A DNA stretch of 63,654 bases, filler included, from Pelomyxa schiedti (Eukaryota > Protista > Evosea), in the NCBI GenBank assembly GCA_020536535.1. It is 15 parts of 15 records of this genome, joined end to end, with 100 filler letters (N's around TTAATTAATTAA, not from the genome) between each part and the next. Parts side by side here need not be neighbours in the genome. Positions count along the whole stretch, not along the records: positions 44,477 to 47,799 come from JAHLWZ010001768.1; 14 more parts are not named here. One strand, written 5' to 3'. The notes below the pieces were generated by a model, which ran no database searches, was not told the DNA's origin, and saw only the letters and a list, made by a program, of their open reading frames with translations. This document shows positions 1 to 63,654 of this stretch, piece by piece (position 1 is the first letter of the stretch; the number at the start of each line of letters is the position of its first letter). The position numbers and the translations under genes are program-made.

Positions 1-185
1 TTGGGAGGGTGGGCATCTGGCCAGGCGCTTTGTGTTTAGAAAAAGAAAAAAAGAAATAAAGAGGGATGGGCCAACAGATCTGTTCTATTTATTTATCGTG
101 GTGCTGGGCGGTTCCTGGTGTGCACAGTTTTGTTTGGTGCTGGCATTTGTGATTCTGGTGGGTCACCTGTGAGGCTAGGTGGGTG

Positions 186-775
186 GTGCAGTGCCGTGCC
201 GTGCAGTGCAGTGCAGTGCAGTGCCGTGCTGTGCAGTGCAGTGCCGCGCCGCGCCGTGCCGTGCCGTGCCGCGCCGTGCAGTGCCGTGCCGTGCCGTGCC
301 GTGCCGTGCCGTGCAGTGCCGTGCCGTGCCGCGCCGCGCCGCGCCGTGCAGTGCAGTGCCGTGCCGTGCAGTGCCGTGCCGTGCCGTGCAGTGCCGTGCC
401 GTGCCGTGCCGTGCCGTGCCGTGCCGTGCCGTGCCGCGCCGCGCCGTGCAGTGCAGTGCAGTGCAGTGCCGCGCCGCGCCGCACCGTGCAGTGCCGTGCC
501 GTGCCGCGCCGCGCCGTGCAGTGCAGTGCCGTGCCGTGCCGTGCCGTGCCGTGCAGTGCAGTGCCGTGCCGTGCCGTGCCGTGCAGTGCAGTGCAGTGCA
601 GTGCCGTGCCGCGCCGTGCAGTGCAGTGCCGTGCCGTGCCGTGCAGTGCAGTGCCGTGCCGTGCCGCGCCGCGCCGCGCCGTGCAGTGCAGTGCCGTGCA
701 GTGCCGCGCCGCGCCGCGCCATGCCGTGCCGTGCAGTGCTGTGCCGTGCCGTGCCGTGCAGTGCCGCGCCGTGCA
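186..775. repeat. Pentamer tandem array (about 118 units) of interspersed variants GTGCC / GTGCA / GCGCC
   Basis: Read directly. The 5-bp register holds from 186 to 775, with rare variants GTGCT, GCACC and ATGCC. The overlapping ORF-track entries here are repeat artefacts. Confidence 0.97.
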
Positions 776-2918
776 GTGTCACCACTTCGAGAGACTGCTT
801 GGGGTTGTGGATGTGTGCAGGCAAATGAGCAACCCAGGGCCGCTTCTCACTAATTGTTCCTGTCCTGCAGGTATCAGTGGTTGTTCCTGGTGCTAGTGAG
901 AATGAAGTCATATAGGGTGAGCGTACCAGTACATTATTTATTATTTGGGTTCCTATCAGCTTGTCTTAAAGACCACTGGAAATAATAACAGGGACACCTG
1001 TAGAAGTTAGAACAAGATATAAACAGAAGAGCGGAACATACTTGTGGGGTGGTACTGCACACAGGCAACCAAAGAAGTGGTGTGGCTGATACCTGTTAGA
1101 TATCAGCATGAAGTGTTAATGTGGGCAGGGAGCATCTCCTCTGGGTCTTTTGAGGACTTCTGGATTATATTCTTCTTTGCCAGCATTCTACTGTGGTTTT
1201 TTCCCAGAGTTGTAAACGATCCTCCTGATGCAAGTTAGAATGAAATACAATACCAAAGGGACTGTACCTTGCTGTGTTAGTTCCACTGTAGAGTGTACTG
1301 CCACCAATAATTCAGCCCTGGTACCATGTGAGAATTACGAAAATTGTGGGGGAGAAGATACATTTTGGTTGTATCTGTTTGGCACTACTGCAAACACAAA
1401 AAGAGTGTTTGTTGAGTGTTGCTTGACAAAGGTGTGCCAATCTCAGGACACTAGTAGGTATAAGATGGGGAAGTGGGGATTTTGGTAGTACCTAATGTTA
1501 TCATCTCTTGGCAGAAAATGTGAAGATTTTACTGCATCATCGTGTTGTGGCAAATCAAAGAAGCACACCTTGGGTTCAGTGAAAGTTTCTGGCCTAATAG
1601 TACTACTACCAGGTACATATAAAACTGGAATCGAAACACAGACCTGAGTAATATTGCAAATGCAAACTTCAAAAGGGCTGGAGTCCACCAATGAGGCACT
1701 GATGAGTAGAACCTCTCTTAATACCAGCAGACCTGGGCAATGATGTTGTGAAAAATACAATAAAGACTGAAGTACTACTGGCTAATCTGGTTAATTGTGG
1801 AATGTTGTGTGTAGTTGCCAGCAATATCACAGGCCATGGCGCGGCACCCACCTGCACCATCGAGGGACTCACCACATAAACGTGGTGGAGGTTCCCCAAA
1901 CATCTTGCCACTCACCCATGGTGCTATTGCTCAGTGCAAAGCGGCACTGGGCGGTGGTGGGTGCCTGTCACAATAACCAGGGCCACAAACATTCCTTCCA
2001 ACACTTGGCTGCCACTATCATGTTCCCACCCTCATGCTAGGCATAAGAGCTGTAGCTGTAGCCGTAGCCGTAGCAGTAGCAGTAGCAGTAACCATAGCAA
2101 GCAGCAGTAGCTGTCAGCATCACCATCTCCATCTCCATCAGTGTAGCTGTGGGCATTGTTGTCCTATTTCACAACCCTGTGTTGCAGGTTGAACAAAAGC
2201 TAAATGAAAGAGGCACACAGACCTGTAGGGATACATTCTTTGTGGGGATCAAGTTCTCACCCCACAGTCAGTAAGAAAACTACCTGGGGTCACTATGATG
2301 ATCCCTACATGATGGTGAGAAGACAAAATAAATACAAAAGGGAGATTGGAACATGCCTATGGCATCTTATAGCTTGATATTATGCACTTGCCTGCTAATG
2401 GTGCTCTCTCATTACTCTTATGTTGAGGTGGGAATGAATCACAAATAAAGAGAGGAATGTGCCTGCTCATGATAGTTCCACTAGGGGTAATGTGACTACT
2501 GCTCCAAACCCCTTCATTGGGTGTGGGCAAGTGTCAAAAAAAAAAAAAAAAAAAAAAACTTTTCATCGTCAGTGACGTGTCATGCAAGCCGGTCCGCGTG
2601 AATGGGCTGGTCAAAGACGCCACAGACGTCTAGTGATGGAGGAAACGGTCCTCCAGTTAAAGGGAAAGCAGGCCCCCCTCTGTCAGGTGTACGACAGGGA
2701 TGTTCTAGAAAAACCAGCAAACAAGCTAATCCTGGCTCGCCTCCAGCACCTCGGAGTAGTTCCAGCTCCCAACGAGGTCCACGATGCAGAAATGACAGCC
2801 GCGGCGTCGGCCACAGCAGCGACATCAGCCTCTCTGACGTCAGTTCCAGTGCCAACAACAGCGATAGAGAAGGATGGACCACTATCCTTACGCACAAGGG
2901 CCGCGCCAAGACCCCCAG

Positions 2919-3018
2919 NNNNNNNNNNNNNNNNNNNNNNNNNNNNNNNNNNNNNNNNNNNNTTAATTAATTAANNNNNNNNNNNNNNNNNNNNNNNNNN
3001 NNNNNNNNNNNNNNNNNN
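2919..3018. other. Artificial contig linker N44-TTAATTAATTAA-N44 (first of 14)
   Basis: The same linker, with stops in all six frames, recurs at about 5059, 7408, 35364, 37575, 41852, 44377, 47800, 51117, 52438, 57085, 58202, 59537 and 61129. Sequences either side of a linker are not genomic neighbours. Confidence 0.98.
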
Positions 3019-5058
3019 CGGGATGGCTCGACCACCCCACATTCAAGCGAGACGACAAGGGCGTGTTTCCGACGGCGGTGGCCCTGTTCGGCGCCGCGGA
3101 GGCCATGTTCCCACTTGTGGGACTGGTTTGCACGAGGGTCCTGTCGATGCGCGACAGGGACGGCTACCAATTTCGGTCTTATGACGCAATTGCAAGTGCG
3201 GCCGCGGTTCCCAGTGCCTCGTGTGTTGATTGGATCATAGAACACAAGAGAAGATTCAGGGTGTTGTGCTCTCCTACTCCTCTGGTTCCTGTTGCCATTT
3301 CGAATGCTTATGTTTCTCATGTGTCTGGTTGTATCCTTAATTCTGGTTCTACTGTGCTTGGGTTATCATCTCCTTTGGCTGTTTCTGTGAGCACAGGTGG
3401 AGCTGGCAGGTCTGAGGAGGTGATTATCAAGGAGATGACAGCGGTGTTGATTGGGTTGTGTGCTGGTGGCCATGTGAAGCTTGCTCGCGGGATGGTGGGT
3501 GATGGAACTGAGATTAGTTATGGAGCTGCTGTGGTGTCTGGCACTTTGCCATTGTTGTGGAATGGCCGTTTTGTGAAAGGTTGGAGCCTTTTTTGTGATG
3601 CTGGTTGTGGCGTTGAAGGCTCTGGTGCGAGCAAGTTGTTGAGGGAAAAGTTGGGAGACCACATTAAATCCTCAGACGCTCCGTTGCGGTTCANNNNNNN
3701 NNNNNNNNNNNNNNNNNNNNNNNNNNNNNNNNNNNNNNNNNNNNNNNNNNNNNNNNNNNNNNNNNNNNNNNNNNNNNNNNNNNNNNNNNNNNNGTGAAAG
3801 GTTGGAGCCTTTTTTGTGATGCTGGTTGTGGCGTTGAAGGCTCTGGTGCGAGCAAGTTGTTGAGGGAAAAGTTGGGAGACCACATTAAATCCTCAGACGC
3901 TCCGTTGCGGTTCATGTTGAATGCATGCGGGAGTGTCAATTTGGATGCAGTGAAGTGGTTGCTGTCTGCATTGCACATTGGGAGGGATGAGGTGCCGTGG
4001 GTGTTGAATACACCACTCCAGTTTGCTCTGTATCATGGAGAGATCGGAGCCATCAAATGGGTGTTTGAGGAATTTCACTTGCTGGACTCTCTCCCCGAAT
4101 TTGCCCTCACAGAATTGGTAGAGCAATGTGCAATTGGCAAGTGTCCCGGCAACATCAAGTGGTGTGAAGAATCTCTACAAATGCCAATTGATATGTACCA
4201 GGTACTCATTGAACTGGCAGGAAACAAGCACTCAACTTTGGAAGATTGTAAATGGCTGGAAGATGAGATAATGGAAGGTGGAGTTCCTATTAAGATTCTG
4301 CAACAAGCAAAGAAGGTGGAATTTGTGAAGTGGGCCCTGTCAGTTTCACCTGAAGAGCCAACTGAAGAGGCATTCAATGATTCTTGCAAACACCTGGGTG
4401 ACGTATCTCTTGCAGAGTGGCTTGTGAATGAGAGGCATTGCATTCCAACACCAGCAACGTTTGCATCAGCATGTTCCACATCAAAAAGGAATGGTTCCGC
4501 ACTCGCAAAGTGGGTTTCAACCAAGGTAACACTCACACAACCTGACATCCTCGCATCACTGGTTCAAGCACTCATTTGGAACAACACAGAGGTTGCTGAT
4601 TGGCTGGAAGAAACATTCCACGTGATGTCCACTGTCAGCTCCATGCCTCCAGAAGATGCTGGGAGCATGTTAGTAGATATTTGCAAGGATATGGGTGATT
4701 GCAAGGATGAGGTCGATGGATTGAAGTGGTTCTTCACCCACCTTGCGAAGCACATCTCACCATCCCTGAAAATCGACAAGGGTTCCATTCATGATGGCAT
4801 GTCAGAATCACTCGAGCGGTACAGCATCAACTACGCAGTCTTGTTGTTGGATACATTCCCTGAATTTGATCCACAAGAGGACCCACGTGTTTTTGAGCTT
4901 CTCTTTTCCTCTTTCATGAAGAAGCCACACCTGAGGGAGAAGTTTGTCAGTTCATTTGGTTCTTCATCATTGTTGACTTCTGATTTTGTTGCCAAGTGCT
5001 TGAGTTCGCCTTACTTTGAGCCACTCTCAAGCAAAGCTGTGAAGTGGGTGATTTGCAA
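3019..5058 (+). CDS. Ankyrin-like helical repeat protein of a lineage-expanded family (partial at both ends; spans the 3694-3793 gap)
   Basis: ORFs 3063-3797 and 3794-5110 join once the 121-bp duplicate is removed. Repeated 'G.L..VKWL', 'ALAKWVS' and 'EVADWLEETF' motifs. Clearly paralogous to 5330-7407. Confidence 0.75.
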
Positions 5059-5329
5059 NNNNNNNNNNNNNNNNNNNNNNNNNNNNNNNNNNNNNNNNNN
5101 NNTTAATTAATTAANNNNNNNNNNNNNNNNNNNNNNNNNNNNNNNNNNNNNNNNNNNNGCCGGAACACAGTAATCGACTACCTTCTGTCCCTGGACTGCA
5201 ATTCCGACCAGGAACTAGACCCTAACGATGCTTTCGAAGACCTGGAGGACTGGCTTGTGCTCACAGAATAAAAAAAAAACCCCCTGGGGTTTTTGAATTT
5301 CTGCGAAATCATAGATTTTCTATGAGAAG

Positions 5330-7407
5330 ATGGCATCTTCATCAACAGGGACCACCGATTGCACACCAATACCACCACCACCACCACAACAACAACAACG
5401 AAGCGTGGGTAGATATCTTGACGTGGAAGGTATCCTGAGGGTGTCACGAGTTGTGTGGGAAATGGTTGTGGCTCCAGGTTGGCTGGACGTGCCAACCGAC
5501 GACGACCTGTGGTGCGCCGCGAGCTTGGACGTGATCGGGCTCGCACAGGCGATGTTCCCTCTGGTGCCACGAGCGTGCCACAGGGTGATGGCCGGGCCCA
5601 CAGACCCAGACGGCGACGACCCGGGATCCACTTATGGGATCATAACCATCGCAGCCAGGGCACTCGCTCCATCCTGCATCGCCTGGATTTCAAACCACAG
5701 GCAAATCGGCACCATAACCAATATCAGGTCGTCATCGTCATCGACATCATCGGAGAGTGACAACAGCAACAACAGCAACAACAACAACCTTGTCGTTGGG
5801 AGCACCAGCACCGGCAATGTACCACGACTCGTGGTGAGGGATACTGTGGAAATTGCGGTGAAAGAAATTGCAGCGACGATGAATGGTCTGTGCATCGGGG
5901 GGCACCATCAGGCCGCACGCGCGCTCCTGGGTGACCGTGATCATCATGATGTAACCGGTGCCGGGATTGAGATGGACCATGCTCCTTATTCTGCGGATGC
6001 CTCCTGTGTAGGGGGCACATTGCCGTTGCTGTGGGATGGTCGGTGTGTTGCGAGGTGGAGAGCCGCTGCTGATTATTGTGTTGTCAGTGGTGCTGAGAAT
6101 GATGCGAGATTGTGTGCGGAAGGAGGTGGAGGTGGTGGGACAGAGGTGGTGTCTTTGCGGCAAAAAGTGGTGGAGTATTCGCGGGCGTCGTGCGGCAGGA
6201 AGGCCTTTAGTGTGTGTGATACTGACAACGTGGAGTTTGCCCACTGGCTGGTGTCTGTTCTTGGAATTGAGATGGATGATGCGCCTTGGATGTTTTATCA
6301 GCCAATTTGGTGCGCTCTGTATCGTGCGGATACGCAGGTTGTGAAGTGGCTGTTTGAAAGGTTTCAATTGGGGGAAAGGCTGGACCCTCTGGTTCTTGTG
6401 GATTTGTTCGAGTGGTGTGTCAGAGGCATATCCCCTGGGACCTTCAGGTGGTTCGTTGAAAAGAAATTTCCAATGCCTCTAAGGACGGGGGTGTTGGTGC
6501 CTACACTTCTCAGGAATGAAAGTGCATCTGTGGAAGATTGTCAATGGTTTGAAAGTGCTATTCTCAGTGTTGGTGTTGATGACGAACTCCTGATGCAAAT
6601 GCAGAACCCAGAGGTTGTCAAGTGGGTTCTTACAAAGGTGCCACTCAACCCAAGTGAGGAGGCGTTGAACGTTCTCTGCGGAAATCTTGGTGATGTTGAG
6701 TTCACTCAGTGGTTGATCACTGAGAAGAAATTTACAGTGACACCACAAATGTTTGAGTTTGGATGTGCGTGTACCACTTCCAAGGGAGGAGGATTGGCAC
6801 TTGCCAAGTGGCTTTCAACGAGGGTGACACTCTCACAAAGTGATGTCACAAGAAGTCTGTTAAAAGCACTTCAAGTTCGCAAAATTGAAGTTGCTGAATG
6901 GCTGGAGAACACCTTCCACGTGATGAATGATGTGATTTCCCAACCAGGAGGTGCTGAGATAGCACTGACAGAGTTGTGCACAGGGTTCAACACTTCCGAC
7001 ACGGCAGGGTTGAGATGGTTCCTTCAGCACCTTCCACACCCATTGCAGTTGCATGTGAGCGGAACTCACAACGCCATTTCAGAAGCAGTCAGCTTCAATC
7101 TTTGGGAATGGGTTGCAGTGCTGGTGGACACGTTCCCAGAGAGTGTTCCCCGCCACCAGCTGAGCACCATCCTGACAGGTCTCATGAGGCATGACCTGGG
7201 AGCCCTGCAGCGCTTCATCACCAAGTCTGTTGGGGAGGGTTCCCCGCTGCTTACCCCAGAGTTCATGGGCCCGTGCCTCACTTCCGATGTTCAACCAGTT
7301 CCATCCAGCAGGACTGTCAAGTGGGTGATCTGCAAGTTCAACCTGCAGTACAACCACATCAAAAGTGATTCCAATGCTCTCTTGTTCAGGCTTTTCTCTG
7401 TCAGCAG
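5330..7407 (+). CDS. Ankyrin-like helical repeat protein of the same family (3' partial)
   Basis: Intronless ORF of about 690 aa. Shares 'AMFPLV', 'GLCxGGH', 'GTLPLLW', 'LAKWLS' and 'SSRTVKWVICKF' with the 3019-5058 gene. Confidence 0.8.
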
Positions 7408-7507
7408 NNNNNNNNNNNNNNNNNNNNNNNNNNNNNNNNNNNNNNNNNNNNTTAATTAATTAANNNNNNNNNNNNNNNNNNNNNNNNNNNNNNNNNNNNN
7501 NNNNNNN

Positions 7508-8030
7508 CTTCGTCCCCCCCTTTACGCCCCTCTGGCACTTTGCCCCGGAATGCCCACACCTCCAGCAGCTCCCTCGCTCCCCCGTCCTGAGTCCTAATCA
7601 CCCCAATGCAGAGTCCCTGCTGGCACTTCGGACCACCGGGGGCCTCTGCGGCCGGATGCAGCCTACAAAACATCAAGGTGGCACACAAGCAGTGGGAGCG
7701 GGGGCCGCGCACGTGCGACACGACCCCCGTGACCCTGGGCGCGCTCAGAGGCGGGGACGGAAGCGAGGAGGGAGAGGGCGAGGCCTCCTCGGGGCACCGG
7801 GGCACCACGTTGAACACGGCGCACACCCAGGAGTCGCCGTTGCAGTATGTTCCGGCTATCCCGTGCCCCCAGCACGAAGACACCAGCGCGCAGCAGGGAG
7901 GGGGCGGCGCCGGGGCTTCCGCGCGGCTGCTTATGGGCGTTGTTGTCTCCGACGATGTGCGGTCGGGCTGCGTTGTGTCCTCCGGCCCGGGTGCTGCTTC
8001 CGCCGCACATACAGTTTCGTATTGCCCCAT
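7508..8030 (-). CDS. Hypothetical protein, 5' part (MGQYET...), divergent from GTPase copy 1
   Basis: Open GC-rich frame from ATG 8030 to the contig edge. No family recognised. Confidence 0.4.
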
Positions 8031-8198
8031 GTTCTCAGGTGATGTGGTTGATGGTTCTCGGAGCCACACCACCTGGTCATAGTGGGTAGATCATCAATCC
8101 ACGGCTAAGGGCTCGCACCCGTTGCCTTCGACCCTCCAGAGACCCCAGAGAGAAGAAAAACAGTTTTCGGGCCAGATTTGACAAATTGGTGGCTCTGC

Positions 8199-10590
8199 AT
8201 GGGAAACAGCCCACCGAAAGCTAGGGACACAGCTCCGCGGGAGCCTCCCCTGGAGCCACACCCTTCAGTAGATGAACGCAGTCACTGTTCTCTGAATTCA
8301 GAATGCACGCGTGGACAGGAAGGCGAAACTGAAACGGAACCCTGTGCCAAGGGCGCAAACGGCTCCGAACGTATCGATTACGTGGGTGTCAAAGCTAACG
8401 TGTCTGTTCCACCTTGCGAGCCAGTCGAGACGCCTGACCCCCAAAGCTCTCAGACTTGCGCGACTCCAACTGCAACCGACGCAACCTCTTCAAGTGAATG
8501 CGTGGTGGCTGAGACACAAAGGCGTAAATGCCATATCCTCAGGATGGAGAACGGGCAAATGATAGCTTCAGCTGACCCGGCGATATTACCCCGAAGCCAG
8601 GTTATTCTATTCTCGCTGCTCTGGGATAACCCTGAAACAAGGTAGAAAACCAGCCGTGTGTGGTTTCTTTAATTGGCGGCACACAACTGGGGAAATCGTT
8701 TCTTCTTGGAAACATTTTGAATAAGCTGGAGTGGAAAAGACAAGACTTACTGTGAGTGGGATGTGCCACACCTGCAATGACTAAGCTTAGAACCAACAGG
8801 CCAGTTGTGGGGGACGAAGTTTCTTCAAAAACCACCGGCATAGACTTTTTCAGCTGCGGCGAGATGATTTTTCTGGATTATGAAGGCTCAAATGGAGGTG
8901 TTCCCGAAACAGACGTGCTATACCTTTCCTCTGAAATCCTATTCTCATTTGTCTAGCGCAATCTCGTTTGGAATATATTCCCCAGAATCGCTTATGCTGT
9001 TAGCTCCACTCTTGTATATGTTACGCGCAATCCTCCAGCAACAGTCACTATAGTTGGATCAATTGTTAGTGCACTCAAGGAAGCAGCGCTCTCAGAGTCA
9101 AAGGTAATAACTCAGTGATTGGATTTGCTTTTTGATTTCCACTTTCCAGGAGACCTACGCAAAACCCCATCTCATCATTGTCTTCAACCAGTCTAACGTT
9201 GAGGAGTTCACACTAGAAGGGCTAAAGCAGAAAGACCCAGATAATGTCCCTGTACTCGAGGAGTTGTTCTCGTCGGTAAAACTTCACTGTGTCCCGCCTT
9301 CATGTTCCCCCAAATTTCCTGGAAAGATAGAAGCCCTTCTGGTAGCCACCCATTCTACTTGTCGGCCCGCCCACCTTTTGTTATGTACAGGAACTTTTTC
9401 GTGGTAAGCGTATTCAACTACCAGCAAGTCAATGGATGTTACTGTTTGACTATGTTGTAACCCACGTGAGTAATCTGTTCTGCTTTTTACTGTTTTGAAA
9501 TCATGCACAAAGTTCACTGTACCTGAGTGCCCCCCTATCCCATTGTGTAAAGTATACAGTACCCTCCTTAATCACCTGCCCGAACCTTTGGACCGACTTC
9601 AACAACTGTTCTTAACTTACATTCCAAATCGTTACTGCAAGAAGGCTCGTTACCGTGACTCCTGTGAAAAAGCTAAACGTGCCTTCGCCTTTGTTTTGGC
9701 TGTGTACTGGCACACCAAGCCTAGACATGAAGATGTATTTCCCTTCCGCCAGTGTAACAATATGTAACTAATGTGCAGGAGATTGAAATTTCAGGTCGAT
9801 TCCACCAATTTCTTTCCTTCCTTGCACAGTTTGCCCCCTGTGTTGCAGAATGCAAGGCGAAAGACGGGACTAAACCAAAAAAATGTCTCATACAACATTT
9901 TTGCCATTCCAGCGTTGAGCCTACACATAGCTATGCCCCCGGCGATTTCGATGTTTACTCTCTCGATAATGGCTATCTTGAAGATACAAAGGCGCAAATA
10001 ACCCGTGCGCTGGAAGCTCTGAATGATCCAGTTTCTTCGCCACAGAGAGTGCTCATCATCTAACGAATACCAGGTTTTCTCCAAGTACAACTTGAAATCA
10101 GACTGCTTTGAAGGGGAAGCTCCCCTTAATTTCTGTGGGGATCTTATATCAGAATTCAATCAAATCCACCGGGATGCCAGCATGGACTCGAGCACCAGGC
10201 TGGCCAATGGTGCCTCCCTGGGGGCCCTGCTGGCAGTCCCCCCGGCAATCCTTGTGTCTTCAACTGTGATTGGTGCTCCCTTGGGAATCATCTTTTTATG
10301 TATGTACTGAAACCAACATAAGCACAAACAAACAAGCAAACAAACAAAAAACCACAGGTGCTGGAGCGGCGGTGGGGGGCACAATGGGGATGGCAATTGG
10401 GCCATTGACAAGCCCACAAGTCATACAGAGGCAAGTGATGGCACTGATGGAGGATGCAGCACTACGAGCCTATGCATCAGGACGCATTGACGCCGTCGTG
10501 ATCGTCGTGGATTGGCTGACAATCAAGATTGCTCCTGCCCATTTAACCATCAAAAAGCCACAAGTGTTGGCACCAACAAAGAGCGACTAA
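8199..10590 (+). CDS. GBP/atlastin-like (GB1/RHD3-related) P-loop NTPase with Cys/His cluster and C-terminal glycine zipper, copy 1 (spliced)
   Basis: Exons give MGNS..., VVSLIGGTQLGKS (G1), KTTGID (G2), FLDYEG (G3), PRIAYAVSSTLVYV, KPHLIIVFN, FAPC..C..CLIQHFCH and GASLGALL..GAGAAVGGTMG. Introns are short GT-AG. Confidence 0.8.
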
Positions 10591-11002
10591 GGCACCCCAA
10601 GCCCTTTTCGGGCTGGTACTTTATGCAGAGGAAACCCTTTGTTTTGGACTCATGTAGAGACACCCACACTCATCTTCCTTTGTAACAAAACAAAAAAATC
10701 CCTCCACCACAAGATATGTGCTTAGTTGGAGGTTTCCTACCTAACAATCTCAACAACCCATATTGCCTGTTTCTCGAAGCATCACTGCGTGCCTATGCTT
10801 CTAAACCCCTTGCACCCCTCCCTTTAACCATTGTAGAAAACCCACAACACCGAAGATCGACTGAAAACAAGCAAGACTAAAACTAAACCGCATTTATTAA
10901 TAAAATAATCAACAGACCGGAACGCTATTATTTTCGCCAGTGAATTTCGTTTGACATTTACCCTGATTTTTCCATCAAACTGTCCAGAACAAACTTTGTT
11001 TC

Positions 11003-13419
11003 ATGGGCACTGAGCAGTCGACTCTGGAGAACGACAAGGCGGAGAACAATGGCGCAGTGGAAACGCGGGACGATGACGTGGATGGTCTCTATGCACCAAA
11101 TAAGCCGGCAATAGCTGCGGCTGCCCCTCCAATACCTGCTAGACAGGGAGTCTGGAGAACGAGAAGCCATATCCTCCAAGTGCATGATGGTAAGATGGTA
11201 ACATCGGTGGACCCTGAAATGTTGACAAGAGAACAGGTACATACTTGAGTGACAGTGTTGTGAAAAGTGTGAGTGAGGTTTATGAAGATTTCTCTTATGT
11301 GACAAGTTTGGGAGGGGGAGTCACTCTGTCAGCTAGGTGGGCAAAAAGCCTTATGTGATCTCTTTCATTGGCGAGACCCAAGAAGGGAAGTCTTTTTTAC
11401 TTGGGAAAATCTTGGAGTGTTTTCGATGGAGTAAATCAGGATTGCCAAGGTGAGATAATCTCNNNNNNNNNNNNNNNNNNNNNNNNNNNNNNNNNNNNNN
11501 NNNNNNNNNNNNNNNNNNNNNNNNNNNNNNNNNNNNNNNNNNNNNNNNNNNNNNNNNNNNNNCAAAAAGCCTTATGTGATCTCTTTCATTGGCGAGACCC
11601 AAGAAGGGAAGTCTTTTTTACTTGGGAAAATCTTGGAGTGTTTTCGATGGAGTAAATCAGGATTGCCAAGGTGAGATAATCTCGCGCACATATGATCAGC
11701 TGAAGAAACACCAAACAGGCCAGCTGTTGGAAACGAAACCGACCCTGAGACCAAGGGTATAGACTTTTACAGCTGTGATGATATGTTTTTTTTAGATTAC
11801 GAAGGCACAAGTGGGGAAACTCCTAGAGAAGAGGTTCGGCCCCACTTTCTCAAATCGAATGATAAGTCATCTAGTGCATTGTAGGGAAAATTTTTCCCAG
11901 ACTCGCTTATGCTGTTAGTTCCACTCTCGTTTTCGTCACAAAAAAGAGTCCAGCAAACAAAACGACATTTCCATCACTTATTGCGTTGCTCAAAGGTGCT
12001 GCCGACTTGGAGTCAAAGGTACCAGCTTGGTGAATTGGTTTTTGCTAGTGCTTACAATTCTACAGGAGGCCTACGAAAAACCTCATCTTATTATTGTGTT
12101 CAACAGGTGTGATGCAAAAGGACTCACAATTGACACGCTGAGCAGTCGTAATCCAGTCGGGTTCCCGTCACTCCTTGAGTTATTCTCTTCCATTACACCT
12201 TATTGTGTACCTGATAAAAATTACACTGCGTTTCCAGTGAAGATTCGTGGTCTTAAGGTAACTTCTCCAAATCAATGCAATTCTACTCCTTTTCAATTAA
12301 TAGGAACTTTTGCGGGGGAAGGGTGTACAACTACCAGCCAGGCAGTGGATATATCTATTTGAAAGTGTTGTATCGCATGTAAGTAAGATGTTCAAGTTTC
12401 CCTGTAACAAAAAACAACAAAGTTCAATAGACCTGAACTGACGCCTGTTCCATTATGTAAATTATATTGTGCCCTGCTTGACAAATTACCTCGACCTTTG
12501 GACAGACTGCAACAATTATTCTTAACCAACATACCAAACCGCATGTGCACTGAAGACAGTTACACACAACACTGCACTCAGGTTTTACGAGCAGTTGCCT
12601 TTGTTTTGGCTGCTCACTATTTTGGCGATCCTACCCCATCTGTCAATGTTTTTCCCCCATCAACATTGTTAACGAGACTTAACTCATAGTAGGATGACAA
12701 CACCGCAGGGAGAGTGGCACTCTTGCTTGAGTACCTTGCAAAGTTTGCCCCATGTACTATATGTGGCGTACAACACTGCTTCCATTCAAGCAGTATTGCA
12801 CACGAGGGACACTTTAACGGACACCCTCTGGATCATGGCAAAATTCAGGAAACCACGCTGCAAACAAAAAGATTCCTGGAGGCTCTGACAAATGCAGTTA
12901 GCTTTTACCCATCTTCTTGTAACCATCTAATGCAGTACAACAGTCTATTACGATAAAATACAACCCTGAATTACGTTGCTTTAATGAAGCCGCCCAAGCA
13001 CATGCATATGATTCTCTTGTCTCTGAATTCAACACAATTCACAAGTTCAGCCGGGATTGCGGTACTGCCCTTGTAACAGGAGCCTCTGTGGGAGCCCTGA
13101 TAGCATTCCCCCCGGCAATCCTTGTGTCTTCATCTGTGGTAGGTGCTCCCTTTGGACTCCTCATTATATGTATCCACAGCACCATTACTTCTTCGATTAA
13201 TCGCAAACAAACGCAGGTGCCGGAGCAGCAGTTGGAGGAACACTGGGGATTCTTGTTGGGCCGGTAAATAGCACAGATGTCACCACACAGGAACGAGTTA
13301 GAGAACTGATGGAGGCAGCAGCACTGCAGGCCTATGCAAAAGGACACATTCACGCCGTAGTCGTTGTGAAAAACTGGAGAAAGGTCAAGATTGCCGAACC
13401 TCCTAAGGGAGAATCGTGA
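11003..13419 (+). CDS. GBP/atlastin-like P-loop NTPase with glycine zipper, copy 2 (tandem paralogue, spliced)
   Basis: MGTEQS..., VISFIGETQEGKS, ETKGID, FLDYEG, PRLAYAVSSTLVFV, KPHLIIVFN, FAPCTICGVQHCFH and GASVGALI..GAGAAVGGTLG. Intron positions match copy 1. Confidence 0.8.
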
Positions 13420-13525
13420 AACTGCCGTTTGTGGGCTGCTTACATTCACATACACCTCTGTTTACATTACATATTTGTGGCAATTCCGTGTTCTGAACAG
13501 AATACAGAACTTTTTTCCCCTCCAA

Positions 13526-14406
13526 TCAGTTGCCGCTACCTGAAGTGGAGCACGAGGTGTAGTAATGCTGTGGTGGCCACTTGCAGGAATGCGGTGTGGA
13601 ATTCACAAACAGGGAGCGCCACCATGTCTCTGCATTGGTTTTGTTGGCTTCATAATTGCCGCCACGCCACCTCTTGAGTAGCGTGATTGTAACAATGTGT
13701 GTTGCCCGGTCGTACTCCCACGTGCTTTCCTCTGCTTTGATGGCATTCAGCAGTGTGCCTTGAACAATGGCTTGTGCCGTGCTGCCGAGTGCCGCGGGGT
13801 TCGGCACTGTCACGAGGAGAGTGGATGGTGCGATTTTGACAGTAGGTAATGTGGTGCACGACTCGGGTATTTTGCATGCAATGAGGCATTCGTACTGGTT
13901 TTGTGTCCATTTGTAGCTGGATTCCTCAAAACCAAGGTCTGGTACCACTGAGAAGCAGGATGAATATGCCGAGTCCTGCATTTCATGAAATGATTTCTGG
14001 GGTGCAGAGTGTACTATGTCTTCTTGTACCGGTACAGGTGGCTGTGGTAGCCTTCAATTAATTGAGTTATACGCAGGAATCTCTCAGGAATTGTGGAAAA
14101 TACGGGACCTACTTTCCATACTGTACAGGTTGCTCCAAGTTTTCTGTGGTGATAATACCCTGTTTATTGGTCTTACGCATAAACTCTGCCAGTTTTGGCT
14201 CTGTCCTTTCAACAGCATCAGCGATTTCGTTAACCTCACACTTAAATCTGTGTGCATCCCAGTCCCTAAACAAGGGTGACTCAAGAACCCTTGCAGAGAA
14301 TTTACCTCAGTTGGCAAGTTGAATTACAATAGAAAACAGACTTGCACCTGCTGCACCTCTGTAGTGTGGCACTTCTAATGCCGCAGGCATCACACCGCCT
14401 CATCAT
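13526..14406 (-). CDS. MYND zinc finger + CS (NudC/p23-like) domain protein (spliced)
   Basis: Exon 1 MMRRCDACG..LQRCSRCKSVFYCNSTCQL and exon 2 DWDAHRFKC form a MYND finger. The C-terminus YKWTQN...IKAEESTWEY..TITLLK..WWRSLF is NudC-type CS. Confidence 0.8.
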
Positions 14407-14492
14407 CACTCGACGAAAGAAGAATTTGAAGAACGGGATAAAAAGGGTTCTGATGAATTCCCGTGTTTATTCACAAAGGTTTGACTTTCTGT

Positions 14493-16076
14493 TCAGCCTG
14501 AAGAGAGCACGGCGTTGGCTACTGCTATTGCGAATGCCAATACAACAGCCCCCACGGCAACCGTGGCGGTTTCTGTTGCTGTAGGTGCTCTGATGGTGGG
14601 TGCCAGGTCGTCTAACTGGTTTTCCATCTGTAGGATTTTCCTTGTTCTGTTTGTGTTGGTTTGTGTGCGTTTTAAAAATGCAATTGGGTGGAAGGAGGCA
14701 TACTCTGGTGGAAGCTTGAGAGATGAAGGCGGGAGTGCAGTGTGAATTTCTACTGCTCTTGAAATGATTTCTTCGAGAATGGGATGTGAAAATGGCTCTT
14801 ACACATATGTCACTTGTGGCATAATAATTGGCGACATACCTTGGTCTAGTTGAAGTATCTTTCCAGAAGTTGTAAAGAAGTTGTGCACAATCCATCTGTC
14901 ACAATCCGTCTGCATTGGTAAGGAAAAGAAGGTGCAAATTGTTTGTTTTTAACCTTCAGTAGCCTTTCACGCAATTGTATGACAAAGCTTGCACACATAT
15001 AGAGAGGCATGGTGGAATCAGAGGCTATAAACACGTCAAAAATTCGAGATAAAACCTGCAAACATGTTATTATAAAGTTTCTCGTTAAGAATTTGGTAAC
15101 CGAAATACTGTCGTATGTGTGTGAAAACCAAGTCAACATCCATTCGAGAGCAAAGTACGGTGGGGTCTCCGCATGTTCTATAAAATCGGCCACCTGTGGG
15201 TCAGCGTGACGAAGGACCACTGGTAACAACTCGAGCATTGATTGAATTGGTTGAAGTGTGGGGGATAACCATGCCCTGAACTGGAGGTGAACACGTACTC
15301 TTATATTACTAGTACTAGTACCTCAGTTTAGTTGTTGATAAGGTTTCCAGTAATGCCATCCCAAGTTTGGGTCCGCATACAAGTAAGAAAACGGTTGCAA
15401 TGTCGTGATATCCCTGTTATTGATTTATTTCTATTTTTAAGCCTGGGTTACAAGGAAAAGGAGAAAAACTTGAAAATAGTGCAGGTCCTGATGCTTAGTT
15501 AAAATAGTATTGAGCATGCTTGATAATTCGACCACTTTTGTTGTGCTAAAATCTAGTTACCAATGGAGGATTGGAGGTGGAGAAACCGAGATTTGTGTAT
15601 TGCTGGATTCCATAGTGCTCGATCAACATCCTTCTGAATTTGATCCACAAAGGGGTGATCGAAGCGACTGGCTTACGTAAAATGAGTTAAGAGAACAACC
15701 ACGACGTGGAGCTCTGAAAAAAACCTTTGTTATAATTTGTCAAGTTGTATCTGTCGATGTAAAGAAGACGCGACCACGCGAGTTTTCGTATTTGACAAGA
15801 AACAAAGCCGCCCTTCGTAAGTGCCAGGGCACGTAGGGCGGGCAATGCCTAGAAGAAAAATGACTCAACAACGTTGAGCTACTTCACAAGCAGACAAACT
15901 TTTGGCTGTGACAAGTAGGAGTTGATAGACTTGATCTTCTGCGCGTGATAGTGACCATAGTCAATGGCGTTTGCTGTCGAACTGCAACAATCGCACAAGT
16001 GCTTTTTTCTTCTTGGCGTATACTCAGTATTCACGCTAGTTGACTTTGTTGAGGAACCGCGACGTCGATCACTCAT
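14493..16076 (-). CDS. TBC1D20: TBC-domain Rab GAP, TBC1D20/Gyp8-like, with C-terminal TM helix (spliced)
   Basis: QIQKDVDR, LHYFQ|GYHDIATVFLL, YFALEWMLTWFSH and RIFDVFIASDSTMPLY. Terminal hydrophobic AVGAVVLAFAIAVANAVL. Confidence 0.82.
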
Positions 16077-16324
16077 TTTTTCCAACCAATCCGGAAACAA
16101 AGGTTTCTAAGACTGATGGACAACCCTGTGCCGCTGCAAGAGATACGCCTCGTGGTACATTGCCTTGTCGCCGAAGGCAAAAGGTGGGACAATCGTTGAG
16201 TACCTTACTCATGCAACATTGTGATTGGTACATAAAACTGAAGCCGTGTGCTGATGTAACAAATTTCTTGAATGGCTCAAGCCAAGTATGTGATACGGTT
16301 AGAAACTGGAGCTCTTTCTTTTCC

Positions 16325-18437
16325 TCAAGGTGTGACTACAACTTTAATGTGCTCTGGCAATCTGGCCAATTCAAACGCCTGTTGGATATTGCACAAGGGT
16401 TCCATGTGTGTGACCACACTTTCTGCCAGAATCCGACAGGTTGAGGGTGACTGAGCCAACATGTTTACGGCGTGGGCCTGGTCTCCACATCGCGAGGATG
16501 AAATGTGAATTCCACGGGCAAGAGCGGTTAGGAGAGAGTGTGAATTTTTCGAATTTGCGCATGGTTGTGTCGCCGTTGATGTTGATGTTGATACTGGCGT
16601 TGTGTATGTTTGTGTCTGTGGAGTTAAGGCTGTGGAAGTTTTACTGGGATTTTCGTCGAGTGTTAGCAGAATGGCACCGCGGGGTCTAACGATTCCAAAG
16701 CGGCTGTCCTCCCTGGGGGGTTGTGAAAATTGAGGGAAGTGATGAAGAAAGTTACTTTGGACGGAAGAGAGGGTCGAGCTCGGATACAGAGGAGACTATG
16801 GCAAGGTCGAAAAGTGGAATAGATGAATTCAGGGGTCCTCCTTGTGCTACCTTTTGGTAAATAAATCTTTGGGGATCTTAGTCCAAGGGGCGACTCACAA
16901 TCTCTGCAGCTTCGGGTATTGTCATTTGGTGAAACTTTTGGGCTGCCGATATTTCCTGTAACATGTTCATTTTTTCTGCCTACTGCCTGTTAAAGTGTCC
17001 TGGGTCTAAGAGGAAAACATACTGCAATGTTTGGGGAGACATAAATGTTCAAGTTAGGCCTTGTGGGTTCTCCTTCCCATGAAAAATCCAGAAATTTGTG
17101 TATCTCAGCAAGAGATTTTGTGGAACCGTCTAGATGTGTGCCAAAGAGGGACAACTCATCCACAACAAACTCCCAGAGCCTTTCAATACCGTTGGCGTGT
17201 GCTTCACTTGTTGACTTTAAGTGTACCTCTAGTTCTTCATGAGCCAGGCGTGAGTGAAGGGTTTAAACCTCTCCGCGTGAGATTCAACGCAAGTTCGAAC
17301 CCCGAACTTTTTCCAGTGGTGTCATACACAATATCATATTGCAAATGAGCTACTTCTTGGACAGCACTGTTTATAGTGTGATCACACCCCAAGGCCACAC
17401 ACAAATCTAACAGATGCTGATGCCTGAATGGTGTTAAAGAAAGGTAGAGAGTTTAGCCTCAAACCTTGCAATTGCAGTTATTGTGAACTCGGTTTTGTGA
17501 ACCGATCTCCAGTAGATAAGAGAGGCTACAATAAGAAGCCCAAGCCTACGTGGTCCAAGTACAACCACTTTGTCCCCATTCTTTGGGGGTGATGCCTCAA
17601 CACTCTGTAGACTTTAATTAGTTGCCACGAGAAAATAAGTCTTAATCCACACATGGAGTGCAGCAGCAAGAGGCTCAGAGAGTATAGCTGCTCGAAAGGG
17701 AATGGTGTCAGGAATTGGTATCAATGTATGCCGGGGTGCCAGGAAGTACCTGTGCCAAACTCAATACAGGAAATAGGACCTCTACTCCATACGGTGCAAA
17801 AACTCCCGGGAGTGTCCATATACCCAGACACCCTGACGATCCAGCACACTAACTTTTCAGTACTAAACAACACTTGGATGGAATCCACAAACCTGAGTGT
17901 GCATAAAGAAAGGTCCAGGGTTACAGTATGCGCAAGTTGACTGTATTCCCCTGCCATAGTGTGAGGCGTTTATCTCGGGTGCCACGAGTCTTCCTCGTCG
18001 GTCTCTCCTAAAACAACAATTTGGAGGTATGAGGTGAAAATGCAGTCAGCTATTAGAAACATAACTTGAAATACACACGCCAAAGCTTCGTGTCCGACAA
18101 TCAATGGCAAAGGGGTTGGGCTCAAATGCCTCGCTAGGTCGGTAGAACATATTCCACTGTACTCCATCTAGTGGAGAGTGAACACAAAGCAAACAAAGGG
18201 GGAAAAAAAGCACCTTGAGCAACTCGAAACCAGGCCCCAACTCCAGGAATTTCACGCCATCGCGTAGCTAAAGCAAAACAGTCTGCTTTCAGTTTGACAG
18301 GCAAGGCACAAACTCAAACACACCAGAATCCAACAGGTATCCTCGCCGTCGCCGCTGCTCGGCGTTGGGCGGTACTCAAAGTTACACCACGTAAAAGAGC
18401 CGTCACGGTTCAACTCGGGCGCACGGAACGACGCCAT
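16325..18437 (-). CDS. Zinc-dependent medium-chain dehydrogenase/reductase (MDR), elongated (spliced)
   Basis: YSGICSTD, IVGHE, EPLAAALH, VVVLGPRRLG, YDIVYDTTG, VHLKST, SSRCG and the terminal VVTHMEPL..IQQAFELA..HIKVVVTP*. Confidence 0.85.
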
Positions 18438-18665
18438 TTGGCAAAAAAAAAGATCTGGACTCCAACATGGTCTTCACCTCGCCCCGAGATTGAAAGGAGA
18501 GAGGGAAATTCCGTCATGTATGGGGCAGAAAGATTGGCAGTGCATGGCTCACTTGAACCTAATGGCCCTCACCCGGTGATTTTGATCTCACTTAAAAACC
18601 AGGAACTGGCGGAAGAGGAGTCTGTGGAAGAGGAGTCGGCAGAGGAGTCGGCGGAGGAGGAATCG

Positions 18666-20240
18666 ATGTCGCCATCTGGTGCAGCCCCATCAGTGCTGAC
18701 ACTGGGCACATTTCACGATCTTGTAAGTCATCGGCTGTTTGTGTTGTGGACCTCGACAAAACCGTGTGCAGCGCAGCGCAGTGCAGTGCCGCTCCACACC
18801 GAGCACACACAAATCACAAACGACAAATGACTGAGTTGTGGGGCAGATTGGCAAGCGATTCCACACTTTCGAAGAGATGTGCGAGGCGAGGCTGCACCGT
18901 TCATGGCGGTCTGGGATATGCCCGTGTGGCAAGAAGGTAGCCGAGAGCGTCGTGGTGTGCAACTCCACGTGGGCAGACGACGACCGCGGTGCATATCTCG
19001 TTCTTTTTCTGGGGGCGCCGTTATGACTTTGATGGGTGATGTGTAACTCATTCAAAAAAAAAGGGGATGTTCTTTGGTTCACTGGACAAGGAAAAGGCAA
19101 AGACCAAGAACTCAAGCAGGGAAACTTGTCACTTGCAAATGCTTGTGAGGCAAATAAACCCATACGCGTGATCAGAGGACATCAACTGAAAACGGACATA
19201 GCTCCTTCCTGGGGTTATAGATATGATGGCCTGTATAAAATAATCAAGTATCAGACGGAATCTCATGAAGGAAGGAGGATATGGAGGTTTCTGATGGAAA
19301 GATTAGAGGTATGCTGCTCTCTACTATTTCGTATTTAAAAAAATTCAGGGTCAACCTGAAGCACCTTACAAAAGTCGGGTACGATCTCATTCATTGTTTA
19401 AGACTTCTGACACCATTCAGGAGGAGTCTCCCCCTCCCCCACCACCAGGTTATAGGTACCCAACAAAGAGAGTATACAAAGAAAAAAATGAAAAGAAAAG
19501 CAAGAAGGATAACGTAATCACTGAAAAACGAGATAAAGTGGGAAAGAAATCCAAGAAAAAAAAGAAAGAGAAAAAAGAAAGAGGTCGAAAGAGAGCCACT
19601 AGCACATCTTCAAACACCATAAGGAAGCGGCTCCAACTTTCGTCAAGCTCTTCCAGTCCATCATTAAGTAGTGACTCTGAACGTTATGATGATCCCACGA
19701 GCCCGCCCCTGCCCCCGCCCACCCCTACGCAAGCATTTACAGTTCCTAGGATTTATTCACCCTCTCCTGCATTAGTTTCGGGAAAAACACCGATGGATCG
19801 TAAGTCCTCAACTTCCTAATCTTCGTTAATTTTTCGCAGAGTTTCTTGCTGTTCACTCTGGTTTTACTTCAATGACAAACGCCGAGATACTGGAGTGGAT
19901 AGCAAATGGATTATGCGCGTTTTGTGGCGCTTCAGTGAAGCCAACGACTTACCGAAAAGTTTAATTCCCGAGTTTTGGTTTCTTTTTTTTCCGGATCTTA
20001 ATTTCTGAAGCATTACAGGGAGCATTTGAGCCTAGTAGAAAGTTACCTACCGAAGGGAGATAGATATAGTAAGCCCCCGTATCGTGGGTCTCTTGGGACG
20101 GCAACCAAATCATCTCATGTTTCCCGTTCATCGTCATCCACTCCGCCGGACACACCTCCTGACATGCTTTCTATCGATCAGAATTCCGGTGTGCCCAATC
20201 TCTGCCACGATTGCTATCTGACAACACAAAAAACTCCATA
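18666..20240 (+). CDS. SRA/YDG domain protein with Lys-rich and Ser/Pro-rich C-terminus (spliced; 3' end approximate)
   Basis: IGKRF..LHRSWRSGI..AESVVV..DDDR|GDVLWFTGQG..DQEL..GNLSL..PIRVIRG..GYRYDGLY..WRFLMER is a canonical SRA signature. Confidence 0.88.
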
Positions 20241-20495
20241 GACCTTGAATCCTATGAAGACCTCCTTGCCGACGAAGCAACCAATTTTGACGACAGTGGT
20301 AGTGATACCGAGATTGATATGGACCAGGGTGCATATACCCTCCTGGGCGATATCCTATCACTCTGACTGTAAATACAAACAACCGAGATCAAGTAATTTA
20401 ACATTAGCCGAACCATCACCGGCGTTTTGTGTAGTTCCCTTGTGAGACCAAAATAACCGAGTCGAGGAATCGGATACCGTGTCCCTCTGCATACC

Positions 20496-23400
20496 ATGTC
20501 GTTCCTGGCACCCAAGAACCCTGTGGACTCAGCGAAACTGGAGATGATCAAACAGATCGCAGTTTGCGTGTCGACGCGATTTGCCAAGAACTACCTTTCG
20601 TCGCTCAAGGACGAGCTCATTGCCCAGGCCGAGAAGAAAAAAGCGAAGGAAATAGCGGAGCGGCTGCGCAGGGAGCGAAGATCCGGGGCCTCTCGAGATC
20701 CAACAAAGGGTGGACCGCAGCCAAGGCGACCGAGGAAAAAAGGGACGAAGAAGCCGGACAAGTTGTGCGCGAAGGTGACGACGTGGGAGACGTTGGATTC
20801 TGATATCGACCCTTACGTCGTGCGTGCCAATTCATTCCTAGTAATTACTTTTTGGAGGAATTAACGCAGCTCCCCTTTGCAAAATACAAGGTGTATGTTA
20901 TTATTTCCAGTTATGATGGGAGAGAAGCAACGAAAAACCGCCGTTATAAAGACTTCAAGCTACTTAATAAAAAGGTAGAGACTTGTGTTAGTCAATGGCT
21001 TTTTTTTGACGAAAAAAAAGCTTGGGAAGAAAGTCCCTTCCGGAGCTAAAATTCCTCCTGCAAACTCGTTATTTGGTGTCCGTAATCTTCACACAGCTTT
21101 TCTTCACGATAGGAAAACGAGCTTATCCCAGTACTTGAAATGTCTTTGTGATGTAGAAGCCCTTGCTACAGAAGTTGAATTTTTGAAGTTCCTAGGACTT
21201 GGTACCTGGCCTTTAGACTTTGGCCTATCCCTCTCCCTGGTCTTTAACTTGTTACAGTTAAACCTGAAGACCCCCTCAGTGCCGTGGTCTTCGAGAATGC
21301 CATTGACCGAACCAAGTGGGATTTGTGGATCTGGAAAAAAATTGTGTGGGATGAGGACGGGCAAGCTATTGCAAAGCTTGTTGTGGAAGACATAAGACAG
21401 GAGATCTGGTATGATATTGTTCAGGCGTGTCCTCCTTCTGAAGCTGCACGCAGAACAGCACTCAAAGTTGCATATAGAACGATATGCCTAACAGTTACTC
21501 CAGTCATAAATGCAGCATGGAACACTGTTTCTGAACAGGCAAAACCAGTTCGCCATAAAGTGACGGAAGTGCTCCAAGGGATGTTTGAGAAATTAGTTGA
21601 AGTGAAGACAGACATCAAGGCAAAACTAAAAGCTGGCATGGCTGCGGCATTGGCTCCAGTTATACAGATAATTCAAAAAGTACTTGGGAATATATTGTCT
21701 CGTCTGCTACCCCCACTTATCGAAGGTCTTCAACCGGCAGTAGAGAAAGCAGTTATCATTTCTTCCATGGTGAGCCAAGCTATTGAAACTGGAGACATTG
21801 CCAAGTGCAAAGATGTACGCGATGTTGTGCATGATACAAAGAAAGCTGTGTACAAAAAAGCGGAGGAAGCGTTACAGAAATCGTTGGAAAATCTCGTAGG
21901 AGAGTGCTCCAAGGATATTTCTCACGATGCTTTAAAAACTTTACTGTCACCTTTCAGCAAAATCTTTGACATTCTGAATTCCTTGATAACACTGATTGAC
22001 CCTGAGACTTATATGGATGTGGTTATCTTTCTCATAAAGCAGAAAGGGGTAATCCTAACTATGCAAGACCCAACAAATACAGCATCCGTACAGGAAAAGC
22101 TTGATTGGGAAGAATCGGATGCCATGTGGCACGCACGGTGGAATGGGTATCAAATTCGCAATGCTGGACGTGAGCTGTGGTGGGACCTTTCCACTTTGCT
22201 TGCTGATCTAGGGCCTGTGGCAGATGTATTTTGGTCCCTGGCTTGCTCGATTCAAAGCAGAATCCACAAACGGTCTCTGAAAAAGTTTTCCTGGAAATTT
22301 GGAGATTATTTATATAATAGTCTCAATAATCCTGCCGATACCCGCCCATGGGCTGTGAAAGTTAATGACTCCTTCCTTCTTGGATACCACAAAGCCCTGA
22401 AATGCGCCAAGAAGAATTTAATTGGCATTGCCTCAGAATACGCTGTCGAGTTTGTAAAAAAGCCCATTCTTGGGCCTCTCGAAAAAGAATTCATCCCCAA
22501 ACTCAAGGAAGTAATCGACCCAATTGAATCCCTTATACCTGAACCAATTAGAGAAATTCTTGATGTTGGTGGTCTGGTGATTCAATCCATAACCGAATCG
22601 ATATCGGAAGCTATAACATCTATTGTAACCAGTCAAGGCCCTCTGTGTTCTACTGAATTTTTAAAACTTGGCATAGTACTGTCCTCAACAGCCTCCTTAA
22701 ATCCTCCCACTCCTGGAGGACTTAGTTCTGCAACTAATCAGACACCTCCAAATGCAAACACTACTCCAAACCCTGTACCTCCCCTTGCAACTACCCATAC
22801 GATGAATGTACAACCAGAGACCACCACAGTCACTGTGCAACATCAACAGCCTCACACCGAGCAATCGCAAACTGCAGCTCCGGGCCCTGGAGTACAAACA
22901 ACTACCCTCACACAACAGAGCACTCATCCACAGTCAGGGCTGCAATCATCACCTACCAACTCTGGTTCCGAACAGCCTGCAAATCAACATCCTGGTCAGA
23001 ATCAACTGTCCGTTATGCAGCAACCTGGTGTACAACAGCAATCCCTCACGCCGCAGCCACATTCCGGATTCCAGCAACTGCAACCAATTTCGCAACAACC
23101 CGGAGTGCAACCATTAACGCCGCAATCTAGTGCGAACTGTGCGCAATACCCTGCTCCACAAACGATACAGTTCCAAGGGCAGCAGTCAATGCAGTACACC
23201 ATGCCGCAATATGCACAGTACAATGGGCAGCTAAATCAATACAACATGTATCAACAACCTGGAATGCCGCTTTCCTTTCCGATTCAACCCGGAGCACTAC
23301 AAAACACACAAGCTTTGCCTCAACCTAGTGGGATTCCCATTCAAAACTTTAGTCCGCAACCCGGTGTGGGTGTACAACCAGGTATGGTGTATTCTATGTA

Positions 23401-23529
23401 CCCACAAAACACTGGTATCCCTCCTAATGCACAGGTATATCGATCCCCGACTACAAATCTAATCTTGTTTAGTTCCCAATGGGCTACCAACAACCTTTGT
23501 ATTACCCAGGACAACAAATGTATTTTTGA
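20496..23529 (+). CDS. PX domain + long helical (Niban/FAM129-like) domain + Gln/Pro-rich tail (spliced)
   Basis: PX motifs YKVYVI..RRYKDFKLL..IPP..DRKTSLSQYL. A helical region of about 450 aa follows, then a QPG-rich low-complexity tail. The Niban resemblance is tentative. Confidence 0.72.
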
Positions 23530-23559
23530 AAAGAAAGGGTTTTCACAAACATGATCAAA

Positions 23560-24991
23560 CATAATACTTGGGAGAAATTGGTGAATAGTAGTCCTTTATC
23601 CCGAGGTTTCGTTTCAATGAGGCAATCCGTAACCCAGGAGACCAAAGTGGACGCTTGTGAAGAGTTAGGTGAAGTTGGGAGAATTTCGAATGGAACCTCA
23701 TCCTTGTAGCAGGTAAGCATACTTAAGGAGTTCTCCAGAAAGCCCAGATGGAAGGGATTCGAGAATCGCATAGGGGGGAAAGACATGTATTCAATTACGT
23801 GCATGTGCAGTTTTTCGTATTGGGTTACATTGTAAGCAAGGTTGGATGCCTTAAGAGAATGAGCAAAATGTTCAAGGGTTGCATGGGTACCTGGGCCACA
23901 ATAAGGGAAAAAACAGCACAAGCGAAAAATCCAGCTAAACATATGCAGACCAATAGCCACCAAAAGGCGAGGGTATTATAGGACTCAGGCATGTAAAAAA
24001 ATGCTCAAAGTAAAGTCAATGGTAATGGAAAAAATAGTCTCCTTACCGTGGAGACTTATTAATCCTCCAATACCAGAGTGTGTCCCCTGAAGAAGCAAAA
24101 AAATAACAAAGTAGATGTGATTATCAGCCCCTGTAAACACAACTCTCAGCAGGCATGAATGATGGGATATAAATGCCATCTTCAAAGGATGACCCATTGG
24201 AGAGATAGAGATAAATAAAATAGGTACCAATACAATTATCCACCCAAGGGCAGTGATGATCGTAGCGATACACGCAACGTTTACATAGTTTACAGTGCTG
24301 AAAAGATGTATCTTTTAAGTGATCTTTTAAGAGGGTGGCAGGTCAACCTTGGCTCGCATCGGTTTGATAATATGGCAGTCATCACAATAGAGTTTCAAAT
24401 GTTCTGGGGCATCGTCTGGAAGTTGAAAGGGTTCCTTTTTTTGTTTTGGTTTTTTACAATCTCAATTCGCTGTCGGTTGTACCTCCGTGAGTGGAACGAA
24501 CCCTGGTGAGGTTCGGCGTGCTTTTTCGTAGACAGCAAGCACAATTGCAGCAAGAACGCACAAGAAAATGCAAATACCATGGAACCTCGTCCCTGCGTGT
24601 CTTTATCAGCCACAAGGGGAAAAAGAAAAAAAAAAAAAAAAAAAGAACAGCCCATAGAAGGTTCAGCACAGCACACACAGAGCACAACAAACAGACTAGG
24701 GCACACACTATTCCAAAGCACAGTCAGCACCGAAGTGCAGCCAAAGGCGTGCAAGGAGAACTGCACCACCGGCATAGCGTAGCTCCCACTCTCCTCGATC
24801 AGCCTCCCCACCCACGCCCACACTCGCGAGTACGTCCGGCACACCGCGCTGGCCTGGCCCCCGCCCTCCCCAGCCACGGCCACGGCCACGCCCTCCCCCG
24901 GCCTCGGCCCTGCCCCTGCCCCTACCCCTGCCCCTCCTCCTCTCCCCCCTATAACAACCACCGTGTCGTTGGCGTTGTTGTCCCCGTCCAT
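23560..24991 (-). CDS. DHHC-type protein S-palmitoyltransferase (spliced; 3' end approximate)
   Basis: Spliced exons at about 24230-24410 read [14 protein letters not shown]|[24 protein letters not shown]-terminal NVTQYE and [10 protein letters not shown] motifs, plus TM segments. Confidence 0.9.
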
Positions 24992-25035
24992 GAACCCGTC
25001 TTTGATTAAGGGTTTTTTGCTTATTGTGAAGAGGT

Positions 25036-25306
25036 AGGCTGTTGACTCAGGGTTCCGTACCACCAAGGATACAGCCTAAACCCACAGCCATAATGAAGAA
25101 CAACCCTGCCCCAATAAAAGAAAGCAACACAAAACCAACTCGCATAAGTTGTTTGGTGTTGCCATAAAGGCCACCGACATACAGTGTTGGCACACTTATT
25201 ATTGTTGTTTTGTGTTGCTTTCTTTTATTGGGGCAGGGTTGCTCTTCATTATGGTTGTGGGTTTAGGCTGTATCCTTGGTGGTACAGAATTCTGAGTCAA
25301 CAGCCT
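25036..25306. repeat. Long inverted repeat (100-bp arms, 25036-25135 and 25207-25306; 71-bp spacer), MITE-like or hairpin-RNA locus
   Basis: The left arm AGGCTGTTGACTCAG...AAAGCAACACAAAAC is the reverse complement of the right arm with about 5 mismatches. It fills the intergenic gap between the DHHC and ankyrin genes. Confidence 0.92.
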
Positions 25307-25330
25307 TGAGTCTACTAAGGGTATTGAGGG

Positions 25331-27694
25331 TTACAAAGTATTGTCTGTACACAGTGTTATTCCAGAGCCCTTCCGTGGTCTCTTGCTGTTCGGTTCCAGG
25401 GAACCATTGCAGCTGGTGTTTTGCCCAGAAGATACACAAAATGCCACAATCCAACTTGCAAGTTCCTGCTGCCCGCACTGCCTCAGTTTCTGCAGTGCAG
25501 TCTGCAAAGAGGTCCAATTTCTGGAATTCGAAGCGGGTCTCGTGATGTGAAACTGCTCAAAAATCCACATAACAATACTTGGTTTCGATTCCGTGACAAT
25601 GGGGCCTAGTGTGTCAAAGATGTCATCCAGCCCAACCTGGAACCTCTCAATGAACCACTGGACACACGTAAGTGTGCCTCTGCAGATGACCTTAAGGTAC
25701 TTGACTCCACAGGAGTGATTATATGAAGGTGGTATGCACTCGGCAAATACTTTTAGGGGAGGCAGGTAATACGCTTCACAAAGGCGTTGCAACACAGCAC
25801 TGTCACTTATGTCGTCATAAGTAATATTGAAGTGGTGCAATGCCCACCACAGCATTGAATCCTTTGGGTCATTGTACTCAACTAGCAAGTCGTCTTGTAC
25901 AGCGTCATAAAGAAGCGGTTCAATGGAAATGTCATCGGTGTTGATCTGTAGCACTGGCCACAGGTTTTTCAGTGCCCGGCAACTGATTTCATCAGGAACA
26001 ATGGAATTGCGAATATCTGGTACTGTGAGGTGCCCCATAGTAGCAATCTTTGGTAAAAAAATGTCCACGCACGGAGGGAAAAAGTGCCGTGGAAGTGGCA
26101 GAGATTGAAGTTTACTACAACTGATGTGGAGCAATGTCAGCCAGTGAAGCTTACTCAGAATTGATTCAGGGTGCATGTTGTCAAAAATCCACATAACTGA
26201 GGAAGTAAAGCCACGAGAAATACAAGAACTTAGAATGAACTCCAGCTCTTCAGGTGACCAGTGGAAGGTTGAGGCTAAAAAGTTGGCCATGGGAAAGGAT
26301 ATGTATTCAGTTGGAACTTCATTCCAATCTACAATAGTGGGTGTTAGAGCGTGAAGCATTATACTATTTTGTTTCCCAAAGACATGAACATCGTCTTCGG
26401 TGAAGTTATTGAGATTGTGAGCCCAAAGGACACATTCTATATTTTCAGTCTGACAGCAGCTACTCAAGAGATGGAAAGCTTCCAGTCCATGAATGGGAAC
26501 TACTCCCCACGTAGAACGCAACCACTTGGCAAAAGAAAGGTTCCCCTCCTGTAAGGCAGATGTCAACATCGTCTGCATGTGTGCAAGTGGATCCAAATCA
26601 AAGTGATTGTACAACCACTGAACTAACGACTGTTGTCCCTTTGCACACGCAAAGTACAGCATGTCAATTATGAGGCTGTGGCTTATTGTCTCTCCTTTAG
26701 TAAACTGCCCCATAAGCCATTCTACAACTTGGCAGTGGCCGGCTTCGCAAGCTGCAAGCATACACTCCCTCAAACAATTTTGGTTGTAATTTTCCACAGC
26801 AGGAAAGCGATAACTGAATGCCCATTTCACAACTTCTATGCTTCCACTGTGACAAGAAGCTTCTCGAAAATCTCCCCAAGTCGCGTGAGTGTTGGTAATG
26901 TACTTTGATAGAGCCGAGTGTACATACTTTGCCAACTCCAGGTTGCCGCTGAAGGAAGCGCTCTTTAGAGCGCAGATAGCCAGACAAGAACACTTCAACT
27001 CAGCCTTATCCCTGCGCAGAAGTGACTCAAGAAGCCACTTTGTGCACTCCATCTTCCCACAGCAGCAAGCAGAGCACAGCGCATCAGCGTAGGCATTGAA
27101 AGAGTCCGGAATATCGAACCTCTCGGCAAACCACTTGGCGAAGCGAAGGTGACCATGACTGCAGCTATAGGCCAGGGGCCCAAAGCTAGGCAATTTCCCC
27201 CTTCCTCCATTTCTCCTCTTTCCCACAATGTTATACCCCGCGGCAGCGGGAGCATTGCCACTCTCGCTCCCGGATAAAATTCTCGCGGCAGCACAACCAC
27301 CCTGCCTCGAGGCAATGTGCCGAGCAACATTGACGGCGCCGTAGGCCGCGGCGCAATTCATCGCGTGGAGGAAGCCGCCCCACTTGCGCAGGAGGAACGA
27401 GGCGCCGAGGGCCCGGAGGGGGAACAGCGCCTCGCTGAGGGCCACCACGAGCTCGTCCCCGTCGTAGTGGCGGCTGTGGGCGAGGAGCGCGGTTCCTGCG
27501 GCGTCGTCCCAGCGCAGCGGGCTGCGGTCGTTGTGCCCCTGCGGCAGGCAGTTGCACACGAGGCGCACTGGCGAGGAGGCCCGGGAGCCCGCCACACCAA
27601 GGCATGACTGAGGGAACAACGAAGGCAACACCACAGTCCACAGAGTGTGGGAAATCTTCAGCACCGAACCGGCACGGCTAGTTCCGGTGATCAT
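25331..27694 (-). CDS. Ankyrin-repeat protein of the lineage-expanded family (intronless)
   Basis: Repeats 'SCSHGHLRFAKWF', 'ASFSGNLELAKYV', 'ACEAGHCQVVEWL' and 'ACAKGQQSLVQWL'. N-terminal 'LKISHTLW..EALFPL' resembles 5330-7407. Likely start is ATG 27694. Confidence 0.85.
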   Translation of the reverse strand: MITGTSRAGSVLKISHTLWTVVLPSLFPQSCLGVAGSRASSPVRLVCNCLPQGHNDRSPLRWDDAAGTALLAHSRHYDGDELVVALSEALFPLRALGASFLLRKWGGFLHAMNCAAAYGAVNVARHIASRQGGCAAARILSGSESGNAPAAAGYNIVGKRRNGGRGKLPSFGPLAYSCSHGHLRFAKWFAERFDIPDSFNAYADALCSACCCGKMECTKWLLESLLRRDKAELKCSCLAICALKSASFSGNLELAKYVHSALSKYITNTHATWGDFREASCHSGSIEVVKWAFSYRFPAVENYNQNCLRECMLAACEAGHCQVVEWLMGQFTKGETISHSLIIDMLYFACAKGQQSLVQWLYNHFDLDPLAHMQTMLTSALQEGNLSFAKWLRSTWGVVPIHGLEAFHLLSSCCQTENIECVLWAHNLNNFTEDDVHVFGKQNSIMLHALTPTIVDWNEVPTEYISFPMANFLASTFHWSPEELEFILSSCISRGFTSSVMWIFDNMHPESILSKLHWLTLLHISCSKLQSLPLPRHFFPPCVDIFLPKIATMGHLTVPDIRNSIVPDEISCRALKNLWPVLQINTDDISIEPLLYDAVQDDLLVEYNDPKDSMLWWALHHFNITYDDISDSAVLQRLCEAYYLPPLKVFAECIPPSYNHSCGVKYLKVICRGTLTCVQWFIERFQVGLDDIFDTLGPIVTESKPSIVMWIFEQFHITRPASNSRNWTSLQTALQKLRQCGQQELASWIVAFCVSSGQNTSCNGSLEPNSKRPRKGSGITLCTDNTL

Positions 27695-27794
27695 CTCTGA
27701 TTTCAGCGAAAGAAGCTTTTCGAAAAATTGGTGGTTGACCAAAAACAAAAAAAACAAAAAACGGAAATCACAGGTTAACGTTTTGTACTGGCTC

Positions 27795-30363
27795 ATGGGA
27801 CAGTCACCCTCACGGGGGAATGACGACGACCACCATGAGAGCATACCGACAGCCACTGCCCGCCAACGGGACTGTGAAACGTGGAACACCTCTCCATCTC
27901 CTGTGCACCCGGCGTCACACTCCGCCGGCATAGCCCGCAACGCGAGCATCAAAATCACAGACACCTTCAACGACTACGTCGACCCGGACAACGACGGCGA
28001 CGAAGACGACGGCGACAACGACCCCGCCGCCGCCGGCCGCTTAGCCGCCGAGTCGCCCGCCTCCACGTCGCGGCCCACGGCGCCACCTGTGTCGCCGCCG
28101 ATTCCTATTCCTGCCGCCTCTTCAACGGCCGCGGCGCCGGCGAGGACTACGACTTGCGCCACGGCTACGGCGACGGCGACGGCGACGGCGAGAGCGGAGA
28201 GCGACAGGCATCCGAGTGCGCATATCGACGGCGCTGACGTTGACGACGGCAGTGTGCTTTTGGTCGCGGATAATGATGGGACACTGCACGTTCAAGGCTC
28301 TCCATATTTGGATGCTTATGTATGTTTGTGGTTGTTTGATCGGGTGTGGTTTCCTAAAACGCCCTACTTTTAGGTTGAAAATAATAACGCGAGGCCTCAT
28401 GTTGTTTCATTTATTGGGGAGACTCAAATTGGCAAATCATTTCTGACTGATAGCTTGTTGACTGTCCTGGGGTATGGCCCAGACCTGCCAAGGTAATAAT
28501 AACCTCGTTTGACTTTCCTCTTTTTCAACAATCAAAGGCCACAGATCGGTGCTGAAACAGACTCGACAACCAAGGGTGTTCACTACTACGCTGTTGGAGA
28601 CACCTTTTTTCTGGACTTTGAAGGCTCACATGCACGTGTGTCGGAGCCCAAAGTAGGTGATATTCCCTTGCTCGCATCCTGCTTAGAGAATTAGCAGGAA
28701 GACGTTATCAATAGCGTTTTTCCCAGAATTGCTTATTCTATCAGTTCCACAATCGTGTACATCACTAGAAGTACCTCAGCGAGTGGGAGACCCCTGGATG
28801 ACTTGTGGTCCCCTTTAAAGAATGTGGCATTGATTGAATCAAATGTACTCCTCATTTTATACATTTTTTTGTCTTATTTCTATCATCGAATTCCTCCCCC
28901 AATATGTATGCAGGAAGCCTACAAGAAACCCGATCTTGTAATTGTCTTTAACTGCTCTCACGTTCCGAAATTCGATGACAAACGATGGAGAAATGACCCG
29001 CGGTACAAAGAGTTGCGGTCTTTGTTCTCTCACGTTTACGGCTTCTGCTTGTGTGATGAAGCAAATCATGAGACGTTCCAAACTCAACTGGCGAATCTCA
29101 TAGTACTTTTATTCTGATGATAACGTACAGTTTTAATACTTGTCAACAGCATACTTTGCTGCGCCATCAAGTCCCACTGGCGTCACACAAGTGGATTCAT
29201 TTAGTTGAAGCTGTTGTTAATTGGGTATCCCTATCTTGCAAAGTTTTTTTTTAATCTTCAAACAAGTTCAACAGTCCCAAAAAGGGTGATCCAATACCAT
29301 TGTGCAATTTTTATGCCTCACTGATTGACAACTTGGAACCACCTCTTAACCGAGTGCAAGGACTATTCTTGGACTGCATCCGAAACCGTGTGTGCACTCA
29401 TCAGCAGTTTATAGAGTGCTGTGGATGGGCAAAACGTGCACTGCCTGTGGTCGTTGCAGCCCATTTCTTTCGCAAACAAGGGGAAGAAGTTGTCACCGAC
29501 AGAAACTTAATCTTTACTGACAAAACTGAGCATAGGTCACAGACTTCAGTGCCTACTACCGCAAACAATATGACATTTTGGCTACCTATCTTCGGCGTTT
29601 TATTCCCTGTGCTGCCTGCATTGAACAGGATGGAATCACCTATAAGTGTGGGGTCCAGCACCGTTATCACTCAAATCGCAAGCACGAAGCACACAACGGG
29701 GAACGAACAGGAAAGAAATGGAGAGGCGAATTTGAGCCAGTGGACTACATTGACGACGACGCAGAAGGTGCACGCCAAGCGGGGACAGCTGCCAAATTAA
29801 TAGCGATTCTTGGTGACCCGGTATGTTACTCATTTTTCATGATGTGGTGTGACCTCCGCTCAGGCCAGTCGCATTGATTGTTTTTGGGTGGAGTCACTGC
29901 ATGAATGGGGTGCAGGCAGTGGATCCATTCCACCCAGGGCTAAGGAAGTGCTAAAACAATTCACAAACATTAGGAAAATTAACATCGTGAGAACAATCAA
30001 AAATGCTAGCCTAGGTGCAACACTAGGAGCTTCAATAGGGGTGGCTTGTGCCACACCCATTGCAATTGGGGTTGGCTTTGCCACAATGGGTGTTGGAATT
30101 CCTATTTCTGTAATCATCCTAGGCAAGTGTTACCATCCTTTATATCTTTCAATTGTAACAGACCCACAGGTGCTGGTGGTACACTTGGTGCGTCTATTGG
30201 TGGAGCCGTCTGTGCTGCTAATGCAGAGAGAAAGCCTGTGGATGCTAAAAAAGAAATGATGGAGGCTGTTTCCTTGTTGGAATATGCCAAGGAGGGCTGG
30301 AATGTTGTTACAATTGTTGTGAGCCTAGACCACACAATTTTTGTAAACATTGAAAATCTCTAA
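27795..30363 (+). CDS. GBP/atlastin-like P-loop NTPase with glycine zipper, copy 3 (more divergent, spliced)
   Basis: MGQSPS..., VVSFIGETQIGKS, TTKGVH, FLDFEG, FPRIAYSISSTIVYI, KPDLVIVFN, FIPCAAC..CGVQHRYH and ASLGATLGASIG..GAGGTLGASIGG. Confidence 0.8.
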
Positions 30364-30395
30364 TGAGACTGTATTTTTCTTTTGGGAGGCTTTTT

Positions 30396-31854
30396 TCAAC
30401 ATATGCCTTGTTGGTAGACATTGAACTGAGTACGAGCTTGTGCACAGTAAGGTGACTTGAATAGGAACGCACGTCTTTCCCCACCCTCAAGAAAGAGGTC
30501 AATTCTGTTGGTGCTCATGTGGGCCCAGCTTTCACCTGCAATAATCTTTTTTAAGTGTCTTCTGGTTCACAAGGAAAAGCATTTCACCTAGGGCAGCTAC
30601 AAGGCTAGGCGTCTTATTTTTACCGTAAATTCTTGTTGTAACTTGACTTGTAAAAACCACCTTGGGATTTTAAGAACCAGGAAACGAAGTAGAAATAGTT
30701 ACAGCTAGATTATATTTCGTTGCAAGTTGTAGAAAAGACTGTGCCATTGCAACAAGAAGCCGAGTCCGTAGTGCCATGTCCTGGAAATCATTCCTCCAGT
30801 GGAACGAAACACTATCCACAACTATAAGTCGTACCTAGAAGCAGGTAACTCGCCCAGTAATATTTTAATAATGATACATTAGGGTGCTCCTGTAAAAATG
30901 AAGGAAGTATGTGTGTCATAGCGATTTGTTGTATGCAATCATTGACTCGAAAAAGGTATATACTTGAAAGTATTTTGTCAAGAGTGGGAACGGCTAAATG
31001 TATTAAGGGTGTGCTAATAATAAAAAGAAGCCTTAGAACCGGATTTATCTGGTAAGCTGGAAAGTTCAGCAATTAACGCACTTGCCATCTCCTTTATTCT
31101 ATCAACAGAGAAACTTCCTTCTGTGTCTTCTCCATTGTTAATATTCAGGAAACCAACAAATGAAAGAAACCTAGGTATACACACTCTCCTTCAAGTCCGC
31201 CATACAGCTTCGGAATTTGAACCGTTATGGCAAGTTGCATACTAGGAGTTATTATTATTTTTTGTTGTTTTGTATCAGATTCTGCAATGAAGTGATACAG
31301 GGAGGAAGCAAACCCCATTTGAGTCTTTCCTACTCCCGGAATGCCGCAAAATTCAGTGATTTTGCCCAAAGGTACTCCTCCGTGCAACATAGCATCAATG
31401 CCCTCACTCCTCGTGGTTATGCAACAAGAGGACATTTCCTGAGTGAGAATTTCCAATGCAGTCTTGCCAAGAGATGACTGTGTGCCTGTTCACGTCAAGC
31501 TTCCACATGAGTCCCAACTCACACATGAAATCGAGAGTGATGATTACTTTGTGCCTGAATCTGGCTTGCAGGACCCTCAGGCCCCTTTATTGCCTTTATC
31601 ACAGCACGTGCCTCTTCAACTGTTATCCCTGCCTCTATTCCAAGAAAGGCATTTAACAGTAAACAAACAAGCAACCATTTTTTTGTTGTTGTTCAAAAAG
31701 AAAAAAAACAAAAAAAAGATATTAAGTTGTCAAATGGAAGCCTACCGTGTGCCAAATCGACGCAGCCCGACATGGACAACACCTCCGCGGGCGAGGTAAT
31801 CCCTGCACTAAGAAGCTTCTGTCTGACCGTCGGTGGAATGTTGATCGCGTGCAT
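30396..31854 (-). CDS. RAD51C: RAD51 paralogue, RAD51C-like (spliced)
   Basis: LHGGVPLGKITEFCGIPGVGKTQ (Walker A), MQLAITVQIP..GGLEGECVYL, DTEGSF and ALGESWAHMSTNRI. N-terminal 'RQKLLSAG..DLAHEAGIT.EEA'. Confidence 0.88.
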
Positions 31855-32119
31855 CAACGTTACTTGTATTTGAGAGTAAATCCAAGTTGGGCTGCTCTCT
31901 GGGACTCAGAGAGCGAAACAATTCTGGGAGAGAGTTCATTTCTTCCTTTCGTGCGATCTCCTCTCTTGAGGTGGCTCGGGAGGTTCGGGATCTGTTCAGC
32001 AGTACATGATCAAGCTCGGCGAACGAGATGAAGTTTTCCTCTCAAAACAACAAGTTACGACGTAGGAACCGAAGAAACCACACATACACCAAAGAGCAAG
32101 GGGGAATAAGCCACAACAG

Positions 32120-35100
32120 ATGCCACACGGCAGCGGACACCACCACAAGCACCAGCACCACACCCACGAGCACGGGTCGTCGGCCACGACGTCGTCCTCG
32201 TCGAGCAGCAGCCGGTCGCGGGCGCAGAGGTTGCCGCGGGCTGGGTCGACCAGGCACCTGCCCCCGCTCGGGGACGACGCCCAGCCCCCCATGCTCCTGT
32301 CCCTGTCTGCCGAGCAGGCCGTCCTGCCCCCTCCTCTCCCTGACGACCCCAGCCCCGAGCTCGACGACGGGGCCACGGCCAGTGCTAGCAGCACCGTCGG
32401 CGCCGGTGCCGTGCCGAATTTGGCCCTCTCGACCAGCATTGAGGAAAAACCTGGTGGTGATCAATGCAATTCAACAGCAGCGGCGGCATCGACGACGACA
32501 GCTACCAGTCGAACTGGGTCGGGGACTGGGACAGAAACGAATTGTGGGAATGGGGCAACTGAGGGTGGTGGAGACACTGGTGCTGGTAGTAGAATTTTGT
32601 CTCGGACGGTCTCTGTGTCGGTTGCAGCTGAGGACATTGATGATGTTTTCTCAGACCCTGAACAGGAGTTCCAAATGATTGAGAAACTGGGAGAGGGGTT
32701 AGTTTTTTTTCTTGGAATATTGTTGTTACATTTCACTCTATTTTATTCTGTATTTCCTTTTTTCGATACTAAGCTCCCTTTCTAGTTCCTATGGTGCTGT
32801 TTGGAAAGCTAAACATCGCCAGACACATGAGTTTGTAGCTATAAAGGTTCTTCAACTTGATACGGACCTTGGCGATATTAAAAAAGAGATTGACTTCATG
32901 AAGACGTGCAAGCACCCCAACATCATATCGTACTGTTATTCTTTCTACAGTCGCATTCACTAACTATTTATGCTTTAGGTATTTCGGCTCATATTTTAAA
33001 GTGATTTTCCCTTCCCACGCTTAAAATTCGTATGTCACACACCAAGGATTGTGATCTCTGGATAGTAATGGAATATTGTTCTGTTGGATCGTGTTCGGAC
33101 TTAATGCAGATATGCAAGAAAACGTTGAACGAGGATCAAATTGGTTACGTTGCCTACCAAGTGCTTCAGGTTGTATTACCATGTCAGCTTACATAACCTA
33201 ATACCTCAATCAGGGACTCGCATACCTTCACAGTGTCAGGTTGCTGCACAGAGATATTAAAGCAGGAAACATCCTAATCAATGACCGTGGAGAGTGCAAA
33301 CTTGCAGGTATTTGGGCAAACTATTGACCCATAGTACTTATAATAATATATCACACAGATTTTGGAGTATCTGGGAGATTAAGTGACACTATGTCACGAA
33401 TGCACACTGTTATTGGGTATGTTAGCCATGTGAACCTTATTGCTTATATATGAACTAGAACCCCCTTCTGGATGGTAAGCTTTCTGTGGTTTACTAGTTA
33501 TGTTAAGTTAGATAACAAAGGCCCCAGAAGTCATTAATGGTACAGGAGGTGGTGCAGGCTACACTACCAAGGTAGATTCTTCATTTACTTATTCCCTAGT
33601 TCACATCTTCAGGTGGATGTGTGGTCTCTTGGAATAACAGGTAAGCTTTTTCCTTATGCTTCTTTCACTGAATATCTCTTTCAGTGCTTGAAATGGCAGA
33701 GGGGGCACCTCCTTTGCATGACCTTCATCCGATGCGAGTATGTTCACCCTGTGAGTTGCCCTACAAGAATAACTTGCATCTTAGGCGATATTCTTAATTC
33801 CGACTTTACCTCCACCTAAATTTCAGGATACGGCAAGCAAATCACCTGAGATTGTTGCCTTTTTAGCTCTATGCTTAAAAATGAATGCTGCTGAGCGACC
33901 GTCAGCAAAAGAACTCCTATCGGTACAAAACCAATTCCGTAAGACAATTGGACACCAATAGCCATAGGACCCCTTCATTCAACGATGTTGTTCCAAAACA
34001 CAGTGTTTAGCTCCACTTATACAAGAGCAAACAGACCTACTGTCTAAGCAATCTCGGAACAATCTCTTGGGTCTTGATGAGGTGAAATATCTTGAGCAAA
34101 ATTTTTATAACTTAAAACCAGGAAACAAAAACCAAGTCTGCAAACGAAATGAAACCAAAGAAAAAGTCACATAACAAAGAAAATGAAGAAGCAGGGGAAT
34201 CGGACACCATGATTGAAAAAACCACATCCACAACCCGGTTCGATTCAGGAACAGTTGTAGCCCCTGATAGCGACCTTGAAGATAGTGGTACCATGGTCAT
34301 TCGTAAAGAAGATGAGGAGGAAAAAGTGGATGGAAAAGCGTCTCTAGAAGTATGCCTGTGAAGAATGAGAAATCTTAATACTTTAAAAGGAGATGCTAGG
34401 AATGTTAAAAGACGCAGATGAAGAATGCAGCACTGTAAAAATTTCCACTCCTCCAGGTTTTTATCTGCAAAAAAACTTAATAGAAGCGTCTTACATCCTC
34501 TCTCCTTTTCCAGTATCAGAGCAAGTGCCAAAATCACCAGCAGTTGACACTGAAAATGAAACTGTAAAACTTCAATGTAAGTCCCTACATCTTTCATACG
34601 GTATCTCATTTGCTCTGCAGCCAAACAGAAGCGCCTACAATCAAGTAAGAGAGTTCAGAGACAATATGAAATAAAATGTTTATTCATTGTAGGATTGGAT
34701 AAACTAGAGAGGGAGATGACAGAAGCGATATCTTTACTTGAACAAGAAAAAGTCAAACTAAAGCAACTCCAGGAGTACGCCCTTTGATCTAAAGTCCAAA
34801 ACTAAAGCTCAGAAATAGGTGTCATACTCCCCGTCCACTCACTCCGTTACAAATCCGAGCCAATCTTCCACCACCCCCACTACATCCAGCACCTCAGCCA
34901 GACTCGGAAGTAACGCAAAAGTCATTCACAGAATTGCGCCACAAGTAATGATCCCTTCCCAGTGATGCCTGTTGTGTAACCTCACTAGACACTTCTGGGC
35001 AACAGCATACGCAGCAAAGCTACGGCTGATTCAGGATAATACACCGAGTAATGTACTTATATCGGATTTGTGGAAAAGCGCCAATTATGAGCAAGTTCCC

Positions 35101-35225
35101 TTTGAGGAGTGGAAGGACTGGATTCCCCAGCAACTCCAGTCAAAAACCACAAGCCTATCCCAAACAACAGGGAATGCACTGTCTTCCTCCTCCCTCTCCC
35201 ATTCCACCCCACTCTCCTCTTCATG
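32120..35225 (+). CDS. STE20/GCK-II (MST/Hippo-like) Ser/Thr kinase (many introns)
   Basis: [15 protein letters not shown]|[40 protein letters not shown]|TPFWM|[13 protein letters not shown] and HPMR. 'GTMVI' motif in the linker. Confidence 0.92.
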
Positions 35226-35463
35226 ACCAACACACATGCCGCTGTATTACTATACAAACCTAATTTTCCCCTATTACCCAACTTACAACAATAAAAAAAA
35301 CAACAAATACAACGGAAACCACCCAAGGTAGCGAATAGAGCGACTTTTGGGTGGAACACAAATNNNNNNNNNNNNNNNNNNNNNNNNNNNNNNNNNNNNN
35401 NNNNNNNTTAATTAATTAANNNNNNNNNNNNNNNNNNNNNNNNNNNNNNNNNNNNNNNNNNNN

Positions 35464-35872
35464 CGCAGTCATTCACCACGGCGCCGCCGTGCCCAAACCA
35501 CACTATCGCGTTGAAGTATGCCCTCGACTCGCAGTCGTCGCCGCCGCCTGGCCCGCACCACGTCCCCCGCTCGACGACGCCCAACGTGTGTGACACGCCG
35601 ACGAACACGATGTGGTACGTGGTGGTGGTGGCGGCGTCGGATGCGGTGGTGCTGCTGGTGGTGGAGGAGTGACCCCTGATCACGGCCCTCCTGTCGACGT
35701 GCATCACCCACTTGGCTCCTATTTCGTCGGCGATGACAGTGGCAGGGAGCACCCTTGTGGGGCTGCGCGCCCCACAACGGCAATGCGGAGTGGCCACCGT
35801 GCTGGCAAGCAGGGCAACGAGTTGGTCACGTGCAAGACGAAGGACATCAGCGTGTGCCGTAATCATCATCAT
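35464..35872 (-). CDS. Lineage-expanded 'ARDQ..RCGARSP..W..VSxTLGVV' family protein (5' part)
   Basis: ARDQLVALLAS..RCGARSP..IGAKWVM..VGVSHTLGVV. The motif is shared with 42520-43815 and 59637-59902. Confidence 0.65.
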
Positions 35873-36918
35873 TTTCTTCGCGGTTGTTTTCGATTTTTTA
35901 TGATGGGGGGTTGCGACAGCTACGAAGGCGTCTTCCCAGGCAACAAACTGGATCACAAAGGGGCTGAGGTTTTGGGGGTGAAGCGTTTTACGGATCCAAC
36001 GGCAGCCGTGCAGGGTCAAGCACCCCTGTGCACAGGTTGGTCACACACCCAAGGGTTGAATTTCACTTGCAGTGTGCCCCAATACATTATGGGGGCTACT
36101 ACAACTGCAGGCGCTGGATCTTTACCAAAACGCGTTCCATATTTCCTTATTTTTTTTTTTTTTGCAGTGGTTGGTGCAACCCGTTCACTTGTTCTCTTGC
36201 TTTCTGGTTGAAAAGACGAACTTACCCTTGTGACCACATTGAAGTATCTTCAAACATCACATCACCGACACTTTCAATGAAAGAAGTCGGTGCCATCACA
36301 TTTTCCTTTTATATATTAAATTTGTCTTCACTTATTTTTACTCCTCCTTTGTTCCCTTTCGCTTTGTTTGTTTGTATTTTCCTTGTATTTATTGAATTAA
36401 TAGATGCTATCTGCTGCAGCGCTTAATAACCATTTAAAACGAAAATTCAGAAGCTAATAAAAATATGAAGGAAAACGAAATGAATAAACCAATTGAAAAT
36501 TGAAGTGAAAATAAGATTCTCGTGCTACGTAGATTTGAATTTGATCCAGTGATTTTTCCTGGAGCTTAAAATCTGGGTTTGTATTCCCGCGCCTTACAAG
36601 AGCGCTTGTTTGGTGTGTTGTGTGTATGATTCTCATGATTTCCATGCTAATGTCGTTGCAGAGTGCGTGCATGGCTGGCCAGTGCCGGAAATGACCGCTT
36701 CAGTGCTGAAAATATCCGGTTCTGTCCCGGCTGAGTATGGCATGCCATTCCACTCACATCACTGCACGCACTGTGGTGATTGATCCCAGGCCAGGCGCTC
36801 TGGACTGAGAAGATGAGGCAGAGAGCAATGAATGAGTGTTCTTGTTGTTGTTGTTCCCGCAATGCTTGCCCAAGCGTTGTTTCTTGTTGCATCATCAATC
36901 CATTTCATCATCACCGTC

Positions 36919-37574
36919 ATGGCAGCCGCAACCAACGAACGAGTGGGTGCTGCGACCATGGTTGTCGACGACACGTCAGCGGTGCCTGGTGGCCCAACAT
37001 ACACTGGTCGGGTGGTCGATGGCAAACGCGACGGCAGGGGCACCCTAAAATGGCCAAGCTGCGCCACGTACGACGGTGTGTGGCTCAACGGAGACAGGAT
37101 GGGCCGAGGGGCGTACAAGTGGCACGATGGCGCCACCCACGAGGGAGAGTGGCTCAACAGCAAGAGGGATGGATGGGGTGTGAAACACAACGCTGATGGC
37201 GGGTGGTATGAAGGGCTGTGGAGGGACGACCACTGGAAAAGGGGAACGTGGCACCACAGCAACGGTGTGGATGTTGTGGGATGGCGAGTGGGTGTGGAAC
37301 GCAACCGCAAATTGTCATGAGATGCAGGGGTGGGGTGTGCAAAGGAGGACGACAACCAAGGGGGGGGGCCACAGGAGCAATGGCGATGGTGTATGAGGGT
37401 GAGTGGGACAGTGACAACCTGATGGCTCGGGTGACATCTACCATGGTCAATTTGATCACGGAATGAAATGTGGAACAGGGAGTATCCTGTTTGGTGGTGG
37501 TGGTGACTATGGAGGCAACAACAACAGCAACAGCAACCCAGAAGGAGGTGGTGGGAGTTATGTTGGTGAGTGGA
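36919..37574 (+). pseudogene. MORN-repeat protein, frameshifted
   Basis: YTGRVVDGKRDGRG, YDGVWLNGDRMGRG, HEGEWLNSKRDGWG and YEGLW. The repeat continues in other frames after about 37280 (DGEWVW..MQGWG..YEGEW) and about 37420 (YHGQFDHGMKCGTG). Assembly error cannot be excluded. Confidence 0.7.
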
Positions 37575-37674
37575 NNNNNNNNNNNNNNNNNNNNNNNNNN
37601 NNNNNNNNNNNNNNNNNNTTAATTAATTAANNNNNNNNNNNNNNNNNNNNNNNNNNNNNNNNNNNNNNNNNNNN

Positions 37675-39781
37675 CGTGGAATCTGTCTTGTTCAAAGGCT
37701 GTGAAGCTGTATCTTCCTCATTCTGCTCATTAGGTATCTTATCTTCCGTGGCTGGGGTCTCTCATGTCCTCCCAGAGTTTCGCTATGTGCACCAATGATG
37801 GCACCTTGATGTTGAAGTCTTGTGTCAAAAGCAGACATAGTTTTCTCTTGTCTCTGTATGTATTCTGTCCATGTTTTACTGTTATCGTTAACAGTTTTCT
37901 GAAGGTTAGTGATTTGCTCTGACTGTGCTGTTACCATTTCACACACACTCTTGAGCTGTTTGTGTATCATGGTAATTTCATCTGTTGGGGCTGAGCTCAC
38001 CAAGCTTGCAGACATGGAAGTACCACCTGTATTATCCCCCATATCACATGATTGATTGGTTGGATCTGTAGTAGGTTGTTTATGTCCTGAATTGGATCTT
38101 TGTCTTCCTTTCTGTGAGGCATAGTCTTGAAATGGTGAGTGTGCTCTTATCTTACAAAGATGTAATGACAGGAGTATTTAGCCTTGTACCAAACTTGGCA
38201 CCTCCACCATACACTACACAACACTTGTAATAGTGAAGAAGCTTTTCCTTCACAAGACTTCAACATCAAGGTGCCATCATTGGCGCACATGGCGAAACTC
38301 TGGGAGGACATGAGAGACCCCAGCCACGGAAGATAAGATACCTAATGAGCAGAATGAGGAAGATACAGCTTCACAGCCTTTGAACAAGACAGATTCCACG
38401 GCTGTGCCATCTGTTAGAACCAATGTTCAAGACAAGTATTCCCACATACCACTTTCATCAACCATTCAGGTTATGGTCCACACAGGCAATGATTAGTATT
38501 TGTTGGAGTTTACTGGAAACTATGGAATCATATTTCCAGGAAGAACATTTGTCAGACCAAAATATTGATGATGCTTTTGATGAACTTGAAAAACTAACTG
38601 TACACCACAATGAAGGGCAACAGTTACCTCACCTGGCAAACATGAGACAAAGACATGGTGAGAAGATTGTATACTTTGGAAGTAAATTTCAGAAAGAAGC
38701 GGCGAGATTGAGAACTCCACTGGATGAAGACACAAGAGTGAAGATGTTTGTAAATGCATTGTATGGGAAGTATTACTGCACGGCAGTGACATGCCAAGCT
38801 ACAATGATTCCAACGTTGATCCGGACACTACAAGAGGTTGAGGATCATGACAAACAAATTCACTTGACATACAATGATCAGGGATATTGCCATCAGAACA
38901 ATCGCCATAACGAACACCATTCAAACCAGTCACGTGGAAGCACATCTCACCATTCTCCTTCAACTACCACCACTAGTACACCAACTAGCACTAGCACATC
39001 AGGAAGTCACCACTATCCACCAACCAAGCACACCACATTTGATTCATTGTCAAATACATCTCATTCTGGAAATAGTCACATCAAATGTCATAACTGTGGA
39101 GGATATGGTCACAAGTGGAGAGATTGTACTAAGCCTAGAGTATATGGATTAGAAGACAACGATGAAGAAGAGCAAACGGACGTGAATGCAAGCTCTGGTA
39201 GCGAGTCAGGTAGTGGTACAGGTTCTGCCAAAACTTGTAGCCTACATAACCGTGGAGGAAAGGCAATTCCTTCACATACAGCTGCTAACTCTGACGCCAA
39301 GGCAGGCACACACACATTTGGTAGCAAGTTGGGCACTTGGTTGTCCACTTTGATGGGAAAAGTCAATGATAAGCCTGTCACTATCATGATTGATTCATGC
39401 TCTACTATTTCTGTTATTAGCGAAGATGCATTGGAAAAGATTGCACCTGAGAAGCAAGTCACACAAATGCCAAGTATTGCAAAAGCTGAAGCTATCAACG
39501 ACACATTACTGGAATTCTGGGGACGAATCTATTTACCCATAGAAATCGGAAATGCAAAGCACATTGCAACTTTTACAGTGACCAGAGGACTGAAGGATAT
39601 AGTTCTACTGGGCTGTGATGCCACTACAACATACAAAGGAGACATCTTGCATTCTTGTAATTCGTTTAGATGGCAAGGTGGCAAGAATGTACATTTACTC
39701 ACGAAGAATGGAACCACAAAGAGGATAGTATCGGCCAACGATTTGGCAATCCCAGGCTGGACTACCATGAATGAAGATTGA
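37675..39781 (+). mobile_element. Ty3/Gypsy-like LTR retrotransposon gag-protease (rearranged; 5' gag segment inverted at 37692-38042)
   Basis: CCHC knuckle CHNCGGYGHKWRDC. Retropepsin IMIDSCSTISVIS...IVLLGCD. The coiled-coil gag N-terminus lies on the minus strand and shares about 150 bp with 38251-38400. Confidence 0.82.
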
Positions 39782-40716
39782 AGTCAATCTACTGTGTACC
39801 TGGCACTTTGTGCATGGGGGAGGGGAGAAGCCGCTCCCCCGGCGACGGGCCATCGGTGTGTGGTGTTGTTCTCCGATGTGGTGCCTCGTCGTAGTGCACC
39901 CCAAAAAAATGCTTGGTTTGTCGTTTCGACGTGGTCGTCATGGTGGTGATGGCGCGTGTTGGTCGTTTTTTGTGCACCGTTGTGCGTGTTGTGTTTTTTT
40001 TTTTCGTTTTTGTGTTTTGTGATGCTGCACAACAACAATGAGTGCCAACACCAAGGGAGTACACTCCCAACACATTCGTGCCTGAGTGCGCCACCGTCAT
40101 CGGGAATCGCGGTGTGATTGTTTTCGCGACTTTCAGCACAACCATTCTAGTAAATAAATACCCTCTTTATCTGCAAACAAATTTAAAATGTGTGTTGTGA
40201 GTGCGAACAAAAATGGTTGTGTGTGATTTGGTGGTTTTTGTGGCCAAATAATGGTCAAGAGTCATTGAGACATTGTTTGAATGCCAAAGATGTGGTCTTA
40301 CATCAGAACCATGCAATGTTCGTTGCAACCATATTTGGGCCTTGGGCAAATTGATTGTGGGGAGAGAAGACAAAAAACAAATGATTTTTTCGTTGGTAGT
40401 ACTTATGGGAGAAGGCATTGAGGCTGAAACAAGAGAAACCAAGGCCAGGGACGAGCAAGCACAACGCAGCAGCTGACCCAGATGCAAAGATGACAGCAGG
40501 GGATCAGCAGGGAAGCTGGTCCAGCTGGGGTTCAGCAGGCAGCTCCTCTACCTTCCTCCTCACCAACATATTCACAATCCAGAAATTCTTTCCAGAGCGG
40601 CGTTCTTATTTCAAGAAGGAGGTAAGGATTGTGAATACGTTGGTCTTCGGTTCATCTGGACTTGCTCAGTAGGATGCATCAGGATTGAGAGGAACAGACC
40701 TACAATCAGCAGGCAT

Positions 40717-40895
40717 GTGATGGTGACCGAAACTAAGCCGGGAACTTCCGCACTGAAGGAACAGCTAGTAGAGCAGATGAAGCTGGATCACCTCACTCAG
40801 GAAGAGCAGAAGAAGGTCCACAGCCTACTGCTCAGGAATCTGGATATACTGAGTGACGGGGTTACAACAGGGAGGACAAACCTGGTGAAGCATGA
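40717..40895 (+). mobile_element. Ty3/Gypsy pol fragment immediately preceding RT (truncated)
   Basis: LDHLTQEEQKKVHSLLLRNLDILS..GRTNLVKH is the typical Gypsy protease-RT linker. No YxDD motif follows. Confidence 0.65.
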
Positions 40896-41851
40896 CACCG
40901 CTCTTCTTGGCCTTCTTTGTGAGCTTTTTGTCCTTTTTGAGGTCTGGGTGCAGCTTTTCATCATCCTCAAGGTCACAGATCACCAGTGCGTCATTGCGGG
41001 GGTGGGTACAGTTACGGTATGTCAAAAGCGACTTGAGAGTGATCAGTACTCCAGCCTCATCATCGCCAGACTCCCCTTGATCAGGTGGCGCAAAAACATA
41101 GGTGAGACTACCATTGAGACCAGAGTATTTTCGGTAGTATTTTCTGATTCTTAGCATTTGGCTGCTGTCAGTTTCTCTGCCAAAAAGTGAGGGACTGGAG
41201 ATAAAAAGAATGTAATCAGTNNNNNNNNNNNNNNNNNNNNNNNNNNNNNNNNNNNNNNNNNNNNNNNNNNNNNNNNNNNNNNNNNNNNNNNNNNNNNNNN
41301 NNNNNNNNNNNNNNNNNNNNAACAACATAAGCAAAAGGTAAAAAGAAGTTGAGGACATTTACCTAACGAGACTAAAACGCAGTAGGGAAACAAACTGGCC
41401 AAGGAACAACAACTAACTCATTGTTGGGCCCAGGATTGTAGCGCGCGTCGAAGATTATCTTTGCTTTTTGCACACAAAGTACAAAGTTCCACACTGTTGG
41501 CTAGCGTGGTACATGAGTAAACTAACACAAAAAGAGAAAAAGAGTGATACCTGAGGCAGCTAAGCCTCCAGCCCGTATCATTAGAGGGGTAGTGATGTTG
41601 GTACAAAAAACATTGGCTGGAACCGGAGTATAATAAAAAACAGAGTTGAAAAAGCGATTTGCAGCTTCCTGAGTCAGTACTGGGAGATTTGCTTCATAGC
41701 AGGTTCGTAGGTAGTGAGCAAGTGGGAATTCCAAACGCCTGTGAGAATGTTAAATCAGATAACAAACAGGGATTACAAACCGATGATTTCCGTCAAAGAG
41801 CAGATACTGCTCGGCTGTTAGTGGCACCACATAAACAGGCAACAGATTTTC
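40893..41851 (-). CDS. Internal fragment of an unidentified spliced host gene
   Basis: Exon-like frames (FPLAHYLRTCYEANLP.., RKYSGLNGSLTYVFAPP..) separated by short GT-AG introns and a 100-N gap. Confidence 0.35.
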
Positions 41852-41951
41852 NNNNNNNNNNNNNNNNNNNNNNNNNNNNNNNNNNNNNNNNNNNNTTAAT
41901 TAATTAANNNNNNNNNNNNNNNNNNNNNNNNNNNNNNNNNNNNNNNNNNNN

Positions 41952-42389
41952 ACCACCGCAGGCCTTTTCGCCGGGCATTCTGGTCACCATCGACAGAGTG
42001 ATCCCCGAGGGGACAACCGCCGCCTCCTCCTTGGTGCATGGAGTTGTTTCCTCCGCCGTGCTACTACTACTACTACTACTAGTAGTAGTACCCGTTGCAT
42101 CGCCACCGCCGCCGCCGCCAACCAGACCCGGAGCCGCGATGATGGTGCCGTCGCTGGCGGTGATTGGGGTTGCATCGGCGGCCACGTAGGCAGCGATGGC
42201 GACGACGACGCTGTCCGGCAGATCCACGATCGTCACTGCCACTGTCGCTGGCACCACGTGGTCGTCCACACGACCGGGTTCGATGGCAAGGGCCGTCGTG
42301 GACGCCATCGGGAAGGTTTGTTCAGACAACAACGAAGGCTGTTGTTGGTTGCACAATGTAGGGTCAGTACTGCTATCGTCGTTGTGCAT
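41952..42389 (-). CDS. Hypothetical protein with F-box-like motif (5' part)
   Basis: TIVDLPDSVVVAIAAYV resembles the F-box L..LP.EI...I..YL pattern. The frame runs off the contig. Confidence 0.45.
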
Positions 42390-42519
42390 TTGTCTCTTCA
42401 AAAAAAATACCTGTTTCGAGAAAGGCCAAGATTGTGATGAAGTCTTCCAATAAGAAGCCACTTCTATTTCCAATGAATGGACCAGTGTATGCCCATACTT
42501 TCTACTGAATACAGTTGTT

Positions 42520-43815
42520 TTATAATCCCCAAAAATCAACATCATTTGGTACTGGAATTAAGATGTCACCAATGTGGAAACTGGTGGCAGCATCATGCAC
42601 TGCAAACTCAATCACATCAGTGGCCTTGGCATCCCTCACTTTTTGATGTGACGTTGAGGCAATGAGTCCTGTTGGAAGTGATGGAAGAATGCCTGCAGAT
42701 GCCCATAAGCATTTGATGCGAAGTGAAGGCGACGACAGATTTCTGGTGGAATACACCTGGAACTCAAAGCACGGCGAGTGACTGTTTATGAAGATGTGAT
42801 GTGCTCCGACAGTGTCTACTGTCTTGTACTGGGGTCCATTGTAAGTGCACCACAGTGATAGCGCCCCGATTTCATGGCCGCTTGTTGTATCTTTCAATGT
42901 AATGGAGTCCGCCAACACTCTGTGCAAGGTGCATGTGGAGCCATCGGGCATCCACAAGATACCCTGGGGTAATTGATCACACTCCACCCTTGATTTAATG
43001 ACAAGCCGGCTCTCACTGAAGCTGGCACCCAGGTCGATGAAATGCACACATCCCCTGTCAATTTGCACCTGCAGATGCGAGCTGAACGCCATCAGAACAT
43101 CATCGCACAGTGGTGAGAACTGCAATCTATCTACTTTAACACCCTGAAAACGGCGGTCCTCTGGCTCCTTCCCCCCGCAATCATCGTCGACTTTAACCTT
43201 ACAAACACAGAAGTCAGGAGGCTCAGGGGAACGAGTCATCAGTCCCACAATCCACCTGCCGTTGCACGCCATCACCAACGGACCCGTGCCTACCTCGCGA
43301 CCACTCTGTAGCCTGTCACACATACACACACCACCAGCCCCCCCGCTGTCCTTCACATCCACCACGAGGCATCGAAGGCTGCCGTTGCACACCAGGACTC
43401 TGCCCTCGCCGACGCAGCCGACCACGCTCGCGCTGTCGCCCTGCCGCGTGAACCACTGGGACGACACCAGCCCGAGCGTGGGCGACACGCTGACGCACAG
43501 GAAGTTGTCGATTATGGGCAGATCGAACACGGTGTTGGCCGTGGGCCTGAGCACCCAGTCGCGGGCCCACGCCCTCGTCACGGCAGGCGACTGCGCCCAC
43601 CGAATCAGCGACGACGACGGCGGCGATGGTGGCGGCGTCGTGGGTGTTGTTGGTGGACGCCTTTTTGCGACGACGGGGGCGCAGAGCAGGGCCAGGGCCT
43701 GTGCCTTGGCTGTGGTTGTGGTACTTGGGTCGAAGCGGTGGTGCTGTTGGTGGGGGATCTGTGGTGTTTGCTGTGGCTGGTGTGTTGGTTGCTCCGGTGA
43801 GTGGTTGTTCCCCAT
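42520..43815 (-). CDS. Lineage-expanded family protein (AKAQALALL..W.RDWV..VSPTLGLV) with beta-rich C-terminus, complete and intronless
   Basis: 431-aa ORF from MGNNHS. Family motif as at 35464-35872, followed by short beta-strand-like segments (CNGRWIV, VHFIDL). Confidence 0.72.
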   Translation of the reverse strand: MGNNHSPEQPTHQPQQTPQIPHQQHHRFDPSTTTTAKAQALALLCAPVVAKRRPPTTPTTPPPSPPSSSLIRWAQSPAVTRAWARDWVLRPTANTVFDLPIIDNFLCVSVSPTLGLVSSQWFTRQGDSASVVGCVGEGRVLVCNGSLRCLVVDVKDSGGAGGVCMCDRLQSGREVGTGPLVMACNGRWIVGLMTRSPEPPDFCVCKVKVDDDCGGKEPEDRRFQGVKVDRLQFSPLCDDVLMAFSSHLQVQIDRGCVHFIDLGASFSESRLVIKSRVECDQLPQGILWMPDGSTCTLHRVLADSITLKDTTSGHEIGALSLWCTYNGPQYKTVDTVGAHHIFINSHSPCFEFQVYSTRNLSSPSLRIKCLWASAGILPSLPTGLIASTSHQKVRDAKATDVIEFAVHDAATSFHIGDILIPVPNDVDFWGL

Positions 43816-44476
43816 TGTGGGATGGCCGATGGCACCGAATGAACGAAGAAAGTTTTTCTCTGTTTGTGTGATGCCTTTTCCTTTGGGGCACCAAACACAA
43901 AGGGAAAAAAAAATTTTAGTTTTGTTCAAAGAACACAAATACTGTGTCAGTCCTACATGGGTTGTGAGTTAGAATCTGTAAACTGGGCATGACAGAATCC
44001 ACTTGGTACCGTTCTGATACCTGGAGGTTGACTGAGTGAGAAAACACAGGGAGCCGCCACACACCTGGAATCCAACACTTTGAGCAACGGGTGTGTCATG
44101 TCATGTGTGTTGCGCTGTGTGTGTGTGTGATTCAGAGTTAAAACTGGTGAATAAGAAAGGCAGGATCACACACGCTTCCGTAATAACTCCGGCACGAGAA
44201 TTCCCGGTTCTTCTCACATGCTTCACACAAGTCATAGTCGTTGCACACCTTTGGTTCACTTCAGTCTTTTTCGTGTTTTTTGTGGTGGGATGTGTGGAGA
44301 CACACACCAAGCACTTCCAGTTGATTCCCTTGCATCTCCCCATGCATTTAGAGCCTTTCCCGTCACATGAGGCACCNNNNNNNNNNNNNNNNNNNNNNNN
44401 NNNNNNNNNNNNNNNNNNNNTTAATTAATTAANNNNNNNNNNNNNNNNNNNNNNNNNNNNNNNNNNNNNNNNNNNN

Positions 44477-45138
44477 GTTTCTCCATTCTGCTGTGCAACG
44501 CTTGGTGTAAATTGTTTGTGAAGACAGACAGCCTCTTTTCTTTGGATCCTTTTATTTGTGAATTATTCCCAATTATTTTATTTCTATGGATCCTATTGTA
44601 TCACCTGATCGTGGAGAGAACCCGTAGCCCTCCCTGTCATATGAGCACGAAGCAATGCCCTCTCTTTGCAGTGATTCCTGCACCAGGACAAACACATTGT
44701 GTCCCTGCATCAAGCCACCCTCCAAAATTACAAGGGGACCTCCCTCAGGGCCCACGCATTTCACGTGCAGTGCTTCACCAAAGTGTCCAGTACCTATCAC
44801 TTGGCCAGAGGGTTTCAGTTTGGAATCCACAAAGTGCCTCATAGCCAAATTAAACAGAGTAACAACCAGAAGAACCACTACCACACCCTATAAGCGTACG
44901 TCAGTAGGTTAAGGTTGTCAACTACTATGTAGCTAATAATGACATTTATTATAATCCCACTAATGGAATACTATACCTCCAAAGTGTAGTCCAGCGCGAC
45001 CCATAATCTCGACGTCGGCTCGTGGAGCTTTTTCTTGGGTTTTGACTTAGGAATCGTACTGCTAGAATTCGACGATGGCGACTTCGATGCAGGGGACTTG
45101 GCCTTTGTTGTGTTTGTGCGTCCTCTGCTCTTTTCCAT
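44477..45138 (-). CDS. Membrane-anchored alpha/beta hydrolase (5' part, spliced)
   Basis: N-terminal TM segments, then LHVKCVG..GPLVILEGG..CSYDREGYGFS, the typical abhydrolase_1 N-terminus. Confidence 0.78.
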
Positions 45139-45363
45139 TTTTTTGTTTTGAAAATCAATCAACATAATCAATAGACCCTAACTAGCGGGTGATGAGTTTG
45201 TTCTGGCTGGAAAGTCCCGGTTACACACAGCAGTGTAGTACAACAATAGGGAAGTAAGTAACCACAGTACTCTGCCTCAGGCTACAGCCCCAGTTTGTCG
45301 CAACAACGATCAGAAAACGGGTGCATGAACAAACACAACAATAAGGACACAACGACGGAGACT

Positions 45364-47163
45364 CTAGAAATCATTAAATTGCGGGGTCGTGGGCGTCGTC
45401 GTGGGCGGGGCGGGTAGCTGCCAGACAGGGCCGCAGTGGTCCCTCCAGTTCGGCTCCGCTAGTAGCCTGAGGGCCCAGTGATAGTGCAACATCTGCCGGC
45501 ACAGCTTCTCCCTGGCGTCAGAATGGTCGGCGAACTTGGTCCTGCCAGATGAGAACACGATGCCGTGTGCCGGGGGCTCGTCGCCGTTGGCGGCTTCCCC
45601 CTGCTGCTGCAGCATGCTATAGTATGGAGCGAGGGTCATGGCATCGTCCAGAGCATGTTCAAGAAAGTAGTGGAGTGCCGGTGGCAGGGTGAGCCTAAAG
45701 CGCGCGAATATGGTGAGCAGATTCATCCTCTCGGCTGAGTGCTCCAGCTGGACTTCTGTTGTGATCTCGTTGTATCGGTGGAATCGGTACGTGAACTTGG
45801 CGAAATCTAAGAGATATGCCACAATCTCCGAGAACGGCAGCTGCGTCACTGCGCCTCCACTGAGCTGTATGTTCTCAACTACGAAAGCGCTCAGGGGCTC
45901 GAACTGTTGCTCTCTCAGGGATTTCTGTATCTCACTGCACCCATCACACTCGAAATCTGGAACGTTGCAAATCAGGAGACTCTGCATTCCCGGCTTGTTT
46001 TCGCCACCCTTGGCATATCTGTTCACGATTTTCTTGAACCTTGAGGCCCAGTTCACTGCGGATTCTCTCAATTTCACGGCCGCTGCTGGTGCTTCTTTTG
46101 CAATGATGCCCACGATCTTCAGAATTGCAGATGTGATCTTATCAAAACAACAATGGTAGGGATCATGGATGAACATCTCCGGCTGCAGGGAATCCCAAGC
46201 CCTGATGCGCTTCCTGAACGGCCGGGATGTTGGCCATAACTTGAATGGGTCATTGAGCCACCTCCCCTTCCTGTCCTGACCACTGAAGCTGCACTTTACG
46301 CAAATTTGGTCGTCCTTTGAGCTGCTCGGTATTATTTCCTTCAAGTTACACATGGCCCTCAGTGTGTACCAGTCGGCAGACAAGAATACTCTCACCGGCA
46401 GAGGCTCACCCCTCTCCGTCACGAGTCCTTTATATTGCTCTGCCCACTTGATTGCAGTTTCCAGTTCACACTCCGTGGCCAGGAATCTCATGGCACCCAG
46501 GCTTGGATCATGTGTCAAGCCCAGAATCCCAATTGGGTGGAACCTGAAGCAGGAATTGCTTATTCCAGGCCCCCTTGCTGCCACACTAATTGCCCAATTA
46601 CACTTGTTGCCAAGAACATCCCGGCCATCTGCAAATAGAACCAGCGGCAGGAACTTCAAGGAGTAGTCGAATCCAAAGCTCACCTCCCTGAGCAAAATGT
46701 ATTCAAACACGAGTTTCGCGTTGACACAAGCTCCAACATCACCAGGGTTTCCCCAGGTCCCCGGCCCTGCAAATGAGTGTAGCCCATACAAGTCCTTGCA
46801 TGCCTCCAGGATAAGCTCGAACCCCTCGGCACCGCAATCTTTGAGTGAGTCACACAGCTTGTCAAGGGGGAGCTTCTGCTTTAGCTTCCATATCGTGGTT
46901 GCCCTGTACTCGCTCTGCATCTCTGCCAAACCCTTCTCCCTGCGTTCACCACTCCGCTTCCTCCCGCGCTTCTGCCTCGGGGGCAAAGCCACGTTTTGCC
47001 AGTCCGTAGCATCTCCTTCTCCATCCTCATCTTCATACACACGCTGTGCTGTGCTGCCGCTGCTCGGCGGGCGTTTTCTTGTTGCTGTACTCATTGCGGA
47101 TGCAGTGACCACACTCTCTGCACTGCCGCGTTTGCTGCCACCACTGCTGCTGTTCGCCCTCAT
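45364..47163 (-). CDS. RAG1/Transib-like DDE transposase/recombinase core, intact 599 aa
   Basis: Ordered motifs LFAD179G, SNSCFRFHPIGI, LSAD264W, IC288VKC291, HD334PYH337C, LH498YFLEH503, QQGE523AAN and AREKLCRQMLHYHW. These match the RAG1 landmarks D600, PNSELCCKPL, D708, C727/C730, DALH795C, H937/H942, E962 and ARQSK..VLKHHW. Comparison is by eye. Confidence 0.75.
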   Translation of the reverse strand: MRANSSSGGSKRGSAESVVTASAMSTATRKRPPSSGSTAQRVYEDEDGEGDATDWQNVALPPRQKRGRKRSGERREKGLAEMQSEYRATTIWKLKQKLPLDKLCDSLKDCGAEGFELILEACKDLYGLHSFAGPGTWGNPGDVGACVNAKLVFEYILLREVSFGFDYSLKFLPLVLFADGRDVLGNKCNWAISVAARGPGISNSCFRFHPIGILGLTHDPSLGAMRFLATECELETAIKWAEQYKGLVTERGEPLPVRVFLSADWYTLRAMCNLKEIIPSSSKDDQICVKCSFSGQDRKGRWLNDPFKLWPTSRPFRKRIRAWDSLQPEMFIHDPYHCCFDKITSAILKIVGIIAKEAPAAAVKLRESAVNWASRFKKIVNRYAKGGENKPGMQSLLICNVPDFECDGCSEIQKSLREQQFEPLSAFVVENIQLSGGAVTQLPFSEIVAYLLDFAKFTYRFHRYNEITTEVQLEHSAERMNLLTIFARFRLTLPPALHYFLEHALDDAMTLAPYYSMLQQQGEAANGDEPPAHGIVFSSGRTKFADHSDAREKLCRQMLHYHWALRLLAEPNWRDHCGPVWQLPAPPTTTPTTPQFNDF

Positions 47164-47899
47164 TCACCTCGGCCCCAAACCCAAGAAAAGAACGTAGAAG
47201 GATGAAAGAAAAATCAATCTTACGATCTTGGGAAAAAAAGGGGTTTATAAGGAATGGACGCAGGGGAATGGCTGACGTAATGACAGGTGACAAACGGGCT
47301 TAGATTTTCTATCCAAACATTTTGCACACCAAGAAACTCTATGAGATCTGTGACCGCGACCGTGATGAGTGATTGATCACTTGGCTGGCGTCGCTCTGTC
47401 AGCAGTGTTTGTGATGAGAAAACCAACAAGAAGGGCAGTGTCACGGAGCGCAGGGGGAGGAGGGAAGACGGGGGGACGCCGCGTGATGCCTGCCCGAGAG
47501 GAGGGCCAGATGGCCAGCGGGCGAGGGAGGAGAGAGGGGGCCATCACCACCAATGGCGCCAGGGAGGGACCGACACGCGGAGCGGACGGAGGAGCGGGGA
47601 CGGCTGGCTGGGTTCCACGGGGTAAGGGCACCACAACCTCGGGGGCGGGTTGGCGGACGCCGCTGCCTCGGCACCGCGGGAGAGAACGTGGCAATAGGTG
47701 CCGCCGCCGCAAGTACGGGGAAGGTCGACTGCGCCGCATGGGCTGGACAGAGGGACGGCCGCGGGGCGTCCTGCGGTGCAGAGGCATTCGGGGCTCGGAN
47801 NNNNNNNNNNNNNNNNNNNNNNNNNNNNNNNNNNNNNNNNNNNTTAATTAATTAANNNNNNNNNNNNNNNNNNNNNNNNNNNNNNNNNNNNNNNNNNNN

Positions 47900-50002
47900 T
47901 TACAACAAAATCAAAAGAAGAAGGATGGGTGTTGCGTGGGGACAAACCTGTGAACAACAAAATGTGATTCAATGTGGGAGATTGCCTTGAGTCCCTGAAC
48001 AAACAAATTCTTAACTTCGACGGTGCTGGAGGTGGAAGAGAGGAGGAATGATGACAGTGTGATCCCACAGTGGGGCATGAGGATGGCCAACGATTTGTTG
48101 TTGCAGAGTTCCTCCCTGAAATACTTTTTGTCACTTGGTATTTTTTCCACAAACTCGGTGGGCAGGCTGTGGGTGGTTCATCATTTCAATTGAAACTAAA
48201 AAAAAAAAGAAATACCAGGGGATGACCAAGGCACCAAGAGGGTGGATCACGTTTGGGTGATTTGGAAGCAATGAGAGGACGACACACTCAGCCATGTATT
48301 TCCTCCGCAACAGTGTCTGTTGTGGGGTGTTCTCCCAGTTGAAAATGATCTTCATAACCATGCCTGTTGTTGTTTTTGTTGGAGACACTGAAGCACCTGA
48401 AGTCGATGTTGGTGTGGTTGTGGAAATGCTTAGGCTCCTGGGGTTGTTGGATGTCGTGGTTTGGAATTGCACTTTGAACACAGCAGCATTTGACCCTGTG
48501 CCAAGCAGTTTCTCTACCCCAAAATCACCAACAGTTGCTGAAATCAGTGATGTCATTGTGTTCAAAATGGTCTGAAAGGGACTGAGTGAAAAGCAGGAGT
48601 GTGAGAGAGAAACCATGTATCTCGTGGACTTCACAACTTCTTCCTGGAGCTCTTTCCTCAGATGTTCATTGTCTTCCTGCAGCTGTGGGGGGAGGGTATT
48701 TCCAGAAAAAGTGTGATCTGAACACTATTTGGCGTTGCTCATACCTCGTCATTCTGCTTTGTCAAATCCTCCCAGAATTCCTTGGTTAAATTTGATTCCA
48801 ATGTGAGTAGGATCTGGGAAATGGCACACCTCCATATTGATTACGGCCTGGTGTTCCTGTGTGGTACACTTGAAGTTAGCAGTTGAGAAACTTTTATCTG
48901 GTGGAACCTCCGCTTTCTCTTTTTCCAGCTGAGCCACCTGTTTCTTGAGAGAGTTTCTTTCTTGAAGTAGGAGTTCTTCCAAGGCTTCAACTCGTTTTTT
49001 CAACGTTTCAACAGTGTTATCTTCTTGTTGTTGCACTACAGAATTGTTCCTCCCATTACTAAGCGAAGAGCTCTCAGACAGGAGCTTTGCTGCACCCCTG
49101 TGGCCAAGCTTGGCAGCCATTACCAGCCAGTGTTGTGACTGCTCCACGTTGCAATCAATGCCATCACCATCCCTGAGACACACACCGAGGTGAAACATTG
49201 AAACTGGATCACCAGAGTCAGCACCCATCTGGAAATATCCAACAGCAGCTCTCTTGTCTGTTGGTGCTCCACAGTCTCCCCTTTGACAATACTCTCCAAG
49301 TTCCCCAAGTGCCACTGCACCCCATGGTCCTATACCATATATCTTTGCCTCATTGAACAACTCAAGAGCCTTGTTGGTGTCCAGTACAACACCAATGCCC
49401 CTTTCATGACAATACCCAAGGAACACCTTGGCCTTGGAACTACCAGAAATCACTGCCGCAGCACCGCTGATTAGTCCCACGCCCTTTGCCACGTCCCTTC
49501 CCACGCCGCACCCCCACAAGTAACACCACCCAATGAATGCCTGTGCCTGAGAAGCCCCTGCAGAGCTCGTGAAGAGCCTCACAGCCGCGGCCCAGTTCCT
49601 CGGCACACCCTCGCCGCGCAAATGGCACACACCAAGCCGCCACGAGTGCGCCCCGGACTTGGCGATCGCGGCGCTGTAGAGCGACACGGCCCTCTGTTGG
49701 TCGCACTCCACGCCCACGCCGCGCTGGTAGCACCACCCGAGCCGGCAGATCGCCGGCCCATCGCCCAAGTCGGCGGCCATGGTCCACGCCGACGCCGCCC
49801 TGTCCGTGTCGCCGCCGCTGTAGTAGTCGCGCCCGACCCGCCACAGGCCCCCGCCGTCGAGCGCGGCGCGGTACCAGCGCAGAGCCTCGGCCAAGTTCTT
49901 GGCCACTCCGTAGCCACGGCGGTAGCACTGTGCCAGTCGACGCATCGCTTCGGTGTTGCCTGTGATGGCCTGTTGAACGAGGGACCCGATGCTCGGGTCC
50001 AT
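47900..50002 (-). CDS. SEL1-like repeat + coiled coil + protein kinase (3' partial, spliced)
   Basis: SEL1 repeats (AMRRLAQCYRRGYGVAKNLAEALRWY, LGWCYQRGVGV, SMFHLGVCLRDGDG). Kinase LLGTGSNAAVFKV, MVMKII, HPNVIHPLG and HIESHFVVHR. Confidence 0.85.
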
Positions 50003-50443
50003 CGAAATCGATTTGGCAGACGATTTCGGGGATGTTCTCCAAGCCATCACATGAGTGTGGCCACATAGTGGCTCAGGAGGAAAGCATTATCCAGGAATCC
50101 TGGTGGAGTCTGTTCTGAACACAATTGGAGTTCCCAGAAAACTATCATCACATATGCAGCCGCGATCAATGGCGCAAGCGGGCGGCGGGGGGGGAGTGCT
50201 GGACTACGTGATAGGTGGCGGCGCAGCGGCGAAGACACCCACAGGGACAGGTACGGGTGGCGGCCCCCCCCAGCACCAGCCGCAGCAGCGCGACGTAGCA
50301 ACCACCGCCAGCAGCAGCAGCAGCAGCAGGATGGTGAGCCACCAACCACCACTGGGGAACAAACCCCCCTCCCCCCACCCAGCAGCAATAAATAAATTAA
50401 CGACAACAAACAACACAAACAACAGCAAGGGGATGAGAGCATA

Positions 50444-51116
50444 ATGATGATGGCTGCTGCTGCTGCGGCCAGCACCGCCGCGTCGGGGGTCGTGGGGGGA
50501 GTGGGAGTGGGGCTTGGGGATGGTGGGCTGGGTGTGGGCGTGGGTGGGGGGACGGTGGGGGTGGTGGACCAGGTGGGGGCGGCGAGGGGGCAGATGAGGG
50601 GGCTGCTGGACCAGTTCAAGTCCTGGGCCGCACCCACGCCCCAGTCCCAGTCTCAGTCTCAGCCGCAGGCGCAGGCGCAGATGGCGGGTCTGGTCACTCC
50701 CTTCACCAACTCCAACCAGTCGTCTCCTCTCATTGCCTCGGAGTGTGGGAGATTGGCTGTCCTCACCAAGGTTTTTTTATGTTTCTGTTTTAGTTTCCCT
50801 TTTTTTTTTTTCAATTGATTGTACAGGCTTTTGATCTCTTGCTTAACTCTCCGAGTGAACCCTCATCATTCCTCAACAATTTCAGCACCATGGCGGTTCT
50901 GGTCAATGACACGTTCAATGAAATTCTACAATTTACCTCGGATCCAGCTCCGGCTATTCGTGCTGCAGTCATAGGTTTTTTGGATACAATTTGCAGGAAA
51001 TTTCCTGAAAGTATTTTGCCTTCCCCCGTTTAAAAAGGAAGCTTATTTCATTCCAAGGAATCGAACCCTGCACAGTTATGTTTCTACATATTGTTGATGA
51101 CAATCCTACGGTGGTT
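50444..51116 (+). CDS. Symplekin/Pta1-like N-terminal HEAT domain (5' part, spliced; start uncertain, possibly 50169)
   Basis: TFNEILQFTSDPAPAIRAAVIGFLDTICRK..LHIVDDNPTVV resembles the symplekin N-terminal pattern (EIIAFQ.D....VRKFVIGFIEEAC..L.DEN..VV). Confidence 0.55.
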
Positions 51117-51216
51117 NNNNNNNNNNNNNNNNNNNNNNNNNNNNNNNNNNNNNNNNNNNNTTAATTAATTAANNNNNNNNNNNNNNNNNNNNNNNNNNNN
51201 NNNNNNNNNNNNNNNN

Positions 51217-51987
51217 AAACCGCTAGATCCACAAGAGTTGATCACCTTCGTCACTGAATAAGTTTCCTCCAACCAGTTGGCAATTTTGATATTGTTGCAG
51301 GACAGCGAGGAAAGAAGCCCCCTCTTCAGGTCTGCTGCTGTGGAGCCAAGGCCTGGAGATCGACATGAAGGAGAAGAAGGACAAGGTGCTGTTCGGGCAG
51401 GAATGATGTGGGACAAGAGGAAAGAGAGCGAACTCATGGGAGACATGTGTACTTGTGCTCTGATGCAGTGAGGTGGCTTGTGGAGACATACCACCTCACA
51501 TCGAGTCACATCAAGGCAAATCACAGTGTTGTGCTTTATGGGTTGCTTGTGTCAAACAAGAAGGGGTGTGCAGAATGGCTCATTGATTCTTTTGGAATTT
51601 GCTTGGATGATGTGTGTTCTGAACAATCACTTCTTTTCTAAAAACACTAACTCCCACACAAGGTTCTGAGCATGTTCAAAAAATGGGGGAGATCAGGCAG
51701 TCGCCAAGCACTCTCTCTTTCAACATGGAGGATGATTCTCAACAAGTTCCCAGAGTTGGACTGTGAAACTGCTTGGAAAATGATTCCTGTGGTGAGAAAC
51801 ATTGTGTGGATTGCAGAGTACACACTTGCGAGGTATCGAGTACAAAAACATGGCGCAATTGAACAGAGGCTCTTGAACCGCCTGTGCACCCGTTGTGGCG
51901 AAAACATTACAAACGAATTTCGCTTGTGGAAAGCTGACAGAGTTGCCCCACTTCACCAACTTGACTCCCACTTTTCAGTGTGGTGAT
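51217..51987. CDS. Fragments of the ankyrin-like family in opposite orientations (minus about 51217-51345; plus about 51346-51987, C-terminal part)
   Basis: Minus strand: LLSSLSCNNIKIANWLEETYSV (cf. LIWNNTEVADWLEETFHV). Plus strand: AVRWLVETYHLTSSHIKANHSVVLYGLL (cf. TVKWVICKFNLQYNHIKSDSNALLFRL). Confidence 0.65.
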
Positions 51988-52172
51988 TAGTTTTCTCTGC
52001 TCAGGAAGAGTACCTGAGCTCCCCCAAAAAAGTAATTTTCTGCCATGGGATGACAATGTAGAACCGTTCATCTGAATCTGATTCGTTTGAACCATCACTT
52101 CAACACCAAAGTTCGAAAAGACAATTTTTATTTAACTGACATTTCACATAATTAAGATCGTTAACGAGCGAG

Positions 52173-52437
52173 ATGGGTGGCAGCAGTAGTAGCAGTTCTG
52201 CAGCGACACCCAATGTGCCTTCACAGCAACAACAACAGGAACTACCACCGCCCTGCGACCTCGTGAGAAAAACCACACCGTTGGCGTCATCACCTTCCTC
52301 GGACGAGAATCCCACAATCACTGAATTGAGGGTCGCGGTGGTTGGATTCTCGTGGCGGTTCCTCAGTGACTCGGCGTTTTTGGATATGAGGAAGGGCGGC
52401 GAAGGCCGGCAGCCATTCAACGCTGGGGGAATTTCGC
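52173..52437 (+). CDS. Hypothetical MG-initiated protein, 5' part
   Basis: MGGSSSS myristoylation-like start. ELRVAVVG resembles a pre-P-loop strand, but no GxxxxGK follows. The frame runs off the contig. Confidence 0.35.
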
Positions 52438-52537
52438 NNNNNNNNNNNNNNNNNNNNNNNNNNNNNNNNNNNNNNNNNNNNTTAATTAATTAANNNNNNN
52501 NNNNNNNNNNNNNNNNNNNNNNNNNNNNNNNNNNNNN

Positions 52538-53885
52538 GTTGTATTTTTATGGTGCTCTGCTGCATTTGCCTTGATTTCATACCTTGCGTTGTACTGGTTT
52601 ATTGTACCTAGTGCTATAGCAACTTACCCTGTCTACTTTAACTTTAGGTTTGTCCAAACGAAAACTCCATCAAACTTCTGACTTCAACATTATGCCCTTT
52701 TTCTTTCTCCCAGTGCTCCCCAGCCAGAGACAGTGATTGATCTCAGTGAAAGATCCATTTACAATAAGCAGTCATATGACCTCACTATACACATGGTGAT
52801 GCCTGAGTCTCCAGCAAATGTGAACCTTGGAATGTTTATGGTATCACTTGATATACAAGATCACAGAGGGGCATCAGTTTTACATTCCGCCAGACCAGTT
52901 AGGCCTTTAATTATCACTCCATTATCTTACTTGAGATACCAAAAAACAGTCCAGAATAAAGTATCGAACAGAACCTATCCGGTTCCTTGAATCCATGGTA
53001 CAAGCAATTCCAATTATCCTTGGATATATGGACCAAGCACAAACACTGGTCATTCCCTTGATGGAGAAAGCAATAGAACAAGATGTTGTACTTATAAACT
53101 AATGCATTTTCTAATGAACTGCACAGTCCCATCCATTCTATAAAGTGACATTGCAGCTTTCCAAACCCCAAATTGAGGTATACAGTGCAGAACTGATACT
53201 CACTGCCAATCTCCATGGTTTAGCGTATGTAACCCTCACAAATTTCCTTTCTAACATCATTCTGCAATTAAGTTATTTCCTCTATCACTACTGTTACACA
53301 ACCGCCATTATAATCATATGCGCAATTTTTTGGACCCTGTTTGTTTTCTTCCTTATTGCCTGGATTATAATTCTTATTGACACATGGCCTGCAACATACG
53401 CACCTTTTGCTGGGACTGGATTTGCTCTGGGAGGTGCAGGAGGAGGAAGTGGAACCGGAACGGGGATAGGAACCACCGGAACAGGAACAGGAACTGGAAC
53501 TGGAATTGGTGATGCCTTTTCATACCGCCGTCGCGATTCCGAGCACCACACACATCACATTGACGAAAGCGGTAATCCTCCTTCATCACTCCGCCGCAGG
53601 AGAAGACGAGTGGCCTCAGCGGCCCATCCAAGCTTCAGTGAAAGCGCTGGAGGGGATATAAGTAGCACCAACAGTTCCAGTGAGGAGGATGACATTCCGC
53701 ACACACCAACGGCATTGTACAAACGGCCGCTCTTCCGTGATCCAACAGCACCGGCAACACCCAAAGGCGGCTCTCTTTCTACTACCAAACCTGACGTACA
53801 CACTGCCCCACACCCACCACATTCCAAAGAGGATTCCAAGGAATCCACCACTCCCACAAAAGAACCAGAATCACATCCATCACCT
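52538..53885 (+). CDS. BSCL2: Seipin (lipid droplet assembly), 5' partial; the last exon continues at 56563-56706
   Basis: YDLTIHMVMPESPANVNLGMFMVSL..SARP and IEVYSAELILTANLHGL..YFLYHY, flanked by TM helices: the seipin signature. Confidence 0.9.
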
Positions 53886-53995
53886 NNNNNNNNNNNNNNN
53901 NNNNNNNNNNNNNNNNNNNNNNNNNNNNNNNNNNNNNNNNNNNNNNNNNNNNNNNNNNNNNNNNNNNNNNNNNNNNNNNNNNNNNTCCTCCACAT

Positions 53996-56341
53996 TCACA
54001 CATGGTCCTTCTCCCAGGACACCCACTCTGTTGACATTCCTGTCACGACTCCTTTGGCCAAGTCAAGCTCATTGCTCAAGAAGCCATGGCGTTGTTGCCG
54101 TGCTCTCTGGAATTCATCATAGTTGGAAACATCCTTGCCTGAAGGATCCACTGGAAGCCATATCTAGATGTCAAGTCATGTAATTTTCCATTGCTGAGTG
54201 CGGGTGGGAAGACACACATGACTGTTGACCATCTCACCAACAGAGTGCGGTTTACCAGAACGCATATTGCTCAGGTACTTTCCACTGTATTTGGCTTTCC
54301 GTAATCGGCTGTCCACACAAGCAAATATCCGCGATACCTTGTCAGGTCAGGCCAATGATGGAAGATGGTTGATCAACTTTGAGGGCAACAATAGTTCTTT
54401 CCCTTTCATCAATTTGATCTAAAGTCCAGCCAGATTTCACCAGATAAGCCCGGTCAGCTTTTTTGACAAATTCTTCGTAAATGGAATACCTATTTGTTGT
54501 CAAAGAACTAATTGGATCTTTCAGTCGTACACTTCTTCGGCAGGTTTGCCTTTGAATCCATTCATGAAAGCCAGTAAGTTACCACCAGAAGCTGCCTGTT
54601 TGCAATATGTTAAACTCCTTATACTCACTACAGTTTGAAAACCTCAAGAACATGAGATAAGTCACTCCGTTCGCGGCAAGTGGAACGATAAACTTCCAAG
54701 CTGGAAACCTTATTTCCAATTGAAATAAGTGCATAATTGGGTCTCCATGAAACACCAGTGGCTCGGCACATTGGACACACTGAGCCACATAACTCACTAC
54801 ATTTATCACCTGGGGAAAGCCATTAGCCATAAAACGCTTGAAAAAACAAAAGGAACGAAGGGTTTTCCTTTTAGAGAAGTGGAGTGAGAGGGAGAGGAGA
54901 GTGTTCCTAATGGAAAACAAAGGAAGCTAACAGAACGAATTAAGTTTATGGAAATTAGGCAGAAGCTACATATTGAGTGCCCACACAAGGCAACAAACGG
55001 CCTTTTCCTCCCATAATCCGCGATAGCCACACTGCTCGTACTACTACTATCAGTGCTACTGCTAGCTCCTGAGGAGGAAGACTCCGTAGTCGTAGTCTCA
55101 GTGGCACCACTTGCCTGATCTAAATTACCTGTTAACAAGTGCCGATATGTTTTGTCTTTCACAGGGGAAAGAAAAAACCCACAGAGGGGCCCTACGTGTG
55201 CCACCAAGTTGGGGAGCCTCGGTCCCCGACGACACTCCAAACACGTCGAAGCAGACTGGGCACGTCAAGTCCTCGTTGATTATGGCACCCACCACGCTGT
55301 CGCTGCCGTTCATTGCGTCCAATCCAACCGACAGATTTGGGAATTTTCCCGTGTTGAATTCGTTTGAGGACATGTTTGGTAAAAATGGGGGACTGAGGGC
55401 TGGGGATACTGTACAGTTGTACACATTTTGTTTTGGCACAAGGGTGGTGGAGGGGACAAGTTATGGGAGGTAGCTTACTTCTTCTGTTGCATATCAGGAT
55501 TTTGAAGGGGAGGACTTGTTGTATTGTGATGGGGATAGTGGTTGTTGATCATTGGGGGAATTGTGATCTAGTCTAGGAAGTGTGAGTGGTTGTAATTTGG
55601 CTGGTGGTGTGAGTGGTGCCTGGTTATTCTTCTATATTTTGTTTGTAGGTCTTGTTAGTCTTGTGTTTGCTTCCTGGGTTGGAATTGTGTGGTATGCATT
55701 TTTAAAGCGGAAAGAGAAGAAAAACTAACATTGACATGGCAGCGCACTGGTGATAGCATGCTACCAGTTCGGGGAGATGTGGTCTCCGGAAGAGATAAGA
55801 ACTCTATGTTCGGTAAAGTTGGAAGCTGTTTTCTGGGGCTCATGGTATGTGACTGCAGAAGATTGGTTATATTAAGTTGAAGTGAGGTCAGATTGCGGAG
55901 GATAGCAGATTGTACCTTGAGGAGAGTTTGTGCTAATACATCGGAACCTAATTTTAGTGACATGGAATTGTTGGGGACGGCGGCGGCAGGGTTATCCTGC
56001 TGATATTTATGTTCATAACTGTCACACAGTATTTACGTGAGGTGAAACCAACGAGGAAAAATGCACACCACCGAGGTACAGCCGGAAGTTTATGGGGATG
56101 CTTTGGGTGTGCGTCCGGGCCTCCAAACATAATATCCGGATCATTTAACCTGTCATCCTCGTCTGAAACACAAGCACAAGTAGAGTCTTGGTCATCATCC
56201 GAATGTTGTGTCCTTTGCTCCTCCGCTTCCAGTGTGAGTGAAGAAAGAACTTCTATACCATCACAAAAGGAAAATCCAAGTTATAGTTAGAAAGATTTCT
56301 ACAAAAAAACAGAGTGTGAACAGCAACTACAACAACAACAA
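53996..56341 (-). CDS. C3HC4 RING finger protein (spliced, 5' partial)
   Basis: EDLTCPVCFDVF...PFVALCGHSICSFC...CPMCR..PNYAL across exons, with a long Ser/Thr insert between the zinc-ligand pairs. Confidence 0.72.
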
Positions 56342-56441
56342 NNNNNNNNNNNNNNNNNNNNNNNNNNNNNNNNNNNNNNNNNNNNNNNNNNNNNNNNNNN
56401 NNNNNNNNNNNNNNNNNNNNNNNNNNNNNNNNNNNNNNNNN

Positions 56442-56706
56442 AGGCGGCTCTCTTTCTACTACCAAACCTGACGTACACACTGCCCCACACCCACCACATT
56501 CCAAAGAGGATTCCAAGGAATCCACCACTCCCACAAAAGAACCAGAATCACATCCATCACCTACCACTGCACCACTAACAACATCAACACCAACACCAAC
56601 CCCAACACCAACAACTAGTACTACAGCCACAACAACTCCGTCTGAGCCTGAATCCCCTCCATCATCTGAAGTGCCCTCCAGTTCAGGTGCAACAAAGAGC
56701 ACCTAA
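56442..56706 (+). CDS. BSCL2: Seipin C-terminal low-complexity tail (scaffolded out of order)
   Basis: 56442-56562 is identical to 53765-53885. The frame continues to ..GATKST* at 56706. Confidence 0.8.
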
Positions 56707-57184
56707 ACAACTTTCTTAATTTTGCTTGCATTTTGAAGACACCTACTTCCCACAAGTACGAAAAAGCGAAACAAATGTGCGGAGAAAGCCCTGGGGGGTT
56801 TGATGTACCCTTGTGGGTCCTCTACAGAGGGGAGGATAAGGCGGGACCCAATTGGTTCCGGCTGAGAACCCTAGTAAGAGGGTGTACCCGCCCTCCGAAC
56901 TATCCTGCACATAGAGGTTTGATTCTTTTTCGGACCTTTTCCGTTCCCTTTTTTTTTTGTTTCTCCTCCACATTCACACATGGTCCTTCTCCCAGGACAC
57001 CCACTCTGTTGACATTCCTGTCACGACTCCTTTGGCCAAGTCAAGCTCATTGCTCAAGAAGCCATGGCGTTGTTGCCGTGCTCTNNNNNNNNNNNNNNNN
57101 NNNNNNNNNNNNNNNNNNNNNNNNNNNNTTAATTAATTAANNNNNNNNNNNNNNNNNNNNNNNNNNNNNNNNNNNNNNNNNNNN

Positions 57185-58201
57185 GCACCTTCCACGATGT
57201 AGCGAGTGCCTTGGCTTCGGCGGCGGTCACTTGTCTCTCGGATTCAAGGTCAACTTTGTTCCCAACAAGCACGCCTTGAAAGAAAAAATAAGTCAGTTGG
57301 GAATAAGATATGCTCCTTCACATACAGGGGAAACTGGAAACGTCTTTAGCACGCATTATCTTCTCGCGGTATGTGTCGAGACAATCAAAAGACGCCTTAT
57401 GGGTGATAGAGTACACAATGAGAAAGCCATGAGATACGCGGAAGTATTGCTCGCGCATTGCGGAGTACTCTTCCTCTCCTTGGAATAGTCAGCTGAGTGA
57501 TTGAAGTTGAACCAACTTACCCGCCGTATCTAACACATCAAATATGCATGTCTTACCATCGATGGCACTCGATTTCCTCTGTAAGAAGATTAAGGAAAGG
57601 AATGCATGAATCAATAGACACACATAAGAATCCTCTATAGTTGGGTCATATTCAGTGACACTGTTGGGAACAATCAATGAAAAAGGAGGTAAAGTGCTGC
57701 TTTACATACAATGTATTCTGAATAAATTGGATGCACAAGGCAGATTTACCCACACCCCCCTCCCCAACTATTGTGATCTTATGCTCCTCCGACTCTCCAG
57801 GTTTTGCGGCGGAACCAGAAGATGCCGCAGTTGATGAACTTGGTTTGTAAGAGGCAGCAGTCCCAGGCACATATGATGAGGAGGTGCTTGATGAAGTGGA
57901 TGAAGATGATGAGCAAGATGATGAAGAGGAAGATGGAGGTGTGTAGGCAATTGTGGGTTTTGAAGGGACAGAAGTCGCGCTGATGCCCACCCAATGACCA
58001 TCAAGAAGTTTGTATTGCGGCGACCCACGGTCATTTCTGCGGTCCCACCAATCATATGGATATGTTGGTTTCTCTTCCACTTTCTCCTCTTCTTTCCTGT
58101 GGACGTTTGAATGAAGGAATGAATGAACAAAACATAAAAAAAAAAAATTCGTGACAACATACACTTTCTCCATGTTTGGGGCAGCCAAGGAATCCATCAT
58201 T
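57185..58201 (-). CDS. Ras-family small GTPase with N-terminal extension (partial, spliced)
   Basis: [28 protein letters not shown]|RK, DVLDTAG|[20 protein letters not shown] and LVGNKVDL. Confidence 0.92.
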
Positions 58202-58301
58202 NNNNNNNNNNNNNNNNNNNNNNNNNNNNNNNNNNNNNNNNNNNNTTAATTAATTAANNNNNNNNNNNNNNNNNNNNNNNNNNNNNNNNNNNNNNNNNNN
58301 N

Positions 58302-58705
58302 CTGATGTACCGCATTACGTTGGAGCTGGAGCGGGAGGGAGCACTGATTATGGGAGGAGCTCCTACGCGGTGAGGAGGCAGTGCAAATGCAGAGGCGCAA
58401 CAAAAACCAGAAGCAGACGAGGTGGTCGTGCTCGTAGTCGCCCTCGTGGTCGGCACCATCGGCCACGCCGGAGTAGTCGTCGGTGTGGGCAGCAGCCCGC
58501 CCCCGCCGAAAACAACAGGGGGAGGGGGAGCAGGGGGTGTGGGCAGGAGGCCAGCCCCGCCACCCAATGCACCCACTCCACAGCCCCTCCCTACCTCAGG
58601 AGCACCACCGCGCCCGGCCCCCACCAACGACGGGGGGGGCGCACCGAACACCGACGGCACGTGATATGAATGGAAACGGTGTCCCCTACCCCCCGGCACC
58701 CACAT
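58302..58705 (-). CDS. Pro/Gly-rich hypothetical protein, 5' part
   Basis: Open GC-rich frame MWVPGGRG..GLLPTP repeats running to the contig edge. No family recognised. Confidence 0.35.
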
Positions 58706-59636
58706 CGTCTTCTCTTGGGTACTTTTTTTGTGTCTTCTTCTAAAAAAAGGCCTCAGCTCAGCCCAGTTCTCCGGTAATTTTCTCCCAAAACGCCAAACAT
58801 TTCCCGCCACCAAAAAAATAAAGTGACACACAAAAAGAATATAAAATAAAAAAAACCAACCAGGCGGTGGTTTCGCGGTCGCTCGGTGTGCCCGGCGAAC
58901 GGACGTGCTCAAAAAAACCAACTTCTAAGACACAACATTAATTTCCAACCACGCCCCATACAACAACAACCACTTTCCCGATTTTAAATTCCCTATCACT
59001 AAACTAGTACTGTTGGAGAAGATGAATTTCGAGATTGGGGCTCTCTATGTTAATTACAGGTTTTTTTTTGTTATTATTATTATATGGTTGTTACCTGAAG
59101 AAATCATGACAGTTTGTGGGAGACCCTCATCATGTTCAATAGGCTTATTACACTCGAGAGGTGGAAGTGGAAGTGATATGGGATAGACGATTTCCACTCT
59201 TTGCGTAATAGTCTATCCCATATTTGTCTTTCTCTACTTCAACCCTCTTACGGGGATACAACCAACAATGGACCCCCGCACCTATGACACTGTTTAAACG
59301 GTTTAAAACACTTTCGGAATCGCATTCAAAAGCGTTTCAAAACGGATTCAAACCTGGTTTAAACCGTTTTGGAATCCCTTAAGGAAACATGTTCCTAAGA
59401 ATCAGCTATTGGTGCTTCAAATAAAAGGTTTCCAATGAAAAAATGAGGCATAAAGCGTGTTTTTATTTCCAAACAAGAAAACAAAACCAAAGCTGCCAGA
59501 GATGAGCAACACTAGTAGACCAACCAGTAGAACAAANNNNNNNNNNNNNNNNNNNNNNNNNNNNNNNNNNNNNNNNNNNNTTAATTAATTAANNNNNNNN
59601 NNNNNNNNNNNNNNNNNNNNNNNNNNNNNNNNNNNN

Positions 59637-59902
59637 CGCGCGGGGCTGCGCGAGCCGCAGCGTGGGTGCGACGACGCCGCAAGAGCCGCGAACTGGTCCA
59701 CCGCGTTGACTGAGCATGACGCCGCCACTGCTGGAAGCTGCTCCGGCTCTGGCTCCGCGTGACGCACGGACATTTCGCAAAAGGGAAAAACGAGGTGATC
59801 CAGTGGCACCTTGTCATTCTCAATGTGGAGAATCCTTGACTCGGGGCGGTGTCTGTCCCACGTTGTGTGTGTGGGGCCAGTCCTCGTGTGCATCATCATC
59901 AT
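59637..59902 (-). CDS. Lineage-expanded 'A.DQF.AL..HPRCG..SP' family protein (5' part)
   Basis: AVDQFAALAASSHPRCGSRSPA matches ARDQLVALLAS..RCGARSP at 35464-35872. Confidence 0.6.
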
Positions 59903-62749
59903 CTGGTGGCTGATACACGTGGGGGGGTGGGGGGGGGAAAAAAAAAACTGGCTGAACCATTCAAACTAATCTAAAGACGAGGCGATGAGGAAGGGAAACA
60001 CAAGCGGAGCACAAGGCCCCCCATGGTTGGATTTATTCCCCACATGTGTGTGTCTTTTTCTTTTTTTCTTTTTTTTTATCAGTGCTTTGTTGGGTTTGTT
60101 TTAGCACATCATTTGAGTGTAATTCCTGCGGGACGGGGCCCTAAAGATGCACCCGCCAGACCGGTGTCCGCAATAATGGGAAAAGTCTAAAAATAGATAT
60201 CTGCTTCCACCACACAACACCCACACCTCCGTATATTGTGTGTTTTTGCGCGCGGTATTTCCCGTGTTAGAGTCGCAGCAAGGGCTTCTTGTCCGTCAGC
60301 AGGTTCAAGGTGTAGCTGTCCCATAAGTATTGGATTGCCGAGATTTTTGACTTAAAAGGCCGGATTCAGTGAACATTCTCCTGGAGTGCCCTCAAATAAA
60401 AATCAAAACAATGAGCTCTGGTGATACTTCGCTTTGGGTGCGGGTGGCCCAGGTCCGATTCCTGGCGAAGGGGAAATTCAAATCCCCTTCGTGGTTCAGT
60501 GGCAGAATACCTTCGTTTCACCAAGCGCAGCCACTCCGTTTCTTCATTTTTTTTCCCTAGAACCCCATAACAAAGCGATCTGATCATGTGATGTGGTGGG
60601 CCCACCACATGTTTGTTTCTTCTCTTTTTATTATCCTTTCCACTGACGAACACAACGCAGGAGTGGGGCAACAGAAAGAAAAAGTACTTACTTTGCCAAT
60701 TAACAAATCTACACCTGATGGTGTGTGCCCACAAAAGATCCTCAAATGTCCCAAGTGCAACGCTTCTGGGCCGCACTGTGATCTTGAATCTGTGCACTGT
60801 GGGCACACCCACTATGACTGTGTACTATTTGCAATTTGTGTTTGGGATGTATTTCCCCGCAGAGGCAATGCATTTCCGCAGCAGTATGTAGCAATGGCTA
60901 GGACAAACAGACAGCGACCTGTTCGCTCTTCTTTTTCAAAGTGGATAATTTCAGAAGAGTACTGTGGCGATTTATTATACAAATATTTAGATGGCTACAA
61001 CTCCAAGTATCCCTTTGATTGGGAAGATGTTATCCAGTAAACCTTATTCTGTTTTGAAATACAACTTTAAAGTGAAGAGGATTGTTGTGTGGGTGTGGTG
61101 ATGGGTTGCTCTGATGTCTGGGCAGTGGNNNNNNNNNNNNNNNNNNNNNNNNNNNNNNNNNNNNNNNNNNNNTTAATTAATTAANNNNNNNNNNNNNNNN
61201 NNNNNNNNNNNNNNNNNNNNNNNNNNNNGGAGAAGACCAGCTTTGCTGTGTGGTTTCACAAACCCTATTCATTCTGGCATTTCAAATCAGACCACTGCTT
61301 GAGTTAGAAGCAAGCTTTGAGGTTGTAAACATGCCTATTTGCCAAGCATCTATCTTCATCTCAGCAACAAGAGCACTGAGAGCAATCCAGCACTCATGGT
61401 AGGACCACCATAAGCAAAATAGTGAGGGGTGGACAATGCCTCATTTCCAATCATATGTACAAGCTCACAACCCTGCAATGCATAAGTTAAAATCGCACAA
61501 CTGGGATAAGCAAACACACAGCTCAACAGTAATACTTCAAGGCAGACACTGATAAACTTCGCTGAGAGTAGCAACTGGATCATTGGCAACACCAAGGCAT
61601 TGGCCTCAAAAAGGAATACCAAGGAATAGGCAGAACCTGATTCAGCAGAACACAAGTAGAATTACCAAAGTTGAGGTACCCAGTCTCAGTATACTGCCGT
61701 AAGAAGCCAAAGACCAAAGTTGGAGTGGTAGTAGTGGCATCCTGTAGGAAGGCACAGTTCAGAGCAGTAGAAATACTTTTTCAGGGAGTTTTTTGCCATC
61801 CAAGCTTGGGGCCTAGCACTGGATCAACATTCCAAATTAGGGAAACAAACAGAAATACAAACCTGGGAAGATCATAGTGGTGCCTCACACATTGTCTCAT
61901 TACCTGATACCAAACTACCTGCTAATCGAGAATGAGCCAACACATAGTGACATGCTAGATAGTGCAATTCCGATGCAGATGTGCGGAACATAATTCAACT
62001 CATGTAAGGCAGTGAGATTAATTCCGTAGACAAGAAAGGGGGTGGGAGGAAGAGGAAAGCAAGCACAAATTTCAGAACCATGCAAACAAACTTCAAAGGG
62101 TAACTATTGGAGGTTAGAACAACAATGTTCCACAAGGAGAACTACCTGAGTACTGGAGAGCCGTGCAGACAGCTATTATATCCATCAATCAAGGCACAAG
62201 CAAGCTGTCTGTGGGTAGATACTAGTATGAGTATGAGCCTGAGGCGGAAACAAGCAAGCGTTAACCTCCTCATGATTAGTAGTTTTCAATATTGAATCAA
62301 GGGCTTACCTGCAATGGGACAAATTCAGACAGACAAACAAGTTTTTCACTTTCAGGCAGGAATGCAGTCAATCTTCTTGATGCCTGACACAGACAAATAC
62401 CAACGCCATGCTGAGAGAGTCCCAGCAGGAGAAACAGACAGCATACCATAACCAAGCCAATGTGGACATGTAGTCGTTTTTCTGTAACACCAGTTCTGGC
62501 AAGGGAGTAAGGAAACTTTGTGGAGGCAATGAAGGAGTAAAACCTGACTTGCATTTGAGGAAGTGGGTATTGAGGGGTCAGGAGGAAGCGGGAACACCTC
62601 CCAGGAATAAGATACGCAATGGAAAATGTGTAAACCCAGCTGAGGAACCACACCAGCAACTGGCAAGAGCAGTCTGACAGACCTGCAGTCAGTGTGTTAT
62701 TCCGGATTAGTGTGGAAATAGTGAGGATTATACATACAATGCTAAGCAA

Positions 62750-63654
62750 GTGTTATTGCATCCACAGAAATTCTACAAGCCTGGGAAAGACCAGAACTGA
62801 TTCTCTCAGCTGAACCCAAGGGAAGTTGCACTTCTGCTGGACTTCCACTTCCTTCAAACCCATATGAGCAATAATAACACAGTCCCAGTGATCTGCACTA
62901 TGTGAGGAATCATCTATGGCAAGTGAAACCATACACAGGCCAAAGTGCAGACCATTTAGTTAAGCTTCCCAACACCCTGAACGAATTGGCAAGCCATCTT
63001 CAAGTCACTTCTCCATCAGTCTCTTACATCCAGTAAGAGTTGATTCCTATTCGATGAAGTCAGACACAAGAATATCAACAATACAACAATATATTTGGAA
63101 AGCAAGAGATTACCTAACCTGGCTGTGATGATACCAGCATGGAGGGTCAGACAACACTATCAGTGGTGAACAATGAGTACAGATACATAATATATTGCTA
63201 GACCCGTATATCTGTGCAGCCAGGAGGGGATTACAAAAAAGTGCATGCATACCAACATAAATACTTGCAGCCAGTGCTGTATGCATATCATTGCAGTATT
63301 TATCCAGGAACTGGATAATGATCAGCTTAGAGCTGCCAGTCTTGAAGTGCATAAGAGAGACTGGAACCACAGCTTGAGAGAGGCTATCAACTGGGAAAAA
63401 GAAAGGTTGCACCAGCAGCAAGCAGAAAACATTGAGGGAAAGCTCAATTGATATTGGGTGTATGCATCATTGACAAAGAAGCACACAAATTCGCTGCTAA
63501 GTGGCATGGCCATTCAGGGGAATTGAAAAGATAGATGAGAACTTGTACCAATTGGAGAACAAAAGAGGATTCCTCTAACACAGATGGTACATATTAGCCA
63601 ACTTAAATCCTAAAGTCAGCTATGAAGAGCCAATTCCAACAGAGGATCCTGAAG
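62750..63654 (+). mobile_element. Degenerate Ty3/Gypsy remnant (integrase C-terminal GPY/F region)
   Basis: Across frameshifts at about 63480-63610: HKFAAKWHG(P)F..IDENLYQLE..QMVHISQLK, the GPY/F module pattern. Many stops are present and the 5' limit is a guess. Confidence 0.5.

Follow-up and report, generated by a model that had tools for sequence, protein, structure and literature searches.

A predicted RAG1-fold transposase gene, probably immobilised, in Pelomyxa schiedti, and mobile relatives that appear to insert without target site duplication

The core of RAG1 has its catalytic residues at D600, D708 and E962 and a zinc site formed by C727, C730, H937 and H942. RAG and the Transib transposases nick one strand and then open the second strand through a hairpin, and they join DNA ends to a sharply bent target at points 5 bp apart. 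CACTA elements have a two-gene layout. All of these belong to the CACTA-Mirage-Chapaev-Transib (CMCT) clade, which also holds RAG1. EnSpm/CACTA, Mirage, Chapaev, Transib, Plavaka, ESTA, Lanisha and RAG1 all carry C(2)C and H(3-4)H motifs, and the groups of the clade have 5'-CA..TG-3' termini and make target site duplications (TSDs) of 2-5 bp (PMC12730594). Transib is defined by a 5-bp TSD, and the spacing between the second catalytic Asp and the Glu (D2-E) is 206-214 aa in Transib and 253 aa in RAG1 (PMC1131882). Insertion without a TSD is known from Spy elements, which belong to another group (PHIS; PMC4122938). RAGL and Transib have already been published from outside the animals, in a pelagophyte alga, fungi, plants and bacteria (PMC9435367), so the occurrence outside the animals, to which a preliminary description of the locus studied here drew attention, is not in itself a surprise. 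Our literature search found no report of such a gene for Pelomyxa or Amoebozoa.

The window that we analysed is a stretch of 63,654 nt of P. schiedti DNA (assembly GCA_020536535.1), and positions given without a contig name count along it (Table 1). The P. schiedti genome, obtained from seven amplified cells, has 7.4 introns per gene (PMC8887013). For the piece at 44477-47799 the preliminary description had claimed an uninterrupted, intronless ORF of 599 aa, and a frame scan of the piece bore this out: there are 599 open codons and no introns at 45364-47163 on the minus strand, and the chance of an open frame as long as this, calculated from base composition, is about 3e-12. We found no tandem repeats around the ORF and no entry for the intact protein in the public protein collection. 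Residues 1-75 are mostly missing from the environmental relatives described below, and M25, which by eye matches the N-terminus of the paralog Pelo_15944, may be the true start. We consider it probable that this is an intact, immobilised transposase gene of an apparently undescribed CMCT lineage, fixed in the P. schiedti genome just upstream of a hydrolase gene.

Table 1. Features of the RAG1-fold ORF, its surroundings and its relatives. L numbers denote contigs or scaffolds outside the window.
Feature	Position	Strand	Basis or remark
RAG1-fold DDE transposase ORF (predicted), CMCT clade, 599 aa, intronless	45364..47163	(-)	frame, residues, model
Folded core, residues ~77-583	45415..46935	(-)	aligned to RAG1 ~459-1008, HzTransib 21-487
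N-terminus, residues 1-75, low-complexity basic/acidic, predicted disordered	46939..47163	(-)	alignment, model
D179, putative first catalytic Asp	46627..46629	(-)	kept in every relative covering the site
D264, putative second catalytic Asp, in invariant DW motif	46372..46374	(-)	alignment of relatives
C288-x2-C291, putative zinc pair	46291..46302	(-)	alignment of relatives
H337, conserved His	46153..46155	(-)	alignment of relatives
H498-x4-H503, putative zinc pair	45655..45672	(-)	invariant in relatives
E523, putative catalytic Glu	45595..45597	(-)	alignment of relatives
RNA-run contigs identical to intact allele	46054..46590		single-cell run X4, depth 2.7-4.8
Alpha/beta hydrolase host gene, 5' part	44477..45138	(-)	shared with other haplotype
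Dispersed repeat 3' of ORF	45196..45296		depth up to 430 over first ~60 bp
Upstream segment only on intact allele	47190..47430	(-)	decayed allele has unrelated sequence there
Short dispersed repeat	47270..47330		depth 224-411 vs ~10 around; within allele-specific upstream segment
GC-rich upstream flank	47432..47793		~95% identity with other haplotype
Paralog Pelo_15944, 27% identity	L001:3458-5127		introns, intact motifs
Recently mobile 3.7-kb P0004 element	L003:2019-5761; L004:3295-7030		bipartite ends
Empty site of P0004 element	L026 near 4860; L028 near 161		flanks joined at T^A
Complete element, TIR start CACCGTG	L006:1-3846		one base from RSS heptamer CACAGTG
Second gene, 264-344 aa, divergent	L008, L010, L012, L013, L016, L017, L018		G-x-x-V...W-x-V domain

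No sequence match to Pfam families or PDB chains was found with single sequences or with three profiles, and no homologues turned up among viral structures, viral contigs or prokaryotic genomes. A word-index search returned nothing for the 599-aa protein alone and one match with a profile, and an exhaustive phmmer search with the protein returned 11 matches. The structure model of the single sequence was uninformative (pLDDT 37); the model built from an 11-sequence alignment had a mean pLDDT of 63 and a pTM of 0.64, with low confidence over residues 1-101. With the latter, all 49 of the 49 Foldseek matches below an E-value of 0.001 were RAG1, BbRAGL or HzTransib (E 7e-5 for HzTransib 6PQX, which is a hairpin-forming complex). 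Structural Z-scores were 16.9 for RAG1, 16.1 for HzTransib, 14.7 for BbRAGL, 11.0 for the P element and 6.9 for Hermes, and the superpositions on RAG1 and HzTransib aligned 411-435 residues with an rmsd of 5.3-5.6. At 16.9 against 16.1, RAG1 and Transib are tied as fold matches. Foldseek and the Z-scores agree on a predicted fold of the RAG1/Transib type, as had been proposed, and the residues of the DDE and zinc motifs are present; on this model we regard the fold and the catalytic assignment as well supported. The RAG1 core regions (DDBD, pre-RNase H, RNase H, zinc-binding, CTD) are matched over ~430 residues.

Each of the residues proposed for the active site and the zinc site is where it was said to be (D179, D264, C288, C291, D334, H337, C338, H498, H503 and E523), and so are the spacings of 20 aa between H503 and E523 and of 259 aa between D264 and E523. 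Among 17 relatives (16-24% identity), the catalytic and zinc candidates vary little or not at all, with conservation of D179, the DW at 264, the CxxC, H337, H498/H503 and E523. The DPYHC motif survived in part: H337 is conserved, while D334 and C338 are not conserved among relatives. H337 is likely the counterpart of the RAG1 active-site H795, judging from the order of the motifs. Around the catalytic Glu the relatives read E-G-x-E-x-x-N, which we take to resemble the RAG1 sequence around its own catalytic Glu. Position 3 before this Glu is E in all environmental relatives covering that stretch, Q in the 599-aa protein (before E523) and D in the paralog (P0002).

A basic segment near the N-terminus had been likened to the GRPR or nonamer-binding region of RAG1, and this likeness we had to give up. 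The structural match to mouse RAG1 begins at model residues 73-82 (RAG1 455-461), and RGRKR, at residue 66, lies only ~10 residues ahead of it, so there is no room for a nonamer-binding domain; the segment is also mostly missing in relatives. We likewise found no nonamer-binding domain with a GRP motif before the DDBD and no linked RAG2L kelch propeller gene, both of which mark RAGL and RAG1. The absence of a RAG2-like partner, already remarked on, holds for the piece at 44477-47799 and extends to the scaffolds with the paralog and with the other haplotype (L001 and L002).

The environmental homologues sit in elements of 3.0-3.8 kb with terminal inverted repeats (TIRs) that start CAC or CAG. 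These starts were seen in seven element copies, with CAC in three elements. Two elements were each found at two loci, and the copies at different loci are 99.8% and 99.97% identical, so those two elements have moved recently. The P0004 element, which is polymorphic within one eukaryotic sample, has bipartite ends (CACATCTGGCTCC, then CGACACAG), and no second gene was detected in it by profile. P0004 groups with the 599-aa protein, the paralog and P0007 with 100/100 support, in a midpoint-rooted family tree with long branches, from which three fragments were left out; the 599-aa protein and the paralog are among those long branches.

A second gene, 264-421 aa long and usually in divergent orientation, is present in most environmental elements. 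Its product has a basic N-terminus, a small conserved beta-type domain and a coiled-coil-like end, with weak AT-hook matches in two members. Searches of the second gene against Pfam and the predicted-structure Atlas gave nothing above the Pfam cut-off, no kelch and no Atlas match, and judged by its sequence it is not RAG2-like. In the L006 element the second gene lies downstream in tandem, not divergent. Another element, at L018:127-2547, has inverted ends of 16 bp and contains an ORF that is hAT-like by eye; 2 bp separate its end from the left TIR of the RAG1-fold transposon there.

None of the five elements with both flanks has a 5-bp TSD, and there is no consistent TSD of any length in these five (one 2-bp and one 1-bp match, which is within chance). 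The left flank ends in T in 5 of 6 cases and the right flank starts with A in 6 of 7. For the P0004 element of L003 there is also an empty site, found on a 562-kb contig of the same sample and on one short-read contig, in which the flanks are joined directly at T^A with nothing duplicated or lost. The right junction of this element was confirmed by another short-read contig. A few bases left of the junction, the empty haplotype carries a substitution and a 4-bp indel relative to the filled one; neither bears on the missing duplication in the filled site. For the L004 copy, the candidate contig for an empty site (L031) stops short of the junction. On this evidence, which comes from the elements of the relatives and not from the Pelomyxa locus, we take insertion at T^A without a TSD as shown for the one element that has an empty site, and the four others are consistent with it. 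A literature search gave no report of TSD-free insertion for the RAG1 fold. Near the insertion site in L004 there is a divergent histone-like ORF (1718-2302) of 194 aa with a long basic C-terminal tail.

The proposal of a divergent RAG1-family enzyme thus has to be divided. The RAG1-like fold stands. Membership in the RAG1 or Transib family is not supported: C(2)C and H(3-4)H motifs occur throughout the CMCT clade, predicted CACTA structures fit the model no worse than RAG1 does, and the 5-bp TSD is missing from relatives with TIRs. There are points in favour of a true but very divergent Transib or RAG1L that transposes with a 5-bp TSD: the E-G-x-E-x-x-N of the relatives recalls RAG1, three elements have TIRs starting CAC (an RSS-like feature seen in some relatives and not at the Pelomyxa locus), and RAG1 and Transib are the best matches among solved structures. 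The D2-E spacing of 259 aa is also near the 253 aa of RAG1 (PMC1131882). We consider this reading improbable. No structure of a CACTA, Mirage or Chapaev enzyme is among the PDB matches, so those groups cannot be told apart by the PDB ranking, and among clusters of predicted structures the TM-scores by query length were 0.61-0.62 for CACTA Transposase_21 vs 0.51-0.55 for RAG1 (unnamed and DUF1280 clusters gave 0.58-0.63). The 5-bp TSD is missing in 5 of 5 elements, the protein lacks a nonamer-binding domain, and the second gene does not encode a kelch propeller.

To place the family instead on the CACTA/Mirage/Chapaev side (or with ESTA, Plavaka or Lanisha), so that the RAG1 likeness reflects only the shared CMCT fold, seems to us improbable to a similar degree. 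The matches to Atlas Transposase_21 clusters speak for it, and the second gene is reminiscent of the CACTA layout. The relatives also have the 5'-CA..TG-3' ends typical of these groups (PMC12730594), as CAC or CAG in the seven element copies, with the copy in the window having no ends. Against it, these groups make 2-5-bp TSDs (PMC12730594) and none was seen in the relatives; none of 15 family members has a Pfam match, Transposase_21 (PF02992) included; and language-model features put RAG1 clusters at the top, at 0.93 (borderline recognition), and did not rank CACTA. With its element features and its blank searches setting it apart, the family is apparently an undescribed lineage.

The closest phmmer matches were P. 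schiedti Pelo_4129 and Pelo_4130 (81-83% identity), together with the full-length paralog Pelo_15944 (27%). Pelo_4129 and Pelo_4130 are encoded on scaffold JAHLWZ010000321.1 (L002), which matches our piece on both flanks and carries the downstream alpha/beta hydrolase gene as well, and we infer from this that the piece is an alternative haplotype of the JAHLWZ010000321.1 locus. Contamination, raised in the preliminary description as something to check, was rejected on the match of the flanks to P. schiedti and on the spliced host gene next to the ORF (the 56-nt intron of the hydrolase gene at 44548-44603 is spliced in RNA contigs); the contig is from a eukaryotic amoeba host and its nearest matches are P. 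schiedti.

The ORF has a single-copy-like read depth, and runs X1 and X2 contain both allele versions at similar depth. The read variants correspond to the decayed allele on L002, so there is no sign of further copies of the ORF, and a multi-copy active family was rejected because the variants map to this one allele. TIRs around the ORF were sought and nothing rose above shuffles. No TIRs surround the ORF, it occupies one locus and its second allele has decayed, so we found no support for the suggestion of an active transposase. A single fixed locus without TIRs is what would be expected of a domesticated gene.

The dispersed repeat 3' of the ORF has a sharp end at 45196 and tens of copies by contig depth. 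Copies lie at L001:634-754 and L002:3540-3644, and the repeat adjoins both Pelomyxa RAG1-fold genes. It faces outward from the ORF and is found inverted 2.7 kb upstream of Pelo_15944, and for these reasons one could read it as the 3' end of a Pelomyxa element that is still active and has unusual ends or ends outside the contig. We hold this to be very improbable. Both flanks run into host sequence shared with the other haplotype, no matching inverted copy of the repeat lies upstream in the window or in L002, and the depth of the ORF is that of a single copy. The repeat also starts GGGTG, not CAC or CAG, and was therefore not accepted as a TIR.

Some other features around the two Pelomyxa genes deserve mention. 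The 45196 and 47270 repeats were considered as structured RNAs and rejected, as there was no Rfam match and no folding signal. A frame in the GC-rich upstream flank was rejected as the second gene of the family (no profile match). The upstream segment at 47190-47430 holds a TATAAA-like box at 47244-47249, a TGACGTAA motif and the high-copy 60-bp repeat. A degenerate direct similarity flanks the ORF (45189-45262 and 47362-47444; score 37-41 vs ~24 +/- 3 in shuffles); each of its two parts precedes a minus-strand gene, possibly as a promoter-type element. On L001, long inverted repeats (72-86% identity) at 11879-13127 span the junction of two convergent guanylate-cyclase-domain genes.

In the other allele the ORF carries a 1.2-kb insertion along with several large deletions and 11 small ones, and no codons of the catalytic triad can be aligned. 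The insert (L002:1716-2907, ~1.2 kb, unrelated) contains an internal hairpin at 2413-2468. The alleles diverge by 5.5% in the ORF vs 1.4-2.2% in most flanking blocks. All 11 of the small indels in the ORF are losses in the decayed allele, whereas indels in the flanks are divided 5 vs 7 (Fisher p 0.037); the intact haplotype has five losses in ~1.2 kb of flank and none in the ORF. C>T/G>A changes number 24 towards the decayed allele vs 6 in the opposite direction, and 17 of 38 allele differences are CpG transitions. Because the mutation spectrum had to be allowed for, we set aside the raw pN/pS of 0.37 (p 0.002) in favour of a value of ~0.58 (p 0.056). RNA over 46054-46590 comes from one low-depth run that may contain DNA.

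That one allele decayed and the other is still open faintly suggests that the intact allele was kept by selection or spared from silencing, and to this extent domestication of the 599-aa gene is possible. It is somewhat unlikely, in our judgement, that the ORF is a neutral fossil, an old insertion of which one allele has so far escaped decay (e.g. by being unmethylated) and which has no host function. With the second allele destroyed, no more than one working copy can be required, the corrected selection test misses significance at p 0.056, the CpG share points to allele-specific silencing behind the asymmetry, and RNA is scant; all of this suits a fossil. A fossil is harder to square with an intact haplotype that lost flank sequence five times and ORF sequence never, with a full set of catalytic and zinc residues, and with a second TIR-less, intron-bearing paralog with intact motifs. 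This paralog, Pelo_15944, is interrupted by two introns, keeps its DDE and zinc motifs intact and lacks TIRs, its neighbours are aconitase and enolase genes, and by its sequence it is a second domestication candidate. The locus in the window fits an immobilised gene, kept or spared, for which any host function is putative.

If the enzyme works as its fold implies, a dimer would bind ends starting CAC or CAG. Within an RNase H fold, D179, D264 and E523 would coordinate two metal ions, with H337 assisting, and C288, C291, H498 and H503 would bind one zinc. One strand would be nicked and the second then opened through a hairpin on the flanking DNA. In the mobile relatives the freed ends would join directly opposed bonds at T^A, and without a stagger no target duplication forms. 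At the Pelomyxa locus the element ends and the second gene are not detectable, and the intact allele stayed open while the other decayed, perhaps through selection or escape from silencing. A role in the host as a nuclease, a recombinase or a trans-acting helper for short non-autonomous elements is speculation. The broadest reading, which we find doubtful, is that these are new protist RAG1-fold transposons with blunt T^A insertion and a second gene that has no relation to RAG2, immobilised twice in Pelomyxa (as the 599-aa gene and as Pelo_15944), with at least one copy serving as a host nuclease or recombinase domesticated independently of vertebrates.

A naturally occurring relative that shares this fold and inserts without a duplication would allow a direct test of what sets the 5-bp stagger, and recently mobile copies with known ends are identified (L003/L004 and L018/L019). 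The family adds a deep RAG2-free branch to the question of the origin of RAG1. With an intact and a decayed allele at one site, the Pelomyxa locus gives a rare view between decay and domestication, and host use there, if true, would be a RAG-fold domestication independent of vertebrates.

Compared with known systems, the family is like Spy (PHIS; PMC4122938) in showing cut-and-paste DDE transposition with no TSD and a preference for AT-rich targets; Spy has a PHIS transposase, whereas here there is a RAG1 fold and a zinc site, so the likeness is one of outcome. EnSpm/CACTA, Mirage, Chapaev, Plavaka, ESTA and Lanisha make 2-5-bp TSDs and the present family shows none; it also differs from EnSpm/CACTA in having no Pfam Transposase_21 match. 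With Transib (HzTransib, 6PQX) it shares the fold (Z 16.1, 411 residues), the DDE and C2C/H4H residues and the absence of RAG2, and the relatives of the 599-aa protein are 3-4 kb long with CAC-type ends. It differs in identity (9-10%), in a family D2-E spacing of 224-259 aa vs 206-214, in relatives that have no 5-bp TSD and mostly carry a second gene, and in a Pelomyxa copy without TIRs. From RAG1 and RAGL the Pelomyxa protein differs in having no nonamer-binding domain, no RING/N-terminal region and no RAG2L, its relatives lack the 5-bp TSD, and its D1-D2 spacing is 85 aa vs 108 in RAG1. It resembles the RAG1 core and RAGL (mouse RAG1, BbRAGL, Aureococcus AanRAGL) in its fold from the DDBD to the C-terminal region (Z 14.7-16.9), in motif order and in a near-equal D2-E spacing (259 vs 253 aa). 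On the model, the 599-aa protein is best filed within the CMCT clade, with a RAG1/Transib-like fold and probably the chemistry to match.
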